From: a phage
Assembly (NCBI GenBank): GCA_036611895.1
Contig: GCA_036611895.1_4766.1
Length of the DNA stretch: 64,000 nucleotides
Direction: 5' to 3' (one strand)
The notes beneath the pieces were generated by a model, which was given only the letters and a program-made list of their open reading frames with translations, did not search any database and was not told the origin of the DNA. Positions 1 through 64,000 of the stretch are shown here, piece by piece. Both the position numbers and the translations under genes were made by a program. Numbering within the stretch: position 1 is the stretch's first letter; each line of letters opens with the position of its first letter.

Positions 1-98
1 CCTCATTAGAGGGGCTTGTTTTTTATTGGCTTTTTAAGCCTTACTACTTTGTCGGGTAGTTCAGTACCTTTCGGTAAAAACTACCTTACACCTTTGAA

Positions 99-491
99 TC
101 AGATTGTACAACCACCACCATCACAGGTATTGTTTTCTGCAAAGGAAGCCAGAGCCTTAGCAGTCTCCTCTTTCTCATGCAGTGCCTGACGTAGCAGGTA
201 ACCCTCTAATTCCCAAATCTTATTGAATGCATTTTCATACGCATACTGACGGCCCTTCTGCTCATCATAGATGGTTGGGTCTACACAGGCAGATACGCCT
301 TCAACTTTAAAGTTGTTTTCCAGGATGATAACACAATAGGTTACCAGACCCAGGTTAGCCAAATCATCTGCCGGGATTGCAGAGGGGTCAACGAATGCAG
401 ACTTCACTGCATCAGCACCATTGAAATAGTAGACGCTCTTAATCTTAGCTTCGATTGCTTCTTTACTTACTGTTGCCATTATTAGCCTCAT
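99..491 (-). CDS. hypothetical protein
   Basis: 130-aa ORF at the left edge of the minus-strand block; no recognisable motif. Confidence 0.4.
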   Translation of the reverse strand: MRLIMATVSKEAIEAKIKSVYYFNGADAVKSAFVDPSAIPADDLANLGLVTYCVIILENNFKVEGVSACVDPTIYDEQKGRQYAYENAFNKIWELEGYLLRQALHEKEETAKALASFAENNTCDGGGCTI

Positions 492-543
492 AGAGTGGTT
501 TGAATATGTACTTAAACATGGTTGCGTTTATTAGTACTCAAAT

Positions 544-568
544 AAAAAAGTCCCTCCGAAGAGGGACT
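544..568 (-). terminator. rho-independent terminator downstream of tRNA-like cluster
   Basis: Plus strand AAAAAAGTCCCTC-CGAA-GAGGGACT, so minus sense is an 8-bp GC-rich stem followed by a T6 run. Confidence 0.6.
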
Positions 569-688
569 TAGTAGCTTTAATGCAGATCACACCGATAGGT
601 ATGTTTACAATAACTAGAGTGCCGGACTGTCTCACCGGCATTGTCTTTAGAGTGCAATGCAATCAGGACTATGTTCTCTATTAATAAG

Positions 689-762
689 TACCCACTACTG
701 GATTTGAACCAGTGACCTTCCGATTATTTGTCGGTTGCTTTCCCCGTCTAAGCTAAGTGGGC
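689..762 (-). tRNA. tRNA-like gene, isotype undetermined
   Basis: Minus sense has a 7-bp acceptor stem (GCCCACT/AGTGGGT), D-stem GCTT/AAGC and T-arm ACTGG-TTCAAAT-CCAGT; anticodon arm has one A-A mismatch and loop CAAAUAA with A at position 33. Confidence 0.5.
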
Positions 763-770
763 ATAAATGG

Positions 771-843
771 TTACCCGGACAGGATTCGAACCTGTGTCCT
801 AGTTGGTTTACTAGTGGGGCTTTACCACTAAGCCTACCGGGTA
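771..843 (-). tRNA. tRNA-like gene, isotype undetermined
   Basis: Perfect 7-bp acceptor stem (TACCCGG/CCGGGTA), D-stem GGCT/AGCC and T-arm ACAGG-TTCGAAT-CCTGT; anticodon stem CTAGT/ACTAG encloses a 6-nt loop (or 4-bp stem with 8-nt loop). Confidence 0.5.
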
Positions 844-1232
844 TTAATGAGTGAGCCATGCCAGACTTTAACTGGCTCCTTCTTCGCAATCCTTACATAC
901 CCCTACATAATTATTGCGTTAAGCTTTTTTGTTTAAGTTTAAGTGAAGGCGTTCTTGCTGACTCATAATAGGTTGGGCGTTTGACGAATGACTAGTTCGT
1001 TACTACCCATTTGCCATAAGTACCTGGCGACTTTGGTTTGAGGTGGGAGTCCGAGTCCTGTACAGCCTTACCGTTCTCACATTGGCAGCGTATCTAGAAT
1101 ATCACTTCCGGCAACTGGATTTAACTGTTACACCTCAAATCTGGTAGGGGCGTCCAGAGGTCTCATCTGGTACTTACGCCGTCGTATGGTTACGACTTAC
1201 CCCCATATTTCTTACAATTCGAGAGAACTCTT

Positions 1233-1308
1233 ACCCTGGTTTAGGATTCGAACCTAATTGGGAAGTAGTTTTCCATGACATTTTTCACTTCTTTCTCGGT
1301 AACCAAGA
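1233..1308 (-). other. degenerate tRNA-like element (T-arm only)
   Basis: T-arm TTAGG-TTCGAAT-CCTAA and a G-U-containing acceptor pairing, but no foldable D or anticodon arm by eye. Confidence 0.25.
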
Positions 1309-1328
1309 TAAGAGTTCTCACGAATTGG

Positions 1329-1391
1329 TTCCGGCGTCTGGACTCGAACCAGAACACTCATGCCGTGCACGACACTAGTACCTACACCGGA
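1329..1391 (-). other. degenerate tRNA-like element (T-arm hairpin)
   Basis: T-arm-like TCTGG-TTCGAGT-CCAGA; the only acceptor pairing gives a 63-nt unit, too short for a cloverleaf. Confidence 0.2.
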
Positions 1392-1534
1392 ATTAATTGC
1401 CAGGGATTCCACCTGGCTCCATCTGTTTTTATAGTCACTCAGATATCGTCTGGACTCTTTACTGTGGTCCGTACCGGCTACTTAGAGTAACTACGGTAAA
1501 GATTATTCCACAGCTTACATTGATGGCACAACCC

Positions 1535-1618
1535 ATCAAAGAGTACACTAGCACTGGGCCACGCATAAGTGGGCATCGGCCTTCCTCCCACAGCTAATCT
1601 ACTAATGTACTCATTGAT
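1535..1618. repeat. inverted-repeat-flanked unit A
   Basis: ATCAAAGAGTACACTA at 1535-1550 and TAATGTACTCATTGAT at 1603-1618; arms are 12/13 complementary and enclose about 55 nt. Confidence 0.6.
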
Positions 1619-1791
1619 TGGCCCTCCGTTTCTAATACATGGACGGAGGAACTCCACGGTCGTTTGATAATCAGGACGACTCACTCCTGACTGACGCTTG
1701 GCTTATTAGGCTGCCATCAGAACAACATCATCGTTTGCATTTATCTTTGTGGTCAGTTTCTAAAAAGTCCGCAAAGTCGCTTACGAAAACT

Positions 1792-1892
1792 ATCAAAGAG
1801 TACACTAAGCACAGGTAGCTACCCTGCCGTCTTCTCCACCTACACCGGCTACAGTGTAAACCTCCGCACGTTAGCTTAATGTACTCATTGAT
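1792..1892. repeat. inverted-repeat-flanked unit B, second copy of unit A flanks
   Basis: Same 16-nt flank sequences repeated at 1792-1807 and 1877-1892 around a different approx. 70-nt interior. Confidence 0.6.
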
Positions 1893-1911
1893 AGGATGTC
1901 AGTAGGTCGGG

Positions 1912-1981
1912 GGCTGGATTCGAACCAGCGAAAGAAGTAGCGACCGTCTGCACATGCCTACGTGCTACCCCGACCATTATA
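1912..1981 (-). tRNA. tRNA-like gene, isotype undetermined
   Basis: Perfect 7-bp acceptor stem (GTCGGGG/CCCCGAC), D-stem GCAC/GTGC and T-arm GCTGG-TTCGAAT-CCAGC; anticodon arm is imperfect with a short variable region. Confidence 0.5.
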
Positions 1982-2394
1982 ATAGGGGAGGGAGGACGAG
2001 TCCCTCTTTACCCTATGATTTAGTTTGCATGTAAGACCTAACAATTCGATGCTGTAGGTAGCTATGCTATCCGACATTTAACCCAGCCCATATAGGGGCT
2101 TATGTGATTAAAATGCTCAACATTGAGCGGTTAGTTGATAAGGGATCTGAAGCCTTATCCCAAAGATACTAACCTTTGGGATATAGCCTAAGATTCAGAA
2201 ATGGCCCCTATAGGGAGAGGCCATTGATTAACCCGAATGTTGCTTTACATTTTCTGTGATAACCCATTCTTAAAATAGTCTACCTGACGGATGGGCATAA
2301 ACCCTAGCGTCAGTGCCATACGGCAAAGATTAAGTTAAGAAAGGTTATGATAGGAGTTCCTATCTCAAAGGATTCTAACAGAACCCTTCACGAT

Positions 2395-2566
2395 ATTAAC
2401 TACTCTTTTTTAATGCTTCTACTTCACCATCTTTATACCAAACATATGGTACTAAGATTTTGCAGCCTTCTGATTCAATGTGAAATGCTTTCTTTCCTTC
2501 AACGGGTTCTCCCCCCATGAAAGAACTAACCTTTCCATTGAACCAGTGAATAGTAAATTTGTTCAT
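2395..2566 (-). CDS. small hypothetical protein (56 aa)
   Basis: ATG-initiated ORF MNKFTIHWFNG... in an otherwise ORF-free stretch; weak RBS; below the track cutoff. Confidence 0.25.
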
Positions 2567-2800
2567 ATTAGTCTCAATTGAACCAATGGACTTCGGAGAG
2601 TATTAAAGTCCACTGGTTCGGTTGTTGTTGTTACTCTGGCGGCTTGTCACCACCGTGTTTACCACTGCATTTCCACAGGATAATGACAGTGATGATAAAA
2701 GCTATGTATGGAGCCGACACGTCTATAATCCTGACCAGTAGTAGCATCAGGACTATAAACACTACCACACCTAGCAGCAGATTCTGAGCCACCTACCAGA

Positions 2801-3238
2801 TTAACTACGTTTAAGGCCAGCGAACAGTGAAGGCTTAGTAGCAGGTTTCTCTGCTGGTTCTTCGGCCTTAACCTCTTCCTGCACAACTTCTTCTTGTGCT
2901 TCTGGTTCAGCTACTGCTTCTTCAGGATCCGGCGTAGAACTCTCGTTCTGACCACCAGTAGAGGTCTGGGTTTCTTCTACCTTTACCTCTTCAACAGCTT
3001 CTTCCGGCTCTGGTTCTACCGGACGGTGTTTAGCTTCTTGAGGATTCTTACGAGAACGGCGAGTTTTCTTCTCTACTCCCACGGGTGGAGTGTCTTCGTG
3101 AACCTCTTCGTTAATACCAACGGAGGCAGTACCATCTGCATTGATGACAATATTAATGTCACCAGCAAGATTGATTTGATCATCAACATAAGCCTGTACA
3201 GCAGCTTCTACTTCGGACTGGTTCAAAATGATTTGCAT
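2801..3238 (-). CDS. hypothetical acidic protein
   Basis: 145-aa ORF with a strongly acidic, Glu/Pro-rich C-terminal half; 1-nt gap to the next gene. Confidence 0.5.
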   Translation of the reverse strand: MQIILNQSEVEAAVQAYVDDQINLAGDINIVINADGTASVGINEEVHEDTPPVGVEKKTRRSRKNPQEAKHRPVEPEPEEAVEEVKVEETQTSTGGQNESSTPDPEEAVAEPEAQEEVVQEEVKAEEPAEKPATKPSLFAGLKRS

Positions 3239-3239
3239 A

Positions 3240-3794
3240 TTACGCCTTTAATAACTTAATAAGGTTCTGGAAAGCTGGTAGATTTACGCCAGCATGGATT
3301 GCACCGATTGCATCAGCTAAGTGCTCATTCTTATTCAGAAGTTTGCCCTTCTTATCGGTGAGCCAGTTGGCTTCAGGATAGATGGCATGAGCAGCACGAA
3401 TCATCGTGTCTTTGGATGCAGTTTTATCACCGACCAGTGCAAGTTTGTTTTCAATTGGGGATACTTCAAAGATTGGACAACCCAATGCACGAAATGCACC
3501 GATTAATCCTACGCATACACCATAGGATTTCATACCGTTAGCAGACTGAGAGCCTACTGGTACTTCTACGAATACTGCTTTAGCAGATCGTAACCATTCC
3601 TCACAACCAAGAAACAAATCGTAAGCGGCTTGTATATCTTTGGAGTTGGTTCGAACTTGTTTGTTGTGGTCAACTTCAGTTTGAACCAGTTTAAGTTCGA
3701 CCTGCTCGAAGACGCCGGACTCAATGTCCAGCATCCCACGAGCTAAACCCCAATTGCGGAGACTAATGTCTGCACCAACAATTGGGATTTTCAT
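3240..3794 (-). CDS. RuvC-like Holliday junction resolvase
   Basis: N-terminal IVGADIS, mid VFVEVP and C-terminal EHLADAIGAIHAG resemble the RuvC catalytic D, E and HxADA motifs. Confidence 0.55.
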   Translation of the reverse strand: MKIPIVGADISLRNWGLARGMLDIESGVFEQVELKLVQTEVDHNKQVRTNSKDIQAAYDLFLGCEEWLRSAKAVFVEVPVGSQSANGMKSYGVCVGLIGAFRALGCPIFEVSPIENKLALVGDKTASKDTMIRAAHAIYPEANWLTDKKGKLLNKNEHLADAIGAIHAGVNLPAFQNLIKLLKA

Positions 3795-4591
3795 TAACGT
3801 TTACCGAACAGAGATTTACCACCAGCAGGAGTAGTACCCGTACCAGCACCTGGTTTAGGAGGTAAGCCACCTTTACCATTACCACCAGCAGAACTCTTAG
3901 TCTTGTCACGAGTTTTGCCTTTGTTCTTTTCCAGCCATGCTGCATAGAATACAGCCAGTTCTGGGGTCAGCTCTTTTTCAGCCTTCTCTGCTTCCTGAGC
4001 CTCGACGACTGTGACCAGCAGTTCCGGGTGAAACACTTTCTGAATCTCGTTTACTTCACGGGTTTCACCGGAGTCAACGTAGCCGTTGTCACCTTTAACC
4101 TGCTTGGATTCCAGAACTTTTTCCAGAGCGAAGGTAACAGTTTGACCAACCAGTTCAACTGGAACCATGACAGATTTATTAACTTCTGCTTTAGCGTCGT
4201 AGTCATAAACTTTGACAATCTTCTCTTCGAAGTCTGCTTCAGGCAGTTCAGTACCGGTAGCCATCAGCATCATGTCGTTAATGACAGTGTAGCCAGGCAA
4301 GAAGTATTCTTTACCGTTCTTCTCGTAAGTCGGCTTGTTGCCTTTAGCATTACCAGAAGTGAAGTACACCTGAGCACGGAACTCACCGGCAGGTACGCCA
4401 TCAGAGTTTTTCAGGTCTTCAATGATTAACTGCATCCAGTCTGCACCAGAGTCAGCTTTACCTACGTAAGCTACTTTTACAGTACCGGTGTAGATATCGG
4501 ATTCTTTTGCACCGAAGCCACCACCACCAAGGGAGTCTTTTACAGCTTCAACGTTTTTGGTTTTTTCTTTCAGATTACTGAACAATGACAT
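3794..4591 (-). CDS. single-stranded DNA-binding protein-like (N4 SSB-like by size and position)
   Basis: 265-aa ORF with a Gly/Pro-rich flexible C-terminal tail, located downstream of the replication genes; assignment by synteny. Confidence 0.4.
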   Translation of the reverse strand: MSLFSNLKEKTKNVEAVKDSLGGGGFGAKESDIYTGTVKVAYVGKADSGADWMQLIIEDLKNSDGVPAGEFRAQVYFTSGNAKGNKPTYEKNGKEYFLPGYTVINDMMLMATGTELPEADFEEKIVKVYDYDAKAEVNKSVMVPVELVGQTVTFALEKVLESKQVKGDNGYVDSGETREVNEIQKVFHPELLVTVVEAQEAEKAEKELTPELAVFYAAWLEKNKGKTRDKTKSSAGGNGKGGLPPKPGAGTGTTPAGGKSLFGKR

Positions 4592-4630
4592 ATGATTTTC
4601 CTAATAAGTGATTAACAACCAGGCAAACGC

Positions 4631-5383
4631 TTAAGCGTAGTATTCAGCCAGATGGTCTAAGAGTTTCTGGGCATCGTTATCAATGTAAGTCTCGGACTTA
4701 TCGAACATACCCATTGGGGAACGAAGTCGTTTACCAACAGACTTCTTAGTAGGACGGGTCTGGAATACGTGCTTATATCCTAAGTCACGTTCTTCTTCCG
4801 TAATTTCTAACATCTTGTTCCCATACTTCTCTAGTTCTTTAATGTCTACACGTTCTGCGTAAACCACTGTAGAGAAGTAGGCTTCAAGCCCGTTATTCTT
4901 AAGAGAGCCTTTCACTGGGATGAATGTTTTCATCACACCAGCAGCTTCATCAAGTTCGTCTTTAGCGTGTGCAGTAATGATTACTGGCTTACCAAACTTA
5001 ACGACTTTCTGTTGCAGCAGTATCTTAAAGAACTGTGCAAAATCCCCCCATGCCTTTTGCGTATTTGCGGAAGGCAATACGTATTGGGATTCCAGCATAT
5101 CCATCATAAAGGTTGCTGAGTCAATGATGATACCATCAACATCATCTGCCATTTCTCCACCAGGAGATGCAACATCAAATGCTTCCCAAATCTGATATGG
5201 GTCTTCAATGTTGTAGGTATTGAACTTGTTACGGAAAGGCAGACGTTTACCTGCTTCAGTATTCAGATAGAGCCAGCGTTCCTGGTTCCTGATGTTACGC
5301 AGTGATGCTGATTTACCACTCGCTGAGAATCCTGCAATCAGGATTAGCTGAGTGTTCATATCATTGGGAATTACTTCGGACAT
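4631..5383 (-). CDS. RecA-like P-loop ATPase (AAA_24/Sak4-like)
   Basis: Walker A GFSASGKS near the N-terminus, hydrophobic strand plus D (IIIDSA) as Walker B; about 250 aa. Confidence 0.55.
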   Translation of the reverse strand: MSEVIPNDMNTQLILIAGFSASGKSASLRNIRNQERWLYLNTEAGKRLPFRNKFNTYNIEDPYQIWEAFDVASPGGEMADDVDGIIIDSATFMMDMLESQYVLPSANTQKAWGDFAQFFKILLQQKVVKFGKPVIITAHAKDELDEAAGVMKTFIPVKGSLKNNGLEAYFSTVVYAERVDIKELEKYGNKMLEITEEERDLGYKHVFQTRPTKKSVGKRLRSPMGMFDKSETYIDNDAQKLLDHLAEYYA

Positions 5384-5439
5384 TATTTTTCCTCATTTAA
5401 TTTAGGAGTCCTTCAAACCAAAGAAAGACTCCTGTTTGC

Positions 5440-7593
5440 TTACTTGCCAGCGAAGCGTTTAGCCACGGTGACCATTACGGTTGCATTCAACTCATCATCT
5501 GGTAATGGATTAGCCAGTTTCTTATTGAATGAGTGGACGGCTTGCTGTACTTGGGCAAAATCCCAACCGCTGTCAACCAATGCCAGTGCGTACTTAATCA
5601 TTTGATTATTACGATTACCGGTAGCAATACGACTAGCGAACCAACGCTCCAGATTATCCAACGACTGTACTTCCTTCATCTGGTTCTGGAACTGCTCGTT
5701 CTTACTAGTACGAGGAATAAAGTCACGCACGTCCAACAGATTTGCTTCAAGATTGTAATGATAAGAACCAGTCTCGCAGGACATCCACTTCTTGGCTCGC
5801 TGATTAGCAGACTCATCCGTTTCGAACGGTAGCCAAGACATAACGTTATTCATGAACTCTTTATATTCCTCGGTATCGAGGTGTAACTCATAGTTCATTG
5901 GAATAATCAGACGGAATCGGTTCTCTTCATCAGAATGACGTTTAGTGGTATAGGTCATGAACTTATATTCCTTCATCAGTTCATGGCACGTATGCAGTGG
6001 TACTCCACCATCACAGTCAATAACAATCATGTTAAATCCTGGAATAACGTTCTCTTCAGAACGATGCCCATTCTTCATGTGATGGTTTACCCAGTGCATA
6101 CCGGGAGCTTGGGTTAATACATGCAACTGGTCGAACGGTACACGTTCACCAATGTAGTCATAAGCAAAGCTATCACTATATGCCACTATCATCTCATTGA
6201 TGTCAGTTTCTTTCAGAGTTTCCCCACGGAAGAACTCAATACCTTCATTGAAGGTTTTCTTAATGATGATGTGCTGTTTGTAGCCCCATGCTGTAGCAAG
6301 GGTCATCATCTCATTACGAGCTGCATTGCCACTCTTATAGAACGGCAATGACTCTAGCAAGTCAGCATGAGTCACTTCTTTACCTACAGAAGCGATATAC
6401 TTAGCCAGCTTCACATAGGCTTTCTCACGATTGAGAATACCCTGGAATGCTGCTCCAGATTCCTCTACAAGCAGGATTGCTTGTTTAAGGTGGGACATCT
6501 CAATGAATGAACTCTGGTCAACAAACGCTAATGCACCTGCCAGTTTAAGTGCTTTGAAGTAACGGTGGGATATTTCGGCCTTACGAATTTCTTCGTGGTC
6601 AGCCATAGCTTCTGCCTGTTTCTCACAGTCAATTTTGTAAGTAATCAGAGCAATACCCACTGCATCTTCCACAACCATCTTAAAACCAAACAGGTTTGGG
6701 TCAGCCAGACTATGGAAATGGTTAGCCCACTTACCAAGAGACTGTACGTTATCCTGCTTAATCAGGTTACGGTATATTTCTTCTGGGGTCAGTGTTGCAT
6801 GTGCTCGTTTGTCTAAGTGACCAATGGCAAATAGACAGCGACGTGCATACCCTGTATCGAGGAAGTCATAGAACTGATCTTCAGTCTGACCACCATCCAG
6901 TAGTTTACTTGGTGTACCAAATAGCAACAGGTTAGCTGGAGTCTTACCATCCAGTTCTTCGCCACGAACACTTTCAGCAGTGTTTTTGGTTAGCTTCTGC
7001 TTAACCTTACCCTGGTCATATAACTCTAGGAACAGGGTTAATACATCTGTGTTAGCCAATAGGTTTGAACCAATCTCATCAATCTGAAGGTTGATTGAAC
7101 CACAGCCAGCCATTAACAGCTTATGACGTAGCTGTTTAACTGCCGGTGGAGTACCAGAGTCAAACGTAAACGGATATGCCCCGGCACGCTTATACTCTGC
7201 TTCAACTTTATCAAACTCATCATTCTGGTCTGTACCCTGACGAGCAGCACGTTCGTTAGCAATCTTCCATAAACGGTCATTTGCAATGACGGGCATGGTG
7301 TCTTCCATAAAACGTTTACGGAAGCCAGTCATGAACCCGTCTTCAATAATATTTACCGAGTGACCTTTACCGAAGCCAGACGTTGCTAATGCCATAGCGT
7401 AAATGTTGACTGGTAAGTCACCACGGTCTTTAGTGACAATGGTTGCACCCATGCAGGATGCCATTTTAGCCAGGAAGTAGGCTACTTCGACACGGAAGAA
7501 TCCTCTGTCGTTGTTTTGTGTCTTGTTACACAGCACATCTACAATTTCTTCAATTGCAGGGTGGTGACTTATGCCAGTAAGGTCAATACTCAT
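5440..7593 (-). CDS. DNA primase-like replication protein
   Basis: 717-aa ORF; C-terminal region has an hhhDxD-like motif (MIVIDCDGG) reminiscent of AEP primase-polymerases; position between ATPase and polymerase. Confidence 0.45.
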   Translation of the reverse strand: MSIDLTGISHHPAIEEIVDVLCNKTQNNDRGFFRVEVAYFLAKMASCMGATIVTKDRGDLPVNIYAMALATSGFGKGHSVNIIEDGFMTGFRKRFMEDTMPVIANDRLWKIANERAARQGTDQNDEFDKVEAEYKRAGAYPFTFDSGTPPAVKQLRHKLLMAGCGSINLQIDEIGSNLLANTDVLTLFLELYDQGKVKQKLTKNTAESVRGEELDGKTPANLLLFGTPSKLLDGGQTEDQFYDFLDTGYARRCLFAIGHLDKRAHATLTPEEIYRNLIKQDNVQSLGKWANHFHSLADPNLFGFKMVVEDAVGIALITYKIDCEKQAEAMADHEEIRKAEISHRYFKALKLAGALAFVDQSSFIEMSHLKQAILLVEESGAAFQGILNREKAYVKLAKYIASVGKEVTHADLLESLPFYKSGNAARNEMMTLATAWGYKQHIIIKKTFNEGIEFFRGETLKETDINEMIVAYSDSFAYDYIGERVPFDQLHVLTQAPGMHWVNHHMKNGHRSEENVIPGFNMIVIDCDGGVPLHTCHELMKEYKFMTYTTKRHSDEENRFRLIIPMNYELHLDTEEYKEFMNNVMSWLPFETDESANQRAKKWMSCETGSYHYNLEANLLDVRDFIPRTSKNEQFQNQMKEVQSLDNLERWFASRIATGNRNNQMIKYALALVDSGWDFAQVQQAVHSFNKKLANPLPDDELNATVMVTVAKRFAGK

Positions 7594-8105
7594 TTAAATA
7601 ATCCTAAGCTCATGTTAGTAACGGCAAATTCCCCAAAATGTGCTAATGCAGCTTGGTCATATACCTTAGCTGCCTCTACTGCATCTGGGAATACACCTAG
7701 AAAATGTGATTTGTGGTTTACCTTAATTGCTGCTTGGTATCCACTCCTGAATTTTGTAACACCCATAAAACCTGTAGTGTTGTTTTTATTCAGTCCACGG
7801 TTAGCTCCGTTAGTACTTTTATCGGCTTCTCTCAGATTGTCTATCCAGTTATGGGTTTTAATAGTGTCCTTATGGTCTAAAAGACCCTTTGGCCATACCC
7901 CATAAACATAGAACCAAGCTAATCTGTGAGCAGCTTCCCGTTTGGCATCAACAGTTATATAGATATAGCCGTCACTCTTGTTAACTGACCCAGCAATGCT
8001 ACCTACTGGTGTGCGATTACTGAGAGATATACGACGAGTGAAGATGCCAGTTTGAGCATCATAATGCAGTAATTCTTTCAGACGTTGCTGGGTCAGCTTA
8101 CTCAT
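7590..8105 (-). CDS. HNH homing endonuclease with AP2 DNA-binding domain
   Basis: HRLAW...G...DHKD...N motif followed by a C-terminal AP2-like domain (GVTKFRSGYQAAI...AAKVYDQAA); the likely start ATG at 8105 overlaps the upstream stop as ATGA. Confidence 0.8.
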   Translation of the reverse strand: MSKLTQQRLKELLHYDAQTGIFTRRISLSNRTPVGSIAGSVNKSDGYIYITVDAKREAAHRLAWFYVYGVWPKGLLDHKDTIKTHNWIDNLREADKSTNGANRGLNKNNTTGFMGVTKFRSGYQAAIKVNHKSHFLGVFPDAVEAAKVYDQAALAHFGEFAVTNMSLGLFK

Positions 8106-9082
8106 GATGGAAAATATCTCTCTCTTTGTTTGCAAATGGACGCGACAGGGCAGTACAGACAACGCTTAACCTGCCCCTCCACGACCTTGATAGCACCTTT
8201 GCCACCTTTTTCAGCCATGAAGATACGAGCAGATGCCATATCGTCAAAGTTTTTGGTACTTCTGGCTCCAGGTACATCTACCTTAGAAGCATCAGAGAAG
8301 TATTTGAACTGTGGCTCTGTTCGCCACAACTCCTCGTCAGTACATTCAGGAATTTCCTCTTCAGGTGCATTCCAGTAATTCTCAATGAGGTGAATCTTCT
8401 CTTCTACCCAACGTTCAGTCTTATCGACAGATAGCAACGGAATATCCTTATGCATAATACGATTAGCAGGATAGTTCGGATTGCTATTAGCCATGTGCTT
8501 CATGAAGTCAGTGAAGATGTAGTTAATACGAATTACATCCTCGGTAATGATGTCGTTGTGAATCCAACGATACAAGCTGCCTTGCATCTTGTGTTCATCA
8601 TCACGGGAACCAGCAACCCAGGAATAGGTTGAGGTAGACTTAAAGTCCTGCAACAGACCTTCTGTTACGATGTCGAACTTACCACCGATAGTCCAACCCT
8701 TAACTACCCTGGTTCCACGCTTTTCAATGTAGATTGGGATAAGGTCAGGGTTAGCATCAAAGTCTGCTTTGGTTGGGTTAATGACTACTGCATCAATTAC
8801 TCGCTGAGGATAACCCAGTTTTTTCAATGCAGTCTTATGACCCAGCTTCCAGGCTTTCTCGATAGAATCATGTAAGCCAGTACCCATTGATGTGGAGACG
8901 AAATCCATAACATCAATTGACTGGTCACTTAAATCTACACGATGTTTCATGACGATTTGCTTAATAGGCTTAAGCAATGTAGTAACAGACAGATACTTAG
9001 GATTGTCTACGTAATCATACTCGTCATGCAATAGCCATACAGCCAGAGCCAGTGAGACATCATGGTTGTTGGTTATTTTCAT
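8102..9082 (-). CDS. PD-(D/E)XK nuclease (RecB/Cas4-like exonuclease)
   Basis: GGKFDIVTEGLLQDFK core (D...E/Q-x-K) and a C-terminal Cys cluster CLYCPVASIC. Confidence 0.5.
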   Translation of the reverse strand: MKITNNHDVSLALAVWLLHDEYDYVDNPKYLSVTTLLKPIKQIVMKHRVDLSDQSIDVMDFVSTSMGTGLHDSIEKAWKLGHKTALKKLGYPQRVIDAVVINPTKADFDANPDLIPIYIEKRGTRVVKGWTIGGKFDIVTEGLLQDFKSTSTYSWVAGSRDDEHKMQGSLYRWIHNDIITEDVIRINYIFTDFMKHMANSNPNYPANRIMHKDIPLLSVDKTERWVEEKIHLIENYWNAPEEEIPECTDEELWRTEPQFKYFSDASKVDVPGARSTKNFDDMASARIFMAEKGGKGAIKVVEGQVKRCLYCPVASICKQRERYFPS

Positions 9083-9344
9083 TATATGCCTTTTTCAATA
9101 TACGGTTGGCATAGTGCACAATCTTCTCTGAGTCGTACACCGAAGAGTTTCCAGGTTTACCATTACCCATACGGGCAGCAGCATTTCGCCACAGAGCTTT
9201 AAAGGCACAACCTTCATCGAAGGTCATGCCTAGTGCTTGAATAATATCCTCACACTCTGCTTGGTATGGCTCTTGCTCTTTCCGTTGAGGGTGCTTAACT
9301 GGTACTACATACCAGTTATTCAATCCACCGGAGAGCTTAGCCAT
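9060..9344 (-). CDS. hypothetical protein
   Basis: 94-aa ORF packed between nuclease and polymerase genes. Confidence 0.4.
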   Translation of the reverse strand: MAKLSGGLNNWYVVPVKHPQRKEQEPYQAECEDIIQALGMTFDEGCAFKALWRNAAARMGNGKPGNSSVYDSEKIVHYANRILKKAYNENNQQP

Positions 9345-9649
9345 TATTTATCCTTAGGAATCATGTTTGCCTGGAACTCTGGTTCAGACATCAGACCCAG
9401 GTTGCTGAGAGACAGGTAAATGATGTCTTTCAAGTCAACCGAGGTATCGAAACGCTGGTCCAGACTAATCTTCAGGGAATGATTGGCACGGGCCAAATCT
9501 TTATAGGTCACATAAGGTTCATCAGTGAGCAACATTGTGTTCATGGTAAGCAGGGAACCATCATCCACTTTAGGAAGTTGGAAGACTACCTGTGCTGCTA
9601 CCATCCAATGATATTTTCTGACTACAGTTTCTTTAGTACTTTTGGTCAT
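9344..9649 (-). CDS. hypothetical protein
   Basis: 101-aa ORF; stop/start overlap with flanking genes. Confidence 0.4.
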   Translation of the reverse strand: MTKSTKETVVRKYHWMVAAQVVFQLPKVDDGSLLTMNTMLLTDEPYVTYKDLARANHSLKISLDQRFDTSVDLKDIIYLSLSNLGLMSEPEFQANMIPKDK

Positions 9650-12225
9650 GCGAATGCCTTTTGAATTATTTGATGAACTTCTTCTGGGGTAGCGTGATTT
9701 GGAATTTCAATCTCGTTAGCCCACGTTGGGTAAAACAAGGATAGTTCCCCACCCAAACCAACCTCTGGATGAGCAATATCAGGATGATCTTGCCAGTTAA
9801 CGGCTTCAACCAAATACTTGTTCGTGAACTGCAGGGTATCCATGTTGTCACGAATCATGAAGTACTGAGCATCATGAATATGAATACTAGGACGAATATC
9901 TAACCTGAACTCACTGGCTCTGACTTTACGCATAAACTCCGAACCAGCACGGTTATTCAGTAGACACCAGCTTTGCCCTAAAGCATTACCAGCAGTTCTG
10001 CCTTCTGCTTCTGCTTCATACGGAGTCTTACATGTCCCACGTAATACCTGAGCCAGTAAAGGAGTACGCACTCTCAATCCGAATGCGGCAGTAACATAAC
10101 CAGTTTTGGCAGCTTCGTCTAGCTTAGCCTGAACCCACATGTCACTAACTACGTAGAGATCGTGATAACGTTTCTCTGTAGTCTTAGCCTTTTCTTCAGA
10201 GAAGCCACAGTTTTTCATTAAGCCCATATACGTACCACCATAGGTAAGCAAGAAGGTTGGAGCCTTCGAGTCACTACGCAATGATTTGTACTTATGCTGA
10301 ATGGAGTTAATGGATTCTACCGTATCTTCTATGTCTGGCATCTGCTCGCCAAAGTAAGCATATGCACGGAGACTATGCCCATCGTAGCCATCGGTATATA
10401 CCTTAAGCTTCTGTGGGTCTTTAGTAGTCAGTGCAGAGATTCTGTCTTCCAGCGAGGCGAAATCCAAGCCGCAAAATATCCAGCCTGGAGGAGCTTCGAA
10501 GCATTTCTTAATCTTCTTGGCATATTTAGAGCCGGATGGAATTGTTTGTAGATTTGGCTCTGAAGCCGATAGCCTACCGGAGACTGTGCCTCCCAGATTG
10601 AGGTTACCGAATAGGTAGTGCCAGCCATCCGGTCCCGGTTGGGCATTCCTGAAAGCTGGTATAAAGCTAGTGATAATCTTATCCACGAGCTTATAGTCGA
10701 TAAGTGCATTGAGCAGTTCCTTAACATCTTCACTCTGCGTATGGGTACGCAGTGCTTTAATAGTGTCACCGTCAGTAGCAGGTTGCTTGCTCTTAGTAAG
10801 ACCAAGAACAGGTAAGCCAATATAGTCAAATAACAGCTTCTGTAACTGTGGACCAGAGTTAGGATTAAACTCGATATCACAGTCAGCAAGCGTTACCTGC
10901 TTCTTCTTCAACTTAGCATTCTTATCGTCTACCCATTCCTGACGAAGCATCAGGGTGAAATTCTTCATGAGCTTAGACTCACGAATAGTTTTCAGAGCCT
11001 GGTTCCTGTCAGTTTCCATCTCCTTAGCCACTTGGTTAACGGTATCCATATTCATGGGCATACCGGTTAACTGCATCTGGATGATGTCTTCGCAAGCTGG
11101 TTTAAAGATGTTGTTGTAAACATCTAGTTGGTCATCAGCAATGAGAGTATCCCAGTGCTTCTCATAGGTGTACCAAGTACACAAACCATCAATGAGGTTG
11201 TAACGTAACAGTTGCTCATTAGGAATAAGACGAATGTCTTTAATATCATCCTGAGCATAGTTACCAGCATACTCCTGAGCCTGATCTTTCAGACTAAGGT
11301 GATTACCAGCACAACTATTAGTAGCCAGGTAGGTGATTAACTTAGTACAGTCCCAGTTACGTAGCATGATATCCATGCCATGCAGTAAGCCTTCCGTATC
11401 AATCAGATTATCCATGAATAACTGATAGATAAGCACATACACGTCATAGCTAATGTTGTGATACATCTGACGTTGTGTGTACTTAATGAAGAACTCACGC
11501 AGAAGATTTCGAACAATATCGTTTCTGTTGATACGCCCATAAGGTGCTTCAGTAGCTCCAGGAATTGGCTCGTAGTCCACATTAAAGGCTATGCCTTGTG
11601 TCTTACTCCAACAGAATGTAATTGTCCCTATACCGGCGTTATAGTGCTTTAAACCGAATGCTTCAATGTCTATAGCCAGAGGCTTATTCATCTCAAGCAG
11701 TTGGTCTAGCCAGGCTTTAATCTTCTCTGGGGTATCCGGATAGGCTTCAAACTCAATGATTCCCTGACCTGGTTCAGCATACTGTCCACGTATGTGGTTA
11801 AGTAATGCATCCATACCCTGAGCAATCTTGGATTTTACTACAGGAGGATCATAAAAGACCTGCCTGTAGCTAGGTGCATAGATAACCTTCTGCTTACCCC
11901 ATACTGAGTCACAAACATAGCCGAGGTTAGCCTCTGCTTTAGCTTCTTTAGTCAGTATTTTGAAGTAATCAGAATCGGTACAGATAATGTATTGAGTCTC
12001 TGCATCATCCAGTACTTGTTGCAACTCCTGCTGTATGAACTCCTTAATCTCCCTTGCAGGAGTCTTCTTCTTGCCTGGGGCAGAATGAAGTTCAATGAAG
12101 ATGAAATCTTCCATACTAAGGTCATTAGGCAGCAGGTAGGTTTTAATCATCTCCTCCCTTCGGATTTGATGACCGAGGATAGCAATAGGATACTTACCCG
12201 TATCTTGAGAGGTGATGTAACGCAT
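9646..12225 (-). CDS. DNA polymerase, family A, with 3'-5' exonuclease domain
   Basis: Exo motif IDIEAFGL; Pol motif A LDFASLEDRISAL, motif B KAPTFLLTYGGTYMG, motif C HIHDAQ; 859 aa; RBS AAGGT upstream. Confidence 0.9.
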   Translation of the reverse strand: MRYITSQDTGKYPIAILGHQIRREEMIKTYLLPNDLSMEDFIFIELHSAPGKKKTPAREIKEFIQQELQQVLDDAETQYIICTDSDYFKILTKEAKAEANLGYVCDSVWGKQKVIYAPSYRQVFYDPPVVKSKIAQGMDALLNHIRGQYAEPGQGIIEFEAYPDTPEKIKAWLDQLLEMNKPLAIDIEAFGLKHYNAGIGTITFCWSKTQGIAFNVDYEPIPGATEAPYGRINRNDIVRNLLREFFIKYTQRQMYHNISYDVYVLIYQLFMDNLIDTEGLLHGMDIMLRNWDCTKLITYLATNSCAGNHLSLKDQAQEYAGNYAQDDIKDIRLIPNEQLLRYNLIDGLCTWYTYEKHWDTLIADDQLDVYNNIFKPACEDIIQMQLTGMPMNMDTVNQVAKEMETDRNQALKTIRESKLMKNFTLMLRQEWVDDKNAKLKKKQVTLADCDIEFNPNSGPQLQKLLFDYIGLPVLGLTKSKQPATDGDTIKALRTHTQSEDVKELLNALIDYKLVDKIITSFIPAFRNAQPGPDGWHYLFGNLNLGGTVSGRLSASEPNLQTIPSGSKYAKKIKKCFEAPPGWIFCGLDFASLEDRISALTTKDPQKLKVYTDGYDGHSLRAYAYFGEQMPDIEDTVESINSIQHKYKSLRSDSKAPTFLLTYGGTYMGLMKNCGFSEEKAKTTEKRYHDLYVVSDMWVQAKLDEAAKTGYVTAAFGLRVRTPLLAQVLRGTCKTPYEAEAEGRTAGNALGQSWCLLNNRAGSEFMRKVRASEFRLDIRPSIHIHDAQYFMIRDNMDTLQFTNKYLVEAVNWQDHPDIAHPEVGLGGELSLFYPTWANEIEIPNHATPEEVHQIIQKAFA

Positions 12226-12234
12226 AGCTTTACC

Positions 12235-12765
12235 TTAGAAAATCAGATGGGAAGCTGCATAGTACTCAATAGAGGGAAGAATCTTCTCATACTGCTTTAT
12301 TGCCATGGGATCACCAGCAAGTGTCCAGGCTGCTTCACGAGTACGGGGCAGTTCCTTGTACTTACCAGTCTGGTCTTGAGCTACCAGGCACTCAGGCAGA
12401 GCATCACGCACATCCTGATAGGACATACAACCACGAACCAGGCGATATACAGTCTGGTTCACAAGGTGTACTTCCATAATCAGACGACTGGAGGCTTTCA
12501 GATACTTGTCCATTGCAGGCCAAAGTTCTGGATTAAGTGTTAATCGTTCACCGTAGGTTGGAGGTCTCGCAGCATTAGAACGCTGATAGAACTCCCCTTG
12601 ATAAAGAAATCCAGCCGATACATCAATACCATTGATACGGTCATTCTTATCAATGATACCGTTTAACACACTATCAATACGAACCAGTTCTGCTAAGAAC
12701 AGGTGTTTGACTATATCGCTGCTATTGGCAACTTGACCAATAGTCGCTGAACCAATCTGAGGCAT
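12235..12765 (-). CDS. hypothetical protein
   Basis: 176-aa ORF between helicase and polymerase. Confidence 0.45.
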   Translation of the reverse strand: MPQIGSATIGQVANSSDIVKHLFLAELVRIDSVLNGIIDKNDRINGIDVSAGFLYQGEFYQRSNAARPPTYGERLTLNPELWPAMDKYLKASSRLIMEVHLVNQTVYRLVRGCMSYQDVRDALPECLVAQDQTGKYKELPRTREAAWTLAGDPMAIKQYEKILPSIEYYAASHLIF

Positions 12766-12775
12766 ATATCCTCCC

Positions 12776-14086
12776 TTAGAAAGTTAGACCACCATACTTA
12801 CTGGCAAGATTGCCATAGAACACTACTCGCTTACGTGCACGGGATACAGCGACGTAAAGCAGACGGGCAACCATATCAGGTTGGCGACAGCTTGAGAGGT
12901 CATCTGCATCAATAAAGATTGTGTCGTAAGTAGAGCCTTGTGATTTATGGACAGTACATGCATGAGTAGCACGCAGGTCTGGAATGGTTTCTTTAAGACG
13001 GAAGTAAGGTTCCCAGTTCTTCTCCTTACCCAACCACTTAACCAAACGGTTGAAGTATTCTGGGTCAGTAGGTACTGGAACTTCACTTACAATACCACCA
13101 TAACCAAGGTCCAGAGTACTATCACGAACTTCCAGTTCCAGGTCACCTGTAACTGGAATCATGCGAGTACTGCTATCCTGGTCAATGAGTTTTACGTCTT
13201 GCTCGATAGATAGACGGTCTTCCACACCTAAGCGAACAGCAGAGTTAGATACTAGTTGTTCACCAATGGAGTACTCACCCACGTAGCCATTAGCTTCACG
13301 AATGTAGTTATTGTAATTAATAACCTGGTCATTCGTATAAGCAACAATACGGCTATTGGTAGGTTGAGTGAAGTGACTGAGAACCAGTTTCTCCATCTCT
13401 TCCCCCTGTACCCAGTCAATAATGCCCGGAATACATTTAATAGGCAGGAAGCCTGTCTTACCTTCCACCGTATCACGTAATTGCTGGTGCAATGCTTTGA
13501 GTTCCGGTGCATCGGTACGCATCTGTTCAGTCAGATAGTGTGTTGGGATATTCCCTGCATACACTGGAGACTTATTCTCTTTAACAGGCAGAAGCTGAGA
13601 AGCATCCCCTACGAATACCAGCTTACACTGGTGAGTACCTTCACGAGCATACTTAAGTAACTGACGGTCAATCATGGATGCTTCGTCTACGAAGATGATT
13701 TTGTTCTTCTTAATATTGAATGATTTAGACGGTACGACATTAGCCTCACCAGTCTTAAAGTCATTCTTAACAATCAATCCCTGGAAGGAATGATAGGTAG
13801 ATGTTGGACGTCCAGTAGCCTGAGCCAGAACTTCGGCAGCCTTGTTCGTGGTCGCAGTCATAACAACTTCGTTATACAGGGGCTTGGTTCCCATAAGGGA
13901 GCAAGTTTCCATATATGCAGGCATTGTGTCATCAATGAGGTGCGACATCAGGAATGTCTTACCAGTACCACCTGGGCCTGAAATTCCAAATTCGGTAGCA
14001 TTAGGGTCGAGCAGGAAGTCGAAGAACTCCTTCGCAACCGCTTCTTGCCCCTTGTTCAGTGGGGCTTTGGTAGGTTTGGAAAACAT
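12776..14086 (-). CDS. SF1 DNA helicase (Dda/RecD-like)
   Basis: Walker A GPGGTGKT, Walker B IIFVDEASM, C-terminal VHKSQGSTYD motif. Confidence 0.85.
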   Translation of the reverse strand: MFSKPTKAPLNKGQEAVAKEFFDFLLDPNATEFGISGPGGTGKTFLMSHLIDDTMPAYMETCSLMGTKPLYNEVVMTATTNKAAEVLAQATGRPTSTYHSFQGLIVKNDFKTGEANVVPSKSFNIKKNKIIFVDEASMIDRQLLKYAREGTHQCKLVFVGDASQLLPVKENKSPVYAGNIPTHYLTEQMRTDAPELKALHQQLRDTVEGKTGFLPIKCIPGIIDWVQGEEMEKLVLSHFTQPTNSRIVAYTNDQVINYNNYIREANGYVGEYSIGEQLVSNSAVRLGVEDRLSIEQDVKLIDQDSSTRMIPVTGDLELEVRDSTLDLGYGGIVSEVPVPTDPEYFNRLVKWLGKEKNWEPYFRLKETIPDLRATHACTVHKSQGSTYDTIFIDADDLSSCRQPDMVARLLYVAVSRARKRVVFYGNLASKYGGLTF

Positions 14087-14100
14087 TAAAATCTCCAGTA

Positions 14101-14121
14101 AAAAACCCTCCGTAGAGGGTT
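14101..14121 (-). terminator. hairpin with T-run immediately upstream of helicase RBS (terminator/attenuator)
   Basis: Minus sense AACCCTC-TACG-GAGGGTT followed by TTTTT, then GGAG and the helicase ATG. Confidence 0.45.
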
Positions 14122-14575
14122 AGATGTAAGGGGTTAAATCTGGGGGAGTATAGTCTTTCCCTTTCATAACTTTCTTATTCTCATTGAAGACAGGTTCCCC
14201 ATCTTCAAACTTAGAATAGTTTGAGCGATTGACTTCAGCCAATGCTCCAGGGACATTCATCCCAAGGAAAGTACCGACGCCAGTTGCTGTAACAATCTGG
14301 TCTGCCAGTGAATCCAGCAGGTTGGTACTGGCGTCAATGCGATAAGCATCGTCATTACGTTTCATATGGTTTGCCAGATTTGTAATGGCATCTTGTGCAC
14401 GTTGTAGCAATTCTGCATCGTAGCTACCATTTGGATAAATGGTCTGAAGCATTTCTTCTACTTCTTCCAGATGACAACCAATCTGGGTACTAATGTTCTT
14501 ACTCGTCGGATTCGGTACGGCTTTTAGAAACCATTGCCGTGTGTTTTCCAGCGTACAAACGGATGAACTTGTCAT
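14120..14575 (-). CDS. hypothetical protein (possible MazG-like NTP pyrophosphohydrolase)
   Basis: LEEVEEM acidic motif reminiscent of the MazG EExxE pattern; N-terminus overlaps the upstream ORF by 77 nt, so the true start is probably internal. Confidence 0.3.
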   Translation of the reverse strand: MTSSSVCTLENTRQWFLKAVPNPTSKNISTQIGCHLEEVEEMLQTIYPNGSYDAELLQRAQDAITNLANHMKRNDDAYRIDASTNLLDSLADQIVTATGVGTFLGMNVPGALAEVNRSNYSKFEDGEPVFNENKKVMKGKDYTPPDLTPYI

Positions 14576-14894
14576 GCTCAGTCTCTTGGTTAAGGTGGCG
14601 ATTGTTATATGCCTCCAGAATCAAGTCTCTTACATATGAGCGAATCTCATAAGCAGGACCAACTTGTTCTGACAGCCAATCAGCCACATGGGTTGGTAAA
14701 GGACGTAATACGTTTTCCATGAACGTCCGACGTGTGTCGGCTGGTTCAATGTTTAGAGAACGCAATCGCAAAGTAACTGTAGTTGGGTGAACCCCCAACG
14801 TCTTAGCGATAGTTGCGAGGGACAGACCAACAGCATTCATACGAATGATGTCTTCATCGGTTGCTTTGCGATTACTTCTGAATACTTTAGACAT
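14499..14894 (-). CDS. helix-turn-helix DNA-binding protein
   Basis: GLSLATIAKTLGVHPTTVTLRLR looks like an HTH; RBS GAGGAAA upstream. Confidence 0.45.
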   Translation of the reverse strand: MSKVFRSNRKATDEDIIRMNAVGLSLATIAKTLGVHPTTVTLRLRSLNIEPADTRRTFMENVLRPLPTHVADWLSEQVGPAYEIRSYVRDLILEAYNNRHLNQETEHDKFIRLYAGKHTAMVSKSRTESDE

Positions 14895-15120
14895 AGCTTA
14901 TTTCCTCTTCAAAGATAGCCTCACTTTATTATAAGTGAGGCTATTTGAACAGGCTAGGACTGGTTCTTATACCATTCCCCGAACTCTTTCATTGCATCTT
15001 CTAAGGACAAGCCTTCAAAGAATTGACCAAAGTGTCCGTTGTACGTCACACAAATCCTTGTAACGGTTTACTTTAGGGGTGTGATTACTTCCCGTATAAC
15101 CACCTTATCAATGCTAATCA

Positions 15121-17181
15121 TTACTTAGTAGCCTTGATCAGCTTGGTAGCTAACTTAGTTTCTTCTTCAGTCAGTCCCATTGCAGTGAATGACTTCTTAG
15201 CATGACGCTTATAGTCTTGCAGAGCATGGCCTTTCTGATAGTCAGAGTACGTCGTATCGTTAAGGATGCTACGCAGATTATCAGCGTGTTTACCAGACGG
15301 AGCTACTTTAGTGGCAGCAGCAGAACGTGTAGGTTTAACTGTCTTATCCTGCTTAACAGCTTTAGGTTTACCAATAGGTTTAGCTGTATAGGTAGCACGT
15401 ACATCAGCAATCTTAGCTACTACATCACTACCTACACCGAATGCACCCCAAGGCTTTCTGGCTTTGGAACGCAGTTCTACCAGAAGGTCAGCAGCAGCTA
15501 ACTTATCTTCCGGTGTTGTTGCATTAAGGAACTCTTTGACTAGTTCCTGGATTTGTTCTTTCACAGTAGGAGCCTTCTTAATAGCAGGTTTAAGGTCAGT
15601 AGCTTTCACTGGTTCAGCAGCTACAGCTTCATTCAGCGACTCTTCCATGTTCAGCGCTTCTTTGCTAGCGACTGTACGGAATTGTTCTACAGAACCAGAT
15701 GTGAGATTAGTGTATTTGAGGTTAGTACCACGATGACCACCAACCATAATAAGTGTGGTAGGTGAACTATGGTTCCCAACGATGGCATCATTAAGCAGCT
15801 TCTTACCTACCTCTGTCTTAGACAGATAGATACCGCTGTTAACGTTAAGACGTTCCTCTTCCGGTAGTTCAGCAATAATATGATATGCAGATACACGCAT
15901 CTTATTGGTGCTGTACTCAGGAACAGCAAATACATCTTCAGGTGCTACTTTACCAAGGATAGTTACGTCACCACCGAAGCTACGGATATAGCTCATGGAT
16001 GCTACGTGCAGACCGTTAGAACAATCCTGACGACGGTCAGGGTCTACCAGGTCTTCACGTACCTGAACTTTACAGCCTACCCATTGACGAATTCTACCTG
16101 AGTGACAGTCAACGAATACACGTCTACCATTTTCTGCGTCTTTATACTTCAGACGCTTCAGGAACAGGATTGAACCATCATCAGCAATAGGTAGCTCAGC
16201 AGTTTCCATGAATTTCATCAGGTCTTCTACTGAGTGCAGACGGTCTTTAATAACCGGAGCCAGACGCTCAAGGAACTTAGTAAAGCCCTTGTAGTCTTTC
16301 AGCTGGGCAGACTGACGTAGATGACGATGCAGGTTTTCAACTCCGGGGATAACCCCATTATTGGTAACAGCAACAACCACTTCGTCTTCCTTCACTTCGG
16401 TGTGAAAGTTAGCATCATCAGTACTGATAGCACCTAATGCAGCCAGCTTCTCAGAAGCAGCAGCCAGCTTATCCTGGTTCGTAGTTTTAGCTATTTCTAC
16501 ATAAGGAGATGGCGTTACATCACGACTGGTAAATACAATGTGTACTCCTTTGATGTGCTGAGCTTGTTTAGCAAACTCACTCATTTCATCATCGGATACT
16601 GCACGAATTGCAATAGGCCATTCTCGTGCAAGGATACGATTGGTATGGTCATAACCCCAACTCAGTACGTCATTGATAAAACGAACCAGTGCAGGATGGT
16701 TATGGTCCTTATCCCAGCCAGTAACCCACATCAGGTTTTCACGTCTGTCGTAGAAACCATCAGATACAGTTACTTCTGGTTCATTAGCCTGTACAGCCAG
16801 GAAGGTATCCATAGCTTTAGATACTAACGTCTTAGTAGGATTGCCCAGCTTAATATCTGAGACGATATGTGCAGGAGGAACACCTGTACCATCCTGGAAG
16901 AACTCTTTAAGTTTAGCTTTAGCTACCTTGAAGAAACGGACGAATCCGTTGGTGTTCTTCTCTGCTTCTAGATACTCAGTACGTAATGCTACTTCTGGCG
17001 CAATGTTTACTTCTACCAGGTCTTTGGTGGTTCCCAGACCTTTGGTTTGTGCTTCAGATACAATGCGAGCAACCCGTGGGTCGTTCTGAGGATATACAAT
17101 TGTGGAGCCATCAGGCTTCCACAGTGTGAGGTTACGACTGTCAACTGCCAGTGCGATGATAGAAATCAGTTCGATTTTCAT
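15121..17181 (-). CDS. rIIB: rIIB-like protein
   Basis: 686-aa ORF immediately downstream of the rIIA-like gene; assignment mainly by pairing and size. Confidence 0.4.
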   Translation of the reverse strand: MKIELISIIALAVDSRNLTLWKPDGSTIVYPQNDPRVARIVSEAQTKGLGTTKDLVEVNIAPEVALRTEYLEAEKNTNGFVRFFKVAKAKLKEFFQDGTGVPPAHIVSDIKLGNPTKTLVSKAMDTFLAVQANEPEVTVSDGFYDRRENLMWVTGWDKDHNHPALVRFINDVLSWGYDHTNRILAREWPIAIRAVSDDEMSEFAKQAQHIKGVHIVFTSRDVTPSPYVEIAKTTNQDKLAAASEKLAALGAISTDDANFHTEVKEDEVVVAVTNNGVIPGVENLHRHLRQSAQLKDYKGFTKFLERLAPVIKDRLHSVEDLMKFMETAELPIADDGSILFLKRLKYKDAENGRRVFVDCHSGRIRQWVGCKVQVREDLVDPDRRQDCSNGLHVASMSYIRSFGGDVTILGKVAPEDVFAVPEYSTNKMRVSAYHIIAELPEEERLNVNSGIYLSKTEVGKKLLNDAIVGNHSSPTTLIMVGGHRGTNLKYTNLTSGSVEQFRTVASKEALNMEESLNEAVAAEPVKATDLKPAIKKAPTVKEQIQELVKEFLNATTPEDKLAAADLLVELRSKARKPWGAFGVGSDVVAKIADVRATYTAKPIGKPKAVKQDKTVKPTRSAAATKVAPSGKHADNLRSILNDTTYSDYQKGHALQDYKRHAKKSFTAMGLTEEETKLATKLIKATK

Positions 17182-17185
17182 CAGA

Positions 17186-19753
17186 TTAGTTACCTTTCAG
17201 TTTATTTAGACGATTACGGTAGATGGACTTAAACCCAGGAATATCCTCTGGATTATTCTTAAGGTGTTTGACCAAACTACCTAAGTCCAGCGTCTGTAGA
17301 ATGTCATTCTTATTCCAGTTATAACTGAATAATCCTTTGTAACCTTTCAGTATTTCAAAGTACTTATGGTTACGGGGGTTAACCATCATTGTATACGGTT
17401 CTAGGTCATCTACTGATTTAATACAGCCCATTTCAACAAGTTTTTCTTTGTTGTTATGTGGTCGATTTCGTAGAAAGTCATATGCCCATTCATACTCTGG
17501 TTTAAAAATCAGATTCTGTAATGGTTTGAAGGTTAGGCCCAGTATGTCTAGAATTTCCCAATACTCTCTGTCATCCAGTCCTACGTATTCCAGAATACCA
17601 ATACGGTGTTCAGTAACATATTTCTTGAAGCCTTTACTGGTAATAACTGGCATCAGCTCCATAAAGCGAACATCATCAATGTGGATAGCACCACGTCGTT
17701 TAGCCTTGTTAGCTTCGATTTGATTTCGGCAGACAACTGTCTCTGCTTTCATCTCATCGGATAACTCATACCATTTCCACATGGTTCCAATTCGAGCAGT
17801 TACTGGACTACCAGTACCAACCTGATTAGCCAGTACATAGTACTTAGGCTGTTCTACCTCAACGAAACCATATTTCTCATGGAAGCTCGGGTCAGCAAAA
17901 CCTTTGTCAATGTAAGGTTTAGAATCCCAATCACCACTTTTATTCCGTACAGAAGTAGTACCAAGAACTGCATTCAATGAAATCAGAGCATTGGTTTTAC
18001 CTCCTGCTTTGGTTTTATTGGCAGCTATTGTCTTAGCACGTTTCTCAGCAGCTATCTTAGCCTGTTCTCTACGGTAGTTAGTTGGTTTGTCCCACTCATT
18101 ATATTGAGTAAGGTCAATTACCCGATAACCCATAGCAGTGAACTTAGCTACAGCCTCTTCTGCTGCACCCTTCTTAGGACCAACGACGTGAACAAAAGCT
18201 GTACGCTCCAGATCACCTCGGTTGTATTCAGGGAAGTATGAGAAAGAGTCTGCACAATCAGATAAACGTCGGGTAACTACAACGTTCTTGGTAGTGAATA
18301 TGCCGATACCCTGATGGGAGGTATGGTACATCTTAAAGTAGTCTGTAAGTTTACCTTTCACCAAGTCTACAGAATTACCCTGGTTCATTATGTAACCAGA
18401 CCACTTAATACCAGAGATTTTTAAAGCAGCAATCTGAGGTAAGTGCAGATGGCGATATACTAATTCATGGAATGGGGAGTATGTACTTTCTTTACGAGTA
18501 TCCTTAAGAGCACGCATAGCCTTACCATACAGTTTTTTAAGACCTGCATATTCAGGACGAGCTAACAATGCTTTATTGGATAGATTACGCCAATGCTTGA
18601 TGTGATGCTTACGCTGCTTAGCCCACAAACTAGAGGACATATAGCGTTGAACAATTGGGTCTGTAACAGCAAGCAAGAAAGACGGATAGGTCCAGAAGCA
18701 GGTAGAGGATTTAGAAGCATATTCTTCAACCTGCTTAATAGCATCAGGAATTTTAGCCTTAATCTCTTTCTCCATACGGTCTACTAAATCTACGCATAGA
18801 GTAGTAATACCATCATCAGTTAACTTCTGGTTAGACAGCGTTTCCCGACTAGGAGCAATAGCTAGAGTATCCGGTGCAGCCTGAACTACTAAATTGTCAG
18901 CACCAATAATATTCATAAAGTTGAGGATAAGACCTACAGCTTCTTCACTAGCCGGGCTGGATACTATTGGGTACATTACGTTACCGTAGCGAACGTATAT
19001 GTTACTACTCCCCATATAGCCCTGATACCATTTATCAGACATATCATATGAACCAGGTTCAAATGACATACCTAACGTATCCAGTAAAGTGTAGTCGCCT
19101 TGCTGAATACTAATACCTGTTTCTGTTTTAACGAGTTTAGTAGTACTTAGTTCAGCCTTAATCTCTCCATTGAACACAATAGACTTGATGTAATGTACAA
19201 ATGTATTTACATCATGCTTACCCAGTTGGAATTTAACTTCCAGACCAGATTCCTCAGTGGGAATACCAGTAATAATAGGAACAATACCCGGTTTACCGTC
19301 ATTCTCAATTGCAGCCTTAGCTACGTTATATACAGACATCTTTCCCTGGTTCCATGAAGTAACCTGGAAGCTATCTGTATAAGCGAATGGGGATTTACAT
19401 CCCAGACCAAAGCCACCAGTAACACTACTGTTGGCCTTCTTAGTAGATGCACCATAGACACCATAAATGGAACCAATGAGTTCATCCGGGATTCCGTTAC
19501 CGTAGTCACGGAAGGTAATAAAGTTGTCTTTATCAATGGTAATACGAATAGGGGTATCAGTCTTACCTGCCTCAATATGAGCATCCCAACTGTTACAGAT
19601 AGTCTCACGGACTACTGCCAGAGTAGGATTGTTATACAAGGAAGTACTTAATACATGGAAGAATGCCGGGTCATCAGAGATGCCAAAGGCAATTGTTTCT
19701 TTACCACCCAGTGTCGCTGAGGTAGCTACTTCATTGGTATCTGCAACTAACAT
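17186..19753 (-). CDS. rIIA: rIIA-like protein with N-terminal GHKL (Bergerat-fold) ATPase domain
   Basis: N-terminal NSWDAH and DYGNGIP motifs match the GHKL N-box and G1-box pattern; 855 aa. Confidence 0.55.
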   Translation of the reverse strand: MLVADTNEVATSATLGGKETIAFGISDDPAFFHVLSTSLYNNPTLAVVRETICNSWDAHIEAGKTDTPIRITIDKDNFITFRDYGNGIPDELIGSIYGVYGASTKKANSSVTGGFGLGCKSPFAYTDSFQVTSWNQGKMSVYNVAKAAIENDGKPGIVPIITGIPTEESGLEVKFQLGKHDVNTFVHYIKSIVFNGEIKAELSTTKLVKTETGISIQQGDYTLLDTLGMSFEPGSYDMSDKWYQGYMGSSNIYVRYGNVMYPIVSSPASEEAVGLILNFMNIIGADNLVVQAAPDTLAIAPSRETLSNQKLTDDGITTLCVDLVDRMEKEIKAKIPDAIKQVEEYASKSSTCFWTYPSFLLAVTDPIVQRYMSSSLWAKQRKHHIKHWRNLSNKALLARPEYAGLKKLYGKAMRALKDTRKESTYSPFHELVYRHLHLPQIAALKISGIKWSGYIMNQGNSVDLVKGKLTDYFKMYHTSHQGIGIFTTKNVVVTRRLSDCADSFSYFPEYNRGDLERTAFVHVVGPKKGAAEEAVAKFTAMGYRVIDLTQYNEWDKPTNYRREQAKIAAEKRAKTIAANKTKAGGKTNALISLNAVLGTTSVRNKSGDWDSKPYIDKGFADPSFHEKYGFVEVEQPKYYVLANQVGTGSPVTARIGTMWKWYELSDEMKAETVVCRNQIEANKAKRRGAIHIDDVRFMELMPVITSKGFKKYVTEHRIGILEYVGLDDREYWEILDILGLTFKPLQNLIFKPEYEWAYDFLRNRPHNNKEKLVEMGCIKSVDDLEPYTMMVNPRNHKYFEILKGYKGLFSYNWNKNDILQTLDLGSLVKHLKNNPEDIPGFKSIYRNRLNKLKGN

Positions 19754-19780
19754 TTATTTACTCTCCAGATTAAATGTTGC

Positions 19781-20044
19781 TTACATTAGAACTTGTTTAC
19801 ACTTATCAAAAATAGCTTTACGAAGTTCAGCTTCTTCCCGTGGTTCATCATTAGGATGGTGACCCAGTGGACTGTTTTGAAAAGCATTCATTAGGAATAA
19901 GACCTGATACTCGGTTAAACCATTAATCTGAATGCTATACGTTTTCTCTGAGGCGATATTTACATTAGCCATTGCGTTTACCTGCCATTGCTTGAAGGAC
20001 AAATACAGCCAGATCTGCTGCTTGGTCATCACTAACTGGATCAT
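19781..20044 (-). CDS. hypothetical protein
   Basis: 87-aa ORF; overlaps the upstream ORF, so the real start is probably internal. Confidence 0.3.
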   Translation of the reverse strand: MIQLVMTKQQIWLYLSFKQWQVNAMANVNIASEKTYSIQINGLTEYQVLFLMNAFQNSPLGHHPNDEPREEAELRKAIFDKCKQVLM

Positions 20045-20342
20045 TACCGTGCCCTAATTGAATGTGACCTTCATCATCCCATTCATCAAGCATACGCTGT
20101 ACTTCGGACAAACCGGCTTGAATCATTTCCTTGCTTGGTTCTAACCATAACTTACGTTCCTCTGCCAGTGCAGCAATGCACATACATAGAGAAGCGATGT
20201 TAGCTGGACAAGCAGCAATATCACCAGTTACTGCAATCTCACTAAGTGGGACAGCTTTACCGGTTTTACTATGAATTACTTCGGGGTTAATCATGAATTT
20301 GCTCCAGGTTATGGGCAGGAATAGGGAAGCATGGATAGTCAC
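19965..20342 (-). CDS. hypothetical protein
   Basis: 125-aa ORF. Confidence 0.4.
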   Translation of the reverse strand: MTIHASLFLPITWSKFMINPEVIHSKTGKAVPLSEIAVTGDIAACPANIASLCMCIAALAEERKLWLEPSKEMIQAGLSEVQRMLDEWDDEGHIQLGHGNDPVSDDQAADLAVFVLQAMAGKRNG

Positions 20343-20499
20343 CGGTAGGGTCCAGTGTTACTGACACATGCAGTGTATTGGTCATTTGGGTTAACATTTG
20401 AGCAGCATTGAAATCATCCTGGATACAGGCATATACAATGTCACCCTTCTCACCCTCACACATTACAGGTGTGTCTTTGATACGGTATTTAGCAGGCAT
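20287..20499 (-). CDS. hypothetical protein
   Basis: 70-aa ORF; 56-nt overlap with the next gene. Confidence 0.3.
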   Translation of the reverse strand: MPAKYRIKDTPVMCEGEKGDIVYACIQDDFNAAQMLTQMTNTLHVSVTLDPTGDYPCFPIPAHNLEQIHD

Positions 20500-20508
20500 A
20501 TTGTTTCC

Positions 20509-20763
20509 TTATTTTTTACTGATAATGGGGTTTTTGTAATTCCAGGCTCTACTAAGTTTTTCCAACTTAAATCCTGCATACCCTGCTTCTTTAGACAGGA
20601 TTTCTTCCGCAGTGTCTATTGCGTTAATTTTGCATAAACGCCCATCTATACAGATATTTTTAAAACTGCCTGTGGATTCTCTGTATATTCCATTGGAATC
20701 TTTCTCCAACATAGTTGCATACCAACTTGCCATAAGTCCTCCTGGGACAGTAATTGAAACCAA
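20509..20763 (-). CDS. hypothetical protein
   Basis: 84-aa ORF just downstream of a terminator. Confidence 0.35.
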   Translation of the reverse strand: MVSITVPGGLMASWYATMLEKDSNGIYRESTGSFKNICIDGRLCKINAIDTAEEILSKEAGYAGFKLEKLSRAWNYKNPIISKK

Positions 20764-20787
20764 AAAAAGACCTCCCGGAGGAGGTCT
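20762..20787 (-). terminator. rho-independent terminator
   Basis: Plus strand AAAAAAAGACCTCC-CGGA-GGAGGTCT, so minus sense is an 8-bp stem followed by T7. Confidence 0.65.
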
Positions 20788-20792
20788 TAGGT

Positions 20793-21029
20793 TTACTTAC
20801 TATTTTCTTCAATGAAGCGTCTCATACGTTCTTTTGCTTCATCATGCTCTTTAATAGCTACATAGTCTCGTGCATAGTAATATGCACACCATAAGCCAAT
20901 ATCACATGCAGAGAAGCGAGCCGCTACGAAGAACATCTCTTCCAGGCTCTGAGCATTGTGTAATGAAAATACAAATTCCAGAACCAGGATGATACTTACA
21001 ATCATTGCTTGGATAGCTAGTTTTTTCAT
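20793..21029 (-). CDS. small membrane protein
   Basis: 78 aa with an N-terminal hydrophobic helix (LAIQAMIVSIILVLEFVF). Confidence 0.4.
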   Translation of the reverse strand: MKKLAIQAMIVSIILVLEFVFSLHNAQSLEEMFFVAARFSACDIGLWCAYYYARDYVAIKEHDEAKERMRRFIEENSK

Positions 21030-21970
21030 TCAGTAATAGTCTCACCTGGGATTAGCTTACGGAATTGGATAAAGTGAAGCAGGTTACCTGAGTACAGATT
21101 CCCCTCTTTATCCATGGAGGTAACACCTTGTTCCCAGGTAACTGGGTTCATATTATTCACGTACTTCTCACCAAGGTTCATAGGGGTAGCCTGATGTTCT
21201 GTTGGGGAAGCATGAATAGGTTGGTTTTCCACTAATTTAGCAAATAAGCCAAGGTCTTCTTCGATAGTAGAAGGTCGTCCTTCAAAATTGTTATAGGAAG
21301 CACGAGCACAACGTGCAGCACTTACTTTAAGAAGTAGTCCATGCACTTCTGCATCACTTGGTTCATCGCGTGTAATTCGATTACGTTTGCAGAAATTGTA
21401 AGCCCCAACACGGTCAATATGAGCAATGTACGGCATATGCCATTGTCCATATGGTAATGCTCTTGGTGTACTTTCTTCATGTGCCTTACGCATTGCTTGA
21501 GCCAGTTCACGAATTTCTGGTTGAGCATCTTTGTGGTCACGCAATCCATAGAAATTAGCCCAGCTTGTTGAAGTTACCACTACACGAATATGTGTGAATG
21601 GTTCCAGAATACGGTTAACAATCTGCTTATGTACTTGCCCACGACGTAGCTGTTCAGCATACACAGCAGCAGCAGATGCAGCGTTATCCCAGATAAATTT
21701 GGCATCCTCAATCTCCATAGGAGTGAGTTCTTCCTCTGCCTGCATACCTTTCTGGTTCTTGCCCCAGTGACTTGGCATCACTGGTTCATTACGAACCTGT
21801 TCGATGAACTTAGAGGTAGGAATAGCACGACTGCTTGAAGCATTGCGGTTAAATACACGGTGGGTCATAAACTCACTGTGAATGAATCGGGGATAAACCA
21901 ATTCAAAGGTTGTGATACGAGTTCCTGTTTCTGGATGAACGGAATCTGCAATTACTGATGCCTTAATCAT
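21026..21970 (-). CDS. thyX: flavin-dependent thymidylate synthase ThyX
   Basis: ThyX-type motif HRVFNRNASSSR (RHR-x7-S pattern) in a 314-aa ORF. Confidence 0.8.
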   Translation of the reverse strand: MIKASVIADSVHPETGTRITTFELVYPRFIHSEFMTHRVFNRNASSSRAIPTSKFIEQVRNEPVMPSHWGKNQKGMQAEEELTPMEIEDAKFIWDNAASAAAVYAEQLRRGQVHKQIVNRILEPFTHIRVVVTSTSWANFYGLRDHKDAQPEIRELAQAMRKAHEESTPRALPYGQWHMPYIAHIDRVGAYNFCKRNRITRDEPSDAEVHGLLLKVSAARCARASYNNFEGRPSTIEEDLGLFAKLVENQPIHASPTEHQATPMNLGEKYVNNMNPVTWEQGVTSMDKEGNLYSGNLLHFIQFRKLIPGETITE

Positions 21971-22413
21971 TAGAATGACCTTAGATAGTTGGTGATACCA
22001 CTTCTCGTCTCTGTGATTCTCTTAACCTGAACATATACCAGCTTAAACTCACTACGAGGTAGTTCTTGTAATACTGCTACACCTTCAGTAAGAGCCACAG
22101 AACACGCTACAGCGGTTTCTTCTTTAAAGGAGTACAAGTCTTCATACATGAGGGCTTCATACTCTTTACGTAGCATACAGAGAGCATTTCTTGCCTTATC
22201 ACTTACTTCTCGTGAACCAGCAGACATAGCTAAGCTGTATATGATAAAGACTTGTTCAAAAACAAAGTCCAGTAATCTATCAGGATTGTTAGTCCCCATG
22301 AATAATTTTGTTATGTAGGAACGAGCTTTACGGTTGAGTTCATACTCATCCTCTATGCCTTTATTATACAGAACAGGATTTCGTTCCCTTTTTCTTAAGA
22401 ATGGGATACGCAT
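21970..22413 (-). CDS. hypothetical protein
   Basis: 147-aa ORF; start overlaps the upstream stop. Confidence 0.4.
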   Translation of the reverse strand: MRIPFLRKRERNPVLYNKGIEDEYELNRKARSYITKLFMGTNNPDRLLDFVFEQVFIIYSLAMSAGSREVSDKARNALCMLRKEYEALMYEDLYSFKEETAVACSVALTEGVAVLQELPRSEFKLVYVQVKRITETRSGITNYLRSF

Positions 22414-22793
22414 TAGTATTTACTACCTCTTCTATACCAGGGGTAGTGATGGGTAGTACTTTTGCCTTTGAACACGTCCTTAGTACGGGGGTTCTTTTGT
22501 ATTTGAGCCAGATAAAGTTGTGTGTCATCCCCACATGGATTAAGCCAGAACTTATCTATGATTCGGTCTACCTTAGATTTCAGATGAGGTTCTGGGGGAA
22601 TATATGAAGGAAAAGGTCTGCTAGTAGTCCATCCTTTTTGAACAAGAACCTGCATTGTTGTGTAAAGATCTAATACATTTTCATTCTCCACTTGGTCATG
22701 GATAGTTTTACCCAAAGTGAGCATTGCAGTTTGTTCTAGCTTACTTAAGTCCAGCCCATACAAGATAGACTTACCATTTCGTCTGTTTGACAT
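22413..22793 (-). CDS. hypothetical protein
   Basis: 126-aa ORF. Confidence 0.4.
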   Translation of the reverse strand: MSNRRNGKSILYGLDLSKLEQTAMLTLGKTIHDQVENENVLDLYTTMQVLVQKGWTTSRPFPSYIPPEPHLKSKVDRIIDKFWLNPCGDDTQLYLAQIQKNPRTKDVFKGKSTTHHYPWYRRGSKY

Positions 22794-22809
22794 AAGAGTA
22801 CCTATAATT

Positions 22810-22835
22810 AAAAAAGCCCACGGGTTAGGTGGGCT
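22810..22835 (-). terminator. rho-independent terminator
   Basis: Plus strand AAAAAAGCCCAC-GGGTTAG-GTGGGCT; minus sense hairpin followed by a T-run. Confidence 0.55.
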
Positions 22836-22910
22836 TGGGTTAGGAGATGGATAAGCAATGAGCTGGAAGCAACTTCCACAAGCACCACTATATAATGATG
22901 CTTAGGTTAG

Positions 22911-23189
22911 TTACTCTGCTTTACTGCCACCATTGGTTTGAACAACAGTTACATTTGTAACCTGGTTCTGACCTTTGTTGGACAGTGCCCAAATCAGTGC
23001 TACTACCCAGAATACCAGTGACCAGCCTAATACGATATTAAGCACACCAATGCCCCACTTAGAGGCATGGCCTCGTGCAAAAGCAATGATAGTAGGGATA
23101 AGGTATACAGCTAATACAAATAACAGAACAAGGATTGCTGCTAAAGATTCCATGATGGTTCCTATGTGGGGTTGAGTTAGTTTCTTCAC
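22911..23189 (-). CDS. superinfection-immunity-like small membrane protein
   Basis: YLIPTIIAFARGH...NIVLGWSLVFWVVALIWAL matches the Imm-type pattern; two predicted TM helices. Confidence 0.6.
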   Translation of the reverse strand: MKKLTQPHIGTIMESLAAILVLLFVLAVYLIPTIIAFARGHASKWGIGVLNIVLGWSLVFWVVALIWALSNKGQNQVTNVTVVQTNGGSKAE

Positions 23190-23226
23190 AAATAGCCCAA
23201 CAGTGCTGGGCTATTTAGGCAGCTAC

Positions 23227-23436
23227 TTACTCAGCATCTTTGCTTGCAGGAGCAAGGGCTTTCTTCAGGTAATTACGTACTGAACGATAGGTTTCTTTGG
23301 TATCCAAAGTACCATCATTTACAAACGAAATACGCGCGCAATCAGACTGCGGAATCTGTTGCACTGCAATCACATTTGCAGCATTAATGGTTAAACGTAC
23401 ATCTGAGGTTGCATGGGTTACTTGAAATACTGACAT
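23227..23436 (-). CDS. hypothetical protein
   Basis: 69-aa ORF. Confidence 0.35.
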   Translation of the reverse strand: MSVFQVTHATSDVRLTINAANVIAVQQIPQSDCARISFVNDGTLDTKETYRSVRNYLKKALAPASKDAE

Positions 23437-23445
23437 GAGTTTTCC

Positions 23446-23952
23446 TTATTTGCTGCTTCTTGCAGCTACTGGTTTGTTTTCCTGGTTCTGATACTTACCA
23501 TTGTAATTAGCAGGTTCTTGAACCAGATGAAATAATACTTGAGCTATCCCAGCACCAGCCGGGATATGCAATTTCTTACGACCATGATAGACCAATTCAA
23601 GGGTGAGATACCCTTTCCATCCTGGTTCTATTACGGTATTGAACACTGATAATGCACGTCTTGCCCATGTAGACTTATCGTGAACTATAGCTACGCAGGA
23701 CGGGGACATGTTGAACTTCTCAATTGCTGAAGCCAATGTGAATTTACCGAAATGGCGTGATACTTGATTTCCATCAACAACCTTCACCATTGGAATCAAT
23801 CCAAATAAGCGATAGAAGGTAATATCTTGTTTGATACGAATATCATAACCAGCTTCACCCAATCCATAGCTTACACCGTGTTCAGATATCTTACGGTCTG
23901 GGACATCCAGCAACTGGGATGAACGATATAGAGAATTACCATTAACAACCAT
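23446..23952 (-). CDS. dcd: dCTP deaminase family protein
   Basis: NTVIEPGWKGYLTLEL and KSTWARRAL motifs typical of the dCTP deaminase/dUTPase fold. Confidence 0.75.
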   Translation of the reverse strand: MVVNGNSLYRSSQLLDVPDRKISEHGVSYGLGEAGYDIRIKQDITFYRLFGLIPMVKVVDGNQVSRHFGKFTLASAIEKFNMSPSCVAIVHDKSTWARRALSVFNTVIEPGWKGYLTLELVYHGRKKLHIPAGAGIAQVLFHLVQEPANYNGKYQNQENKPVAARSSK

Positions 23953-25127
23953 TATTTCATTCCTTTAGGGATATGAACTACCTCCCCAAAAGGTACGGTA
24001 GCATTGGGATTATTCAGAACACACCAGATGATTGGAATATCAAATGGCAATTCTTCCATTGGACGAACATACATATCGGAGAATATGATTGCAGCGGTTG
24101 GCTTATTCTTAATAATCCAATCTCGTACAGGCACAAGGCTTGTACCACCACGACCTGTAATCTTAATCTCTTCAAAAGTATCTTCTTCAGTGATGTCTAT
24201 CTCTTCTTGAATAATATCGTCGAAAGTAATTAAGGACATCTTCTTAGGGTTGAACTGGCTTTTAACGTAGGCAACCTCTGAGTTAAAACGCAGAGAGTCA
24301 GCACTACTAATAGAACCAGATACATCCTCAAAGTAGGCTAAGTGACGTAGGCGTCCTTCATCATCTTCCAGGGAAGGTAGATAAATATCAGTGTAACGAC
24401 GGTTAGGTCTGGCCCACGTATAGTGTGTGTCATCAATGTCGGTAAAGAAGTTCATGAGAACTTCCTGCCAAGGAACCACTGGTTTAAGGAATTGGGTAAT
24501 GACCTCTTCCATACGACCAGCACCCTTACCGGGCATCTGTCCACCAGCCATCTTCTGGCTCTGCATTGCACGTACTACGTTGTTGACTACAGCACCCTGG
24601 GACTGTCCCGAAGTGGGGGATTTCATGTCGCCAGCAAGACCTGCTCCAGCACCCCCTGACGGCTTCTGCCTTTTCTGAGGGTTCTTCATCAGGTCATCGT
24701 AGATGTCTTCTTCGACCCATCCTTTATATTGCGGGTCTTTGCAAATGCCTTCATCAATGCCAGTGAACTTGTAGCCATCTTCTTCTAACTGAAGGTTAAT
24801 GAAGTGGTCACAAGCCTGGTTCCATACTTCTGGGTCACGGCTTCCACGACGGATGTCATGTAGATATGCTACATGCCATAGTTCATGCATTAATACTGTT
24901 TCTCTTGCATCTGGACACATCCAGATAAAGAAATCAGGATTGAAATGGAGTTCTATCCCATCAGTACATGCAGTGGGACAATCCTCACGTTTCCATGAGA
25001 ATTTAAGACTACACAGTAATGAACCAAAGAACGCAGCAGACTTGCCCAGAAAGGCTTGGGCCTGAATACGGTCATACTCACGCATGAGTTGTTCATCACT
25101 AAGTGTGTGCTGAGGAAATTGGTTCAT
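23952..25127 (-). CDS. vWA-domain protein with zincin-like HExxH motif
   Basis: MHELWHVAYLH (HExxH) in the N-terminal half; partner of the adjacent MoxR-like ATPase. Confidence 0.5.
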   Translation of the reverse strand: MNQFPQHTLSDEQLMREYDRIQAQAFLGKSAAFFGSLLCSLKFSWKREDCPTACTDGIELHFNPDFFIWMCPDARETVLMHELWHVAYLHDIRRGSRDPEVWNQACDHFINLQLEEDGYKFTGIDEGICKDPQYKGWVEEDIYDDLMKNPQKRQKPSGGAGAGLAGDMKSPTSGQSQGAVVNNVVRAMQSQKMAGGQMPGKGAGRMEEVITQFLKPVVPWQEVLMNFFTDIDDTHYTWARPNRRYTDIYLPSLEDDEGRLRHLAYFEDVSGSISSADSLRFNSEVAYVKSQFNPKKMSLITFDDIIQEEIDITEEDTFEEIKITGRGGTSLVPVRDWIIKNKPTAAIIFSDMYVRPMEELPFDIPIIWCVLNNPNATVPFGEVVHIPKGMK

Positions 25128-25134
25128 GTTGTGA

Positions 25135-26187
25135 TTATCCGTGAATGTAACGAGAGATGTTAGCAGCAGCCTTACGCCATTCAGGGGTAGCCTGAAGTTC
25201 TGGTAATGCTCTGCCTACTGTACGGAAGTACAGAATCTTATGGGTGAACGTTTTAAAGCGTTCAATGTACTGAAGAACTTCAGCGAAATTCTCTTCAGTA
25301 GTTTTGTTAGCCAGATGGTTAACGGTAGCCCAGCACAGGTTGTTATCTTCCGGTAATGCACAGCCCAGTGGGTCTTTGACTACCTTCTCAATCGTAATGA
25401 TACGATTATATACCTGAGTAAACTGAACAAATTCTGTAGCTTTACCGGCAGTAACGTGTCCTGCATAGTAGATAGAATCTTCATCAGGCAGAGCACCTTC
25501 TGGTAGGTTCTTGAGGTCTTTATTAACAAAGTCCCAGGTACGTGGACAACAGAAAGTTTTGTTCTTATGTGCTGGGTCGAAGTCATGCAGGTAACCAGGG
25601 TTAGCATGTAAGAATGCAACCAGACGTTCATCCCATTGTTGGGGAATCATTACATCTTCAACAAAGATGTCGAAGTTAAGTTCCATCTCAAAGTGAACCA
25701 CACGAGACTGCATTGCAGTACCCAGAGGATTAACAATGGCACGGTCAGTAGCTTTGTTACCAGCACAGACAATCATCACATTAGGATGAAGTTTTTTCTG
25801 ACCAGTCATACGGTCTAGAATTAGTTTGTATGCAGCAGCTACCACTTCTTTCTTAGCTGAGTTGAACTCATCAAGGAACAGGAGCCAGCCATTATAACCT
25901 TCGGGTACTTCGTCTCCCTCAATGGGAAATAAGTCAGCGAATGGTATAAACTCTGCACGGTCACCATTACGGAATGGCAAACCAGACAGGTCTTCCGGGG
26001 CAGAAGTAGACAGACGATGGTCTATCAGTTTCATACCAAATTCTTCTGCAATAGAACGAATGATTGCAGATTTACCCATGCCTGGTGATGAAGTTAGGAA
26101 TGGTACGTTACCTGCTTTCAAAGCACGGATAATAAAGTTACGAGCTTGACGTGAATTACATACGGTCAAGGAGTCAATGCTTGCCAT
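25135..26187 (-). CDS. MoxR-like AAA+ ATPase
   Basis: Walker A SPGMGKS and Walker B LLFLDEFN. Confidence 0.7.
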   Translation of the reverse strand: MASIDSLTVCNSRQARNFIIRALKAGNVPFLTSSPGMGKSAIIRSIAEEFGMKLIDHRLSTSAPEDLSGLPFRNGDRAEFIPFADLFPIEGDEVPEGYNGWLLFLDEFNSAKKEVVAAAYKLILDRMTGQKKLHPNVMIVCAGNKATDRAIVNPLGTAMQSRVVHFEMELNFDIFVEDVMIPQQWDERLVAFLHANPGYLHDFDPAHKNKTFCCPRTWDFVNKDLKNLPEGALPDEDSIYYAGHVTAGKATEFVQFTQVYNRIITIEKVVKDPLGCALPEDNNLCWATVNHLANKTTEENFAEVLQYIERFKTFTHKILYFRTVGRALPELQATPEWRKAAANISRYIHG

Positions 26188-26221
26188 TTACTTACTCTCC
26201 TAAAGCTAATGGAATTACTAA

Positions 26222-26548
26222 TTAAGATTTAATACATGGGTATGCTGTATCAATCGCCAACAGAACCATGTCTGATGGCACTTTTATTGCATTAACCTTT
26301 CGGTCATACAGAATAATAGTGGCTACCTTGTCAAAGACATTTCCTAACTTCAAATGCTCTGGTACGCAGTTTTTTCCTGCTTCTACGCCCATAGTAACCA
26401 TGCCCATGAAATAACCCTGGTTCACAAAGTTTGCATTATTGGCTTTGTAGTCGGCAGCAGCATCCAACAAGGTTTCACGGCTAGATGCTTGGGCATTGAA
26501 TGACAGAACAGATAAAGCTACTACAGCAACAGCAATTAAAGTTTTCAT
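26222..26548 (-). CDS. secreted or periplasmic small protein
   Basis: N-terminal signal-peptide-like MKTLIAVAVVALSVLSFNAQA. Confidence 0.45.
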   Translation of the reverse strand: MKTLIAVAVVALSVLSFNAQASSRETLLDAAADYKANNANFVNQGYFMGMVTMGVEAGKNCVPEHLKLGNVFDKVATIILYDRKVNAIKVPSDMVLLAIDTAYPCIKS

Positions 26549-26734
26549 TTAGTTACCTTTTAATTGGTTTAGTTGAAGTACACCGATAGGGGTTAATGAC
26601 CACCCAAGACCAGCATTGAACTGTACTAAGCCCAGCTTCTTAAGAGACTGTGCGGTTTTGTTATTACGGTTGCTGGTGGCAGAACCACCTTGAACCATAC
26701 GAAGGAATATTGCTTGGGACTGGGTTAATTTCAC
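26549..26734 (-). CDS. hypothetical protein
   Basis: 61-aa ORF. Confidence 0.3.
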   Translation of the reverse strand: MKLTQSQAIFLRMVQGGSATSNRNNKTAQSLKKLGLVQFNAGLGWSLTPIGVLQLNQLKGN

Positions 26735-26991
26735 TCATCTTCTCCTTCATCTGGGAGTGGTGATAAATCTACACCTAAATGCTCAAAGCGTTTTTCTAAG
26801 ACAGCAATCCTCTTTTGATAAAATGACAGCAGTTCAGGAAGTATTCTTGTACGAGCTTGTGGTCCTAAATCCGTACCATTGAATGATACTTTCACCATAT
26901 GTGGTGACTTCTTCAAACTAGCTAATTGCTGTCGGTTGTCGTTGTATTCTTCATACAGTTTTTCAACCAAACGTAGATTATGAATATTCAT
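26731..26991 (-). CDS. hypothetical protein
   Basis: 86-aa ORF with stop/start overlap. Confidence 0.4.
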   Translation of the reverse strand: MNIHNLRLVEKLYEEYNDNRQQLASLKKSPHMVKVSFNGTDLGPQARTRILPELLSFYQKRIAVLEKRFEHLGVDLSPLPDEGEDE

Positions 26992-27209
26992 TTCTTCTCC
27001 GGTACGAACTGCATTACACAGTTTTGATTACGAGGGATATTAAGTTCACATTCATGTTTGAGGGTTTGTGTTACAGAGTTTGGAGTAGAACCAAAGTAGG
27101 TATTAGATATAGCTACAAATCCTGCACCTATTAAACCACCTAGCAAGAATGAGAAGAATGCAATCTCTTTATACATTTCCTGGCTCCAGATGTAGAAAAC
27201 CCCAGTCAA
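26988..27209 (-). CDS. small membrane protein
   Basis: 73 aa with a central hydrophobic helix. Confidence 0.35.
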   Translation of the reverse strand: MTGVFYIWSQEMYKEIAFFSFLLGGLIGAGFVAISNTYFGSTPNSVTQTLKHECELNIPRNQNCVMQFVPEKK

Positions 27210-27237
27210 TGCTGGGGTTTATCTATCAGTTTATACT

Positions 27238-27498
27238 TTATAGACCGTGTGGTCGGCATAGACTACCTGAACCAAAGGAACGATGTCCAAGTCGGCCCAG
27301 GATTAGGTTGCTTACTTCAGCAGCAGCACGACTGAATGCTTTAAAGTCAAAGACTACGATACCAAAGAGTGGGGCTGCGATAGCAGCTACCATGATTGGC
27401 GTCAGGTCAACCAGTGACATACCCAAGATTAAGTGAGCAGCGTAGGCAATAATACCCATTCCAACACCACAACCATATCCAATAGCAATTTTACGCAT
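27238..27498 (-). CDS. small membrane protein
   Basis: 86 aa, Gly/Ala-rich hydrophobic segments. Confidence 0.35.
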   Translation of the reverse strand: MRKIAIGYGCGVGMGIIAYAAHLILGMSLVDLTPIMVAAIAAPLFGIVVFDFKAFSRAAAEVSNLILGRLGHRSFGSGSLCRPHGL

Positions 27499-27555
27499 AG
27501 TTACCTTCTTAGTTAGTAGATTGATACATATTCATATAACAGACAAACAATAGTC

Positions 27556-27585
27556 AAAAAAAGACCTCCCTTCAATAGGGAGGTC
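27556..27585 (-). terminator. rho-independent terminator
   Basis: Plus strand AAAAAAAGACCTCCC-TTCAATA-GGGAGGTC; minus sense stem followed by T7. Confidence 0.6.
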
Positions 27586-27635
27586 AAGCTTGGGAGTTTT
27601 ATTTCAGGGTTTATAACCCCAAACAAAGGATACCC

Positions 27636-28469
27636 TTATTCTGCAACAGTAACAGGGATGGTTACATCGACAGTACCATTGGTAACTACTACAGAAGTAG
27701 CATCACCAGCAGCAACTGGTTTAACCGTCAGTACGTTACCAGCAATGGTAGCTGTAGCACGACCGGATTCTGGAGCAGTCTTGATAGACAAAGTACCGAC
27801 AGATGAGCCAACAGGCATAGCAACAATCGTTACGTTCTTACCATCAGTAGTATCAGCAGCAACAGACAGAGCCAGTGAAGCTGGAGTAGCTACCAATGAG
27901 CTTGCTTCGTAGTAGCCTACAGCCAGCAGCGACTCATCTTCTACAGTGGTTCCATTAGCATCGGTAACAATCACTTTGTAAGTACCAGCAGAAGCAGCTG
28001 TTACGCCATTAAGAGACAATGTTGCAGTAGCAGCGGATTCATTCTCACCTGAATCAATATCAGCGAATGCTGCACCAGCAGTATTAGTTTTGAATTGCCA
28101 TTTATAAGTAAATGGTGCTTTACCACCTGCTACATCAACATGCCAGTTAATATCCTCACCTTCGATAGCAGAGACTACACGAGGCAGTTTGGTAGCAATA
28201 GTCAGTCGTGGAGTAGCCTTCATCTCAATAGAGATAGCCTGCATATCCACGATGTTGTTAGGCCAGAAGCCTTCTTCAGCAGGGTTTTTGGCAGAGCGTT
28301 TATACAGCAGATCACGAACACCATGAAAGATAACTAAGCTATCTGGATAAGTGGCATCTGGATGTACAAAGGTTCCTACTTCTACGGAACCACCTGGGAT
28401 AGAGCCATTGGCATCCAGTACAGTTGCAACATTAGTGGTTTTGTTAAAACCTACTTTTAAAGTTGGCAT
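27636..28469 (-). CDS. Ig-like domain protein
   Basis: Thr/Ala/Val-rich beta-strand-like repeats (KVIVTDANGTTV, VTIPVTVAE); start moved to the ATG at 28469, which has a GAGGAAA RBS. Confidence 0.5.
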   Translation of the reverse strand: MPTLKVGFNKTTNVATVLDANGSIPGGSVEVGTFVHPDATYPDSLVIFHGVRDLLYKRSAKNPAEEGFWPNNIVDMQAISIEMKATPRLTIATKLPRVVSAIEGEDINWHVDVAGGKAPFTYKWQFKTNTAGAAFADIDSGENESAATATLSLNGVTAASAGTYKVIVTDANGTTVEDESLLAVGYYEASSLVATPASLALSVAADTTDGKNVTIVAMPVGSSVGTLSIKTAPESGRATATIAGNVLTVKPVAAGDATSVVVTNGTVDVTIPVTVAE

Positions 28470-28525
28470 ATCAATTTCCTCATAAGTAAATAGCAGAGTT
28501 AGTATACATGACAGATAAAAAAATA

Positions 28526-28545
28526 AACCCTCCGTTAAGAGGGTT
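28526..28545 (-). terminator. rho-independent terminator overlapping a stop codon
   Basis: Plus strand AAAAATAAACCCTC-CGTTAA-GAGGGTT. Confidence 0.5.
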
Positions 28546-28759
28546 AGTTGTTTACACAGTAGATAGCAAAAGCTATCCATCCTGCTATTACAAAGCAGCC
28601 TAGTGAGTATGCTCCATAGTAGTAATAAGCAAACTTAGACTTGTGGGCATGGACTATCGTAGACAGAACCAGTACAGATAAAACTATCAGTATTAGCTGA
28701 AAGATTACTTCAAAAGGGATTAGCATAGTTGTTACCTCCAAGCAAAAAATATGCCTCAC
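28544..28759 (-). CDS. small membrane protein
   Basis: 71 aa with two hydrophobic helices. Confidence 0.4.
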   Translation of the reverse strand: MRHIFCLEVTTMLIPFEVIFQLILIVLSVLVLSTIVHAHKSKFAYYYYGAYSLGCFVIAGWIAFAIYCVNN

Positions 28760-28783
28760 TCCCGAAGGAATGAGGCTAGTTTA

Positions 28784-30001
28784 TTAACTTAATGCATAGT
28801 CTGTTTCAAGAATGTCCTGCCAGAGGCTGTCATCCAGCTTACCAGCAGAGAACTCTTGTCCCAGTACCTGAGACAGGATGAAGCCTAGCAGGTCACTCTT
28901 AGCAATGTCAGACAGAATCTGATTGTACTGACGACGTAGGTCATTACCGTAGTTAGGATGGCAACGGAAGCAGTCATGTACAGTCATTACAGGGAATGGT
29001 TTCTTAGGCATAGTGTCAATCATATCTGCTACTACCTGATGGTCTACATAAGCAATAGTGCATGGGTCAAGATAATCCAGGATTGATACGGATAGGAAGC
29101 CAGATTTCTCATAATGGCTCCACAGCTCCTGTACTTTCTCCAGATTGCCTGCAATCTCCCCATATTCTGATGGACCATCCTCACAGAGTTCTCGCACAGC
29201 TTCCACTAAGTCACGGTCGAAGTTACAACGACGCAGCATCTCACGCACCACCATCCCATCAATAGAGTGGGTGATGTTAGCAGAGAGCATACGAGTCTTC
29301 TCTTCTGTGCCCTGAACCATACGAGTGATGTCGAATGGCTTACCTAAGAAGTTAACAGTCTGTACTTCAGGAATCATGACCTTAATGACAGCGTGGAAGT
29401 TGTCAGGCAGTACCCATACGTAACGGTTGGCATCTGGATTACCACATTGCAGTAAGAACTTGTTAAGTGCCCAAGGACCACTAGCAACAGTTTCCATTAC
29501 ATTCTCAAAAGTCTTGAGACGAATACCTTCACCGAATACTTCTTTAGGCTTGGCTTCTGAGCCGTAGAATGCAGTCATAACTGCCTGCTTAGTGTCACTA
29601 CGTTTAATACGAGATGCTTCACCAAGGATGTCCAGCATCTTGTGATAGATAACTGTATAGGCATCACGACGTAATGGCTTACCATTCTCTCCCATGTAGT
29701 TAACTACGTTACACAGTTCAGCAGCAGAACGGTCACCAGTCAGGCAAGCCAGTAACTGCAATCCGGATGATGTAGCATCCAGGGCTACGGCATAACCAAT
29801 AGGCTTACCTGCTTTCATATCTTTCCATGCATTTATACCTGCAAAGAACAGAGCAGAATCTTCAGCTTCATCTACCAGATTAAGCAGGTTAGCTTCGTTC
29901 TCATCGAACCAGGAGATACGCTCATCCCATGTCTTTTTATCTAAGCCATAGTTATTAGCAATATCTACTTTCAGGTATTCACGAGCGGTTAACAGTTGCA
30001 T
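28784..30001 (-). CDS. T7-like single-subunit RNA polymerase, catalytic subunit (N4 RNAPII large-subunit-like)
   Basis: LDATSSGLQ resembles T7 RNAP motif A (DGSCSG) and VHDCF resembles motif C (HDSF); only about 405 aa, so a split polymerase. Confidence 0.65.
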   Translation of the reverse strand: MQLLTAREYLKVDIANNYGLDKKTWDERISWFDENEANLLNLVDEAEDSALFFAGINAWKDMKAGKPIGYAVALDATSSGLQLLACLTGDRSAAELCNVVNYMGENGKPLRRDAYTVIYHKMLDILGEASRIKRSDTKQAVMTAFYGSEAKPKEVFGEGIRLKTFENVMETVASGPWALNKFLLQCGNPDANRYVWVLPDNFHAVIKVMIPEVQTVNFLGKPFDITRMVQGTEEKTRMLSANITHSIDGMVVREMLRRCNFDRDLVEAVRELCEDGPSEYGEIAGNLEKVQELWSHYEKSGFLSVSILDYLDPCTIAYVDHQVVADMIDTMPKKPFPVMTVHDCFRCHPNYGNDLRRQYNQILSDIAKSDLLGFILSQVLGQEFSAGKLDDSLWQDILETDYALS

Positions 30002-30058
30002 TTTATGTTCCTTTTGCTTCTTGGCTCTCCACTATGGAGAGCCTGCTTATTGGATTTA

Positions 30059-30172
30059 TTTACGTTTACGTTTACGTTTGGCCTCTGCCTCACGTTTGAG
30101 AGCTTCGTTAATACGCTTTAACACTAGTTCTCTGTGAGCATAGAAGTCAGCTACTGCACGATGATTAATCAT
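30059..30172 (-). CDS. Lys/Arg-rich micro-protein (37 aa)
   Basis: ATG with AAGGAG RBS about 10 nt upstream; ends ...EAEAKRKRKRK; contains (ACGTTT)x3; below the track cutoff. Confidence 0.35.
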
Positions 30173-30983
30173 TGTTTACTAGCTCCTTATCAGCGAACTC
30201 CAGTACAGCTTTGTTGTAGCTGGTTCCCTGATAGTTGATGTGGTAGCCGCAGGCATATGTACGCCCACGTTTGTCATACTTGTGAGCCAGTGAGAAGTTA
30301 TTACCTTCTTTGGTTACTAACTCCATTACTTCCTTAGCTGTACGGCTGTACTTCTCAAAGGCTTTAACACGTTTCTCATAGTCCTGACGGGTTTCACCCT
30401 CTTTGGGTTTATCCATGTTAGGACGAGAGTCTTTTACATAGTTAGCAACGTCCCAGTTAATACAGAGACGTTGGTTATTCATACGGTTGATGTGGTCAAG
30501 ACAGACATCCATCTCATGATGGTTCTTCTTGAGGATGATGCTACCTCTGCTTTCATAGTAACCAGTATCACGATTACACAGAACAGGCTTAGGAGCACTT
30601 ACGATAGGCAATGGATACTGGAATGCTTCCAGTTCCATCTGAACATCTTCACTAATCTCATAGATAACACCGAACTTGTCGATGGTAGGGTCATAGTTGA
30701 AGCAGTCATTCTCTGCCATCTTATATAGGCAGTCAGCGATGTACTGAGCATCATCTGAGTGACTCATGAGAGAGCCAATCATAGTTTGGATGTCAGCACG
30801 TTTATGTAAGGCAATCTGCACCATTGCATCAATGAGCAGCTTATAATCAATTTCTAAATAGGCAGCGAATGCCTTAAAGTCAATTTCTTCGGAGTCCTCG
30901 AATTCCTTCCTCATGCGAGGGAGTAATTGATTCTTGTTGAAAAGGATTTCAAGTCGCTTCTGATGTTCAATAGATGAGTACAT
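30165..30983 (-). CDS. RNAPII small-subunit-like (N-terminal part of split T7-like RNAP)
   Basis: 272-aa ORF directly upstream of the catalytic subunit; assignment by synteny and size. Confidence 0.45.
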   Translation of the reverse strand: MYSSIEHQKRLEILFNKNQLLPRMRKEFEDSEEIDFKAFAAYLEIDYKLLIDAMVQIALHKRADIQTMIGSLMSHSDDAQYIADCLYKMAENDCFNYDPTIDKFGVIYEISEDVQMELEAFQYPLPIVSAPKPVLCNRDTGYYESRGSIILKKNHHEMDVCLDHINRMNNQRLCINWDVANYVKDSRPNMDKPKEGETRQDYEKRVKAFEKYSRTAKEVMELVTKEGNNFSLAHKYDKRGRTYACGYHINYQGTSYNKAVLEFADKELVNND

Positions 30984-31036
30984 CGCTTATTCTCCTAAAT
31001 ATGATTAATAACCAAAAGCTGCGGAGCAGCTATTAC

Positions 31037-31297
31037 CTAACGCTTAGTCCAAAAGGTAATACGAATACTGTTTTCATTACCGATGTAGTCGATGCGTACA
31101 TGCAGACCATTACCATTAAACTCATTACTTTTCTTCTGATAAGGCCAGACTAGGCTAGTCATAGGTATTTTGATGAAACCAGATATGTGGCCTAGCTTAG
31201 TACGACTCTTTAATTCATTTTGTAATGCACAATAGATGTCGTGCCGTGTGAGTGCTCTGGCTCTGACTTGAGCAGACCATAATTCTTCATATGTCAT
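31037..31297 (-). CDS. hypothetical protein
   Basis: 86-aa ORF. Confidence 0.4.
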   Translation of the reverse strand: MTYEELWSAQVRARALTRHDIYCALQNELKSRTKLGHISGFIKIPMTSLVWPYQKKSNEFNGNGLHVRIDYIGNENSIRITFWTKR

Positions 31298-31677
31298 GAG
31301 AAGGTTCCCCAGTAGATATAATCATCTCCCAGAATGGGCTTCCAGGCTTCGTCAAACATGACATTGCCAGTAGCATTGGCAAACATAGGAGCGATTTCTT
31401 CATCCTTATAGCCAGCTAATCCACAACCAATACGTGTTACTTTAAAGTCCCACTCTGGATGTGCTGCTGCATACAGGATAAATGCTTCAACGAATGTTTT
31501 AATGTCTTCTAAGGACATAGTCTTTATTGACTGGTCTTTGGTTGGAATTGCATAGCTGCAACCATAATGGCCTACGCCCATACCCCAACGAGCACCATGC
31601 TTTTTATATGCAACTTTCGCTGCACCAGCACCGTGACGACCTGCTAAATTACTTCCGAATACAAAGACTTCTTTCAC
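31294..31677 (-). CDS. Rossmann-like (SLOG/DprA-like) small protein
   Basis: FVFGSNLAGRHGAGAAKVA glycine-rich loop. Confidence 0.35.
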   Translation of the reverse strand: MKEVFVFGSNLAGRHGAGAAKVAYKKHGARWGMGVGHYGCSYAIPTKDQSIKTMSLEDIKTFVEAFILYAAAHPEWDFKVTRIGCGLAGYKDEEIAPMFANATGNVMFDEAWKPILGDDYIYWGTFS

Positions 31678-31871
31678 ACTAACCCCCTTACTTCTTTATA
31701 GAATTTAACAGCGTCTTCCTGAGTTTCAGGCTTAACTTCATAAACATAGTCAAGAGCTTGTTCGTGGTCTTTCTGTTCCTTCTTGGTTCTACAATGACCA
31801 CATTTACCATCCCATTGGGATACATGGCCTTTACCACATTTGCATTGTTTATTCATTAGGATTCTCCACAA
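31674..31871 (-). CDS. zinc-ribbon micro-protein
   Basis: CKCGKGH...CGHC; 65 aa. Confidence 0.4.
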   Translation of the reverse strand: MWRILMNKQCKCGKGHVSQWDGKCGHCRTKKEQKDHEQALDYVYEVKPETQEDAVKFYKEVRGLV

Positions 31872-32229
31872 AATAGTTATATATAGCCTTTACTAGCTTC
31901 TCTTTAATAACCTCACCATGACAAGGTTTTGGATAACAGAAGCACTGTAAGGCCAATCCTTTCTCGTCAATGGCTTTATTACCAAGACGATTAAGTTCAT
32001 CCAGTACAACTGGATTCTTTCTCATGATTTGTTCATTAAGCCATACTCGATACTTGGCTATAACCTGTTCTCTCGAACCGTCTTTACCAATGACAAATGG
32101 ATTGCCTAATGGTGAGCCACGCCCAATATACTCACCGGATTTACTGTGATGTTTATTAACAATAGTAATTGATCGTGCAGTTACACCCATTAGAGTATCT
32201 GTGTTATTACCTATTGAAATAGTCTTCAT
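31849..32229 (-). CDS. DUF4326-like protein
   Basis: GRGSPLGNPF and CFCYPKPCHG motifs as recalled for this family. Confidence 0.4.
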   Translation of the reverse strand: MKTISIGNNTDTLMGVTARSITIVNKHHSKSGEYIGRGSPLGNPFVIGKDGSREQVIAKYRVWLNEQIMRKNPVVLDELNRLGNKAIDEKGLALQCFCYPKPCHGEVIKEKLVKAIYNYFVENPNE

Positions 32230-32540
32230 GGTTTAAGTACCTGGAATGGGAACACAGGACGTTTACTACGCCACTGGTTCATAGCTAATTCACTGGTTTC
32301 AGAACCATCATGTAAGTCATAGATAAATGAGATTACATAGTCTGGTTCTTCCGGGAAGTTCTCTGTAGAGAATGGTAGCCCAGATTCCTTAAGGATAGGA
32401 ACCAGTGGTGATTCAGCATTACAATAGAGGGTAAACTCTTCATTAAATGCCTGGCTTGTCTGAGATACATAATCAATATTACGCATCATCTTATCTACAT
32501 CAGTAAATGTAGAATCATGAACTACTAGAATAGTTTTCAT
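32226..32540 (-). CDS. hypothetical protein
   Basis: 104-aa ORF. Confidence 0.4.
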   Translation of the reverse strand: MKTILVVHDSTFTDVDKMMRNIDYVSQTSQAFNEEFTLYCNAESPLVPILKESGLPFSTENFPEEPDYVISFIYDLHDGSETSELAMNQWRSKRPVFPFQVLKP

Positions 32541-32791
32541 ACCTTTCTTAATGTCCCATAGATGTTATTATCGACAATATTCAAATCACAAAAACCAATC
32601 TCTTCTTGTCTCCCAGAGGATACCCAGATATTGTTTTCTGTTAGCTTAGGCTTTTTAGAGAATCCTATTAGTGAGGTATTAGCACTCTTATATTGACGAG
32701 GTAGTAATGCTATATACTTAACCCAGTGAGGCACTTGAATAGTATGCTTCATATATTCCACAGTCTTGCCTGTAGGATATGTAATAATCAT
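32537..32791 (-). CDS. hypothetical protein
   Basis: 84-aa ORF. Confidence 0.4.
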   Translation of the reverse strand: MIITYPTGKTVEYMKHTIQVPHWVKYIALLPRQYKSANTSLIGFSKKPKLTENNIWVSSGRQEEIGFCDLNIVDNNIYGTLRKV

Positions 32792-33148
32792 TTAGTACCT
32801 TACAACATATACGGGTTTATTAAGCCTATTCATGATATCAATCATGTGCTTGGTTCCTTTGGAATTACCATCCCAGAAGCACACAGCAGCATCTGCAAAT
32901 TCACCCATTTCTTTATTCCTACGGAATCCAGCAGATTTGCCATAGGTATCCCATTCAGCAGGGAATACATGTATCTGCATATTTGCAGATTTCCATAGAT
33001 GGAAAGCTAATATATCTGCTCCACGAGCCATACCACATACCAATTCTGGGCATTCCGGTATATTCCCTGAATTTACTAACTTCTGTAATTCCTCAATCAT
33101 ACGATTGGTATTTACGAAGTCTCTCCCACCAGCTACAATCAGTCTCAT
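32792..33148 (-). CDS. SLOG/DprA-like Rossmann-fold protein
   Basis: VAGGRDF...GMARGADILAFHLW...DGNSKGTKHMI resembles the DprA/SLOG nucleotide-binding pattern. Confidence 0.45.
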   Translation of the reverse strand: MRLIVAGGRDFVNTNRMIEELQKLVNSGNIPECPELVCGMARGADILAFHLWKSANMQIHVFPAEWDTYGKSAGFRRNKEMGEFADAAVCFWDGNSKGTKHMIDIMNRLNKPVYVVRY

Positions 33149-33366
33149 TTCTGATACCCCTGTATATAGTTAATACGGCGAATACGTTGAGTAGATGCCT
33201 TAACAGCTATCTGTTGATTCTCTTCTTTATGCTGATTATTCAGGATCTTATCCCATTCCTTCTGGTTCCGTTGTTTCTGTAGAATACGACTACACTTCTT
33301 ATGATTAGCAACTCCTCTTCCTTTATTGCAAATCGGGCAAATACCATAATTAGTGCTGAACAACAT
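33145..33366 (-). CDS. zinc-ribbon micro-protein
   Basis: CPICNKGRGVANHKKC; 73 aa. Confidence 0.4.
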   Translation of the reverse strand: MLFSTNYGICPICNKGRGVANHKKCSRILQKQRNQKEWDKILNNQHKEENQQIAVKASTQRIRRINYIQGYQK

Positions 33367-33378
33367 TTTGTTTATTCC

Positions 33379-33612
33379 TTAGTAAGTATATTCAAGAGAG
33401 GTTTTACCATCTGTATGACATACAGATACTTTACTATCTATGAAGTACATCTTGTTATTAATACGTACTTCATCAATAGAGAAATTGCTAAAAGGTTTAG
33501 AGTACACCTTACGAACAATAGTTCTGTTAGTACCCTTTAGTTTAATTCGGGCATAACCTTTTCGGTCAACGAATATCTCATTACCTACAATTACATCACT
33601 GAGGTTGTTCAC
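33379..33612 (-). CDS. hypothetical protein
   Basis: 77-aa ORF. Confidence 0.4.
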   Translation of the reverse strand: MNNLSDVIVGNEIFVDRKGYARIKLKGTNRTIVRKVYSKPFSNFSIDEVRINNKMYFIDSKVSVCHTDGKTSLEYTY

Positions 33613-33913
33613 TTAGTGCCTCCAGTAGTATTTTACGAATAACATTTACATCAGATTCAGTACCAATTAAACCAACAGGTTTACCTGTACTATCTGTTAC
33701 AAAGGATGCAATCCTTTCCATCTCTGCTGTAATTAACTTGTCACCACTAATAAGACGATTACGAAGGTAAGCTTCATAAGCTACCTCTACATCTTCTACC
33801 GTGGTTCTTTCATTACGAGTGAATGGATTACTTAATGGGAAAGGTAAGTGGATACGTATATTCCGGTCAGCTATCTTAGCTGAATGGGGAAGTATACAAA
33901 CAATTTCATTCAA
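33596..33913 (-). CDS. hypothetical protein
   Basis: 105-aa ORF. Confidence 0.4.
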   Translation of the reverse strand: MNEIVCILPHSAKIADRNIRIHLPFPLSNPFTRNERTTVEDVEVAYEAYLRNRLISGDKLITAEMERIASFVTDSTGKPVGLIGTESDVNVIRKILLEALSEQPQ

Positions 33914-34047
33914 GGTTATTTCTCCTATTTAAATACATATCTAACTATTCAAGAATAAAAAATAGAAGCCCTCCTAATGGAGGACTCCCAGTTCTACTAA
34001 TGCACCATAGGTTAATAGTGCAAACATGGTTATTGAGATAAGCCAGT

Positions 34048-34179
34048 TCATTTGAACGCATCCGGGTGATTGAAGGTAACAATCTTACGTACTGGTTCAG
34101 ATGTCTTTTTCTTAGCAGCCAGACGCTCTTTCATCTTCTGTACGTCTTCTTTGGTTCCCATGATTAATGACTTACGCAT
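34048..34179 (-). CDS. Lys-rich micro-protein (43 aa)
   Basis: ATG with GGAG RBS 9 nt upstream; below the track cutoff. Confidence 0.35.
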   Translation of the reverse strand: MRKSLIMGTKEDVQKMKERLAAKKKTSEPVRKIVTFNHPDAFK

Positions 34180-34346
34180 GATTTAGTACTCCACATAAAG
34201 TTAAAAGGTTTACTGTTACGTACAATTCTTACAACCATTTGATAGCCATTGAGTTGTACAACACCATAGTGTCGTTTCTGTACACCAGTGTGATACCTAC
34301 GAAAGATACACTCTTCAATGGCATCTTCTATGTTAGTGAATATCAC
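34164..34346 (-). CDS. hypothetical protein
   Basis: 60-aa ORF. Confidence 0.3.
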   Translation of the reverse strand: MIFTNIEDAIEECIFRRYHTGVQKRHYGVVQLNGYQMVVRIVRNSKPFNFMWSTKSCVSH

Positions 34347-34561
34347 TGGTTCCTCTTTGCAAACTCTTCGGCTTCCTTAGCCCAGAGTTGCTTACGATCT
34401 TCTTTAGCTACGATGGAAGCAAACAGGCATTTAACGAATACAACTGGTAACTTACAAATAAGTACCAGCTTAGTAATTACCCACTTGGCTCCATTGAGAA
34501 TGTAACCACGTAGGTGATAAAGCACATAACAGAGTATTACAAACGCAATGAAGTCCAACAT
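34343..34561 (-). CDS. small membrane protein
   Basis: 72 aa with an N-terminal TM helix. Confidence 0.4.
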   Translation of the reverse strand: MLDFIAFVILCYVLYHLRGYILNGAKWVITKLVLICKLPVVFVKCLFASIVAKEDRKQLWAKEAEEFAKRNQ

Positions 34562-34563
34562 AG

Positions 34564-34863
34564 TTAGTCCTTACAGTTAATGAATTGAGAATGTAATTCA
34601 CCATTACAGATATTCATACCATCTTCATAGTATGGCTCACCTAGTTCTTCATAGTAGGCTTTGTCATCAGGATGTGGTCTAACCACCAGGTCAAATGCAG
34701 GTAATTGACTGCCACCATCAATCACGTTGAGTAAGCTGAATATAGCTCCCTCAATACGTTCAGTAGTATCTCCTCCATCTGGAGTATTTGCCCAGTAATG
34801 TACAATTTCTTTAGCATTAAGTAGGAATTTATTCCTTACTTCTTCCTCAGTAAGTGCTCTCAT
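34564..34863 (-). CDS. hypothetical protein
   Basis: 99-aa ORF. Confidence 0.4.
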   Translation of the reverse strand: MRALTEEEVRNKFLLNAKEIVHYWANTPDGGDTTERIEGAIFSLLNVIDGGSQLPAFDLVVRPHPDDKAYYEELGEPYYEDGMNICNGELHSQFINCKD

Positions 34864-34967
34864 TTAGTACATATCCTCTTCTAATATAAATCTATATCTA
34901 TCTGGTTACTGTTTCAGTACCCTTCGTCTAAAGATACTCAAAAAGTAGAAATAGCTTATCGTCTAGT

Positions 34968-34996
34968 TAAAAATAAAAGACTCCCCGAAGGGAGTC
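34968..34996 (-). terminator. rho-independent terminator
   Basis: Plus strand AAAAATAAAAGACTCCC-CGAA-GGGAGTCT. Confidence 0.6.
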
Positions 34997-35006
34997 TATT
35001 GGTTGA

Positions 35007-35480
35007 TTAGAAAGTCAGTTTACGAGCATATTTATTCTCGTCTGCTGGGATGTCAGCAGCCTCTGCTTTCACACGACGAAGTTGAACTTGCAGGTTAATG
35101 ATACCTTCTTCACCTGGTTCCAGGTTCTGAGCATATGCGATTAACTGTTCCAGCAAGTCGTTCTGTGCACAACGCATAGCACGGAAGTCAGCATTGCTGC
35201 TATTGGTAGGCAGCGGTTCCTGAGTATCCAGTGGAATACCAGTAGGCAGTGAGATGAATTTCTCATCATCAGAGCCTTCATTAGCCACATAACCAATGTT
35301 CAGCCAGAACTGAGCTTTTGGTTTGTCAGTTTTAGCAGTAGAAGCAGTATCGTTAGACTGACCGAAAGTGAATTTTTGAATAGACATTTTGTACTCTCCA
35401 GATTTATGTGATTTACGGGTGAACTCGTCGGTGAGAACACCCAAACAAAAGGATAAAAGTTCAATGATTAGTGGATGCAT
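35007..35480 (-). CDS. hypothetical protein
   Basis: 157-aa ORF; real start probably the internal Met of MSIQKFTF. Confidence 0.4.
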
Positions 35481-35519
35481 TTACATCATCCATAAGACGC
35501 GGAGCGTCTTGGTTTTGGC

Positions 35520-35789
35520 TTACCAATACATAGCTGCTGTGCCTTCTTCGGCAAAGAACTCATCTAAGCTGTTTTGATTTTCTTTACGGAACTGACGACG
35601 CAGCTTACGGATTTGTTTCTTGGTAGGTTTAGCAGGGAAACTGTAGTCAACAACCAGAGGCATTCTGGTTTCTTCACATACTTCAGAGAACCATAACTGC
35701 CACTCTGCTGCAGCAGGGATGTGTTGCTGCTTACCAAAAACCGGTTGCTTAGTACCACCAACATAGAACAGGTCAGTATTAAATTGCAT
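35520..35789 (-). CDS. hypothetical protein
   Basis: 89-aa ORF with a basic C-terminal stretch. Confidence 0.4.
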   Translation of the reverse strand: MQFNTDLFYVGGTKQPVFGKQQHIPAAAEWQLWFSEVCEETRMPLVVDYSFPAKPTKKQIRKLRRQFRKENQNSLDEFFAEEGTAAMYW

Positions 35790-35842
35790 GAGTAAACTCC
35801 TGAATTAAAATGATATCCAATAGAAGCGGAGCTTCTTGGTTT

Positions 35843-36214
35843 TTAAGGAATGTAGGACAACCAGGTTAATAGTTCTGCTTTAGCTTTCTGATACTTACTG
35901 TCTACAGTTTCATCTGAGATATCTATGTCTGATTCTCCGTAATGATGGATGTCAGACTGATATTGCTCTTGCTGGCGAATGGCTTCCTCGAATCTATTTA
36001 ATGCTTCAATAGGTTCTTGTTTTTGCCATACCCATAAAGCACCTGCAAGAGGTAGATTGTCATCTTTGTACCAACGTGGTCCTATTCCAGATACACACTT
36101 TAATTTACTATCTTCAGTAAGAATGAATCTTCCTGGTGAGTGAAATTTTCCTACTAGTTCTGTTCCTACAGGAACATCTTTAGTTAATGATTTTACGCAA
36201 ATGTACTTAGCCAT
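35843..36214 (-). CDS. hypothetical protein
   Basis: 123-aa ORF. Confidence 0.4.
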   Translation of the reverse strand: MAKYICVKSLTKDVPVGTELVGKFHSPGRFILTEDSKLKCVSGIGPRWYKDDNLPLAGALWVWQKQEPIEALNRFEEAIRQQEQYQSDIHHYGESDIDISDETVDSKYQKAKAELLTWLSYIP

Positions 36215-36265
36215 TATCTATCTCCAAAGTAGATAGTTATCTACTTTTGACTATCTATCTAATGT

Positions 36266-36295
36266 TCAAAACAGGAGACTCCGAAGAGTCTCCTT
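36266..36295 (-). terminator. rho-independent terminator
   Basis: Plus strand CAAAACAGGAGACTC-CGAA-GAGTCTCCT; 9-bp stem then a T-rich tail in minus sense. Confidence 0.5.
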
Positions 36296-36301
36296 GATGA
36301 C

Positions 36302-36625
36302 TTAGTCTTTAGTCAGGATGTCAATTACTTTGGAATATTCTGCGTTATAGATCCGAGCGTTCTCTGAATCCTTGCAGAATTCCTCGATACTTTTCTTACG
36401 CAGAGTCTCAGTCATAGCTGTTTCCTCTGCCAGTTTATTAACAAAGGTATGCATTTCTAATTTAGTACGAATGGCTTGTTTCTCTGCCATAGTACTAACA
36501 TATGAATTAAGCATACCTACTGCTTTAGTTGCTGTGCTGAATGTATCTGCAACAGTAGTAGCAGCTGAGTTAACAGTACCAAGTAAAGTTCCTGCGGTCA
36601 TACGTACAGTAGCTTGAGTAGTCAT
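36302..36625 (-). CDS. hypothetical protein
   Basis: 107-aa ORF with GGAG RBS. Confidence 0.45.
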   Translation of the reverse strand: MTTQATVRMTAGTLLGTVNSAATTVADTFSTATKAVGMLNSYVSTMAEKQAIRTKLEMHTFVNKLAEETAMTETLRKKSIEEFCKDSENARIYNAEYSKVIDILTKD

Positions 36626-36859
36626 GATGATAGCTCCAATAGTTGATGATAGGACGACATGTCCATAACATGCGGAGCATGTGTAACGTGTAAGGTGGGG
36701 TAGGGTAGTGGCTACACCGTCAACATACCGGGGGGGCTAGTTGAGTGTAAGGGTGTAGCCCCAGCCACACCACTATGGCTGTACATAGCTATCACAATTT
36801 TGACATGCAAAAATATTATAGGCACTATCTCTATAAGCAGATAACTTTGAGGTACTAAC

Positions 36860-36985
36860 ATGAAAGATGGATGGGGTAACTACAATCCTACAGACCCTGA
36901 GAACTGGCTTCACTTTATTGCATGGGCTTGCGCTGTAGGATTCATAAGTATTGTGCTCTTATCACTGGTTCTATCTTATCTGTAA
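36860..36985 (+). CDS. plus-strand micro-ORF encoding a single-TM peptide (41 aa)
   Basis: GAGG RBS 7 nt before the ATG; MKDGWGNYNPTDPENWLHFIAWACAVGFISIVLLSLVLSYL; TTGACA at 36798-36803 upstream; lies antisense within the minus-strand early block. Confidence 0.3.
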   Translation: MKDGWGNYNPTDPENWLHFIAWACAVGFISIVLLSLVLSYL

Positions 36986-37012
36986 ATACTATGGGGGATA
37001 GCTATTTATCCC

Positions 37013-37147
37013 CTATTCATCATAGCGTTTAATACCTAAAACCTTGTATAGCTTACCCTTTACAAGCAATGGTCCACCTACTTCTACGAAAGCTAGGCTG
37101 TGTACTATCACTGGTTCAAGTAAGCCTTTTACTGTTATATACCACAT
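37013..37147 (-). CDS. micro-protein (44 aa)
   Basis: ATG with AAGGA RBS; below the track cutoff. Confidence 0.3.
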   Translation of the reverse strand: MWYITVKGLLEPVIVHSLAFVEVGGPLLVKGKLYKVLGIKRYDE

Positions 37148-37183
37148 ATTAATCCTTATAAGCAGTTAAATAGGAGGAAGTGG

Positions 37184-37588
37184 TTAGTAGCTATCTGTGA
37201 TACCAAAGGACATATGATAACCACCTGTGTTTACATCCCAGGGTTGCGACAAATTAATATCCCAAGGAAGTGTCTTTCCAGATTCAAGTATTCTTATAGA
37301 CCTGAAGGAGTTACCCTCTTTTATCATACTGGTTTTTACTGTTACCGGTAGGAAGATATGGAAGTAATCCCCTTCTGGTGCAAGGTAAGTATCTCCTTCA
37401 TTGAGGGTAACTATCTTTGCTTTGCTGTTAGTGAGAAGTCTATGCCCCTGTGCAAAATCTGCTAACTCTCCTGGTTCCATTATTAGTGTAGAACTCCCAT
37501 AGGTCATAATATGGATGATTGCTTTTTCTGGTTCAGAGGAATAGTGCAGTAAATCTGTACCATTCATCCCTAAGAGTTTAACGTTCAT
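37184..37588 (-). CDS. early paralog-family protein, divergent member
   Basis: Weak match to the family core (IIHIMTYGSSTLIMEPGELADFAQGHRLL). Confidence 0.4.
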   Translation of the reverse strand: MNVKLLGMNGTDLLHYSSEPEKAIIHIMTYGSSTLIMEPGELADFAQGHRLLTNSKAKIVTLNEGDTYLAPEGDYFHIFLPVTVKTSMIKEGNSFRSIRILESGKTLPWDINLSQPWDVNTGGYHMSFGITDSY

Positions 37589-37591
37589 ACT

Positions 37592-37876
37592 TCAGTACCT
37601 TTCCTTATAGATGGGGGTGCTATCATCGAATGATAGGATGTACTTGTCTGTATTAAGATGCCAAGGACTAAAGCTACCCTGCCAGGACATAGGTGTTTCT
37701 GGTTCAAGTAGATGTACTACCGAATTCTTATTGTATAGGAAGAGTAATCCTTGTATCTCATGTAGAGACTGTTCATCTGGAACCAAGATAAGTACATCAG
37801 CATTCAGGTCAGCTATTTCTTTATGGTGGATGTAATTTTCCCCATTAGGCTCTGGATAAATTTTACTGATAACCAT
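37592..37876 (-). CDS. early paralog-family protein
   Basis: Core ILVPDEQSLHEIQGLLFL...HLLEP. Confidence 0.5.
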   Translation of the reverse strand: MVISKIYPEPNGENYIHHKEIADLNADVLILVPDEQSLHEIQGLLFLYNKNSVVHLLEPETPMSWQGSFSPWHLNTDKYILSFDDSTPIYKERY

Positions 37877-38196
37877 TAGAGACTCTCGTCGCTAGATAAA
37901 TATGAGGTAGAAGGGTAGAGGGTAATAAGTCTACCGGTAAGGGTAGTAACTACCGTAGGTTCAGCAGTTGATAAGATATATACTCGTGCAAACTCAGATA
38001 TCTCAACTGATGTATCTATCTTAGTGAATGTAATGGGTATGCCTAACATTAGACATGTACCTATGAACTCATCTGCTTCTTCATTTGGTTCATATAGGAT
38101 AGTAGTTCCATCCATCTTACCATTTAAACAATCTTGTTTAGTTACTTTGCTGCGATAGCAACTTGTACTTAGAGCAACTAATGAGTAGAAGTGCAT
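37876..38196 (-). CDS. early paralog-family protein, divergent member
   Basis: Core TILYEPNEEADEFIGTCLML. Confidence 0.4.
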   Translation of the reverse strand: MHFYSLVALSTSCYRSKVTKQDCLNGKMDGTTILYEPNEEADEFIGTCLMLGIPITFTKIDTSVEISEFARVYILSTAEPTVVTTLTGRLITLYPSTSYLSSDESL

Positions 38197-38199
38197 GGC

Positions 38200-38589
38200 T
38201 TACTTCCTTACATAGTAATAATGGTATTCCTCATTCTCATGACTACTATCCCATTGGTAATCATCAGATACCAACATGAAAGGCAGGGCGTCATATGCAC
38301 TGCTATCGGCATAGACGGAAGGAGGAATGATACATACAACCTTACGATCATTACCTGCTAAGAATAGTTGACCTCTTACTTCATGGTAGTCCTCTAGAGT
38401 AGGAACCAGGATTACATGCTGAGGATTGCTATCTATCACTTCTTCTAAAGTGAAGTCTGTTGTGTACAAGGATTCCCCTTTAATAAAACTGGGGGCGGTC
38501 AGTATGAATTTCATGATGGATTTTCCTTCCTTTAGGAATAGGTCTGAAGTAAACGGAAAGTGTTTTATTAAAGAGGTTATGTTCAACAA
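38200..38589 (-). CDS. early paralog-family protein
   Basis: Core ILVPTLEDYHEVRGQLFL...CIIPP; likely true start is the Met of MKFILTAPSF at 38514. Confidence 0.5.
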   Translation of the reverse strand: MLNITSLIKHFPFTSDLFLKEGKSIMKFILTAPSFIKGESLYTTDFTLEEVIDSNPQHVILVPTLEDYHEVRGQLFLAGNDRKVVCIIPPSVYADSSAYDALPFMLVSDDYQWDSSHENEEYHYYYVRK

Positions 38590-38875
38590 TCATTTCCCAG
38601 CCTGGTACTTTATAGAACCTGACTCCTGGGAAGAATGTTTCGAAGTCTGCATACTCAGTAAGGTCATACACAACTGGTTCAGTAAGTATACGCGTATTGA
38701 TTTGCAGATTACTTAAGAAAAATGAACCAACTATCTCGTGGGATTCTTCGCAGTCTGGTAGGAAGACTATTTGTTTGGATAGGAACTTACTAACTATCTC
38801 TGGTTCCCCTAGGTAGTATGGTTCCTGCTTACGTAGTACACCAGTAATATCAATATCAAAAGCGTAGATGCTCAT
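38480..38875 (-). CDS. early paralog-family protein
   Basis: Core VFLPDCEESHEIVGSFFL...ILTEP. Confidence 0.5.
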   Translation of the reverse strand: MSIYAFDIDITGVLRKQEPYYLGEPEIVSKFLSKQIVFLPDCEESHEIVGSFFLSNLQINTRILTEPVVYDLTEYADFETFFPGVRFYKVPGWEMIVEHNLFNKTLSVYFRPIPKGRKIHHEIHTDRPQFY

Positions 38876-39075
38876 ATTTGCATACCTCCTGAAAAAGAAA
38901 TGGGGTAGAGCCTCTCGACTCTACCCCTTACCGTTTTCTATCACGGGTCAGTTCATCACCCTAGATACATGTGTATCGTTAGCCTACTAGGTAGGAAAGG
39001 AGCCGGGCAACCCTGACTGTAGAAGTTATTAACTCTTTACGAGTACCGCCACTGTCTACTAGGCGGCATGACTAA

Positions 39076-39366
39076 TCACATCGTCACCGTCATCCGAACA
39101 CTGTCTTTGCTTCGCCTGACGGAGACACTATGAGGTAATTTTGTGAAGAACACAAGAGCTGATGGCCCCTTTTCTAAAGAGTAAGTTTCTCTTGGTTCTA
39201 AGATTTTAATGCCCGGACGATTCTCTAAAAGCATCATCCCAGCTAATTCATGGTAGGTATCTTCATTATGGGTAATAATGATATCACCTGAAAGAAAACC
39301 AGCCTTAGTGTGGTCTAGCTCCCTGTATTCATCTTTAGAGCCTGAGACTTTCATATAGATTCTCAA
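39076..39366 (-). CDS. early paralog-family protein
   Basis: Core IIITHNEDTYHELAGMMLL...KILEP; first gene of the minus-strand block. Confidence 0.5.
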   Translation of the reverse strand: MRIYMKVSGSKDEYRELDHTKAGFLSGDIIITHNEDTYHELAGMMLLENRPGIKILEPRETYSLEKGPSALVFFTKLPHSVSVRRSKDSVRMTVTM

Positions 39367-39537
39367 AGGTTACTCCTTTTGGGAATAGGGTCATCGGAAC
39401 AATACATACTATTTAGTATCATGAACTTTTTCTATATCATGACTAAAGTGTAACTGTATGGTATCGTTTCTTCAAGGGGTATCTCACCCCAAGAAAAGAA
39501 TCTTCTTTAATAGACATAACTTTGTAGCGAGATAAGT

Positions 39538-40227
39538 ATGAGTGAACTAACTAAGCAGCAGATTATTAATGCCTTACCTGCTAACTTCAAAAACAGTGTT
39601 ACCCAGGAGTTGGTAGACACGATTAACAACATAACCCAAGACCAACTGGTTGCTGAGTCCTTTCGTGAAAACTTTATCTCCTACTCTGGTGTAATGAAGG
39701 AAGGTAAGTTTAAGACACAGGACTACATGAATGCAGTTCAGTATGTGACTTACAAACATATGGGCTACTCAAATAAGGAAGCCTACTTTAAGACGTTCCC
39801 TAATCGACAAGCAGAACTTGTTGCACGAGGAACCAGTGAGAAAGATATTAGTGCTTATGTATCTGCCTACCACAGGGGTAAGTTAGTTAACCTCATCATG
39901 GAACAAAGTTTGGTTCCAGTGTGGATTGTGAACCAAGACAATTATCAGAAGGCTATCAACGTTCAGGTTGAACTGATGACTACAGCAGCAAGTGAGAAGG
40001 TAAGATGTGATGCAGCTAACTCTATCCTTACTCACTTAGCTAAACCAAAAGATCAGGTAACAAATATCAATCTGGACTTAAGAGAGAACTCCGGATTAAC
40101 TGACCTCAAGGCAACACTTGCTGCATTAGCTGAACAGCAGATTAATGCAATCAATAGTGGTGTACCTACCAAAGAGGTTGCTGGTTCTAAACTAGTACGT
40201 GCAGATGAGGACATTACAGATGTCTGA
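39538..40227 (+). CDS. hypothetical protein (possible small terminase subunit)
   Basis: 229-aa ORF immediately upstream of and overlapping the large terminase. Confidence 0.35.
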   Translation: MSELTKQQIINALPANFKNSVTQELVDTINNITQDQLVAESFRENFISYSGVMKEGKFKTQDYMNAVQYVTYKHMGYSNKEAYFKTFPNRQAELVARGTSEKDISAYVSAYHRGKLVNLIMEQSLVPVWIVNQDNYQKAINVQVELMTTAASEKVRCDAANSILTHLAKPKDQVTNINLDLRENSGLTDLKATLAALAEQQINAINSGVPTKEVAGSKLVRADEDITDV

Positions 40228-41809
40228 GTTAATTAAACAGGAACTGGATGAGTGGCTAGACCAGGTGGATTACTCCCACCTTAATTCTTCTAACTACGTT
40301 CCTAGTCAGTTTGCTCTTACCTTTGCCAACTTTATTAAGTTGGTTAATGGCAAAGAGGGTGAGTCCAACAAAACACCTCCAGTTCACTTGAAGATGCTGG
40401 ATAAGATGATTAGTCCTAACCAGTATGTAGTTAACCTGTGCTTCCGTGGTGCAGGTAAGACTGCTGTGTTCATGGAATACTTTACTTTATTCCTGGCAGT
40501 GTTTGGTCACTTACCAAGCCTGGGTAAAGTAGAAGGAATGATTTACGTATCAGACTCAATGGATAACGGTGCTAAGTCTGCACGTAAGAACATTGAGTTT
40601 CGCTACAAGAATAGTGAGTTCCTTCAGCAATGGATACCTGAAGCTACCTTTACGGATAACCTATTAGAGTTTCGTAATGTAGAAGGGCATCGACTTGGTG
40701 TTAAGTTGTTTGGTGCTAAGACAGGTCTTCGTGGTACGAAGATATATGGTAAACGTCCAACACTTTGTGTACTGGATGACTTGATTAGTGATGGTGATGC
40801 TAACTCCAAGACTAGCATGGAAGCTATTAAGGATACCGTCTATAAAGGTGTGAACCATGCACTTGACCCAACCCGTCGTAAAGTAATCTTCAATGGTACT
40901 CCCTTTAATAAGGAAGATATTATCATTGAAGCTGTTGAGTCTGGTGCATGGGATGTCAACGTATGGCCTGTATGTGAGAAGTTCCCCTGTAGTAGGGAAG
41001 AATTTCAGGGTGCATGGGATGATCGTTTCTCTTACGATTACATTAAAGCCCAATATGACATGGCAGTTAAGACTGGTAAGTTGGCTGGCTTCTATCAGGA
41101 ACTTATGCTCCGTATTAGCTCCGAAGATGAGAGACTGGTTCAGGATAGTGAAATAAGGTGGTATAGCAGACAACAACTGTTAAGGATGAAGTCCTGCTAC
41201 AACTATTATATTACAACCGACTTTGCTACTTCGGAGAAACAGACCAGTGACTACAGTGTCATATCAGTTTGGGCTTATAGTTCTAATGGAGATTGGTTCT
41301 GGGTTGATGGTGTGGCTAATCGTCAGCTTATGGATAAAAACTTTGATGACCTGTTCCGTCTGGTTCAAGAATACCAACCCCAAAATGTTGGAGTCGAAAT
41401 CACAGGACAGCAGGGTGGATTCATCTCACTCCTTCAGAAAGAAATGATTAACCGTAATGTCTTCTTTAACTTTGCATCCTCTGAGGGTGGTAAGCCAGGC
41501 ATACGTCCTGTAACCTCTAAGCTGTCACGCTTTAACCTGGTAGTTCCATGGTTCAAAGCTGGTAAGATGTACTTCCCAGAAGAGTTGAGAGATTCAACTA
41601 TTATGGGTCTGTTCATGGGTCAGATTAAACTAGCTACCATTAATGGAATCAAAGGTAAGGATGACTGTATTGATACTATCTCTATGCTGGGTTATCTCAA
41701 TCCTTGGAAACCACAAGCAGGTATGACTATGGTGGATAACAAGGGCGACCCAATGTGGGATGATGAAGAAGAAGATAGTGTTAACCCATTACGTTCGTAC
41801 ATTGTGTGA
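40220..41809 (+). CDS. terL: terminase large subunit
   Basis: Walker A FRGAGKTAV; C-terminal nuclease-like acidic motifs; track ORF starts at a GTG at 40199, but the ATG at 40220 has a GAGGA RBS. Confidence 0.8.
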   Translation: MSELIKQELDEWLDQVDYSHLNSSNYVPSQFALTFANFIKLVNGKEGESNKTPPVHLKMLDKMISPNQYVVNLCFRGAGKTAVFMEYFTLFLAVFGHLPSLGKVEGMIYVSDSMDNGAKSARKNIEFRYKNSEFLQQWIPEATFTDNLLEFRNVEGHRLGVKLFGAKTGLRGTKIYGKRPTLCVLDDLISDGDANSKTSMEAIKDTVYKGVNHALDPTRRKVIFNGTPFNKEDIIIEAVESGAWDVNVWPVCEKFPCSREEFQGAWDDRFSYDYIKAQYDMAVKTGKLAGFYQELMLRISSEDERLVQDSEIRWYSRQQLLRMKSCYNYYITTDFATSEKQTSDYSVISVWAYSSNGDWFWVDGVANRQLMDKNFDDLFRLVQEYQPQNVGVEITGQQGGFISLLQKEMINRNVFFNFASSEGGKPGIRPVTSKLSRFNLVVPWFKAGKMYFPEELRDSTIMGLFMGQIKLATINGIKGKDDCIDTISMLGYLNPWKPQAGMTMVDNKGDPMWDDEEEDSVNPLRSYIV

Positions 41810-41815
41810 GGAACC

Positions 41816-42526
41816 ATGCAAAAATTATCGGAAGTATATCGAGGCTTGGCACTAAGTACCTTAAAAGGTACTGGTGCAGTCACTGATGACAGATTAGATA
41901 TTGAACCAGATAGTAAGCCTGAAATATTGGCTGCTATTAATGAAGGACTGGTACGACTGCATAGTCGTTTCCCTCTTAGAACTAATAGCTGCATTGTAGA
42001 GATGAAGGAAGGTCGGACTGATTATCCTCTACAATCTAAGTATGCTTACTCCAGATTTACTAAGTCTACGCTTGAGATTCAATATCCATATATCATGGAT
42101 GGGTTCATGAAACCTTTCCAAGATGATGTTATTAAAATCTTAAATGTGTTTGATAACTCAGGGAATCGCCGTAGACTGAACGATGATTCAGACCCTCATG
42201 CAATTTTCACCCCTCGGCCTGATACTATTCAGTGTATGCGTCCTCGACACTTCGAGGCACTTAACGTAACTTATCAAGCTAAGCACCCAGTACTTACGGG
42301 TGATGAAGAACAGGAAGTTGATTTAGCTGATACGCTAATGACGGCACTTCATAACTGGGTGGGTTATCGTTACCACACTGGTTTGAATACTCCGGAAGCT
42401 AATGCTAAGGCAGCAGAGTATCTGCAAACATACGAAAGCATCTGTGGTGAGGTTGTTGATTACGACCTGGCTAATGGAAGTATTTCAATTACCGAAACTA
42501 AATTTGAACAACGAGGATGGCGATGA
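41816..42526 (+). CDS. virion structural protein
   Basis: 236-aa ORF between terminase and tail spike. Confidence 0.4.
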   Translation: MQKLSEVYRGLALSTLKGTGAVTDDRLDIEPDSKPEILAAINEGLVRLHSRFPLRTNSCIVEMKEGRTDYPLQSKYAYSRFTKSTLEIQYPYIMDGFMKPFQDDVIKILNVFDNSGNRRRLNDDSDPHAIFTPRPDTIQCMRPRHFEALNVTYQAKHPVLTGDEEQEVDLADTLMTALHNWVGYRYHTGLNTPEANAKAAEYLQTYESICGEVVDYDLANGSISITETKFEQRGWR

Positions 42527-45210
42527 ACGCACACAACCCTTTTGATGCAAAACAGGATTGGACTAATCCTTACTGCCAGAATAGTTCCAATGACCCAATG
42601 GTGGATGCACTACTTGGTAATGCTTACCATGTGGTTCGTACTGTGTACTGCAACCTGGGTAATCTTAAACTCCTGTATGATTTCCTGAACCAGTATGGAA
42701 TGGTACTTGGTGTACAGTCTGAGGCAGAACTTAAGGCTCTAACCACTGATGCTAAATATGCACGTATCTATGGCTTCTCTCGTGCAGGTGATCGTCAGGT
42801 TACTGACTACCTGTATGTGGAAGGCGACCGTACCGGTATTATTCCAGATGACCCAGAAGCAACTGGTTCGTGGATTACTGTTGCTACTACTGGTTCCAAT
42901 GGGGGTGGTACTTCCTCCAGTGAGGGTGCTTATATCCCTTGGGTATACAGCAATGGTTCTGCTACTGGTGGGGAAACTTCCATTAACGTACCGGATGGGA
43001 CAGTAGGTGTACCCTTTATTATTGTTAATGGTGATATGCAGTATGTAGGGCGAGGTTTTGAGTTTAACGCAGATAACCTTTCCGTAACTCTGGCTCAGCC
43101 TTTGGAAGAAGGTGATGAAGTAGTATTCCTTCTGACTGGAGTTCCTGCTGTACCGGACAATCCCAATGTTAATGACTGGGTTCAGATTAACTGGTTATAC
43201 AACAATGGTGCTGCTGTAGGTGGTGAGCAGGTTATTGCTGTTCCTTATACCTTCCAGTCTATTCCAGCCGTGTATAAGAATGGGCTTCGTTTGTATAAAG
43301 GTTTAGCTTCTGAATCTTATACTGCTGACCCAGATAACCAACGTATTCTTCTTACTGAACCACTGGCAACCAATGACCGATTAATTGTACAGATTGGTGG
43401 TGAAGCACAGGTACTGGAAACATCAGACCATACTCTTCAGGAAGTTGCTCGTGCTACTAACGTTAAGGATAGTGAGGTAATTCTTAGCACTGACACAACT
43501 CAATTCCTAAATGGTAAGAAGATTGTTTACTCTGTTAGTGAGCAGAAGTCCTATAGATTACCTACATTACCTACTAACGTATTTATTTCTTCCGTTAATG
43601 GTAACCAACTAACATACAATCCTGGTGGGATTGTTGTTGACCTGCTCCCTGCACCTAATGATGTAATTCCAGTGGAGAATGAGTTGCAGGCATATAAAAC
43701 GGCTATGGTTACTGATGGAGGAACATTAGTAAATTCTGGCTTATCTGGTGTTTCTTCTGCAATTAAGCGAACCATTGATAGCCATTTTAAAGACTACTAT
43801 AACGTTAAAGATTTTGGTGCTGTTGGAGACGGTGTAACTGATGATACTGAGGCTATTCAATTAGCGGTATCATTCCTTGGAGATTTAACTACTAAAACTA
43901 TGTTTAGTAGACCATCTGTACTGTTTTTCCCTGAGGGTGATTACTTAACCAGTAAGCCCATTATCTTGTGGGATGGTGTTACTTTACGTGGGGCATCTCA
44001 ATCTTCTACAAGGATTCAGATGACTTCTTCTACTAATACTACGGAAGTCACTACTAATTCCCCTGTTAGGAATCTTCCACGTAATGTTAACTGTATTCTT
44101 GCGGTGTTCTCTTCTGGAACAGGTTACCCATATAGAACTACTATCTCTGATATTCAATTGTATGGTATAGCCGGTACAGCTGGAGTAACTACAGGCAAAG
44201 TAGCCTATGCAATCTATGCACCGGAAGCAGCATTTCTAACCGTGGAAAGGGTACGCACTTGGTATACAAACTATGGCATTATGTCATATAACCTGTGGAT
44301 GAGTACTTTTCGAGACTTAGATTTACGCGAACATGCTGAGTGGAGCTTCTTACTATCTAACGATAGTACTGGTAGAGGAGGTTCTACATCTATTTCCCTA
44401 GAACGGGTATATGGTCATACGAGTGAAGGTGGAATTAAACTATATGGGGCCAATTATTCTACATTGTCTTCCTGTGGAGTAGATGCAGCAGGTTCGTCTA
44501 ATCCCTCCGCAGCGGATGCGGCATCTAAAGCCCCATATGTATTTGAAAGTTGCCAGGGTCTTGTAGCCAATTCTTTAGGCGCAGAATCTATTTATACAAG
44601 TCGTTGTATCATTGTTATTGGCGGGCATGTAACCCTTAATGAGCCTGATTTATACGCTTGGCGTGGTGATGTCACTGGGCGGCGTATGTATGGAGTACAT
44701 GTAACGGTAAATGGCAACCTAGTACTTAATGGTGGTAGGTTATATGGAATTCAGTTCAGAGCAACTGATGCTACCGAATGCTTTGCAGTAGTACAGTCGG
44801 ATGGTGTTAATGGGTCTGTTCAATGCAATGGGTCATTAATTTCTGATGCTTCTGTTGACTCTGAAGGTACAGCGATTGGTAATATTTTCTTTGGTTCCCG
44901 TACTTATAGAGGCAGGACTATTCAGCAAGAAGCAGGGATATCTAGATACCAGACTAATACCTTAACCCTTATTGCAAGTGTTACTACTGGTGATTTATTC
45001 TCATCTGGCTTAGATACTACAAGGTATACTGTAATAGATGCTGTAGCTCAAATTCATAGTAATTCCCCTACACTAGACCAGGCAAAGCTAAAAGTGCAGG
45101 TTATGAATGTCAGTGCAAATAGTGCTAGAATTTGGATTATTAATCCAGATGGTACTGCTAACTTCACTGCCCAAACCTTACGTGTAACATTCACATATAG
45201 AGTAAATTAA
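42517..45210 (+). CDS. tail spike with pectate-lyase-like beta-helix domain
   Basis: NVKDFGAVGDGVTDDTEAIQLAV matches the pectate_lyase_3/tailspike signature; 897 aa. Confidence 0.75.
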   Translation: MAMNAHNPFDAKQDWTNPYCQNSSNDPMVDALLGNAYHVVRTVYCNLGNLKLLYDFLNQYGMVLGVQSEAELKALTTDAKYARIYGFSRAGDRQVTDYLYVEGDRTGIIPDDPEATGSWITVATTGSNGGGTSSSEGAYIPWVYSNGSATGGETSINVPDGTVGVPFIIVNGDMQYVGRGFEFNADNLSVTLAQPLEEGDEVVFLLTGVPAVPDNPNVNDWVQINWLYNNGAAVGGEQVIAVPYTFQSIPAVYKNGLRLYKGLASESYTADPDNQRILLTEPLATNDRLIVQIGGEAQVLETSDHTLQEVARATNVKDSEVILSTDTTQFLNGKKIVYSVSEQKSYRLPTLPTNVFISSVNGNQLTYNPGGIVVDLLPAPNDVIPVENELQAYKTAMVTDGGTLVNSGLSGVSSAIKRTIDSHFKDYYNVKDFGAVGDGVTDDTEAIQLAVSFLGDLTTKTMFSRPSVLFFPEGDYLTSKPIILWDGVTLRGASQSSTRIQMTSSTNTTEVTTNSPVRNLPRNVNCILAVFSSGTGYPYRTTISDIQLYGIAGTAGVTTGKVAYAIYAPEAAFLTVERVRTWYTNYGIMSYNLWMSTFRDLDLREHAEWSFLLSNDSTGRGGSTSISLERVYGHTSEGGIKLYGANYSTLSSCGVDAAGSSNPSAADAASKAPYVFESCQGLVANSLGAESIYTSRCIIVIGGHVTLNEPDLYAWRGDVTGRRMYGVHVTVNGNLVLNGGRLYGIQFRATDATECFAVVQSDGVNGSVQCNGSLISDASVDSEGTAIGNIFFGSRTYRGRTIQQEAGISRYQTNTLTLIASVTTGDLFSSGLDTTRYTVIDAVAQIHSNSPTLDQAKLKVQVMNVSANSARIWIINPDGTANFTAQTLRVTFTYRVN

Positions 45211-45216
45211 ACTTTA

Positions 45217-45240
45217 CCCCCCTCTTCGGAGGGGGTTTTA
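45217..45240 (+). terminator. rho-independent terminator
   Basis: CCCCCTC-TTCG-GAGGGGG followed by TTTTA. Confidence 0.6.
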
Positions 45241-45262
45241 CTAGAAAAACAAAGAGGTCGTT

Positions 45263-47320
45263 ATGAACGAGTTATTCTCACAAGGTGGTAAAGGCTCTAC
45301 TGGTATTCTTACCAATAAACAAGCCATTGCTCGTAAGTTCGGTGTTAAGCATAATGAAGTAGTCTACTTTGCTGTAGGTGTAGACTTGGGTGGTTATAAA
45401 GTCATCTATGACAAGTCTACTCAGCGTGCTTATTCTTTACCTGCACTACCGGTAGGAACCACTGCTGTAAGTCTCAATGTACATGCAGTTCTGGTTCATT
45501 CAGCAGGTACAGTTGATTTGGGTGAACTGGCTGCTACACGTAGGGAGTTCGTAAACCTATCCGACTCGTTTGCTACCGGTTTAATCGTGAATACTAGAAA
45601 TGAATTACTATTCCATAATGGTATAGGTTACACCTACTTAGGCACTCTACCTGTAACAATTACCGCAGGAATTAATCCAGTTGGCAACCCCGATTGGAAA
45701 CCTCAGACAGACCCGAATTTTGGGCGGGATGAAGTTAATGATGACATTCGTGCTTACGTTAGAGACGGCGATCCCATCGCCCCAGACTATACTCAAGCAT
45801 TAAAGCGAGCTATAGCAAGTGGTCGTGGTCGTGTTTACATTAATGTACCTGTTGAGATTAAAGAGGATTTGACAATCCCACGTCTTTTCCGGGTAGATGT
45901 AGATAAAAACGGGTATATATACTCAACGACAAATAAAGTTCGTATTGAGGGTTTTATTAACTCAATAGGTGGTGGTGATCCGTATCGCAACTATATCAAA
46001 CAATACGGGGTCAATTCCTCTACCGTCCCGGGCGTGTACATGGCTAACGTAGTGGTCAATATCCCGGAAGACTTCCCTACGATGCAGGCCGCTATAGATG
46101 CCGTACCGGATAACTACTGGCAGTTTATTACCTTGCAGATATCTGATGGAATCTACGACGAAGATTTGGTTATTCGTAATAAGAAGGGTTGCTGCCCTAC
46201 GTTCCCACCAGCTTCTGGTCAGCAGGCAATTCTGGTTATCACTAGTAAGTCTAAAGACAGGTCTAAAGTGAGCTTCCGCTCAGCTCAGGTATTTTCTTGC
46301 GGTGGTACTCCATTCTCTCCTAATCTGGAGAACCTTAACTTCACTAACCGTACGCACAGTGATGAGGATTGTTCTGTAGAATTCTACGGCTGCACTAGTG
46401 GAGCAGTTAATAAGTGCAGCTTTAATGGTGTAGGCGTAGACAAGTGCATCGAAGCATACAACAGCATAATTATCGTAGAAGCGTGCCACTTCGGGGATAA
46501 TATCAACGATAAAGGAATGGTAGTTAAGCATGGCGGTACTATCTTGTCTGCCTCTACTCAGATTGGTGGTATACTGCAACCTATTACTGGAACCTTAAAG
46601 TCCTGGGTAGCAGTAGGTATTGGTGGCACTATCATAGCTAACGACCTCAGTTCTTGTATTGGCAAGGTAGCACAGTCTCGCGTAGATGGCGTGCAGTCAG
46701 GGGTAATAGTTGAAACCGTAAGTAAGAGCATTAACGGAGTAACTAACTTCTTCAGACTAGCTACCACTCGCCACCATACGCAATTCCAGGATTATGACAA
46801 GTTCACTAATACTGTAACTGGTTCGGGTTCCAGTCTTAATTACTACCCTGAAGGGGGGTTAGTGGTTAATGCGGGTACTGCCGGAGGTACTGCCCTGCTT
46901 CGCTATAAAAGAGAACGTCGCCTAGTTCGTCAGCATGAAACCTCTAACTATTTAGGCTTTGCTGTAGCCTGCACAGTCCCCAGTGGAGTGACCGCACTTA
47001 ACTGTCATTTAGTATGTGGCTCAGTGGAAAGTGGCAACTACTTCGGTATCCGTTATATCAATAATGTCGCTCATGGCGTCATCTGCCGGGGAGGAGTAGA
47101 AACTACTACTCCATTAGCTTATAGCACTGAAACTATATGTACATGGACGTGTAAGTATTTAGGTAAGGGTGATGGTCAAGTATTGTTTATGTATGATGAT
47201 GTATATGCTGGGCATATTAATGGCATTAAGCTTGCTTCTTACGATGGCACGTATTTCGAAGCTAACGTAACCAACGCTCGCACGCAACTGTACGAACTTG
47301 AGTTCGTAAGCAGTATGTAA
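45263..47320 (+). CDS. tail fibre/spike protein
   Basis: 685-aa ORF after the first tail spike; Gly/Thr/Asn-rich beta-rich composition. Confidence 0.45.
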   Translation: MNELFSQGGKGSTGILTNKQAIARKFGVKHNEVVYFAVGVDLGGYKVIYDKSTQRAYSLPALPVGTTAVSLNVHAVLVHSAGTVDLGELAATRREFVNLSDSFATGLIVNTRNELLFHNGIGYTYLGTLPVTITAGINPVGNPDWKPQTDPNFGRDEVNDDIRAYVRDGDPIAPDYTQALKRAIASGRGRVYINVPVEIKEDLTIPRLFRVDVDKNGYIYSTTNKVRIEGFINSIGGGDPYRNYIKQYGVNSSTVPGVYMANVVVNIPEDFPTMQAAIDAVPDNYWQFITLQISDGIYDEDLVIRNKKGCCPTFPPASGQQAILVITSKSKDRSKVSFRSAQVFSCGGTPFSPNLENLNFTNRTHSDEDCSVEFYGCTSGAVNKCSFNGVGVDKCIEAYNSIIIVEACHFGDNINDKGMVVKHGGTILSASTQIGGILQPITGTLKSWVAVGIGGTIIANDLSSCIGKVAQSRVDGVQSGVIVETVSKSINGVTNFFRLATTRHHTQFQDYDKFTNTVTGSGSSLNYYPEGGLVVNAGTAGGTALLRYKRERRLVRQHETSNYLGFAVACTVPSGVTALNCHLVCGSVESGNYFGIRYINNVAHGVICRGGVETTTPLAYSTETICTWTCKYLGKGDGQVLFMYDDVYAGHINGIKLASYDGTYFEANVTNARTQLYELEFVSSM

Positions 47321-47328
47321 ATAAAACT

Positions 47329-47356
47329 AAGCCCCCTTAACTGGGGGCTTTTCTTA
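47329..47356 (+). terminator. rho-independent terminator
   Basis: AAGCCCCC-TTAACT-GGGGGCTT followed by TTCTT. Confidence 0.65.
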
Positions 47357-47569
47357 TATAGAGTCTACTGTTTGCATTACCCTAATGGATACTGATGTTA
47401 AGATTATTACTTGCCCAGATATATTAAACATACCCAACTGAATACCATCCACCATGAGTTGATACCAGATACTACGTCTGGATGTATTTCATCATACTAA
47501 GTATTATCTAAGAGTCATCTTATGATATGACCCTATTGGGGATTCTAACTACACAACTACGGTAATATT

Positions 47570-47899
47570 ATGAATGAATCGGGTGAACTACTCCTAGTCA
47601 GACTGGAGGAACGATTGAAGACTCTGTTTGAGAACCAGACAAGGGAAAGGCAGGACCGTGAGAAACTGGAGGAAACTCTGGTAGAACTACGGGATTCAAT
47701 CAATGACATAGGCAATAGGCTGAAAAATGTGGAGGATAGCTTAGCTAAGAATGAACCTACTATTGAAGAGTTCATTACCATTAAGCATAAAGTTGTTGGT
47801 GCTGGGATTTTCGGTAAGTGGGTATGGGCTGGGGCAGGTGCAATTATTGGTGTATTGGCTGCTGCAAGACGGGAGATTTTCACATGGTTCGCAGGCTAA
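47570..47899 (+). CDS. membrane protein with coiled-coil (possible holin/antiholin)
   Basis: N-terminal charged coiled-coil region and C-terminal TM helix (VVGAGIFGKWVWAGAGAIIGVLAAA); sits at the head of the lysis cassette. Confidence 0.35.
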   Translation: MNESGELLLVRLEERLKTLFENQTRERQDREKLEETLVELRDSINDIGNRLKNVEDSLAKNEPTIEEFITIKHKVVGAGIFGKWVWAGAGAIIGVLAAARREIFTWFAG

Positions 47900-48144
47900 A
47901 GAGAAAGATTGAGTTAGTACCCAATTGGAAAAGGTGCTGGAAGTGGGCATCTATTCAGATTAGTACATTTGGATTAATTATGTTTTCTGCCATAGATATC
48001 ATTCAACCAATGTTGACAGGACTACCCCGTCATATCCTGGAAGATATTCCCCATGGTTCCAATATTGCAATCGCACTGTTTGCCTTAAACATTGTAGGCA
48101 GATTAATACGATTCCGACCAAAGGAAAATTCACATGAAAGCTAA
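47884..48144 (+). CDS. holin-like protein (two TM helices)
   Basis: Starts MVRRLKRK; two hydrophobic helices; directly upstream of the endolysin. Confidence 0.45.
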   Translation: MVRRLKRKIELVPNWKRCWKWASIQISTFGLIMFSAIDIIQPMLTGLPRHILEDIPHGSNIAIALFALNIVGRLIRFRPKENSHES

Positions 48145-48769
48145 ACAGAAACTTGCTGCGAAAGGAGGTGCAGTGGGAGGAGTTGTCGCTGCTATCCTGG
48201 GGGCAGTGTTCTATATGGAAGGGGGATATGTAAACAATCCTCGTGACCCAGGTGGGGAAACTAATCATGGAATTACCCAATCTGTAGCTAAATCTCATAA
48301 AGAAGTCCTGGCTACTGAGTATGGTTGGGATGGTTCTATGAAAGGTTTATCAAAAGAGATGGCTGCTGAGATATACATTGATGACTATGTACTTAAGCCT
48401 AACTTCGTAGCCTTCGCTGATATATCTCCTGCTGTAACACACAAGCTGGTAGATGCTGGTGTTAACACTGGTGTAACCCGTCCTGCTAAGTGGTTGCAGT
48501 TATCTCTTAATGAAATGTCCCGTAATGGCAAAGACTACCCTAAAATACAGGTTGATGGTAAAGTCGGTACAAGTACTGTTAATGCATATAAAGCATTACA
48601 GAAAAAACGAGGCAAAGTTGCAGCATGTCAGGTAATGATTAAGTTACTTGACGCCAAACAACTGAACCACTACACCTCATTAAACATGCCAGACTTTACG
48701 TATGGTTGGGTAGCTAACCGAATAGGCAATGTGCCACTGGAGGCATGTAATGAAGATGCTAATCTCTAA
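48134..48769 (+). CDS. endolysin, GH108-type N-acetylmuramidase with peptidoglycan-binding domain
   Basis: EGGYVNNPRDPGGETNHGIT signature; AAGGAAA RBS; Gly/Ala-rich N-terminal hydrophobic segment (possible SAR). Confidence 0.75.
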   Translation: MKAKQKLAAKGGAVGGVVAAILGAVFYMEGGYVNNPRDPGGETNHGITQSVAKSHKEVLATEYGWDGSMKGLSKEMAAEIYIDDYVLKPNFVAFADISPAVTHKLVDAGVNTGVTRPAKWLQLSLNEMSRNGKDYPKIQVDGKVGTSTVNAYKALQKKRGKVAACQVMIKLLDAKQLNHYTSLNMPDFTYGWVANRIGNVPLEACNEDANL

Positions 48770-49256
48770 AGGTTGGCCTTATCTTCTGGTGGTGGTCCTT
48801 GGGGCCACCATTTACTTTTGGGGTAATTCCAATGGGCAGTCTACTGTTCAAAAGAAATGGGATGCTCAAAAGGTTGAAGACCAAAAGGCAACACAAAAAT
48901 TACAGGACAAATACAATGCTCTCCAAAGAAACCATAGTTATGAAGTCGGGTTACTCACTTCCCGGTTGCAGACGGCTGAGAGTAATTACGCAAGCGAGCT
49001 TGCTCGCGTTAGCAGTGATTACGACAGCCGGATGCAACAGTCTGAAAGACGAGCATCGGTATATAAACGTCAAGCCGAAGCCGGAGCCTTTGAGTGCAGA
49101 AGTCTTGCAAGCCATGCAGCCAGACTCGACAACAGTCTTGAAGAAGGCAGACGTTTGGTTGAAGAACTCCGGGCAACTGTTAGACTCCGTGACAGCCAAC
49201 TAATTGAGTTGGGTAAACAGATTCAGGCTGACCGTAAACTTTTTGAACAGGAATAA
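48750..49256 (+). CDS. i-spanin (Rz-like)
   Basis: N-terminal TM ([17 protein letters not shown]) followed by a coiled-coil region; GGAGG RBS 7 nt upstream. Confidence 0.6.
48940..49203 (+). CDS. o-spanin (Rz1-like lipoprotein), embedded in +1 frame of the i-spanin
   Basis: Signal peptide ending in lipobox-like TAGC, followed by a Pro-rich mature part of about 56 aa. Confidence 0.55.
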   Translation: MKSGYSLPGCRRLRVITQASLLALAVITTAGCNSLKDEHRYINVKPKPEPLSAEVLQAMQPDSTTVLKKADVWLKNSGQLLDSVTAN

Positions 49257-49258
49257 CT

Positions 49259-51529
49259 ATGGAACACCAAGACACTTTTAAGCCTTTACCAGACCCGGCT
49301 CAATCAGAGAAGTTAACGGACTGGAAGAAGGAACCAAGTATCCAATTACTGAAAGGTGATTTGGAATCAGCTAAACCTGCTCACGATGCAATCATGGCAC
49401 AGATTCGTGAGTGGAATGACCTGATGGAAGTTAAGGGTAAGGCTAAACCCCCAAAGGTTAAAGGACGATCCCAAGTCCAACCTAGACTGGTTCGCCGTCA
49501 GGCAGAGTGGCGTTATGCTCCATTGTCTGAACCATTCCTCTCATCCAATAAACTTTTCAAGGTAACCCCTGTAACTTTTGAAGATGAGTTAGCTGCACGT
49601 CAGAATGAATTAGTTCTTAACTACCAATTCCGTACTCAGCTTAATAAAGTAAAACTGGTAGATGATTATGTTCACAGTATCGTAGATGACGGTACTGGTA
49701 TTGCTCGCATTGGTTGGGAACGTAAGACTGTTAAGATTAAAACAGAAACTCCAGTCTTCCAGTTGTATCCGATTGAGAACCAAGAACAAGCAGATATTCT
49801 TCAGCAGGCTTTACAGCTTCAGGCAGAAAATCCTCGTGAGTATGATGAAACAATGCCCGAAGATATTAAGGAAGCTGTTAACTACTTCAATGAAACTGGA
49901 GAAGCTACCTATGCAATCCAGACTGGTGTTACTGAGGTAGAGGTAGAGAAAGCACTGGTTAACAGACCGACTGTTGAAATGCTTAACCCCAATAACGTAG
50001 TTATTGACCCAAGCTGTAATGGGGACTTGGACAAAGCTTTGTATGCAGTTATCTCGTTTGAGACATGCAAAGCAGACCTCATGAAGAACAAGGACCGTTA
50101 CCACAATCTGGATAAGATTGACTGGGAAAGTTCTAGTCCTATGACTGACCCAGACCATGAAAGTAAAACTCCTAGTGACTTTCAGTTTAAAGATGCACTA
50201 CGTAAGAAAGTAGTTGCTTATGAATACTGGGGATTCTACGACATCAATGATGATGGTTCGCTGGAACCAATTGTTGCTACCTGGATTGGTTCTACTCTTA
50301 TCCGTATGGAGAAGAACCCATTCCCGGATGGTAAGTTACCGTTGGTAGTTGTTCCTTACATGCCACGTAAACGTGAACTCTATGGTGAAGCTGATGCTGA
50401 ATTGTTAGGTGATAATCAAGCAATTCTTGGTGCAACTATGCGTGGGATGATTGACCTGTTGGGTCGAAGTGCAAATGGACAACGTGGTTATCCTAAAGGG
50501 ATGTTAGATACCCTTAACCGTCGTCGTTATGATGATGGACAAGACTATGAATACAACCCAATGCAGGGTAACCCTAGTCAGGCCATTATGGAACATAAGT
50601 TCCCTGAGTTACCTCAGTCGGCAATAGTAATGACTCAGATGCAGAACCAGGAAGCAGAAGCACTAACAGGTGTTAAAGCATTCTCTGGTGGCGTAACTGG
50701 TGAAGCTTACGGTGATGTTGCTGCTGGTATTCGTGGTGTACTCGATGCAGCATCCAAACGTGAGATGGCAATCCTTCGTCGATTAGCTAAGGGTATGGCA
50801 GACATTGGTACTAAGATTTGTGCAATGAATGCTGTGTTCTTATCTGAGAAGGAAGTGGTACGTATTACTAATGAGCAGTATGTAGAAATTAACCGTGAAG
50901 ACCTTAAAGGTAACTTCGATATTGAAGTTGATATTAATACTGCTGAGATTGATAACCAGAAATCTCAAGACCTGAGCTTCATGGTTCAAACGTTAGGTAA
51001 TACAGTGGACCAGACTATTACGTTATCTCTTGTAGCTAAGATTGCAGAACTTAAACGTATGCCTGACCTTGCTCATGAGTTACGTACCTGGCGACCACAA
51101 CCAGACCCTATGGAAGAACAGCTTAAGCAATTGGCAATTCAGAAAGCACAGCTTGAGAATGAAGAGTTGAAAAGTAAGATTGCACTCAATAATGCTAAAG
51201 CGAAAGAAGCTATTTCTAGTGGTGACCTTAAAGACCTGGATTATCTGGAACAGGAATCTGGTACTAAACATGCTCGTGATATGGAGAAACAAAAAGCACA
51301 ATCTCAAGGAAACCAGAACCTTCAGATAACTAAGGCGTTGACAACACCTACTAAAGAAGGTGAAACTACCCCCAACATATCTGCTGCTGTCGGATATAAC
51401 GCTTTGACTAACGGGAACTCTTTACAGGAACGTGACTTAGCTGCACAGCAAGACCCGACTTATTCACTTAGTTCCCAGTATTATGACCCTAGCCAAGACC
51501 CAGCATCGGCTCTTGGTATGAACTTATAA
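49259..51529 (+). CDS. portal protein
   Basis: 756-aa ORF upstream of scaffold-like and capsid genes; assignment by size and synteny. Confidence 0.5.
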
Positions 51530-51542
51530 GGCAGACCTTCAC

Positions 51543-51887
51543 ATGAGTAAAGAATCAACAATCGCAGGACTGGAACATCGACTGGAAGCTGCTAAAGGTG
51601 CAGTTGCACATGCAGAAGATGTACGTAAACTTCTGGAGAATCCACTGTTCCGTAAAGTAATCCTTCGCCAATTCTGTGTGGAAGATTGTGCACGTTACGT
51701 ACAAGAGTCTGGTGATCCACTGCTTGAATCGAATAACCGTGCAGATGCACTGAACATGGCTCAAGCTGCTGGTCACTTACGTCGTTGGCTCGACCTCGCT
51801 ATTCGTATGGGTGAAAATGAAGCTGACGTTATTCTTCAGGTAGAAGAAGAACTCGACGCAGTTCGTGCTGAACCTGAAGACGAATAA
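51543..51887 (+). CDS. hypothetical protein
   Basis: 114-aa ORF. Confidence 0.4.
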   Translation: MSKESTIAGLEHRLEAAKGAVAHAEDVRKLLENPLFRKVILRQFCVEDCARYVQESGDPLLESNNRADALNMAQAAGHLRRWLDLAIRMGENEADVILQVEEELDAVRAEPEDE

Positions 51888-51906
51888 TTAACCGGAGATA
51901 TTTCCT

Positions 51907-53127
51907 ATGACTACGGAAGCTGCAACCACAGCTTCCGACATTCTCGCAATGTCGGATGATGAGATTCTGAATATGGAAGCCCCAGCAATTATTGCTGAGG
52001 AAGATACTTCCACTCAGAACAACCCAGAAACCAACGGCGTACAGACTCCTGATGAAGAAGTTGACCCCTCTGCTGTTGAAGACCTACCAACCGAAGAAAC
52101 CTCCCCTGAAACTGAGCCAGTTGAAGATGATTCAGCAAATTCTTTAACTTCTGATAAAGTTGATGATAAAGTTGTTGACACAGAAGTTGATAGTAACGGT
52201 GAGCCGATTACTAAAGCTGAACCTTCTACTACTGAACCAGGCCAGGAACAGAAAGAAGAAGGCAAACAGTCTGAAGGTCTGCCTGCTGACTTCAACTATA
52301 AGGAAGGTTATGAAAAGTTGATGGCTCCTTTTAAAGCTAACGGCAAAATGATTACTCCCCGTTCTCCGGAGGAGGCCATTAGCCTGATGCAGATGGGTGC
52401 TAACTATACTCGTAAGATGCAAGAACTTCAGCCGTACCGTAAGGTAATGCTGATGTTACAGAACAACGGTTTAATGGATGAGGAAAAACTTTCTTTCCTG
52501 ATTGACCTGGATAAAAAGAATCCTGAAGCCATTAAAAAGTTGTTGAAAGACTCTGGTACAGATCCTCTGGACTTTAATCCAGAGGAGGAAATTAACTACC
52601 AGGGTGGCAAACACCGTGTTACAGACACCGAAGCAGATTTTGCAACCGAAATTGACGACTTAAAGTCTACTCAAGAAGGACAAGCTACATTAGGTGTTAT
52701 TAGTTCGACATGGGATGCTGCCAGTAAAGATGCTCTTTATCAGAATCGTGGCTTACTCCACACCATTCACGAACAGCGTGAGAATGGTATTTATGACACC
52801 ATTGCTAATGAAGTGAATCGTCTTCAGGTGTTAGGTCAGATTCCGGTAGGTACTCCGTTTATTCAGGCTTATAACTACGTTGGTAACCTCCTTGCACAAC
52901 AGGGAGCATTTAACCAAGTAGCTAAGCCTGAACCGGTACAAGCAGTTAAACCAGCAGTTCAGCCGGTAGTGCGTGTAGCACAACCTAAGCAGACTCTGGC
53001 TAACAGTGAGCAAGCTAAAGCAGCTTCCCTTAATCGGGCTGCTACACGTAAAGCAACACCTATTGTGAACCCACTCGCTATGAGTGATGAAGATTTCGCT
53101 AAACTCCCAGTACCGGGTAGTCTTTAA
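51907..53127 (+). CDS. scaffolding-like acidic protein
   Basis: Highly acidic Glu/Asp/Thr-rich N-terminal region; directly upstream of the capsid gene. Confidence 0.4.
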   Translation: MTTEAATTASDILAMSDDEILNMEAPAIIAEEDTSTQNNPETNGVQTPDEEVDPSAVEDLPTEETSPETEPVEDDSANSLTSDKVDDKVVDTEVDSNGEPITKAEPSTTEPGQEQKEEGKQSEGLPADFNYKEGYEKLMAPFKANGKMITPRSPEEAISLMQMGANYTRKMQELQPYRKVMLMLQNNGLMDEEKLSFLIDLDKKNPEAIKKLLKDSGTDPLDFNPEEEINYQGGKHRVTDTEADFATEIDDLKSTQEGQATLGVISSTWDAASKDALYQNRGLLHTIHEQRENGIYDTIANEVNRLQVLGQIPVGTPFIQAYNYVGNLLAQQGAFNQVAKPEPVQAVKPAVQPVVRVAQPKQTLANSEQAKAASLNRAATRKATPIVNPLAMSDEDFAKLPVPGSL

Positions 53128-53143
53128 ACAGGAATGAGATGAT

Positions 53144-54346
53144 ATGTTAAACTATAACGCTCCAATTGACGGTCAGAAATCTAGCATTGATGGTGCTGGT
53201 TCCGACCAGATGAATACCTATTACTGGCTGAAGAAGGCTATTATTCAGTCCCGTAAAGACCAATATTTTATGCCTCTGGCTAACACCGTTAACATGCCGA
53301 AGAACTACGGTAAGACTGTTAAGGTGTATGAGTACGTTCCTCTGCTCGACGACAAGAACATTAACGACCAGGGTATTGATGCCAATGGTGCTACCATTGT
53401 TAATGGTAACCTGTACGGTTCTTCCAAAGACGTTGGTAACATCACTTCTAAACTGCCTCTGCTGTCAGAGAATGGTGGTCGTGTTAACCGTGTAGGCTTT
53501 ACCCGTCTGGCTCGTGAAGGTTCCATTCATAAGTTCGGCTTCTTCTATGAATTTACCCAAGAGTCTCTGGACTTTGATTCTGATGACCAACTGAAAGAAC
53601 ACCTGTCTCGTGAACTGATGAACGGTGCTGTACAGTTGACTGAAGCTGTTCTTCAGAAAGACCTGCTGGCTGCTGCTGGTACTGTATTGTATGCAGGTGC
53701 TGCTGTCTCTGATGCTACCATCACTGGTGAAGGTTCTACCCCGTCTGTAGTTTCTTATAAGAACCTGATGCGTCTTGACCAGATTCTTACTGAGAACCGT
53801 ACCCCGACTCAGACTACTATCATCACTGGCTCTAAGCTGACAGATACTAAAGTACTTGGTGGTACTCGTGTAATGTACGTTGGTTCTGAACTGGTTCCAG
53901 AACTGAAAGCGATGAAAGACCTGTTTGGTAATAAAGCATTCATCGAAGTTCAGCACTATGCTGATGCTGGTACTCTGATGAATGGTGAAATCGGTTGTAT
54001 TGATAAGTTCCGTATCATCCAGGTTCCAGAGATGCTGCATTGGGCAGGTGCTGGTGCTCAGGTTACTACTAACCCGGGTTACCGTACCTCTATGGTATCT
54101 GGTCAGGAGCACTACGACGTATTCCCGATGCTGGTAGTTGGTGATGACTCCTTCTCTACCATTGGCTTCCAGACTGATGGTAAGTCTGTTAAGTTCACCA
54201 TCATGACTAAGATGCCTGGTAAAGAAACTGCTGACCGTAATGACCCGTATGGTGAAACTGGCTTCAGTTCTATCAAGTGGTACTATGGTATCCTGGTTAA
54301 ACGCCCAGAACGTCTGGCTCTGATTAAGACTGTTGCTCCTCTGTAA
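53144..54346 (+). CDS. major capsid protein
   Basis: 400-aa ORF after the scaffold-like gene, followed by a hairpin; assignment by size and synteny. Confidence 0.55.
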
Positions 54347-54364
54347 TAGTCCGAAATAAAACAA

Positions 54365-54390
54365 GGGGGACATTAGTCCCCCTCTTAATA
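54365..54390 (+). terminator. hairpin terminator after capsid gene
   Basis: GGGGGAC-ATTA-GTCCCCC followed by TCTTAATAAAA; weak T-run. Confidence 0.45.
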
Positions 54391-54413
54391 AAACTAAATG
54401 AACCACAGGAAAT

Positions 54414-55052
54414 ATGAACATGAGCATTAACGATAAACCGACCACTGACGTAGAAGTGAACGTACAGGGCAACGAAGATACCGTTAACGATATTGCAATG
54501 CCTAGCGAACTTGAAGTTCTTAAGCAACGTGCAACGTTGATGAATATCAAGTTCTCTAACAACATTTCCGTTGAAAAGCTTCGTGAGAAGATTGAAGCTG
54601 CACAAGTAAAAGATGAACCAGTAGTAGAAGCTTCTGTTAACCCACTTGGTGCTAATCAAGAAGCTGGCGTTAAGAAGATGACCCTGGGTCAGAAGATTCG
54701 TGCAGAACAGACTCGACTGATTCGTGTACGCATCCAGAACCTCGATCCTAAGAAGAAAGACCTGCCTGGTGAGATTATCACCGTAGCTAACGAATATATG
54801 GGTACTGTACGTAAGTTTGTTCCGTTCGGTGAAGTGACCGATAATGGCTATCATATTCCGTATTGTATCTACGAGTTCCTTAAAGAACGCAAGTTCATCA
54901 ACATTACGACTCGTAAAGGTAAGAATGGCTTACCGGACATCCGTGCAACAGAAGCACGTGAGTTCTCTATTGAAGTACTGCCTCCGTTGACTGAAGCAGA
55001 ATTAGCTCAACTGGCTCAAGCACAGATTGCTGCTGGTAGCCTTAACGATTAA
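54414..55052 (+). CDS. virion protein
   Basis: 212-aa ORF in the late structural block. Confidence 0.4.
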   Translation: MNMSINDKPTTDVEVNVQGNEDTVNDIAMPSELEVLKQRATLMNIKFSNNISVEKLREKIEAAQVKDEPVVEASVNPLGANQEAGVKKMTLGQKIRAEQTRLIRVRIQNLDPKKKDLPGEIITVANEYMGTVRKFVPFGEVTDNGYHIPYCIYEFLKERKFINITTRKGKNGLPDIRATEAREFSIEVLPPLTEAELAQLAQAQIAAGSLND

Positions 55053-55072
55053 CGTATAAGCTACAGTTCAAC

Positions 55073-55110
55073 ACGGCTCACTGGGGTAACTCCGTGGGCC
55101 GTTTCTTTTT
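55073..55110 (+). terminator. rho-independent terminator
   Basis: ACGGCTCAC-12 nt-GTGGGCCGT followed by TTCTTTTT. Confidence 0.5.
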
Positions 55111-55122
55111 GAACCAAGAGGA

Positions 55123-55965
55123 ATGATTATGTCTTGTTCTGCTGAGGTAGAAGCTAACCGACTCCTAGAAGAGTTAACTAAGGGTGATGACTTTACCCTT
55201 CCTGATATTGATATGTCCGGTCCTGAATGGGATATACCTGGTGGAGATGATTCCCCAATCTTTGGGGCCATTACTAAAGTAACAAATGAATCTCTTACTA
55301 CTCGTGAAGTAGGTGGTAGTGGTACGTTTGATGCATTAATGGAATCCGCACACAATCACCTTAAAGCTGAGTTTAAGGCTAACCGTATTACAGGTGGTGA
55401 ATATACCAAAGCATATATTGCTATGATGGAATCATGCATGAGTAATGCTGTTCAGTTCTTACTTGGTCGTGACCAGGCATACTGGGCTGCTGCATTGGCA
55501 CAGATTCAGGCAGTTACTGCTCGTGTTACATTGGCTACTTCTAAAGCTCAGTATGTACTGGCTAAGATACAAGCATTGTCTACTAAGGGTGAATACGCTC
55601 TTACTAAGATGAAGATTGCTACTGAGTCTGAAACATACTGTGCTGCATTATTTAATGTACAAAAAATTCTTCCTGCACAGGAGCGTTTGATACAGGAACA
55701 ATATGAAGTACAACGTGCACAGACTCAGGAAATGCGCTCTGATGCATTACCTATTCTTGGTTCTATTGGTAAACAGAAAGAGTTGTATTCTCAGCAGATT
55801 ACTTCGTATCAACGAGATGCAGAAGTTAAAGCAGCTAAGCTGTTTACTGATGCATGGATTACTCAGAAGACTATTGATGAAGGCTTGAATCCACCTAATG
55901 GCTTTACTAACGCAAGTATTGATACCATTCTAACCAAGCTGAAGTCTAACAACGGGCTGAACTAA
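55123..55965 (+). CDS. virion protein
   Basis: 280-aa ORF. Confidence 0.4.
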
Positions 55966-55966
55966 T

Positions 55967-58621
55967 ATGGGCTTATTCAGTGGGAAGACCAAAGTATACG
56001 TAGCATCCTCTGTCTATAACATGGCAGGGGATATTCACAAACGTCCTAACTATATGAAGACTGTAGTCATTGGTAACATTATTTCCAATACAGGATTCAC
56101 TATGGCAGACACTATCTCTGATAGTTATCTGAATGGACCCGGTATTCGTATGCGACTGTTCTCCAGCTGGAGTAAGAACCACTATGATTCAGAAGTTGGT
56201 ATGGCTGGTTCTTCATTAGGTGTACTGGCTAAGATTGACCCTACTGTAATAGAGGGTCAAATTACACCTCCTGCTGGGGAGTCTGTTTATGTTCAGGCAG
56301 CAGAGATTGGCTTTGCTGATTTTGAGCAATGGTGTGACCAGTACCTTTATGAGAATGCTCCAAGTCGAATCATGGAACGATTCGACGTAGACATTGATGA
56401 GGATACCAATGAAATTACTATGACCTCCCTGGATGGAGGTTCTACTATTAAATTCACACCTACCAACTTTGAACCAGGTGCTTTGTATCTCTATGCTGAT
56501 TACACGTCCTATAAGTCCCCTACTACTAATCCACCTGTAGTAGGACCGACTACTGTCTATGATGATGAGGATGACTTACCCTCTACTTTGTTATGGACTA
56601 CCATCTCAAGTGATACTACGGCCAATTCAACTAACCTTACCAAAACTATACATACTCATTCTGTTTACTCTGATGGCAGACCTGATGAAGACAGTACTGT
56701 CATTGAACCAAGCATAGATAATTGGAACTCTTACGTTAAGGTTTATCGTAGAGGATTCACTGAGAAACCTGATGATGTGACTGTAGTTGTATCTGACAGG
56801 GTAATGACCCATAGAAAGTTCGGTGAGATTCAGTCCAGTACTGCTGTAACTACCAATGTAGTAGATATTGGTGGGGGTGTTACTCGCACAGACACAATCA
56901 CTACAACCACAGAGACACTGGTTCGTAAGTACTCATCTCAGACTACTCGTACTGACACAGAGATGACTGCTGTTGGTACACCTAAGATGCTTATCTATAA
57001 ACAGAACTCTGGTAATGTTGCACTGGATTCTCTGTTTGAGACTGAGGCTACTGATAACCGATTCTACCCGTTCATTCCAATCAGGAATGATAAACGATGG
57101 GTAGAAAATGACCCAATCTACCCACACTGTAAGAAAGCTCTTTATAAAGCTACTGGTGGAAAAATTGATAAAGTAGTCACGGAGCTTAAGAAGAATGATG
57201 ACATAGGTGATATTCAGTACATTTATGGCACATTTGGTGTATCTCTTAATACCCCAGAAGATGCTGCTAAGGAATACATCTACCGTTTCTTTCAGATGGC
57301 TACTGAAGCATTCCCACCTGACCCAACCTACCCGACTTTGGAAGCAGTAATTGCAGGTTATCAGGCAGCTAATGATGCAGTTGATGCATATGTAGAATGG
57401 TGGAACAGGACTGAAGGGCATACTATTGGAACTCCTCCACCACTGCCAGAATACCCTGTAATACCTAAACGAGAGTTTAGAGTGCATAGTAATAAGCATT
57501 ATAAATACGACATGACCATTGGTTGGAACTATGTGTCTGAAACTACACATTCAGGGCAAGCATGGGCTGGGGCTAAGCAGGGACAACTACGAGCCAGATA
57601 TGCAGGAGATATAACCCTTACTCGCAAGAACATAAGGACAGCTTCTAACTCCGGTTCTGCTAAGAAACTTGAGGTAACATATACATTCTATTCAATGCAG
57701 GAGTATGAGTTACTTTGGCAGGATGGTAATAACACTTACCGTAAACTCAGAGTATTGGGCCTAAACCACAATAACAGGGTATATAAGAATAAGTCAGTGC
57801 ACATTGATGTTGCTGAAGCAATGGGTGATGCAGAAGAAAGTGGATTCATTATTCCACTGCACACTAACATTTACCGTTCAATGTCACTGGTTCGAAGTAC
57901 TCAGCTATCTACTGCCTGTTCCTACTTAGTGATGAACTCATATAAGAAGGTTAAGCAGAAATGGTATCAGACCGGGGCATTTAAGATTGTTGTTGTAGTG
58001 GTTGCTGTGGTTATTTCTGTATTTACAGCCGGTGCTGGTGGTGCAGGCATACTTGGTGCATATGGTGCAGTTGGTGCTTCACTTGGTTTTGTTGGATTAG
58101 CTGCTGTGATAGTTGGTGCTGTAGCAAATGCTATTGCTGGAATGATTCTGGTATCCATTATCACTAAAGTATCCACATCACTGTTCGGTGATAAATTGGG
58201 CTTTATTATTGCAGCTATTGCCTCAATGGTAGCTATGAATGTTGGTACTGCCCTGTCTACCGGTACATCTCTGTCCACTCTGGCAAGTGAAATGATGAAT
58301 GCCCAAAACATCATGCAGCTTACCAGTTCAGTAGGTAATGGTATTAGCCAGTATATTAATGCATCTACGGCTGCTACTATTCAGAAAGCAGAGAAAGTAA
58401 TGCAGCAGTACAATACTGATATGATGGCAATCAATAAGCAGTATGAAGAAATGTTTGGTACTGCTGGACAGGGTGTAATTGACCCTATGCAATTCGTGTC
58501 AATGGAGTCACTGGATTCATTCTTATCACGTACTCTTATGACTGGTTCAGATATAGCCGACATGTCTTTAGACATGATAGGTAACTACTCTGACATGACC
58601 CTTAATACTGACCTAGTTTAA
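55967..58621 (+). CDS. large virion protein with C-terminal multi-TM region
   Basis: 884 aa; residues encoded around 57970-58320 form consecutive Gly/Ala/Val-rich hydrophobic helices. Confidence 0.45.
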   Translation: MGLFSGKTKVYVASSVYNMAGDIHKRPNYMKTVVIGNIISNTGFTMADTISDSYLNGPGIRMRLFSSWSKNHYDSEVGMAGSSLGVLAKIDPTVIEGQITPPAGESVYVQAAEIGFADFEQWCDQYLYENAPSRIMERFDVDIDEDTNEITMTSLDGGSTIKFTPTNFEPGALYLYADYTSYKSPTTNPPVVGPTTVYDDEDDLPSTLLWTTISSDTTANSTNLTKTIHTHSVYSDGRPDEDSTVIEPSIDNWNSYVKVYRRGFTEKPDDVTVVVSDRVMTHRKFGEIQSSTAVTTNVVDIGGGVTRTDTITTTTETLVRKYSSQTTRTDTEMTAVGTPKMLIYKQNSGNVALDSLFETEATDNRFYPFIPIRNDKRWVENDPIYPHCKKALYKATGGKIDKVVTELKKNDDIGDIQYIYGTFGVSLNTPEDAAKEYIYRFFQMATEAFPPDPTYPTLEAVIAGYQAANDAVDAYVEWWNRTEGHTIGTPPPLPEYPVIPKREFRVHSNKHYKYDMTIGWNYVSETTHSGQAWAGAKQGQLRARYAGDITLTRKNIRTASNSGSAKKLEVTYTFYSMQEYELLWQDGNNTYRKLRVLGLNHNNRVYKNKSVHIDVAEAMGDAEESGFIIPLHTNIYRSMSLVRSTQLSTACSYLVMNSYKKVKQKWYQTGAFKIVVVVVAVVISVFTAGAGGAGILGAYGAVGASLGFVGLAAVIVGAVANAIAGMILVSIITKVSTSLFGDKLGFIIAAIASMVAMNVGTALSTGTSLSTLASEMMNAQNIMQLTSSVGNGISQYINASTAATIQKAEKVMQQYNTDMMAINKQYEEMFGTAGQGVIDPMQFVSMESLDSFLSRTLMTGSDIADMSLDMIGNYSDMTLNTDLV

Positions 58622-58634
58622 CAGGAGAATCCCT

Positions 58635-59078
58635 ATGGATTTGTCATTCTTAACAGGCAACCAAACCCCACAGCCAGCTGCTATGTCTTGGATGTCTAAT
58701 AACAATCAGAACTTTAATACCCCGGCTATGAACTATAACCCTGGTGCTGCTATCGGTATGGGTACAAATTTGGGGGCAACTTCCCCTACTTCTTTCATGT
58801 CGGGTTCAGCTAATCAGTTGGGCCTGAATGTACCCACCTTCCAGTTAGGACTGGGTGCACTTGGTTCATTAGCTAATATCTATAGTGGTTTCCAGGCCAA
58901 TAAGTTAGCCAAAGACCAGTTGAACTTTACTAAGAGTGTTACTAACACTAACCTGAATAACCAGATTAAGTCTTATAACACTGCACTGGAAGACCGTGCT
59001 CGTAGCCGTGCTGTTGCAGAAAACCGTGACCAGTCTTCAGCTGATGCTTACATTGCAGCTAATAAATTAACCCGTTAA
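58635..59078 (+). CDS. virion protein
   Basis: 147-aa Asn/Gly/Ala-rich ORF. Confidence 0.4.
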   Translation: MDLSFLTGNQTPQPAAMSWMSNNNQNFNTPAMNYNPGAAIGMGTNLGATSPTSFMSGSANQLGLNVPTFQLGLGALGSLANIYSGFQANKLAKDQLNFTKSVTNTNLNNQIKSYNTALEDRARSRAVAENRDQSSADAYIAANKLTR

Positions 59079-59090
59079 TAGGAAACCATC

Positions 59091-61037
59091 ATGGCTCAAA
59101 TTACATGGCGTAATGTTGATGCACCTAACTTCTCTGGAGTTGGTGACAGCATTCGCACATTTGGTAGCATGATTGGTAACGCCACCTCCGGCTTAAGTGA
59201 TGCACTGGGTAATTTCCAGAACGCTGCCAAGCAGGAGGCTGGCAATGCCGTCATGATGAATGCTATGCAGTATCAAGACCCTACTGAGTATCGTAATGCT
59301 TTGGCATCCGGTGCATTGTTCCAGGGGGTTGACCCTTCACTCGTAAACCAACATACCCTGCAGAATCTGGATGAGCGAGCAGGTACTCTGTTGACCCAAC
59401 AAGGTCAGCAGGGAATTAATGACTACAATGTTTATCGTTTTGGTCGTTTACAGGATAATGACTCTGCATTAGATAATGCATCTCCAGCTATTCGTTTACT
59501 GTCTGAGGCTTATCAGTCTGGCGACCAGAATCGTATTAATGCAGCATTGAGTCAGACTCGTGATGCACTGTCTGCACTTCCTGCTGACCAACAACTGGAT
59601 ATGCTGAGCCGTCTTCAAGGTCAGGGTGGTCAGGCTATTAACCAAGCACAGAACCGCTTTGATTTGGGTGTGGCTCAACGCAATGATGCGGATTCACAAG
59701 CTGCATCCGGTATATTGACGGACATTTTCCGCAGTGCTTCTACACCTATGGATGCTCTTACACTGGCAGAGTCTGCTATGAAGAATGCTTCTCCTGGTGT
59801 ACGTGCTGCAATCATGCGAGGTGTGAACCAGAGGTTCCCGGGTACTTATGCTGCATCCCCTTCTGGCTCTTCTCCAGGAACTGCTGGTACTCGTTCTGGT
59901 TCCCCTTACGATGCAACCTATACCTTTGCAGCTACTGATAAGCCTATTACTGAGATGACCCTTGGTGAGGTTACTAACCATCAGCAAACTATGATTAATA
60001 ACCCATCACAAGGTCATTCTCCTGTAGGTGCATTCCAGATTAATAAAGCTACCCTGGAAGACTATGCTCCTAAGGTGCTTGGTTCAAATTGGCGTAATCA
60101 GCAAATGACTCCTGAAGTGCAGGACAAAATAGCTGAAGCAATCTTCAATGACCGTAAGAATGGTAACCTTTCTAAGACTTGGGCTGCATTGCCTGACCTT
60201 GGTGTGGGTGGTTATAAGGACATGCCTTGGAGTGAAGCACGTCAGTTAATTGCACAGGCAGAGGTAGGTGCATCTCTTGAGCAGTTACAGACCCAACAAG
60301 TAGTTTCAAACATGGCAGGCAATACAGTTGCTGCACGTCAGTCTGAAGATAATACTGGAACCATTACTGCTAACTATGCTCGTGCATTACGTGATAACTC
60401 TACCATTGGTGAAGTAGCAGACCGTCTTCTTAAGGATGCTTTTAAAGGTTCTGAGAAAGGATGGATGATAGCTCGACTGAATGATGTTATGCAGGAATCC
60501 GGACAGTCTCCTGCTGTAGCTGCTGAGATTCTTAAGCAGTCTACTACCAACGTACCGGAAGGTATGATTAGTCGAGCACTCGATGCACTTAACCCATTTA
60601 TCTCCAATGAAGGTGGTGGTGGTATTCGCATTGATGATACCGTTGCCAGAGAACTGGCACGTTCAGTACGTCGTGGGGAAGGTATTGAAGCTACTGCTCG
60701 TGATAGTGTTCTTACTCAGGTGCAAGGTAATATTGCAAATGCCCAGAACCAGGTAACGCAAGCAGAAGCCTTACTTGCTGATACTCGCCGTCGTGTAGCT
60801 GCTGGACAAAGTGGGCTTGCTGCTACTATTCCTGCTCGTGAGGCTGAGTTAGTAAGAGCACGGGCTGCACTGGATGCTGCTGTCAATACTGTGGTAGCTA
60901 ACCAAGGAAACCTGGTTCCACAGAACTTCCGTTCTAATGCTTCAGTAGAACGTGAGCGTAGTCGTGAAGATGAAGAACGAGCTAGACGTTATCGAAAATT
61001 AGCAGAGGGTTTACCTCCCTATATGCAACCTCGATAA
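59091..61037 (+). CDS. large virion protein (possible peptidoglycan-hydrolase-like motif)
   Basis: 648 aa; SPVGAFQINKATLEDY loosely resembles the lytic-transglycosylase GxxQ motif. Confidence 0.35.
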   Translation: MAQITWRNVDAPNFSGVGDSIRTFGSMIGNATSGLSDALGNFQNAAKQEAGNAVMMNAMQYQDPTEYRNALASGALFQGVDPSLVNQHTLQNLDERAGTLLTQQGQQGINDYNVYRFGRLQDNDSALDNASPAIRLLSEAYQSGDQNRINAALSQTRDALSALPADQQLDMLSRLQGQGGQAINQAQNRFDLGVAQRNDADSQAASGILTDIFRSASTPMDALTLAESAMKNASPGVRAAIMRGVNQRFPGTYAASPSGSSPGTAGTRSGSPYDATYTFAATDKPITEMTLGEVTNHQQTMINNPSQGHSPVGAFQINKATLEDYAPKVLGSNWRNQQMTPEVQDKIAEAIFNDRKNGNLSKTWAALPDLGVGGYKDMPWSEARQLIAQAEVGASLEQLQTQQVVSNMAGNTVAARQSEDNTGTITANYARALRDNSTIGEVADRLLKDAFKGSEKGWMIARLNDVMQESGQSPAVAAEILKQSTTNVPEGMISRALDALNPFISNEGGGGIRIDDTVARELARSVRRGEGIEATARDSVLTQVQGNIANAQNQVTQAEALLADTRRRVAAGQSGLAATIPAREAELVRARAALDAAVNTVVANQGNLVPQNFRSNASVERERSREDEERARRYRKLAEGLPPYMQPR

Positions 61038-61054
61038 AATCTTACATACTAATA

Positions 61055-61079
61055 AAGCCCCATCCGGGGCTTTTCTCTT
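61055..61079 (+). terminator. rho-independent terminator
   Basis: AAGCCCC-ATCC-GGGGCTT followed by TTTCTCTT. Confidence 0.6.
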
Positions 61080-61140
61080 ACATTCACTTACTGTACAGTG
61101 AATCTTCTTATACGATATAAGTTTGAACAGGAATCATGCT

Positions 61141-64000
61141 ATGTCAACATTTGACCGTCTGGCAGGTTTCGCAGACAGCATCACTACTGCTAAGCAAGTC
61201 GATGTCTCTACTGCAACCTCTCGGAAACAAGCTGAACAAGGGCAAAGCCCTTTCCAATTAACTCCTCAGAATGCCTACCAATTACAGGCAGGACGTGCCG
61301 GTGACTTAGGTGCTGGTGCATTTGAACCAGGTTCTATTCAGGCAGATTTTACTAATGCCTCCCCCCTTGAAATCGTAAACAAGTATGGCAATGAGCAAGG
61401 AATGGACATTCTCAATGCTCGTGTCAATGCAGCTAATTCTGTTCGTCGTGATTTAACTAAGAGTCGTACTTATGGTGAAGCACTTGGTGATACCCTTTCT
61501 GGTGTTGGTCTTGGTGTTGCTAATACCCTTGGGGGCATTGCTGCTCTTGGCACAGGTTTGGTCAATGATAATGCCGGGGCAACCATTGCTTCCAGTCTTG
61601 ACTGGTTGAATAAAGGTGTACACAACCTACAGTCTGATGCACTGAATGCTCGCCGTAATGTAGTACAGAACCAGAACGTAATATCTGCACAGGAAAATGA
61701 GAAACAGTATAAGCAGGATATTGCTGAAGGAGAAAGTGAACTCGTTGCTTCCTTGTCTCGCATTGGTCGTGATGCTTACGATTCTGTCGCTAACACTTTG
61801 TCTAATGGCATGGCTGCTACAGATGGTCTGGCTGAGGGTGTTGGTTCACTGTTTACTGGTGGTCCACTTATCCGTGGTGTATCTGCACTAGGTAAGGTAA
61901 TGGTAGGTGGTGATAAAGCTGTTAAGGGCATTACCTTAGCTGCTGAATTAGGTTCACGTCCTGCACGAATTGCACAGTCTGCTGGTCGTGTTGCTGCACC
62001 TGCTATAGCAATTGGTGGTATGGAAGCTGGTGGTGCATACCAACAGACTGCTAATGAAATTATGGAAATGCCATTCAGTGAACTGGCTGCTAAATCTCCT
62101 GTATACCAACAGCATATTAAAGACGGTTTATCTACTGAAGAAGCACGACGTCAGACTGCATCTGAAACAGGTATCACTGCTGCTGGTTTAACTGCTCCAG
62201 TTGCTGCTCTTACTGCTCCACTGGTATCCAAGTTTGAACTTAATCCACTTAAGGTAGGTTCACTGGCTGGTGCTGGTTCTAACATGCTGCGAGAGACTGT
62301 AGAAGAAGGTATTCAGTCTGGTACAAGTCAGTTTGCACAGAACAAGGCAATCCAAGGTAATGTTGATGCATCTCGTGACATCCTCAAAGGTGTAGGCGAA
62401 CAAACTGGTCTTGGTGCATTGTATGGCTTTGGTTCTGCTGGAGTTGCTCAAGCTCCTGGTGCAACTGTTAAGGCTGCTGGTGCTGCCGTTGGTCCTGCTG
62501 TACGTACTACCCTGGCTGGTGCTTCTCTGGCTGGTAAGGCATTAGCAAAAGTAGCTTCTCCTATTACTAACATCCTGGTTCAACGTGGGGAAGAAGTTGC
62601 TAAGCGTAATGAACAAGCATCCCCTGTATCTGATGCTACGGTTAACGCTGCTGCACAGGAAGCTACTGCTCAGGCAGAACAAGCACAAGCAACTGTACAG
62701 GAAGCAGTAGATGCAATGGATATTTCTCCAGAAGAGAAAGCTGCTGCTACTCAGTATGCTGCTGACTTAACTCAGGTAATGAAGTTTGATCCAGTAGAAC
62801 TGGAACAAGCTAGTCCAGTAGTCCGTGAAGCTGTTTCTGGTTCCACTAACCGTGTTGAAGCTATTCAGAAGATGGCTGACCTGGTTAATACTGCTGAAGA
62901 CCCTAACGTTCAAATGGAAGCTGCAATCCAGATGTATGACAACATTATGTCTATGGATAGCTTCATTAACCGTGATCCAGGTGCATTAGCTAATCTGGAA
63001 CAGGGTTCTCCTGCTGCTAATATTGTTGATCAGTTCTCCGGTCTGATGGCTAATGTACAGAATACACCGAAGGTACTCCGTGCATTCCGTGCCATTCATT
63101 CCATGATTCAGGAACAGGCAGAAGCAGGTAAACTGAAAGCTACTGAAGAAGCTAACCAAGCCCAAGCAAACAACATTGCTATGGCTGCTGATATGTCTCC
63201 AGAAGTGCTGGACGCAGATTCAGTGAACATGGTTCTGAAACATGCAAGTGAAGGTAAGATTACATTGGGGAATCGTCAGCGTGCTGCCCTGCAATCTGCT
63301 GCTGCTCTATTGCAAGGAGCACGGGAATTTGACGCTAAAGCAGAAGAACTAGGCTTACGTCCTCAAGACATTGTTAGTAAACAGATTAAAACCGACGAAT
63401 CTCGTTCTAATGAAGGTCAGTACTCTGCGTTGCAACATGCTAAACGCATTCGTTCTGCGTACAACTCTGGTAACTTCGATTTGGCTTCCGCTTATCTCGA
63501 CGACTTTATGAAGTTCGCCCAGCACATGCAGAATAAGGTCGGAGCGTTGAATGAGCATCTGATTTCTGGGAATGCGGATAAGAATAAGTCTGTCCATTAT
63601 CAGGCTCTTACTCCCTCGCGTGAATGGGTACGTAGTCGTACTGGCCTCGGTGTCAATCCGTATGATACCAAGTCTGTTAAGTTTGCCCAACAAGTAGGAC
63701 TGGAAGCCAAGACCGTAGCTGATATTGCTAACGCACTTGCTACGGCTTACCCGGAGCTTAATGTTTCTCATGTGAAAGTTACCCCATTGGATTCACGTCT
63801 GGACAAGCCTGCTGCCCAGGTAGTTAAAGAGTTCCGTCAGGGCAATCTTGATGCTGCTCAATCCCAACAGACCAATGAACCAGTGAATCAGGTTGATGAA
63901 ACTCCTGTTACAAAACAGGAACCAGTTACCCCTACTGTACAGACTAAACCCTCTGTTAGTGAAGCTGTTAAAACAGAACCCACTATTAAAGAGTCTAAAC
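61141..64000 (+). CDS. giant virion protein, 5' part only (candidate virion RNA polymerase)
   Basis: Frame opening at ATG 61141 stays open by manual translation through the window end (more than 950 codons); Ala/Gly/Gln-rich; N4-like position after the internal virion proteins. Confidence 0.45.
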   Translation, partial: MSTFDRLAGFADSITTAKQVDVSTATSRKQAEQGQSPFQLTPQNAYQLQAGRAGDLGAGAFEPGSIQADFTNASPLEIVNKYGNEQGMDILNARVNAANSVRRDLTKSRTYGEALGDTLSGVGLGVANTLGGIAALGTGLVNDNAGATIASSLDWLNKGVHNLQSDALNARRNVVQNQNVISAQENEKQYKQDIAEGESELVASLSRIGRDAYDSVANTLSNGMAATDGLAEGVGSLFTGGPLIRGVSALGKVMVGGDKAVKGITLAAELGSRPARIAQSAGRVAAPAIAIGGMEAGGAYQQTANEIMEMPFSELAAKSPVYQQHIKDGLSTEEARRQTASETGITAAGLTAPVAALTAPLVSKFELNPLKVGSLAGAGSNMLRETVEEGIQSGTSQFAQNKAIQGNVDASRDILKGVGEQTGLGALYGFGSAGVAQAPGATVKAAGAAVGPAVRTTLAGASLAGKALAKVASPITNILVQRGEEVAKRNEQASPVSDATVNAAAQEATAQAEQAQATVQEAVDAMDISPEEKAAATQYAADLTQVMKFDPVELEQASPVVREAVSGSTNRVEAIQKMADLVNTAEDPNVQMEAAIQMYDNIMSMDSFINRDPGALANLEQGSPAANIVDQFSGLMANVQNTPKVLRAFRAIHSMIQEQAEAGKLKATEEANQAQANNIAMAADMSPEVLDADSVNMVLKHASEGKITLGNRQRAALQSAAALLQGAREFDAKAEELGLRPQDIVSKQIKTDESRSNEGQYSALQHAKRIRSAYNSGNFDLASAYLDDFMKFAQHMQNKVGALNEHLISGNADKNKSVHYQALTPSREWVRSRTGLGVNPYDTKSVKFAQQVGLEAKTVADIANALATAYPELNVSHVKVTPLDSRLDKPAAQVVKEFRQGNLDAAQSQQTNEPVNQVDETPVTKQEPVTPTVQTKPSVSEAVKTEPTIKESK

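Follow-up and report, generated by a model that had tools for sequence, protein, structure and literature searches.

Phage T4 carries, among its tRNA genes, the small stable RNAs C and D, which have no known function and are released from a shared precursor by the enzymes of tRNA processing; they are not tmRNA-like. As for tmRNA itself, phages and plasmids have been surveyed exhaustively, and ssrA turned up in mycobacteriophages and Bacillus phage G only (PMC4131195); the survey pipelines rely on the tRNA-like domain (PMC11915505). A TLD-only mini-tmRNA, of the type of mycobacteriophage DS6A, is reported to inhibit the host tmRNA, perhaps by titrating SmpB (PMC4131195, PMC11915505). Two-piece, circularly permuted tmRNAs (RF01850, RF04321) occur in Betaproteobacteria and some uncultured phages. 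Phage tRNAs counter anticodon-loop nucleases via loop changes (PMC10264068) and allow infection to proceed despite retron and other tRNA-cleaving effectors (PMC11555353). Finally, N4-type and KP8 phages have a tRNA cluster locus for which six tRNAs were reported, two of them undetermined (PMC6950046).

Here, we analyse this locus in an N4-like coliphage. Its three predicted tRNA genes are true RNA genes of different kinds and modules of one mosaic island, in which two further tRNA-shaped RNAs (TLD4 and LST5) and two long-stem units surround an RNA derived from tmRNA, the tag RNA.

Results

The RNA island and its predicted tRNA genes

The window, i.e., the whole stretch of 64 kb that was analysed, represents an N4-like coliphage of the genus Gamaleyavirus, to which phages ECBP1, Bp4 and PD38 are 94% identical. 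The N4-type early/middle gene block ends in an RNA island of ~1.85 kb without protein genes, which extends on the minus strand from about 2390 down to 548, flanked by a gp48-like gene on one side and by the genes upstream of SSB on the other. Every RNA element of the island is on this strand, and an intrinsic terminator at 548..569 (AAGUCCCUCUUCGGAGGGACUU followed by a U tract, with a 9-bp stem; terminator scan and sequence) closes it. The ORF-poor island leader in its upstream part (1976..2390, minus strand) is 84-94% conserved in relatives (blastn, ORF list), the predicted structure of the ORF-poor spacer RNA segment(s) at 844..1214 (minus strand) is weak or none, and a sub-module around 1044-1132 is common to N4-type phages and ~150-kb Enterobacter and Pantoea phages (blastn). 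N4-type relatives have canonical Asn, Ser, Thr and Pro tRNAs at the locus, which are lost in Gamaleyaviruses.

In the window, ARAGORN predicted three tRNA genes and no more, each on the minus strand: Ile(aat) at 688-762 (unit 1), a unit with a 2-nt "anticodon" in a 6-nt loop at 768-843 (unit 2), and Ala(cgc) at 1904-1975 (unit 3). ARAGORN and covariance-model scores had been named in the initial annotation as checks; with the Rfam tRNA model RF00005 (gathering score 29 bits; E values for the whole window), units 1 and 2 lie above the threshold and unit 3 below it. TLD4 (1326-1392), LST5 (1215-1327) and the tag RNA, which lie between the units, had been missed in that annotation. Since the relatives are close, conservation alone is weak evidence, and only base pairs with both sides changed were counted, of which unit 1 has few (2 pairs).

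Unit 1 is a tRNA-Ile with one private base change

Unit 1 (689..762, minus strand; ARAGORN, Rfam, fold) is an ordinary phage tRNA-Ile with the anticodon AAU, matching the preferred Ile codon of the phage, AUU (60% of the Ile codons in window ORFs). Anticodon AAU has A34, which is unusual in bacteria. With a 7-bp acceptor stem, a 4-bp D stem, the T loop TTCAAAT, Ile identity positions of the E. coli type, a cloverleaf as the minimum-free-energy fold and an Rfam tRNA score of 56.1 bits (E=2e-9), above the gathering score, it is a full member of the canonical phage tRNAs, except that U33 is replaced by A; no CCA is encoded. The anticodon loop, CAAAUAA, has 7 nt and A37 but lacks U33. The acceptor stem, the D stem, the T loop and the anticodon loop with A33 had been described correctly in the initial annotation, which then wondered whether a genuine tRNA had been misfolded: the tRNA is genuine, but the fold was right. 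Indeed, U33 is present in 10/10 copies of unit 1 in relatives, the loop of which is the canonical CUAAUAA with anticodon AAU, and the base at position 33 is the sole difference from the four closest copies. As judged from the aligned copies, the gene family thus has U33, the window copy departs from it by one base, and A33 is a point change private to the window genome; it could also be a sequencing error instead of a mutation. Compensatory changes were seen in the acceptor stem (C2-G71 to U2-A71) and in the anticodon stem (C-G to U-A), and 100% of the cells are paired, compared to 17-48% when the 3' partners are slid. Unit 1 would supplement decoding.

Unit 2 is a conserved RNA with an enlarged anticodon loop

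Unit 2 (768..843, minus strand; ARAGORN, Rfam, covariation; ACCA 3' end encoded at 768-771) has an anticodon arm with a 4-bp stem, CUAG/CUAG, around the 8-nt loop UAAACCAA or, if a U-A pair closes, a 5-bp stem and a 6-nt loop; a 5-bp stem with a 7-nt loop was not found, and the "6- or 8-nt loop" noted earlier is borne out by sequence and fold. The Rfam tRNA score of 42.0 bits (E=1.5e-5) was reached solely with the anticodon arm skipped in the alignment. The homologous loops have 8 nt in KP8 and 9 nt in SABI, and their sequences are unrelated among the three genera (UAAACCAA, read as UAAACC/UAA; CAGGCAUG; AACUUAAGA). In an alignment of 8 copies from the three genera, 6 pairs had changed on both sides, the acceptor, D and T helices were kept by compensatory substitutions, and the anticodon-arm stem covaried; 96.3% of the cells were paired, versus 23-61% with slid 3' partners, and 0/500 shuffles scored as high. 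The tail is CCA in most copies but not in 3/8 (AUCA twice, CUCC once). This comparison of sequences establishes the unit 2 family as tRNA-shaped RNAs conserved across Enquatrovirinae genera. Selection keeps a hairpin arm with an unconstrained loop of 8-9 nt, and therefore, unit 2 cannot decode by the normal rules. The earlier suggestion of tRNA-like molecules that are not used for standard decoding holds for this unit, whose enlarged loop is kept in three genera on a covarying stem.

Frameshift-suppressor tRNAs can have 8-nt anticodon loops. This speaks for the view that unit 2 is a quadruplet-reading suppressor or, more broadly, that all three units are ordinary decoding tRNAs misfolded in the initial annotation, as do the names Ile and Ala that ARAGORN gave to units 1 and 3. 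A frameshift suppressor was rejected for unit 2, because the loop is unrelated between genera and holds no conserved extended anticodon. With Rfam skipping the arm of unit 2 and rejecting unit 3, and with the features of the unit 3 loop given below, this view is largely refuted, and we consider it extremely improbable.

A second possibility is that units 2 and 3 (and TLD4) act as decoys for, or evaders of, host tRNA-targeting defense nucleases. Phage tRNAs are known to counter such nucleases or to rescue from them (PMC10264068, PMC11555353), and, as in the units described here, the anticodon loops of the nuclease-escaping tRNAs depart from those of host tRNAs. The conserved body and hypervariable, enlarged loop of unit 2 would be expected under diversifying pressure on the loop, a pattern that is compatible with this role but no proof of it. 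However, the evaders described keep 7-nt loops and still decode, whereas unit 2 has loops of 8-9 nt without a conserved anticodon; none of the unit loops resembles a known nuclease target, and no defense or anti-defense gene was linked to the units in this analysis. Taken together, a decoy or evader function appears highly doubtful.

Unit 3 is a degenerate element

Unit 3 (1905..1975, minus strand; ARAGORN Ala(cgc)) has a canonical T arm and no encoded CCA and can be read with an 8-bp acceptor stem, a 6-bp D stem and a 4-nt D loop; its minimum-free-energy fold differs from the cloverleaf. The loop GUCGCUA has 7 nt and U33, with G32 and U37, on a stem that carries a C-U mismatch. Of the initial annotation, the T arm and the mismatched stem stand, but not the limits (1912-1981). 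G32, U37 and the mismatched stem count against an ordinary decoding tRNA, and so does codon usage, GCG (the codon for CGC) making up 2.5% of the Ala codons in window ORFs. No match to RF00005 was obtained even at E<=10. The best Rfam match was tRNA-Sec (RF01852) at 31 bits (gathering score, 47), and an identity as tRNA-Sec or allo-tRNA was rejected on this score and because there is neither a long variable arm nor a UCA anticodon. Unit 3 occurs in only 14 records, with 0 double changes, 3 broken pairs (A-C, U-U and a variable mismatch at 30:40) and a G-to-U change in the T loop of phage PW8. Unit 3 is a tRNA-like element of Gamaleyaviruses only, under relaxed constraint; it looks like a decaying element.

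TLD4, LST5 and the long-stem units

TLD4 (1326..1392, minus strand; sequence, fold) is a tRNA-like RNA with a three-way junction, in which a 7-bp acceptor stem (U1-A72, C3-G70) is combined with one long arm with the loop GUGCAC and a T arm, without D and anticodon arms; an ACCA end is encoded. It is present in 12/15 Gamaleyavirus relatives examined as well as in N4-type and KP8 phages and is annotated in relatives as tRNA-Undet(nnn) or tRNA-OTHER. Five pairs have changed on both sides, 99.4% of the cells are paired, and the mean identity across genera is 94%, a near-invariance that speaks against a mere processing signal. A further role that depends on sequence is probable for unit 2 and TLD4.

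LST5 (1215..1327, minus strand) abuts the CCA of the preceding unit and has a long closing stem of 26 predicted pairs around small hairpins and a canonical T arm, UUAGG-UUCGAAU-CCUAA (fold -44.7 kcal/mol, z = -7.1). It adjoins TLD4 in the N4-type Enquatrovirus and lies directly upstream of the tag RNA in one IMG/VR locus (L080). A structured spacer (1396..1530, minus strand; z = -4.0) follows on the other side of TLD4, and 1323-1456 is 93-100% identical in relatives (blastn). Of the long-stem units, LS-A (1790..1894, minus strand; -43.6 kcal/mol, z = -3.9) has a long closing stem of 7 + 13 predicted pairs, split by one unpaired position per strand and with a single internal U-U mismatch, and its 3' strand continues directly into the 5' motif of the tag RNA. 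LS-B (1535..1618, minus strand; AUCAAUGAGUACAUUAG ... CUAGUGUACUCUUUGAU; z = -3.0) repeats the stem of LS-A.

Modules of the island have been gained, lost and fused at shared sequences. In phage Moonfish, unit 3 and TLD4 are fused inside the T arm, with the 5' half coming from unit 3 and the 3' half from TLD4, and the intervening DNA is gone; in ECBP1 and Bp4, 1457-1611 is replaced by another tRNA-like unit (aca). Phage PW8 is devoid of the tag RNA and has just LS-stem sequence left between LS-A and the TLD4-proximal spacer, an arrangement consistent, at the sequence level, with recombination or loss between the shared stems of LS-A and LS-B.

Such T-arm-mediated deletions and chimeras, the loss of the canonical tRNAs in Gamaleyaviruses, the solely disruptive changes in unit 3 and the label "Pseudo" on tRNA-shaped units in some GenBank records would all fit a shrinking tRNA cluster, in which the non-canonical units are dead tRNA genes, recombination leftovers without function. 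Against this stand the helices of unit 2 and TLD4, kept through 6 and 5 double substitutions in three genera, and the retention of both RNAs where the canonical tRNAs were lost. We therefore regard dead genes as quite unlikely.

The tag RNA has a selected reading frame without a start codon

The core of the tag RNA (about 1621..1800, minus strand; Rfam, tag conservation, covariation) is tmRNA-like without a tRNA-like domain. On the minus strand, it contains a D-loop-like GUUUUCG (1784-1790), GCGACUUUGCGG (1769-1780), a resume codon GCA (1736-1738) without a start codon, the tag frame (1706-1738) encoding ANDDVVLMAA followed by the stops UAA UAA, a hairpin (1670-1691) downstream of the frame, a loop-to-downstream pairing of GUCG (1677-1680) with CGAC (1659-1662) and an H-type pseudoknot (1622-1658). 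The window copy scored 29.6 bits with the Rfam model tmRNA_permuted, and tag RNAs of five phage families had 26-33 bits with the models of two-piece tmRNAs, all below the gathering score of 47.

All 22 distinct 33-nt tag frames have 10 codons and a stop. Single-base codon differences between them are 364 synonymous to 175 non-synonymous in the tag frame, compared to 29:644 and 115:573 in the other frames, and 76 distinct sequences that had been collected solely by way of the downstream pseudoknot showed the same pattern. Codon comparison thus demonstrates purifying selection on a 10-codon frame without a start codon. As in tmRNA, the resume codon specifies Ala, the frame closes with Ala-Ala-stop, and the encoded peptide is conserved. 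Conventional translation was rejected, since there is no AUG or Shine-Dalgarno sequence and an in-frame UAG is conserved 8 codons upstream; an overlapping AUG frame was rejected for its variable length and its ratio of 29:644. Furthermore, the stop codon lies in a helix followed by pseudoknots, again as in tmRNA: RNAalifold enclosed the stop codon in a helix and predicted two covarying hairpins, and a four-helix double-pseudoknot design could be threaded onto 22/26 sequences with differing helix sequences, compared to 4/1040 shuffles.

For the 5' region, RNAduplex and whole-RNA folds gave no conserved P2-like closing-helix partner common to all classes, and no long-range partner was found in the 64-kb window. 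The tag RNAs of P1 and one other locus (L091) have a plausible 5'/3' pairing of UUUUCGUCAUGG with UCAUGNNGA, and in class-I tag RNAs, a hairpin loop ACGAAAC is complementary to GUUUUCGU. The 5' region is also collinearly complementary to nt 67-107 of E. coli ssrA (10/10 for UAGUUUUCGU versus ACGAAAACUA). An antisense RNA to host ssrA was rejected, because duplex energies were not better than with shuffled ssrA and the motif is also retained in two Salmonella phages; homology with the tmRNA D loop, GGUUUCGAC, accounts for it better. The prophage att-site remnant of ssrA was rejected as well, since att duplications carry the 3' end of ssrA and the tag RNA has the tag region without that end.

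The tag RNA is mobile and has no tRNA-like domain in cis

The tag RNA was found in 371 phage records, including P1, and in 657/5426 complete E. coli genomes (about 12%), and it is annotated as an RNA in none of the records listed. Its carriers are N4-like phages, P1, T1-like phages (Drexlerviridae) and Webervirus, Vi1-like Ackermannviridae and Grimontviridae, as well as prophages; it is mobile among unrelated enterobacterial phage families with up to 97% identity. In phage Bas81, a promoter TTGACA-17-TAGATT lies immediately upstream of the motif UAGUUUUCG, and its spacing would place the 5' end of the RNA within a few nucleotides of UAGUUUUCG, where LS-A ends in the window. With the start site predicted from this spacing, the promoter seems to be too close for an acceptor strand to fit in.

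ARAGORN -m called no tRNA-like domain in enterobacterial-phage copies, Rfam gave none at E<=10, and a custom scan of tag RNA loci for a T arm, a 7-bp acceptor stem and G3:U70 retrieved nothing except a mini-tRNA of KP8, which is confined to KP8-like phages (blastn). In 47/119 cases (about 40%), neither a tRNA nor a T-arm motif is present within 1.5 kb. For copies without any tRNA-like domain in cis, there is, hence, no known way of delivery to the ribosome. A full-text literature search for phage or plasmid tmRNA-like RNAs gave no description of a coliphage tmRNA-like RNA that lacks the tRNA-like domain.

Discussion

The closest relatives of the tag RNA are the two-piece permuted tmRNAs, with which it shares the context of the resume codon (UAAAU-GCA-AAC-GA), a tag of 10 codons that ends in Ala-Ala, a stop codon inside a hairpin and pseudoknots further downstream; its D-loop-like GUUUUCG is comparable to the tmRNA GGUUUCGAC. 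In 103 bacterial loci, for the most part betaproteobacterial according to the record titles, the tag pattern matches 88 tmRNAs called by ARAGORN, and IMG/VR viral contigs hold true permuted tmRNAs. Unlike these, the tag RNA has no acceptor stem, T arm, G3:U70 or CCA of its own and is not called by ARAGORN. Like the DS6A mini-tmRNA, it is a phage RNA that keeps one half of tmRNA, but the complementary, mRNA-like half. The DS6A design itself is seen in the KP8 element, GGGCAGU...ACUGUCC-ACCA. When examined for G3:U70, A73-CCA and a minihelix without anticodon, TLD4 deviates by C3-G70 and unit 3 by U3-A70 and the missing CCA. The likeness of the island RNAs to RNAs C and D of T4 is one of setting and not from sequence comparison.

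This resemblance to the coding piece of betaproteobacterial tmRNAs raises the question of whether the phages carry a split tmRNA, in which the non-decoding units (unit 3, unit 2, TLD4 and similar units in other phages) would provide the acceptor for the tag RNA. In such a system, SmpB would accompany the charged tRNA-like piece into the ribosomal A site, and the tag RNA, made separately, would be brought in through RNA-RNA contact. Directly upstream of a long stem and the tag RNA, there is indeed a tRNA or tRNA-like unit in the window (unit 3) and in KP8 (a homologue of unit 2), the upstream T arm of PWKp5 is aligned by the Rfam permuted-tmRNA model, and the KP8 mini-tRNA has G3:U70, A73, CCA and a tetraloop hairpin in place of the anticodon arm. 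Furthermore, where there is a tRNA within 1.5 kb of a tag RNA, both are on the same strand in 44/44 cases, and GUCGCU in the loop of unit 3 is complementary to the conserved AGCGAC in the 5' region of the tag RNA, although this 6-nt complementarity was noticed post hoc. However, G3:U70 is present in no unit of the window, unit 3 is decaying and missing from most carriers of the tag RNA, the KP8 mini-tRNA is restricted as described above, about 40% of the tag RNAs have no tRNA or T-arm motif nearby, and P1 and Bas81 have just ordinary tRNAs there. A split tmRNA made up of these partners is therefore unlikely.

The explanation that we favor, and consider fairly probable as a whole, combines the three kinds of units, a mosaic island transcribed as one precursor, and the tag RNA. 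In this model, the tRNA-shaped units and long stems would mainly be recognized by RNase P and by the enzymes of 3' processing and CCA addition, possibly also by RNase III. Such processing would excise separate stable RNAs, among them the tag RNA with its 5' end just past LS-A. The tag RNA would most likely be read by the ribosome in a manner similar to trans-translation, with the acceptor supplied in trans.

For the N4-like phages, the calls "tRNA-OTHER", "Undet" and "Pseudo" in genome annotations are not all junk: the unit 2 and TLD4 families are structurally maintained across genera and cannot decode, and a non-decoding role is called for. That the tag RNA has been missed is explained by the dependence of the surveys on the tRNA-like domain and by the lack of an RNA annotation in the records listed. 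We tentatively propose, as a possibility that is still doubtful, that at least five unrelated enterobacterial phage lineages carry a mobile tmRNA derivative, which has lost its tRNA-like domain while its 10-codon frame is still held by selection, and that, if it is translated, the rescue template is separate from the acceptor. If true, the acceptor could be the host tmRNA-SmpB or a phage-encoded, anticodon-less tRNA-like RNA (units 2 and 3, TLD4), and the products of stalled ribosomes would be labelled anew with a tag that the phage specifies and that ends in MAA, VAA or AVA. Trans-translation would then have a new mode, and the "undetermined" tRNAs in N4-like phages would have a function. An RNA with a selected tag frame and no acceptor challenges the rule that template and acceptor are one particle.

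Results

By blastn, positions 500-2500 of the window are 94% identical to the Escherichia phages ECBP1, Bp4, and PD38 (Schitoviridae, Enquatrovirinae, Gamaleyavirus). In the relatives, the homologous region is flanked by a small N4 gp48-like gene and by the small genes that precede the one for single-stranded DNA-binding protein, and the records carry only a few tRNA annotations there, under varying names (Ile, Xle, Thr, Cys, Ala, OTHER, and Pseudo). From ~2390 down to 548 of the window, the ORF list holds no ORF of convincing size, every RNA element found lies on the minus strand, and a terminator scan gave a strong intrinsic terminator at 569-548 (minus strand). We treated ~2390-548 as a single RNA island that is read from right to left. 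ARAGORN called three tRNA genes in the entire 64-kb window, all on the minus strand at the sites where the initial annotation had placed tRNA-like genes, and these three units are heterogeneous.

Unit 1 (689-762) is a member of the canonical tRNA family. It scores 56.1 bits with the Rfam tRNA model (E = 2e-9 for 64 kb; gathering score, 29), and its minimum-free-energy fold is a cloverleaf. The anticodon loop CAAAUAA with A33, as originally read, is present in the window, and the loop is CUAAUAA (U33, anticodon AAU) in 10/10 Gamaleyavirus relatives examined, the base at position 33 being the sole difference between the window and its four closest copies. All cells of the alignment are paired, with two-sided changes from C2-G71 to U2-A71 and from C-G to U-A in the anticodon stem. 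Direct reading gave A35, U36, A37, A38, A73, C4-G69, U12-A23, and C29-G41, the identity positions that E. coli IleRS uses, and AUU makes up 60% of the Ile codons in the window's long ORFs. Since U33 is found in the relatives, the stems are kept, the IleRS positions are present, and AUU is the preferred Ile codon, the unit 1 family is a functional tRNA-Ile; in the window, A33 has arisen either by recent mutation or through an error in sequencing. Anticodons with A34 are uncommon in bacteria; here, A34 is the state of the whole family and is not specific to the window.

Unit 2 (768-843) also folds into a cloverleaf at minimum free energy and scores 42.0 bits with the tRNA model at 771-843 (E = 1.5e-5 for 64 kb; gathering score, 29). 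The non-standard anticodon arm that had been described for it was found as CUAG-UAAACCAA-CUAG and is retained in seven copies from Gamaleyavirus, six of them from relatives and one from the window. Homologues with common acceptor, D, and T arms are present in Klebsiella phage KP8 (L141:1200-1275; CAUAG-CAGGCAUG-UUAUG) and Enterobacter phage SABI (L139:1501-1578; CCCAG-AACUUAAGA-CUGGG). Every copy has a hairpin with compensated stem changes and a loop of always 8-9 nt, the loop sequences being unrelated. In the 8-sequence alignment, 6/20 pairs have two-sided changes and 96% of the cells pair, compared to 23-61% with the 3' partners slid; on 4/5 measures, the observed values were reached by no shuffle. 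(A/G)CCA is encoded in five of the eight copies. Unit 2 is thus a maintained, non-decoding tRNA-like RNA, with selection for the tRNA shape without the anticodon.

Unit 3 gave nothing with the Rfam tRNA model, its best match being tRNA-Sec (31 bits; gathering score, 47), and a cloverleaf was not obtained at minimum free energy. The mismatched stem of the initial annotation was borne out (C-U, below a 7-nt loop GUCGCUA), its coordinates were not: the unit in fact spans 1905-1975, and its acceptor stem can be drawn with 8 bp and its D stem with 6 bp. The unit occurs in 14 records only, all of close relatives, and there are zero double changes among five distinct copies. Substitutions put A opposite C in the acceptor stem, U opposite U in the D stem, and C, U, or A opposite U at 30:40; in Escherichia phage PW8, the T-loop G is changed to U. 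GCG, its nominal codon, accounts for 2.5% of Ala codons. Unit 3 appears to be decaying.

A fourth unit, TLD4 (1326-1392, minus strand), consists of a 7-bp acceptor stem, one long arm with a GUGCAC end, a T arm, and an encoded ACCA. It is present in 12/15 Gamaleyavirus relatives and also in N4-type Enquatrovirus phages and KP8, in which tRNAscan-SE-based annotation names it tRNA-Undet(nnn) or tRNA-OTHER. With a pairing of 99.4% and five double changes, its shape is maintained. Both unit 2 and TLD4 have bodies like those of canonical tRNAs, but neither has a canonical anticodon arm. At its loop (1361-1370), the TLD4 arm terminates in the palindrome GUGCAC; in KP8 and AN24P2 it is a canonical 5-bp stem with a 7-nt loop, GUGCACA, and U at the equivalent of position 33. 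In its T arm, CUGGUUCGAGUCCAG, and its U1-A72 pair, TLD4 resembles E. coli tRNA-Asn. KP8 further encodes an anticodon-less mini-tRNA (L141:946-1020) with acceptor strands GGGCAGU/ACUGUCC, G3:U70, A73, and an encoded CCA; in the place of the anticodon arm, there is a 6-bp stem capped by the tetraloop ACAG. This mini-tRNA, located ~400 nt upstream of the KP8 tag RNA (see below), is built like a TLD-only tmRNA; minihelices that lack an anticodon and have G3:U70-A73-CCA were seen in KP8 only, the element being restricted to KP8-like phages. In ECBP1 and Bp4 (L001:3073-3151 and L127:1472-1550), an extra 79-nt tRNA-like gene, annotated as Cys(aca) or "tRNA-Pseudo-ACA," occupies the exact place of window 1457-1611 and adds one more A34 or odd tRNA-like module to the same island.

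Three further minus-strand modules have long stems. In LST5 (1215-1327), a canonical T arm is enclosed by a long closing stem of 26 predicted pairs (fold z = -7.1), and LS-A (1790-1894) and LS-B (1535-1618) have stem sequences and a single U-U mismatch in common. Such closing stems also flank modules in P1 (L004:1660-1760) and at prophage loci (L022 and L073); the U-U mismatch is retained and the adjacent pairs covary (CAA-U-GAG/CUC-U-UUG versus AGG-U-AAG/CUU-U-CCU), and some stems enclose a T arm and one hairpin, so that the unit resembles a tRNA whose acceptor stem is extended. The long closing stems may be stalks for processing of the RNase III type. In the spacer, a ~90-nt segment (1044-1132) is 96.6% identical in N4-type Enquatrovirus phages, and a longer stretch (~1029-1148) has 83% identity to ~150-kb phages of Enterobacter and Pantoea, whose records label it "hypothetical protein"; no stable fold was predicted for 1044-1132, which may be another mobile non-coding module. 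The Rfam model for the gammaproteobacterial sRNA STnc100 has a match in Klebsiella phage PWKp5 (L006:2497-2711; 51.6 bits, above the gathering score of 47), ~1 kb downstream of the tag RNA of that phage, and weaker, sub-threshold matches at window 538-626 and P1 L004:2878-2998 overlap the island terminator region.

Between LS-A and LS-B, at ~1621-1800 (minus strand), lies a tmRNA-like tag RNA. A permissive Rfam search matched 1706-1840 to the permuted-tmRNA model (29.6 bits; gathering score, 47), on the basis of AUAAAU-GCA-AAC-GAU-GAU-GUU-GUU-CUG-AUG-GCA-GCC-UAA-UAA, which encodes ANDDVVLMAA. A 211-nt query around the tag matched 371 phage records, and the annotation beneath it was "none" or "hypothetical protein" in all matches listed. 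Among the carriers are P1 and P7, with the site between dmt and tRNA-Asn, Bas81 and siphoviruses of the Shigella Sf11 type, weberviruses of Klebsiella, Vi1-like Ackermannviridae, and Grimontviridae, and N4-like and T1-like copies are up to 97% identical. The tag RNA is also present in 657/5426 complete E. coli genomes (555 sites on plasmids and 150 on chromosomes), where PGAP has no annotation or "hypothetical protein"; the plasmids among the records listed are ~83-147 kb, as is typical for P1-like phage-plasmids.

IMG/VR was scanned with the first 15 nt and, independently, with the downstream pseudoknot. The tag was always 10 codons plus stop (ANDDVVLMAA, ANDDLMMVAA, ANDDLMLMAA, ANDDLMLAAA, ANDEQFLAVA, ANEEMYLAVA, ANEEAYLMVA, ANEERFLMAA, and AKDDQFLAVA). 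Single-base codon differences in the GCA frame were 364 synonymous to 175 non-synonymous, compared to 29:644 and 115:573 in the other two frames. The frame is preceded by neither a start codon nor a Shine-Dalgarno sequence, and an in-frame UAG lies eight codons upstream. RNAalifold placed the tag stop codon within a covarying helix and found two covarying hairpins. One design, with standard pairs only, fits 22 of 26 non-redundant sequences, compared to 4/1040 shuffles: a hairpin whose loop forms 4 bp with a downstream strand (GUCG/CGAC, CCGA/UCGG, CCAG/CUGG, CCAA/UUGG, or CUAG/CUAG), followed by an H-type pseudoknot whose stem sequences are many and different. The tag frame, which is accompanied by these pseudoknots, is under selection. 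Divergent copies in Salmonella phages SE131 (L239:680-960; ANDNAFRVAA) and Sajous1 (L240:680-960; ANDSEVLMAA) have the resume codon GCU and, ~180-200 nt downstream, a T-arm-containing tRNA-like unit without G3:U70; hence, the family is wider than the exact patterns of the collection scans.

The island modules recombine as a mosaic. PBM-3 has no unit 3, and PW8 and Shigella phage Moonfish have no tag RNA. In Moonfish (L142:1200-1300), the 5' half of unit 3 is joined to the 3' half of TLD4 inside the T arm, so that LS-A, the tag RNA, and LS-B are missing; in PW8 (L143), the interval from LS-A to the TLD4-proximal spacer retains LS-stem sequence only, which would fit a recombination of the LS-A stem with the LS-B stem. 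Recombination thus takes place at shared T arms and probably at the shared long stems as well. The tag RNA is dispensable, as its loss from Moonfish and PW8 shows.

Discussion

In sum, the observation of the initial annotation was largely right and its interpretation, genuine tRNAs or non-decoding tRNA-like RNAs, right in part: the former holds for unit 1, the latter for unit 2, and unit 3 fits decay. Of the three, unit 1 is ordinary and the other two are of modest interest; the notable object is the unannotated tag RNA between units 2 and 3.

Judged from sequence, the tag RNA is a tmRNA derivative, nearest to the coding piece of two-piece tmRNAs, because the stretch upstream of the tag aligns to PK1 of E. 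coli ssrA (3' side), true tmRNAs have a D loop, GGUUUCGAC, that is similar to the 5' motif (U)AGUUUUCGU, the tag pattern matches 103 bacterial loci, most of them from betaproteobacteria by record title (with an ARAGORN tmRNA call at 88, 32 of these permuted), and sub-threshold matches to the models of permuted and beta tmRNA recur in KP8, PWKp5, Bas81, and P1. It has the tag frame, the stop codon helix, and the pseudoknots of a tmRNA, but no acceptor stem, T arm, or CCA belonging to it was found and its model scores are too low; we therefore file it as a tmRNA-derived RNA and not as a tmRNA. ARAGORN called permuted tmRNAs only in unrelated low-GC viral contigs. In Bas81, a promoter (TTGACA-17-TAGATT) lies immediately upstream of UAGUUUUCG, and from its spacing the RNA would start within a few nucleotides of UAGUUUUCG; in P1, a terminator immediately precedes the 5' motif, and the copies L027 and L091 have terminator ends and no T arm. 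Among the 119 copies with 1 kb of flank on either side, there are 47 for which no tRNA and no T-arm motif lies within 1.5 kb; a nearby tRNA was on the same strand in 44/44. The reverse reduction, a tRNA-like domain without a tag, is known from mycobacteriophage DS6A (PMC4131195, PMC11915505), and surveys relying on the tRNA-like domain found no ssrA in coliphages or plasmids (PMC4131195). Full-text literature searches returned no description of this tmRNA-derived tag RNA.

The 5' region of the tag RNA (1761-1792, minus strand) is collinearly complementary to E. coli ssrA nt 67-107 (L144), around the ssrA resume codon: UAGUUUUCGU faces ACGAAAACUA (10/10), with further pairs of GCGAC with GUCGC, UUUGCGG with CCGCAAA, and CUUUUUA with UAAAAAG. 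An antisense effect on the host tmRNA may be imagined; the duplex energy was no better than that of shuffled controls, the 5' motif is unchanged in two Salmonella phages, and the complementarity is probably a by-product of the D-loop homology. It was also seen, post hoc, that the unit 3 loop GUCGCUA (1938-1944) is complementary to (A)AGCGAC of the same region (1775-1781, both minus strand), which is among its most conserved motifs (UUAGCGAC in P1 and prophage copies).

In our model, the island would be one precursor. Its tRNA-shaped units would attract RNase P together with the machinery for the 3' end and CCA, RNase III would possibly be attracted by the long stems, and the joint action of these activities would free the individual RNAs. 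The 3' edge of LS-A coincides with the promoter-defined 5' end of the Bas81 tag RNA, which fits such processing. The tag RNA itself may also be thought to titrate SmpB or an RNase or to be a regulatory RNA. However, trans-translation is, to our knowledge, the sole way to read a start-less, Ala-initiated frame, and for this reason, it is most likely that the tag RNA would be used in a trans-translation-like manner, with the acceptor supplied in trans.

Follow-up and report, generated by a model that had tools for sequence, protein, structure and literature searches.

Paired stalked hairpins with exchangeable cargo border a tmRNA-like tag core in the tRNA region of an N4-like phage

In the tRNA region of an Escherichia coli phage, two 16-nt repeats, with four occurrences in all, form both strands of a pair of paralogous stems, each of which closes a structured RNA on the minus strand. 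The window in which they lie is a stretch of 64,000 nucleotides from a Gamaleyavirus, an N4-like podophage of E. coli. Our preferred reading, to which we assign a probability of roughly 0.55, is that the stems act as stalks, double-stranded elements for processing and insulation within a polycistronic precursor of small RNAs, with host RNase III as the probable nuclease.

The first repeat, ATCAAAGAGTACACTA, occurs at 1535-1550 and 1792-1807, and the second, TAATGTACTCATTGAT, at 1603-1618 and 1877-1892. All four sites are those given in a preliminary description made from the sequence alone. Searching both strands of the 64-kb window for the arm motif with up to three mismatches returned these sites and otherwise only two chance matches, both with three mismatches. 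The first-arm count was reached by 0 of 100 shuffles and the second-arm count (4) by 2 of 100. Paired arms are separated by 52 nt in the unit we call A and by 69 nt in unit B. On the minus strand, the arms read 5'-AUCAAUGAGUACAUUA and UAGUGUACUCUUUGAU-3' and pair at 15 of 16 positions (14 Watson-Crick and one U.G), plus one U.U. Unit-specific extensions lengthen the stem to 20 pairs in unit B and 22 in unit A. The arms do pair, as had been described, but the earlier figure of 12 of 13 positions was too low.

The strand had also been misread. The U.G wobble in the arm core is valid in minus-strand RNA only, and minimum free energies (MFE) differ between the strands (unit A, -37.0 kcal/mol on the minus strand versus -27.7 on the plus; unit B, -43.6 versus -33.4). 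Based on this pair and this energy difference, we favor RNA transcribed from the minus strand, where the folds have z-scores of -3.21 (unit A) and -4.15 (unit B). All features below are on that strand unless noted.

Unit B (1790..1894), delineated from MFE, z-score, and fold, is a hairpin module in which a 20-pair closing stem carries a 63-nt cargo. Its 5' arm, CUAUCAAUGAGUACAUUAAGC (1874..1894), holds the 16-mer at 1877-1892, and its 3' arm, GCUUAGUGUACUCUUUGAUAG (1790..1810), holds that at 1792-1807. Cargo B (1811..1873) is predicted to form a three-way junction with hairpins ACACUGUAGCCGGUGU and CAGGGUAGCUACCUG. Unit A (1530..1623), delineated from MFE, z-score, and covariation, has a 22-pair closing stem. 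Its 5' arm (1600..1623) contains the 16-mer at 1603-1618 and its 3' arm (1530..1553) the one at 1535-1550. Cargo A (1554..1599) is a predicted H-type pseudoknot, in which stem S1 pairs GUGGG (1587-1591) with CCCAC (1569-1573) and stem S2 pairs GGCC (1578-1581) with GGCC (1557-1560).

Homologous modules were found in N4-like, Kuravirus, Chaseviridae, T1-like, P1-like, and Vi01-like phages. Compared with the window, the arms of nithesis and ST4, CUAUCGGAGAGUGCAUUG and CAGUGCACUCCCCGAUAG, have four A-U pairs replaced by G-C through double changes, and A.C stands at the stem position where the window has U.U. At the stem base of PhAPEC5, CUAUC...GAUAG has become CCAUC...GAUGG. Pollock has changed five stem-top positions with pairing kept, and two A-to-G changes in the UE-M3/PBM-3 arms produce G.U pairs. 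Across 15 arm pairs of two arm types, standard pairs filled 93.3% of cells, compared with 30-51% when the partner strand was slid; the percentage paired is inflated by ascertainment, as the units were found via a stem search. Both sides had changed in 11 of the 18 stem pairs, and the covariation score of 0.626 was reached by 0 of 500 shuffles.

Compensatory changes between units with common flanks and cargo are the cleaner evidence. Nine units carrying cargo A, drawn from Gamaleyavirus, Kaypoctavirus, Kuravirus, and Chaseviridae, had 94.6% of cells paired. Compensatory changes affected 15 of their 29 pairs, a count reached by 0 of 500 shuffles, and 13 of 20 within the closing stem. This pattern of substitution argues that the stems are RNA-level helices under selection. 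The preliminary description had named, as evidence against its proposal, a lack of covariation or flank conservation in relatives together with a lack of discrete RNA species; the two sets of stem changes (11/18 and 13/20) show covariation.

Two further properties of the stalk recur among the 15 units. The eighth column from the stem base is non-canonical in 12, and the stem top, CAUUR/YAGUG, is kept, with a U.G pair there in 9. We considered this top U.G as a mimic of the G3:U70 pair read by AlaRS and rejected it: the helix continues above it, and the pair is C-G or U-A in ST4, Pollock, UE-M3, and P1.

Repeats of this kind could also act at the level of DNA, either as recombination scars or as the inverted termini of a miniature mobile element, with no function in RNA. 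Units come and go in a mosaic fashion among phages that are about 90% identical, deletion junctions fall inside the arms, and the arm cores are identical between the two units of the window. Against this, the mismatches differ by strand, as a G.U in minus-strand RNA would be an A.C if the plus strand were read, and many double compensatory changes keep the helix. The units show no visible flanking target-site duplication or direct repeats, and no transposase or integrase is annotated in the flanking stretches inspected. We consider a purely DNA-level origin very unlikely. Recombination may nonetheless have acted on the arms of RNA-level stalks. Relative to a window-like arrangement, U1G looks like the outcome of a deletion between two 3' arms and VTCCBPA_322 like one between two 5' arms, and these forms suggest that the arms also serve as recombination points.

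The stalk carries at least four types of cargo on one design, A through D. Cargo A is present in the window, VTCCBPA_322, PBM-3/UE-M3, phiG17, PhAPEC5, KP8, Kuravirus-like phages, and Chaseviridae. Cargo B is found in the window, Bp4, St11Ph5, U1G, and Pollock, cargo C in VLCpiP4a and phiG17, and cargo D in nithesis and ST4. Together with the compensatory changes in relatives, these families support the earlier idea of cassettes for small RNAs, in which the cargo varies between the arms of a conserved long stem. Many enterobacterial phages have tRNA regions that can be described as arrays of exchangeable structured RNAs on a common stalk.

Cargo A searched alone (52 nt, arms excluded) matched 53 phage records at approximately 80-85% identity, from Gamaleyavirus, Klebsiella Kaypoctavirus, Kuravirus, and Erwinia/Pantoea Chaseviridae. 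Two of the five S1 pairs are compensatory. S2 is invariant except for one wobble, which agrees with the predicted pseudoknot. GAUUAG, GGAGGAAGGCCGAUG, and GUGGCCCAG are invariant single-stranded blocks. The 25 records matching cargo B are all N4-like. Its three-way junction has one compensatory pair in each of two helices, and in Pollock CAGG/CCUG is replaced by CAAG/CUUG. A small open reading frame in cargo A behind GGAGG was discarded as a coding candidate, since relatives break it through a 2-nt indel and an AUG-to-AUA change.

The conservation of cargo A raises the alternative that the stalk is only a scaffold and the cargo an aptamer-like RNA that sequesters or decoys a host factor, such as a defense or RNA-metabolism protein. 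Proximity to tRNAs and to the tag RNA described below would then reflect just a shared locus for small-RNA expression. In line with this, cargo A stays 80-85% identical over about 50 nt in four unrelated phage groups even where the arms have been almost wholly replaced (SSEM1 and Faunus), has invariant unpaired blocks, and in Kuravirus stands by itself beside ordinary genes. Yet no Rfam riboswitch, ribozyme, or protein-binding family matched at E≤10, and a stalk design common to unrelated cargos is left unexplained. We regard this alternative as quite unlikely.

The units are embedded in a region (roughly 2370→550) with no convincing protein gene; open reading frames over 1450-2000 are at most 71 aa and lack conservation. 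Instead, tRNAs, tRNA-like sequences, and other structured RNAs are packed closely in it, probably as a polycistronic array, which ends at a strong terminator (569→548). The array includes tRNAs at 688-762 and 768-843 and odd tRNA-like genes at 1975→1904, 1388→1322, and 1327→1215. Over the unit region, the closest relatives (ECBP1, PD38, and Bp4) are about 94% identical. The units are unannotated in the GenBank records inspected, where they are sometimes overlaid by spurious "hypothetical protein" calls.

Units begin 2-10 nt past tRNA 3' ends, as in pSA186 (3103→3109 and 3611→3613), VLCpiP4a, and the window (1904→1894). Units with arms of a third type start with the CCA of the preceding tRNA-like sequence, including at window position 1327. 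The gene directly upstream of unit B (1904..1975) has a degenerate anticodon arm, no G3:U70 pair, and no encoded CCA. Unit B had been said to abut the 3' side of a tRNA-like gene at 1912-1981; on the minus strand, the gene runs 1975→1904 and the unit comes after its 3' end, starting about 10 nt downstream.

Location in a tRNA region with several odd tRNA-like genes is also what recommended the earlier suggestion that the units are themselves non-canonical tRNA-like genes without a standard T loop. This did not survive inspection. Neither ARAGORN nor any tRNA-clan model found a match within 1530-1623 or 1790-1894 at E≤10. The folds supported by covariation consist of a stalk with a pseudoknot or three-way junction, not a cloverleaf, and there is no acceptor end. 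We judge a tRNA-like identity to be extremely improbable. More broadly, the units are absent from Rfam: riboswitch, ribozyme, sRNA, Y RNA, and protein-binding families gave no match at E≤10, the exception being a sub-threshold match to RF04321. Of the Rfam scan proposed in the preliminary description, this match (1706-1840) is the only one at E≤10 to touch either unit.

RF04321 models permuted tmRNA. Its match scores 29.6 bits, relative to a gathering score of 47, and its 5' end enters unit B. The well-aligned part reads AUAAAUGCAAACGAUGAUGUUGUUCUGAUGGCAGCCUAAUAA and comprises a GCA resume codon, a 10-codon tag, ANDDVVLMAA, and a double stop; the E. coli tag is ANDENYALAA. The tmRNA model RF00023 scores 10.3 bits in the window. 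Relatives score 24-27 bits, likewise below the gathering score. We delimit a tmRNA-like tag core between the units at 1620..1794. Within it, an A-rich stretch precedes the resume codon (1738-1736), the tag reading frame runs 1738→1709, and the UAA UAA stops occupy 1708→1703. Hairpin 1 (1690→1671) engages in a predicted pseudoknot (1677-1680/1659-1662) and is followed by hairpin 2 (1649→1623). This reading frame, lying between the two units, was missed in the preliminary description.

Searching with the tag core (1794→1620, ~175 nt) at one place per record returned approximately 395 phage records and 567 places in E. coli plasmids, at 72-97% identity. Carriers include T1-like siphophages, Vi01-like Ackermannviridae, P1-like phage-plasmids, N4-like phages, and Erwinia phage Faunus (Chaseviridae). 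The core is unannotated in the records inspected. DNA-pattern scans of IMG/VR and metagenomes were too loose and returned mostly chance matches, with only four real loci (L164, L222, L238, and L205).

Comparison of 23 members revealed 11 distinct tags, each of 10 codons and each ending in UAA, while the other two frames contain stops. Single-nucleotide codon differences fall predominantly at the third position (91, versus 18 and 12 at the first and second), and the final Ala-Ala is encoded by GCA GCC, GCG GCG, or GCU GCU. The element thus reads as a tag reading frame with a resume codon and an in-frame stop, and its codon differences point to coding selection. The 5' block of the core pairs in cis with its own resume region, and hairpin 1 has three compensatory pairs. 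The pseudoknot that joins the loop of hairpin 1 to a segment downstream appears to switch class (GUCG/CGAC, CCGA/UCGG, CCAG/CUGG, and UCGA/UCGA), as read by eye across misaligned loops without a formal count.

Units adjoin the tag core on both sides with a spacing of 0-1 nt. A unit lies beside a tag core in N4-like, T1-like, P1-like, Vi01-like, and Chaseviridae phages, and different cargos (A, B, C, or D) occur upstream of the same tag. In Faunus, the core is followed by a cargo-A unit, as in the window. The borders coincide with those predicted for tag RNAs expressed by other means. GAUAG, the last bases of the 3' arm of unit B, are also the first bases of the promoter-driven tag RNA in T1-like phages and in L205. 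The corresponding promoters are TTGACA-17-TAGATT in KpV2811 and Bas78 and TATAGT in L205. This metagenomic L205 locus is a minimal form, with a 185-nt core alone between a promoter-like site and a terminator, whose intrinsic hairpin occupies the place of unit A.

Such proximity invites the view that the units are domains of one larger tmRNA-like molecule. The stems would act as helix 2 or closing helices and the pseudoknotted cargo as tmRNA pseudoknots, so that unit B, tag core, and unit A would jointly get the tag translated or hinder host ribosome rescue. Close juxtaposition on both sides, its recurrence across five phage groups, and the shared order in Faunus and the window are as this arrangement would predict. 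Permuted tmRNA genes with the RF04321 layout likewise have a long stem enclosing about 100 nt before the tag. Moreover, a nested fold of the four arms could enclose the tag region. The identical arm cores allow the cross pairs 1528-1550/1877-1899 and 1603-1618/1792-1807, and for the 381-nt region the MFE structure is two local hairpins while the centroid is the nested four-arm fold. In this window, nested pairing is predicted to be energetically competitive.

The two elements do, however, occur apart. The tag core is alone in L205, and units without a tag, as judged from one search place per record, are found in U1G, VTCCBPA_322, ev_rybdy8, and myPSH2311; no tag was seen in the 1.4-kb loci of SU10 and SSEM1. 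In relatives such as nithesis, the upstream arms are not complementary to the downstream ones. We favor local hairpins over the nested fold given the existence of single-unit relatives and the unit-specific stem extensions. The cargo is exchangeable, and no cargo has a T loop, an acceptor end, or CCA, which also led us to reject a permuted tmRNA whose tRNA-like domain the units would supply. Joint function as a single molecule is, in our estimate, fairly unlikely.

We return to the preferred reading, in which the stalks separate RNAs. In the proposed module, a cargo caps a stalk of roughly 20 bp that has a conserved top and, eight positions from its base, a single non-canonical pair. This stalk would be a common chassis in many enterobacterial phages, with exchangeable cargo from a few conserved families. 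Cleavage by host RNase III would separate neighboring RNAs of the array, setting the 3' side of the preceding tRNA or tRNA-like RNA and both ends of the tag RNA. The resulting tag-RNA ends would lie near those that transcription start and terminator produce in other phages. Cleavage would also free the capped upper hairpins as discrete small RNAs, whose cargo, at least cargo A, would then probably bind some host or phage factor. Identical arm cores would double as recombination points through which modules are reshuffled or deleted.

RNase III is the most plausible enzyme because it is the sole double-strand-specific factor common to all hosts. Its published requirements are an intramolecular helix of about 20-22 bp and, between the cuts, positions that are paired and often G-C (PMC6212723). 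The stalks, with 20-22 bp and paired G-C mid-stalk positions, fit these needs, although such compatibility is weak evidence given the little positive sequence specificity of the enzyme. The searched literature held no RNA ends or cleavage data for these phages. The conserved top and fixed mismatch could equally mark another protein, and a processing stalk would need no conserved cargo of 50-105 nt, which is a point against our reading. Taken together, the fixed mismatch and the conservation of both top and cargo suggest that a further, specific partner is involved. The stalk, conserved and with its mismatch fixed, also offers a handle by which to identify the host factor responsible for processing or binding the units.

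The closest known parallels are the RNase III stalks of E. coli rRNA leader-trailer stems and the R sites of T7 early RNA. These likewise combine a stem of about 20-22 bp with local irregularity and lie between RNAs. The stems described here appear to lie at the borders of neighboring RNAs, and the enzyme is common to the hosts of these phages. In rRNA operons, however, the stalk encloses the functional RNA, whereas here a local capped hairpin, a predicted cleavage site, stands between functional RNAs. Nor are the fixed mismatch and the CAUUR/YAGUG top known RNase III determinants.

Two other RNA types invite comparison. The species 1 and 2 RNAs of phage T4 (rnaC/rnaD) are stable small RNAs of the phage tRNA cluster released by processing. 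By description, they resemble the units as small structured non-tRNA RNAs co-transcribed with phage tRNAs, but no common stalk with exchangeable caps is known among them. Bacterial Y RNAs (YrlA), some of them phage-encoded, share a long conserved stem with a variable structured module. Their Rfam model nevertheless has no match in the window, and neither the Ro-binding helix motif nor the tRNA-like module is present. E. coli K-12 is also not known to encode the Rsr partner. We class the units among the structured RNAs of phage tRNA arrays, with a probable role in processing or as spacers; nothing in our incomplete search of the literature was comparable. That search, which covered tmRNA-like RNAs in phages, small RNAs in the N4-like group, and RNase III at phage tRNA clusters, likewise found nothing relevant.

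The tag RNA that the units border is the more surprising element. It resembles tmRNA (ssrA; RF00023, RF01849-51, and RF04321) in its GCA resume codon, tag, UAA UAA stops, and downstream pseudoknot, and a long stem precedes the tag in permuted tmRNA as unit B does here. It differs in that no tRNA-like domain, G3:U70 pair, T arm, or CCA end lies in or beside the element. ARAGORN and Rfam detected no tRNA-like domain (G3:U70 acceptor stem, T arm, or CCA end) in the units or the tag core, and ARAGORN reported no tmRNA at any locus. Rfam scores are 25-30 bits against a gathering score of 47, and nothing in tmRNA models corresponds to the units. KpV2811, a T1-like phage that carries the element, contains no tRNA and no tRNA-clan match in its complete genome. 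Because the tag RNA lacks the tRNA-like domain and falls below the Rfam threshold, we have not classified it as tmRNA.

A bolder possibility, which we put forward tentatively and hold to be improbable, is that the stalked hairpins are parts of an undescribed class of phage RNA. This RNA would be a messenger module that resembles tmRNA but has no tRNA-like domain; it would have spread horizontally among at least five groups of enterobacterial phages and would rewrite or exploit ribosome-rescue tagging by the host. The stalks would define its ends or close a ring, and the pseudoknot cap would recruit machinery. Independently of this idea, what the units delimit is a tag-encoding RNA that is widespread and has no tRNA-like domain. 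Should it prove to be translated, a testable question would arise as to how templates of trans-translation can be used.

Three simpler accounts of parts of the tag core were considered and set aside. An "NCCA" following hairpin 2 is not universal, and its CCA takes part in the basal pairing of the next stalk, so it does not provide a free acceptor end. A recent copy of host ssrA is not indicated, as local alignment with the tag core was no better than with shuffles. Pairing of the 5' block with host tmRNA, as antisense or decoy, had marginal significance (0.17 and 0.017) and is a by-product of the cis pairing; the best site in host tmRNA for the phage 5' block is the host resume region.

Bracketed by the hairpin units A and B, a tmRNA-like tag RNA lies on the minus strand at window 1620-1794. 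Its resume codon is GCA (window 1738-1736), from which the tag ANDDVVLMAA is encoded up to a UAA UAA stop, and substitutions within this reading frame are strongly biased to the third codon position. A pseudoknot and a hairpin sit downstream of the frame, and no tRNA-like domain was found within 1620-1794. The tag RNA is conserved in approximately 395 phage records, spanning T1-like, Vi01-like, P1-like, and N4-like phages, and is also carried by Erwinia phage Faunus (Chaseviridae). None of the records inspected annotates it. In the T1-like phage KpV2811 (locus L008, 1464-2124), a single promoter-to-terminator unit holds a 61-aa ORF (MIQIQKIHDDYW...) together with the tag RNA and one long-stem unit. 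Elsewhere in that genome (L262, 43203-43266), the Rfam int-alpA RNA model gave a match above gathering (42.6 bits).

The minus-strand element at window 1904-1975 scores under the Rfam tRNA thresholds, despite being called tRNA-Ala(CGC) by ARAGORN. Its anticodon arm is degenerate, position 3-70 is U3-A70 rather than G3:U70, and CCA is not encoded. The Vi01-like phage KWBSE43-6 has a homologous element (GGUCGGGKUAGCAC...) upstream of its own tag RNA.

Two further tRNA-like sequences occur on the same strand. The first (window 1322-1388) is picked up by neither ARAGORN nor Rfam; its acceptor stem spans 7 bp (UCCGGUG/CGCCGGA), its T arm reads UCUGGUUCGAGUCCAGA, and its ACCA end is encoded. Most of the Gamaleyavirus relatives compared match window block 1456->1323 at 98-100% identity, and nithesis matches it at 95%. 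The second (window 1215-1327) has a T arm (UUAGGUUCGAAUCCUAA) and apparently lacks a D arm; its acceptor stem is prolonged by a 27-bp stem (89% complementary), the 5' arm of which begins at the CCA of the tRNA-like sequence before it. The arms of this stem are similar to those of the other stalks, the closing stems of the hairpin units, but with strand order swapped. At window 768-843, also on the minus strand, a tRNA reported by ARAGORN as 'tRNA-???', with an anticodon of only two bases, scored 42 bits in Rfam notwithstanding its abnormal anticodon loop. Annotations of relatives label it tRNA-OTHER, Thr, or Cys.

Long-range stems of 15-17 pairs recur in the same minus-strand array at window 2169-2333, 1005-1120, and 578-671. 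Nearly every Gamaleyavirus relative examined has the 2333->2169 stem with identical arms. In P1-like phage-plasmids (pSA186_4, L003 2659-3724; P1, L006 1660-2428), the tRNA region contains three or four long-stem units whose stems measure 21-27 bp and whose arms are related; two of these units begin 2-6 nt past tRNA-Thr and tRNA-Ser.

Across the RNA arrays of nithesis (L001 1862-3831) and other GenBank records, several deposited annotations carry short CDSs, labelled 'hypothetical protein', on one strand and the other. These CDSs overlap the tag RNA and hairpin units and are probably spurious.

Follow-up and report, generated by a model that had tools for sequence, protein, structure and literature searches.

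A putative free-standing HNH-AP2 homing endonuclease gene beside a recoded primase 5′ end in the replication-gene operon of a Gamaleyavirus

What is a 171-residue nuclease gene doing at the seam between two replication genes of a coliphage, and how might it have come to sit there? The gene lies on the minus strand of the 64,000-nucleotide stretch of phage DNA analyzed here (the window), at positions 7590..8105, with its ATG at 8105 and its TGA at 7590-7592 as read from the open reading frame and the sequence. The host genome is a Gamaleyavirus (G7C/N4-like coliphage), and the site belongs to the replication-gene operon. The encoded protein matches PHROG 99 ‘HNH endonuclease’ with an E value of 1e-62. 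From sequence features and genome comparisons, we judge the gene, with a probability of roughly 0.8, to be a free-standing homing endonuclease gene (HEG) that belongs to the HNH_3 plus AP2 class. It is a typical representative of an established class, and the records of relatives already bear the same label: the gene at this site is annotated as an HNH homing endonuclease in ZQ2, PBM-2/3, UE-M6, PhAPEC5 and Moo19.

Gene neighborhood and junction architecture

The first-pass annotation had placed the gene between primase and nuclease genes, with its ATG overlapping the upstream stop codon as ATGA, and both statements hold. The upstream neighbor gp42 (8102..9082, minus strand) encodes a PD-(D/E)XK-type exonuclease of 326 residues, assigned by PHROG 2139 ‘exonuclease’ (E = 5e-151) and a weak match to PDDEXK_1, whereas the downstream neighbor gp43 (5440..7593, minus strand), the presumed target gene, encodes a DNA primase of 717 residues, assigned by PHROG 2135 ‘DNA primase’ (E = 0) and PriCT_1 (E = 9e-7); relatives are annotated in the same way for both genes. 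Direct sequence reading locates the ATGA shared by the exonuclease stop and the HEG start at 8102..8105 on the minus strand. In addition to what the annotation described, the 3′ end of the HEG is overlapped just as seamlessly, by an ATGA at 7590..7593 (minus strand) that joins the HEG stop to the primase start.

Compared to the empty allele, which reads ...TTTTCCATC-ATGA-GTATTGACC, the occupied junction carries an insert of 512 nt with ATGAGTA at both ends. The 30 nt upstream of the HEG ATG are identical to those found ahead of the primase ATG where the insert is absent, and an AGGA is placed 9 nt before the primase ATG, within the codons for the C-terminal ‘LGL’ of the HEG protein. Both the exonuclease and the primase are full length beside the HEG, which makes it a free-standing gene. 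An intron- or intein-encoded HEG is ruled out, because the ATGA overlaps on both sides, together with the complete neighboring open reading frames, leave no non-coding sequence for an intron.

The ATGAGTA and CTGACC common to the two genes prompted a comparison of the HEG N-terminus (MSKLT...) with that of the primase (MSIDLT...), of which it could have been a remnant. For the ‘LT’ residues this reading was rejected, because ‘LTxxRLxELL’ is an N-terminal consensus of the whole family that also occurs in homologues outside the N4-like phages. The junction sequence common to the window HEG and the primase thus appears to be ATGAGTA only. A promoter and terminator scan, run with a tool whose coverage leaves out N4-type promoters, gave no signal of the HEG's own, and a search across the window for a second copy of the HEG family found none.

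Domain organization of the HEG protein

The protein consists of three parts, all encoded on the minus strand: an N-terminal β-strand region (residues 1-57, 7935..8105), which is the counterpart of the DNA-contacting N-terminal part of I-HmuI; an HNH (His-Me finger) catalytic domain (residues 58-100, 7806..7934); and an AP2/ERF-type DNA-binding domain (residues ~112-163, 7617..7772). The clear HNH motif noted at first pass corresponds to a match of residues 58-100 to Pfam HNH_3 (PF13392), with a score of 38.9 bits, above the curated cut-off of 24.8 (E = 6.7e-10), and the domain has the β-β-α-metal fold. In the alignment with I-HmuI, D77-H78 (7872-7877) and N99 (7809-7811) stand opposite D74/H75/N96, so that the catalytic residues, the loss of which the annotation had named as evidence against its reading, are all kept. 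Residues H60, H78, N90, L91, R92 and N99 are invariant among 38 homologues, and D77 and N102 are also invariant in a set of 35 sequences. For I-HmuI, Shen et al. reportedly described the roles of these catalytic residues in 2004, with the His as general base and the Asp and Asn as metal ligands.

I-HmuI (PDB 1u3e, from Bacillus phage SPO1) differs from the window HEG in that its gene resides in a group I intron, and it binds DNA through a helical C-terminal part of the helix-turn-helix type, whereas that of the window HEG is of the AP2 type. I-HmuI nicks its substrate instead of cutting both strands. The phage HNH enzymes to which I-HmuI belongs are monomers of extended shape, with contacts to as many as 30 bp (PMC3943268).

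For the C-terminal domain, the earlier assignment to AP2 stood by one route and failed by another: the Pfam AP2 model (PF00847) gave no match to the HEG protein even at E <= 10, but a profile of the HEG family matched AP2 chains of the PDB over positions 110-165, with E values of 8e-11 for 7wq5, 3e-8 for 7et4, 4e-6 for 5wx9 and 5e-5 for 1gcc. Moreover, PF00847 is present in homologues that span at least 90% of the HEG query, and full-length homologues at 45-50% identity bear both the HNH_3 and AP2 Pfam domains. The structure prediction for the protein is confident and gives the C-terminal domain the three-stranded antiparallel sheet on one helix that characterizes the AP2 fold. Based on the family profile and this predicted structure, we assign the domain to AP2.

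AP2 domains are transcription factors elsewhere, and the DNA-binding domains of HEGs have been co-opted as repressors (PMC10448857), which raises the alternative that the protein chiefly represses or activates phage or host genes in a sequence-specific manner and that its HNH domain is vestigial. The invariance of the HNH catalytic residues across the family, the sporadic and site-specific distribution described below and the lack of an evident regulatory target make such a regulator highly improbable.

Distribution among relatives and selection

The first-pass annotation had further predicted that presence of the gene should vary between related genomes, and universal presence at the locus would have spoken against it. 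Comparison of the exonuclease/primase junction among 42 distinct Gamaleyaviruses in GenBank shows that it does vary, with the HEG in only about five, another HNH gene in three and an empty ATGA in about 34. The junction correspondingly spans 1512 nt in the five phages, ~1475 nt in the three with the other HNH gene and ~1000 nt in the remaining ~34. This census consists of GenBank phage records; the Gamaleyaviruses in IMG/VR number only about seven. Across the N4-like phages, a homologue occupies exactly this junction in 9 of 80 IMG/VR loci, most of the others having a tight junction, and diverged orthologues are found at the same place in distant N4-like phages (Schitoviridae). The eight homologues looked up at 51% identity or more (P0001, P0004, P0005, P0006, P0012, P0013, P0016 and P0017) all lie at the exonuclease/primase junction, and P0023, at 48% identity, is located elsewhere. 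Members of the clade keep to a single site, the exonuclease/primase junction of N4-like phages, where their presence is sporadic and close relatives have a precise empty site.

The gene is under purifying selection, with a dN/dS of ~0.1 (0.08-0.14 between sublineages at a dS of 0.9-1.4), and its degree of divergence does not follow that of the flanks. In the comparison of the window with ZQ2, dS is 0.14 for the neighboring exonuclease gene and 1.29 for the HEG; with Moo19, the values are 2.1 and 0.94, respectively. The HEG is also found on two flank haplotypes, pSb-1-like and G7C-like downstream. Altogether, the homing-endonuclease reading is supported by the sporadic distribution, the orthologues at the same junction, the purifying selection and the flank-decoupled divergence. 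The three HEG sublineages are old (dS ~1), which could reflect long vertical persistence with recombining flanks instead of frequent homing.

The strong purifying selection would also be compatible with a domesticated nuclease that serves the phage, for example by nicking in replication or recombination or by degrading the DNA of host or competitor. Such a role would suit the position of the gene, presumably translationally coupled inside a replication module with exonuclease, primase and Sak4 genes, as well as the long association of the clade with this junction across Schitoviridae. However, about 80% of the closest relatives do without the HEG and keep the junction perfectly intact, and it is therefore dispensable; a different HNH gene can take the same site, and the divergence of the HEG does not match that of its flanks. 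On balance we regard domestication as unlikely.

Another explanation is that a once-mobile HEG has become inactive and now hitch-hikes as a decaying relic. HEGs commonly degenerate once fixed, the carrier genome has no sequence resembling the sensitive allele described below, and the window HEG differs from its nearest relatives at five amino-acid positions with a pairwise dN/dS of 0.46. The last value, however, comes from only 8 nucleotide differences, and deeper comparisons give 0.08-0.14. The open reading frame is full length, its invariant and catalytic residues are all kept and its structure is predicted confidently, and we consider decay very unlikely.

A recoded primase 5′ end and a candidate route of invasion

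What is new in the comparative data is that a recoded stretch of the primase gene, nt 15-27, accompanies the HEG in every carrier. In the window, this patch (7567..7579, minus strand) falls within codons 5-9, CTT ACT GGC ATA AGT, encoding L T G I S. Compared to insert-free genomes, GVT or GVV is replaced by GIS, with the codons GGA GTC ACT or GTA GTG changed to GGC ATA AGT. The empty allele of pSb-1/PD205/nithesis reads GGAGTCACT and that of G7C GGAGTAGTG, as compared to GGCATAAGT in the HEG-carrying window phage. The association between patch and HEG is perfect among 9 carriers and 17 empty genomes, on both flanking haplotypes. Relative to the nearest empty genomes, the first 400 nt of the primase gene show 9-11 differences, of which six (at nt 15, 18, 21, 22, 24 and 26) cluster within nt 15-26 (P ~1e-7), and nt 100-400 are 99-100% identical. 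The recoded codons in all carriers are, as a correlation, consistent with cleavage of insert-free relatives. A search across the window for a sequence resembling the sensitive allele found none.

Recoding recurs in other lineages. The unrelated type-2 HNH gene at the same junction is also followed by a recoded primase, at nt 18-84. In two metagenomic loci (L153 and L154), the HEG reading frame opens with native primase codons 1-9 or 1-10 (nt 1-27/30), and the actual primase downstream is recoded, from GV to NT or GT. Across Schitoviridae, the canonical G-V-x-H-H is retained in 2 of 11 HEG-carrying lineages versus 42 of 56 empty loci (Fisher p = 6e-4, phylogeny ignored); the exceptions are the carriers L073 and L158, which keep the canonical G-V codons, and fourteen empty loci without them.

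From the recoding in carriers, the native fusions in L153 and L154 and the same arrangement in a paralogue (see below), we infer that the target or cleavage site of the HEG lies at about primase nt 15-30, and the patch probably marks where the enzyme cuts. It would then represent the immunized part of the target site as well as an obligatory co-conversion tract. The recognized sequence is not sharply defined, because nt 24-33 vary between the two haplotypes of empty Gamaleyaviruses. Tight linkage of patch and HEG is expected from proximity alone, since the patch begins only 15 nt from the HEG, and the case for a functional role consists of the existence of the patch, its clustering and its recurrence in independent lineages. 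A HEG that protects itself should carry just such a recoded target patch, which argues further against the domesticated nuclease.

A similar arrangement is present at the gp41/exonuclease junction (site B) of G7C, PW8, Bp4 and ECBP1, where a native remnant of 65 nt precedes the HNH gene and a recoded copy of equal length comes after it. These HNH genes, G7C gp41.1 and its orthologues, are HNH-AP2 paralogues of the window HEG at 47% amino-acid identity, and G7C gp41.1 likewise has an ATGA overlap with the downstream gene, a native remnant and a recoded 5′ end. It differs in that its target is the 5′ end of the exonuclease gene, where the insertion follows nt 65, and in that the 65-nt remnant is kept as an orphan mini-ORF, whereas the remnant at the window HEG is at most 7 nt. 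The native remnant at site B is documented within Gamaleyavirus only, and none was found upstream of the site-B HNH genes of the distant phages L126 and L129. The window itself has no HEG at the gp41/exonuclease junction.

We propose the following route. The HEG would be co-transcribed with the replication genes, its translation coupled to the stop codon of the exonuclease gene. During mixed infection, the presumably monomeric enzyme would bind an asymmetric site of ~20-30 bp at the primase start of a HEG-less co-infecting phage and nick or cut it at about primase nt 15-30. Recombinational repair off the HEG-carrying genome would copy the HEG together with the adjoining recoded primase nt 15-27, and the patch substitutions would keep the enzyme from attacking the genome that carries it. 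What moves would thus be the HEG plus a recoded copy of the 5′ end of its target gene, a unit that may sit at or inside conserved coding sequence with no need of an intron or intein.

It is about an even bet whether this extends to a general, intron-free invasion of conserved coding sequence by cassettes of the HNH-AP2 HEG clade. Each cassette would pair the HEG with a cleavage-resistant, recoded version of the opening 27-65 nt of the essential gene downstream. By inserting close to where the enzyme cuts, in the 5′ end of a gene, it would strand the native 5′ end, which would survive as an orphan at G7C site B, fused to the N-terminus of the HEG in L153 and L154, and as at most 7 nt in the window, and the recoded copy would restore the gene and immunize the carrier. 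The Gamaleyavirus exonuclease gene would then be bracketed by two such cassettes, with an unrelated HNH gene as a competitor.

To our knowledge, no member of the window HEG's clade has been studied biochemically, and literature searches on a HEG at the exonuclease/primase junction found no paper. T4 ‘intronless homing’ and marker exclusion by the free-standing HEGs SegF, SegG, SegE and MobE were reportedly described by Belle et al. in 2002, Liu et al. in 2003 and Kadyrov et al. in 1997, the last two being among the references of PMC10448857. Similar to the window HEG, these genes lie between essential genes and are presumed to cut in a neighboring gene of HEG-less relatives; a target polymorphism protects the carrier and flanking markers are co-converted, as we infer for the window. 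The nuclease families differ, Seg being GIY-YIG, Mob HNH without AP2 and the window HEG HNH-AP2. By contrast with the T4 genes, the putative site of the window HEG is only ~15-30 nt from the insertion point, and the protective polymorphism would be a compact recoded 5′ end of the target that travels with the HEG.

The combination of HNH and AP2 counts as a recognized HEG family (PMC10448857, citing Magnani 2004), with members in phages, cyanobacteria and ciliates (Magnani, Sjolander & Hake 2004, cited in PMC10448857). The window HEG shares with this family an N-terminal HNH_3 domain, a C-terminal AP2 domain, a length of ~165-175 residues and the form of a free-standing phage gene; it differs in an AP2 domain below the Pfam threshold and in a clade bound to the exonuclease/primase junction. 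Many phage records label HNH-AP2 proteins ‘HNH homing endonuclease’ or ‘pathogenesis-related transcriptional factor and ERF protein’. The IPA-HNH HEGs of ICP1-like vibriophages, discussed together with ‘HEG islands’ (Barth et al. 2023, PMC10448857), also combine HNH with AP2 and lie beside or bracket essential replication genes, and either homologous or unrelated HEGs may be found at their cognate sites (PMC10448857), as in the window case. Their domains are described as too divergent for Pfam HNH_3 (PMC10448857), whereas the window HEG matches HNH_3 clearly.

According to reviews, HEGs owe their ability to invade conserved coding sequence to their association with self-splicing elements (PMC3943268). 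Our data suggest a way for a free-standing HEG to occupy the start of a highly conserved essential gene, namely by bringing its own recoded 5′ copy, and such a recoded-duplicate strategy, if true, would be an alternative route to self-splicing association. They also yield a concrete prediction, that the enzyme acts at about primase nt 15-30 and that six named substitutions confer immunity, and they offer a compact, putatively monomeric HNH-AP2 scaffold with a guessable target. For therapeutic coliphages of the G7C group, the finding is also relevant to mosaicism and marker exclusion.

The HNH-AP2 gene and its setting

The window is part of the genome of a Gamaleyavirus, one of the G7C-like N4-like coliphages of the Schitoviridae (Enquatrovirinae). 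A 5-kb query around the homing endonuclease gene (HEG; 7590-8105, minus strand) matched 83 phage records; outside the insert, identity peaks at 96%, a value shared by Shigella phage pSb-1 and the Escherichia phages HK2, PE007 and PD205. The surrounding genes follow the N4 order, all on the minus strand: DNA polymerase gp39 (9646-12225), gp40 (9344-9649), gp41 (9060-9344), PD-(D/E)XK exonuclease gp42 (8102-9082), the HEG, primase gp43 (5440-7593), Sak4/AAA gp44 (4631-5383) and SSB gp45 (3794-4591). The HEG encodes 171 residues from the ATG at 8105, which is the start in all its homologues; the mechanically called ORF is 19 codons longer, from TTG 8162, as the first-pass annotation stated. The same annotation correctly read the overlap of the HEG ATG with the exonuclease stop as ATGA, and the HEG TGA overlaps the primase ATG in the same way.

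The proposed architecture of an HNH motif followed by an AP2 domain is correct, the AP2 half requiring profile and structural evidence. Pfam HNH_3 matches residues 58-100 above the gathering score (E = 6.7e-10), and PHROG 99 "HNH endonuclease" spans the whole protein (1e-62). The Pfam AP2 model gave no match to the protein, even at E <= 10; among 237 homologues, however, PF00847 and PF13392 occur together in many of those that cover at least 90% of the query. Searching solved structures with a family profile of 38 sequences matched positions 110-165 to the AP2/ERF domains of WRI1 (7wq5, 8e-11), TEM1 (7et4, 3e-8), ERF096 (4e-6) and AtERF1 (5e-5), and positions 33-105 to the HNH homing endonuclease I-HmuI (1u3e, 2e-6). 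The likeness to I-HmuI lies in the catalytic half; I-HmuI differs in being intron-encoded and in its helical C-terminal DNA-binding region. The HNH catalytic residues are retained, with D77/H78/N99 aligned opposite D74/H75/N96, the metal ligands and general base in the I-HmuI structure. H60, H78, N90, L91, R92 and N99 are invariant among the homologues, as are D77 and N102 (35-sequence set).

The combination of HNH and AP2 is an established HEG family according to Magnani et al. (2004), as cited in PMC10448857, and database records already label relatives of the window gene as HNH homing endonucleases. Altogether, the observation at 7590-8105 is confirmed and its interpretation as a homing endonuclease is supported; the gene is an intact, free-standing HNH-AP2 HEG whose enzyme is probably active.

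No sigma-70-like promoter or intrinsic terminator was associated with the HEG in a scan whose coverage excludes N4-type promoters. The 30 nt 5' of the HEG ATG equal the sequence 5' of the primase ATG in empty genomes, and an AGGA lies 9 nt 5' of the primase ATG, where the conserved "...SLGL" C-terminus of the HEG is encoded. The simplest reading is that the HEG would be co-transcribed with the replication operon and translationally coupled at both ATGA overlaps.

Occupancy of the exonuclease/primase junction

In phages without the insert, among them pSb-1, G7C and PW8, there is a direct overlap of exonuclease stop and primase start (...TTTTCCATC-ATGA-GTATTGACC); the insert measures 512 nt, with ATGAGTA at each end. 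In pSb-1 (L002, ~3595-4293), a 1-nt indel in the exonuclease region relative to all other genomes accounts for a truncated exonuclease annotation (873 nt) and a seeming intergenic gap of 105 nt. The indel probably arose in sequencing or assembly, so that the junction itself does not truly differ.

The prediction that the gene should be variably present was borne out by a census with the empty-site query, counted from its table after deduplication of GenBank/RefSeq pairs. Among ~42 distinct Gamaleyaviruses, only five (ZQ2, PBM-2, PBM-3, UE-M6 and PhAPEC5; junction span 1512 nt) carry the window kind of HEG, hereafter type 1, and ~34 are empty (~1000 nt). EC1-UPM, U1G and PGN829.1 (~1475 nt) carry a different HNH-AP2 gene of ~30% amino-acid identity, type 2, which has no DNA similarity to the window HEG (EC1-UPM, L006 3084-3572; U1G, L146 2041-2478) and also occurs in three metagenomic phages (L062-L064). 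As type 2 occupies the same junction, two HEG lineages compete for this site.

Type 1 is also present in Moo19, a phage of another genus (Moovirus). The window allele itself was not found in any GenBank phage, the best nucleotide identities there being 81% (Moo19) and 77.7% (ZQ2 group); it is present, at 98.4% identity, in two Logan assemblies. When the exonuclease was used to draw 80 N4-like loci from IMG/VR, nine had an HNH homologue (32-80% amino-acid identity) exactly between exonuclease and primase, most others having a gap of at most ~10 nt. All eight database homologues of at least 51% identity that were looked up share this location, in different N4-like phages, and a 48% homologue (P0023) lies among structural genes.

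Between three type-1 sublineages, the HEG shows a dN/dS of 0.08-0.14 at a dS of 0.9-1.4; selection thus maintains the protein. The dS values for HEG, exonuclease and primase are 1.29, 0.14 and 0.61 between the window and ZQ2, and 0.94, 2.1 and 0.96 between the window and Moo19, respectively. The nearest relatives of the window flanks are HEG-less phages; over primase nt 100-400 the window matches PD205, nithesis and PW8 at 99-100% identity. Either the HEG or its flanks must therefore have moved with respect to the other.

A recoded segment at the primase 5' end

Alignment of the junction flanks from 28 genomes (nine type 1, two type 2 and 17 empty) showed that primase nt 15-27 (window 7567-7579, minus strand) perfectly split HEG-carrying from empty genomes. 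Type 1 genomes read CTT ACT GG(C/T) AT(A/C) AG(T/C), encoding LTGIS, versus CTG ACC GGA GTC ACT or CTT ACC GGA GTA GTG in empty ones, and both downstream haplotype backgrounds include HEG-carrying genomes. The window differs from its nearest empty relatives at nt 15, 18, 21, 22, 24 and 26, the next differences being at nt 57 and then past nt 260; thus the first 400 nt hold 9-11 differences, of which 6 are packed into 13 nt (uniform model, P about 1e-7).

The patch begins just 15 nt away from the HEG, so that proximity by itself would link the two closely. A role for the patch is suggested by four further observations, the first being that type-2 genomes are recoded in the same codons, at primase nt 18-84, and also in the last ~28 nt of the exonuclease gene. 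Second, two metagenomic HEGs start as in-frame fusions to native primase codons 1-9 or 1-10 (L153, MMDLTGVVH|ERLL; L154, MIDLTGVSHH|RLLE), the real primase downstream being recoded (MIDLTNTVHH and MIDLTGTTHH, respectively); the breakpoints, nt 27-30, match the right edge of the window patch. Third, primases across Schitoviridae begin with the strongly conserved M(S)IDLTGVxHHPAIEEIV, whose canonical G-V is retained in 42 of 56 empty loci versus only 2 of 11 HEG-carrying lineages (Fisher p = 6e-4, uncorrected for phylogeny). The fourth is the anatomy of a paralogue on the opposite side of the exonuclease gene, at a second HEG site between gp41 and the exonuclease.

The type-2 genomes have also lost the primase Ser2 codon. 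One HEG-less N4-like locus (L134, IMGVR_UViG_3300045942_000002) has GGC ATC (G-I) at primase codons 7-8, like HEG-carrying Gamaleyaviruses; it may have lost the HEG and kept the resistant site, or may carry a naturally resistant allele.

A paralogous arrangement and the proposed mobile unit

The paralogous HNH-AP2 gene gp41.1 (47% amino-acid identity) is carried by G7C (L003, 4763-5331), PW8 (L005), Bp4 (L143) and ECBP1 (L058). Upstream of it lies a 65-nt native-like orphan of the exonuclease 5' end that terminates in a stop and is identical to the intact window exonuclease at 62/65 positions. Downstream, the functional exonuclease opens with 65 heavily recoded nucleotides (44-45/65 identical), identity being restored from nt 66. 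In the window this site (9018-9082) is empty with native sequence, and is presumably sensitive. The window gp41 is a short 94-aa allele overlapping the exonuclease start by 23 nt; PHROG matches suggest that it corresponds to the first 91 residues, from the N-terminus, of a family 157 aa long. In G7C, nithesis, St11Ph5 and PBM-3, gp41 is ~155 aa, ~184 nt longer, and abuts the exonuclease gene; this indel directly adjoins the second HEG site.

From these four observations we infer, with a probability of roughly 60%, that the enzyme would recognise and cut around primase nt 15-30, that the patch would double as obligatory co-conversion tract and carrier immunity, and that the unit of mobility would be the HEG plus the recoded 5' end of its target gene.

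One of the two assemblies with a near-identical HEG (L147, Logan SRR35014788) has an extra 180-aa HNH_3 ORF (125-667) that interrupts its DNA polymerase gene, which is called in two pieces; the window polymerase is intact. Polymerase-gene insertions are mentioned in a comparative preprint on the G7C group of phages (bioRxiv 10.1101/542787), which also notes the involvement of homing endonuclease-like genes at many indel loci. The primase of the N4-like contig L154 (ENA ERZ27239175, 727-1892) is itself interrupted downstream of the junction HEG, in the order 73-aa N-terminal piece, 208-aa NUMOD4-containing HNH gene and remaining primase, placing a second HEG within the same target gene. PW8 (721-1680) has a further 163-aa HNH gene, for which BLAST shows no relationship to the window HEG, adjoining a Sak4-like gene annotated at 111 aa only, which suggests an additional HEG site disrupting or splitting gp44.

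The free-standing lifestyle resembles the "intronless homing" of the T4 Seg and Mob enzymes, and the way in which several HEG sites cluster about the exonuclease gene recalls the "HEG islands" with cognate-site turnover (Barth et al. 2023, PMC10448857). A literature search in a limited library, hence weak evidence, found no description of the junction HEG or of the recoded-duplicate arrangement.

What is added, and is testable, is a compact recoded segment of the presumed target that travels with the HEG. Its design recurs at another site within the genus, and the N-terminal fusions of two metagenomic relatives preserve it in fossil form. We put at about even odds that such recoded 5'-end cassettes represent a general strategy by which a coding sequence may be invaded without an intron.
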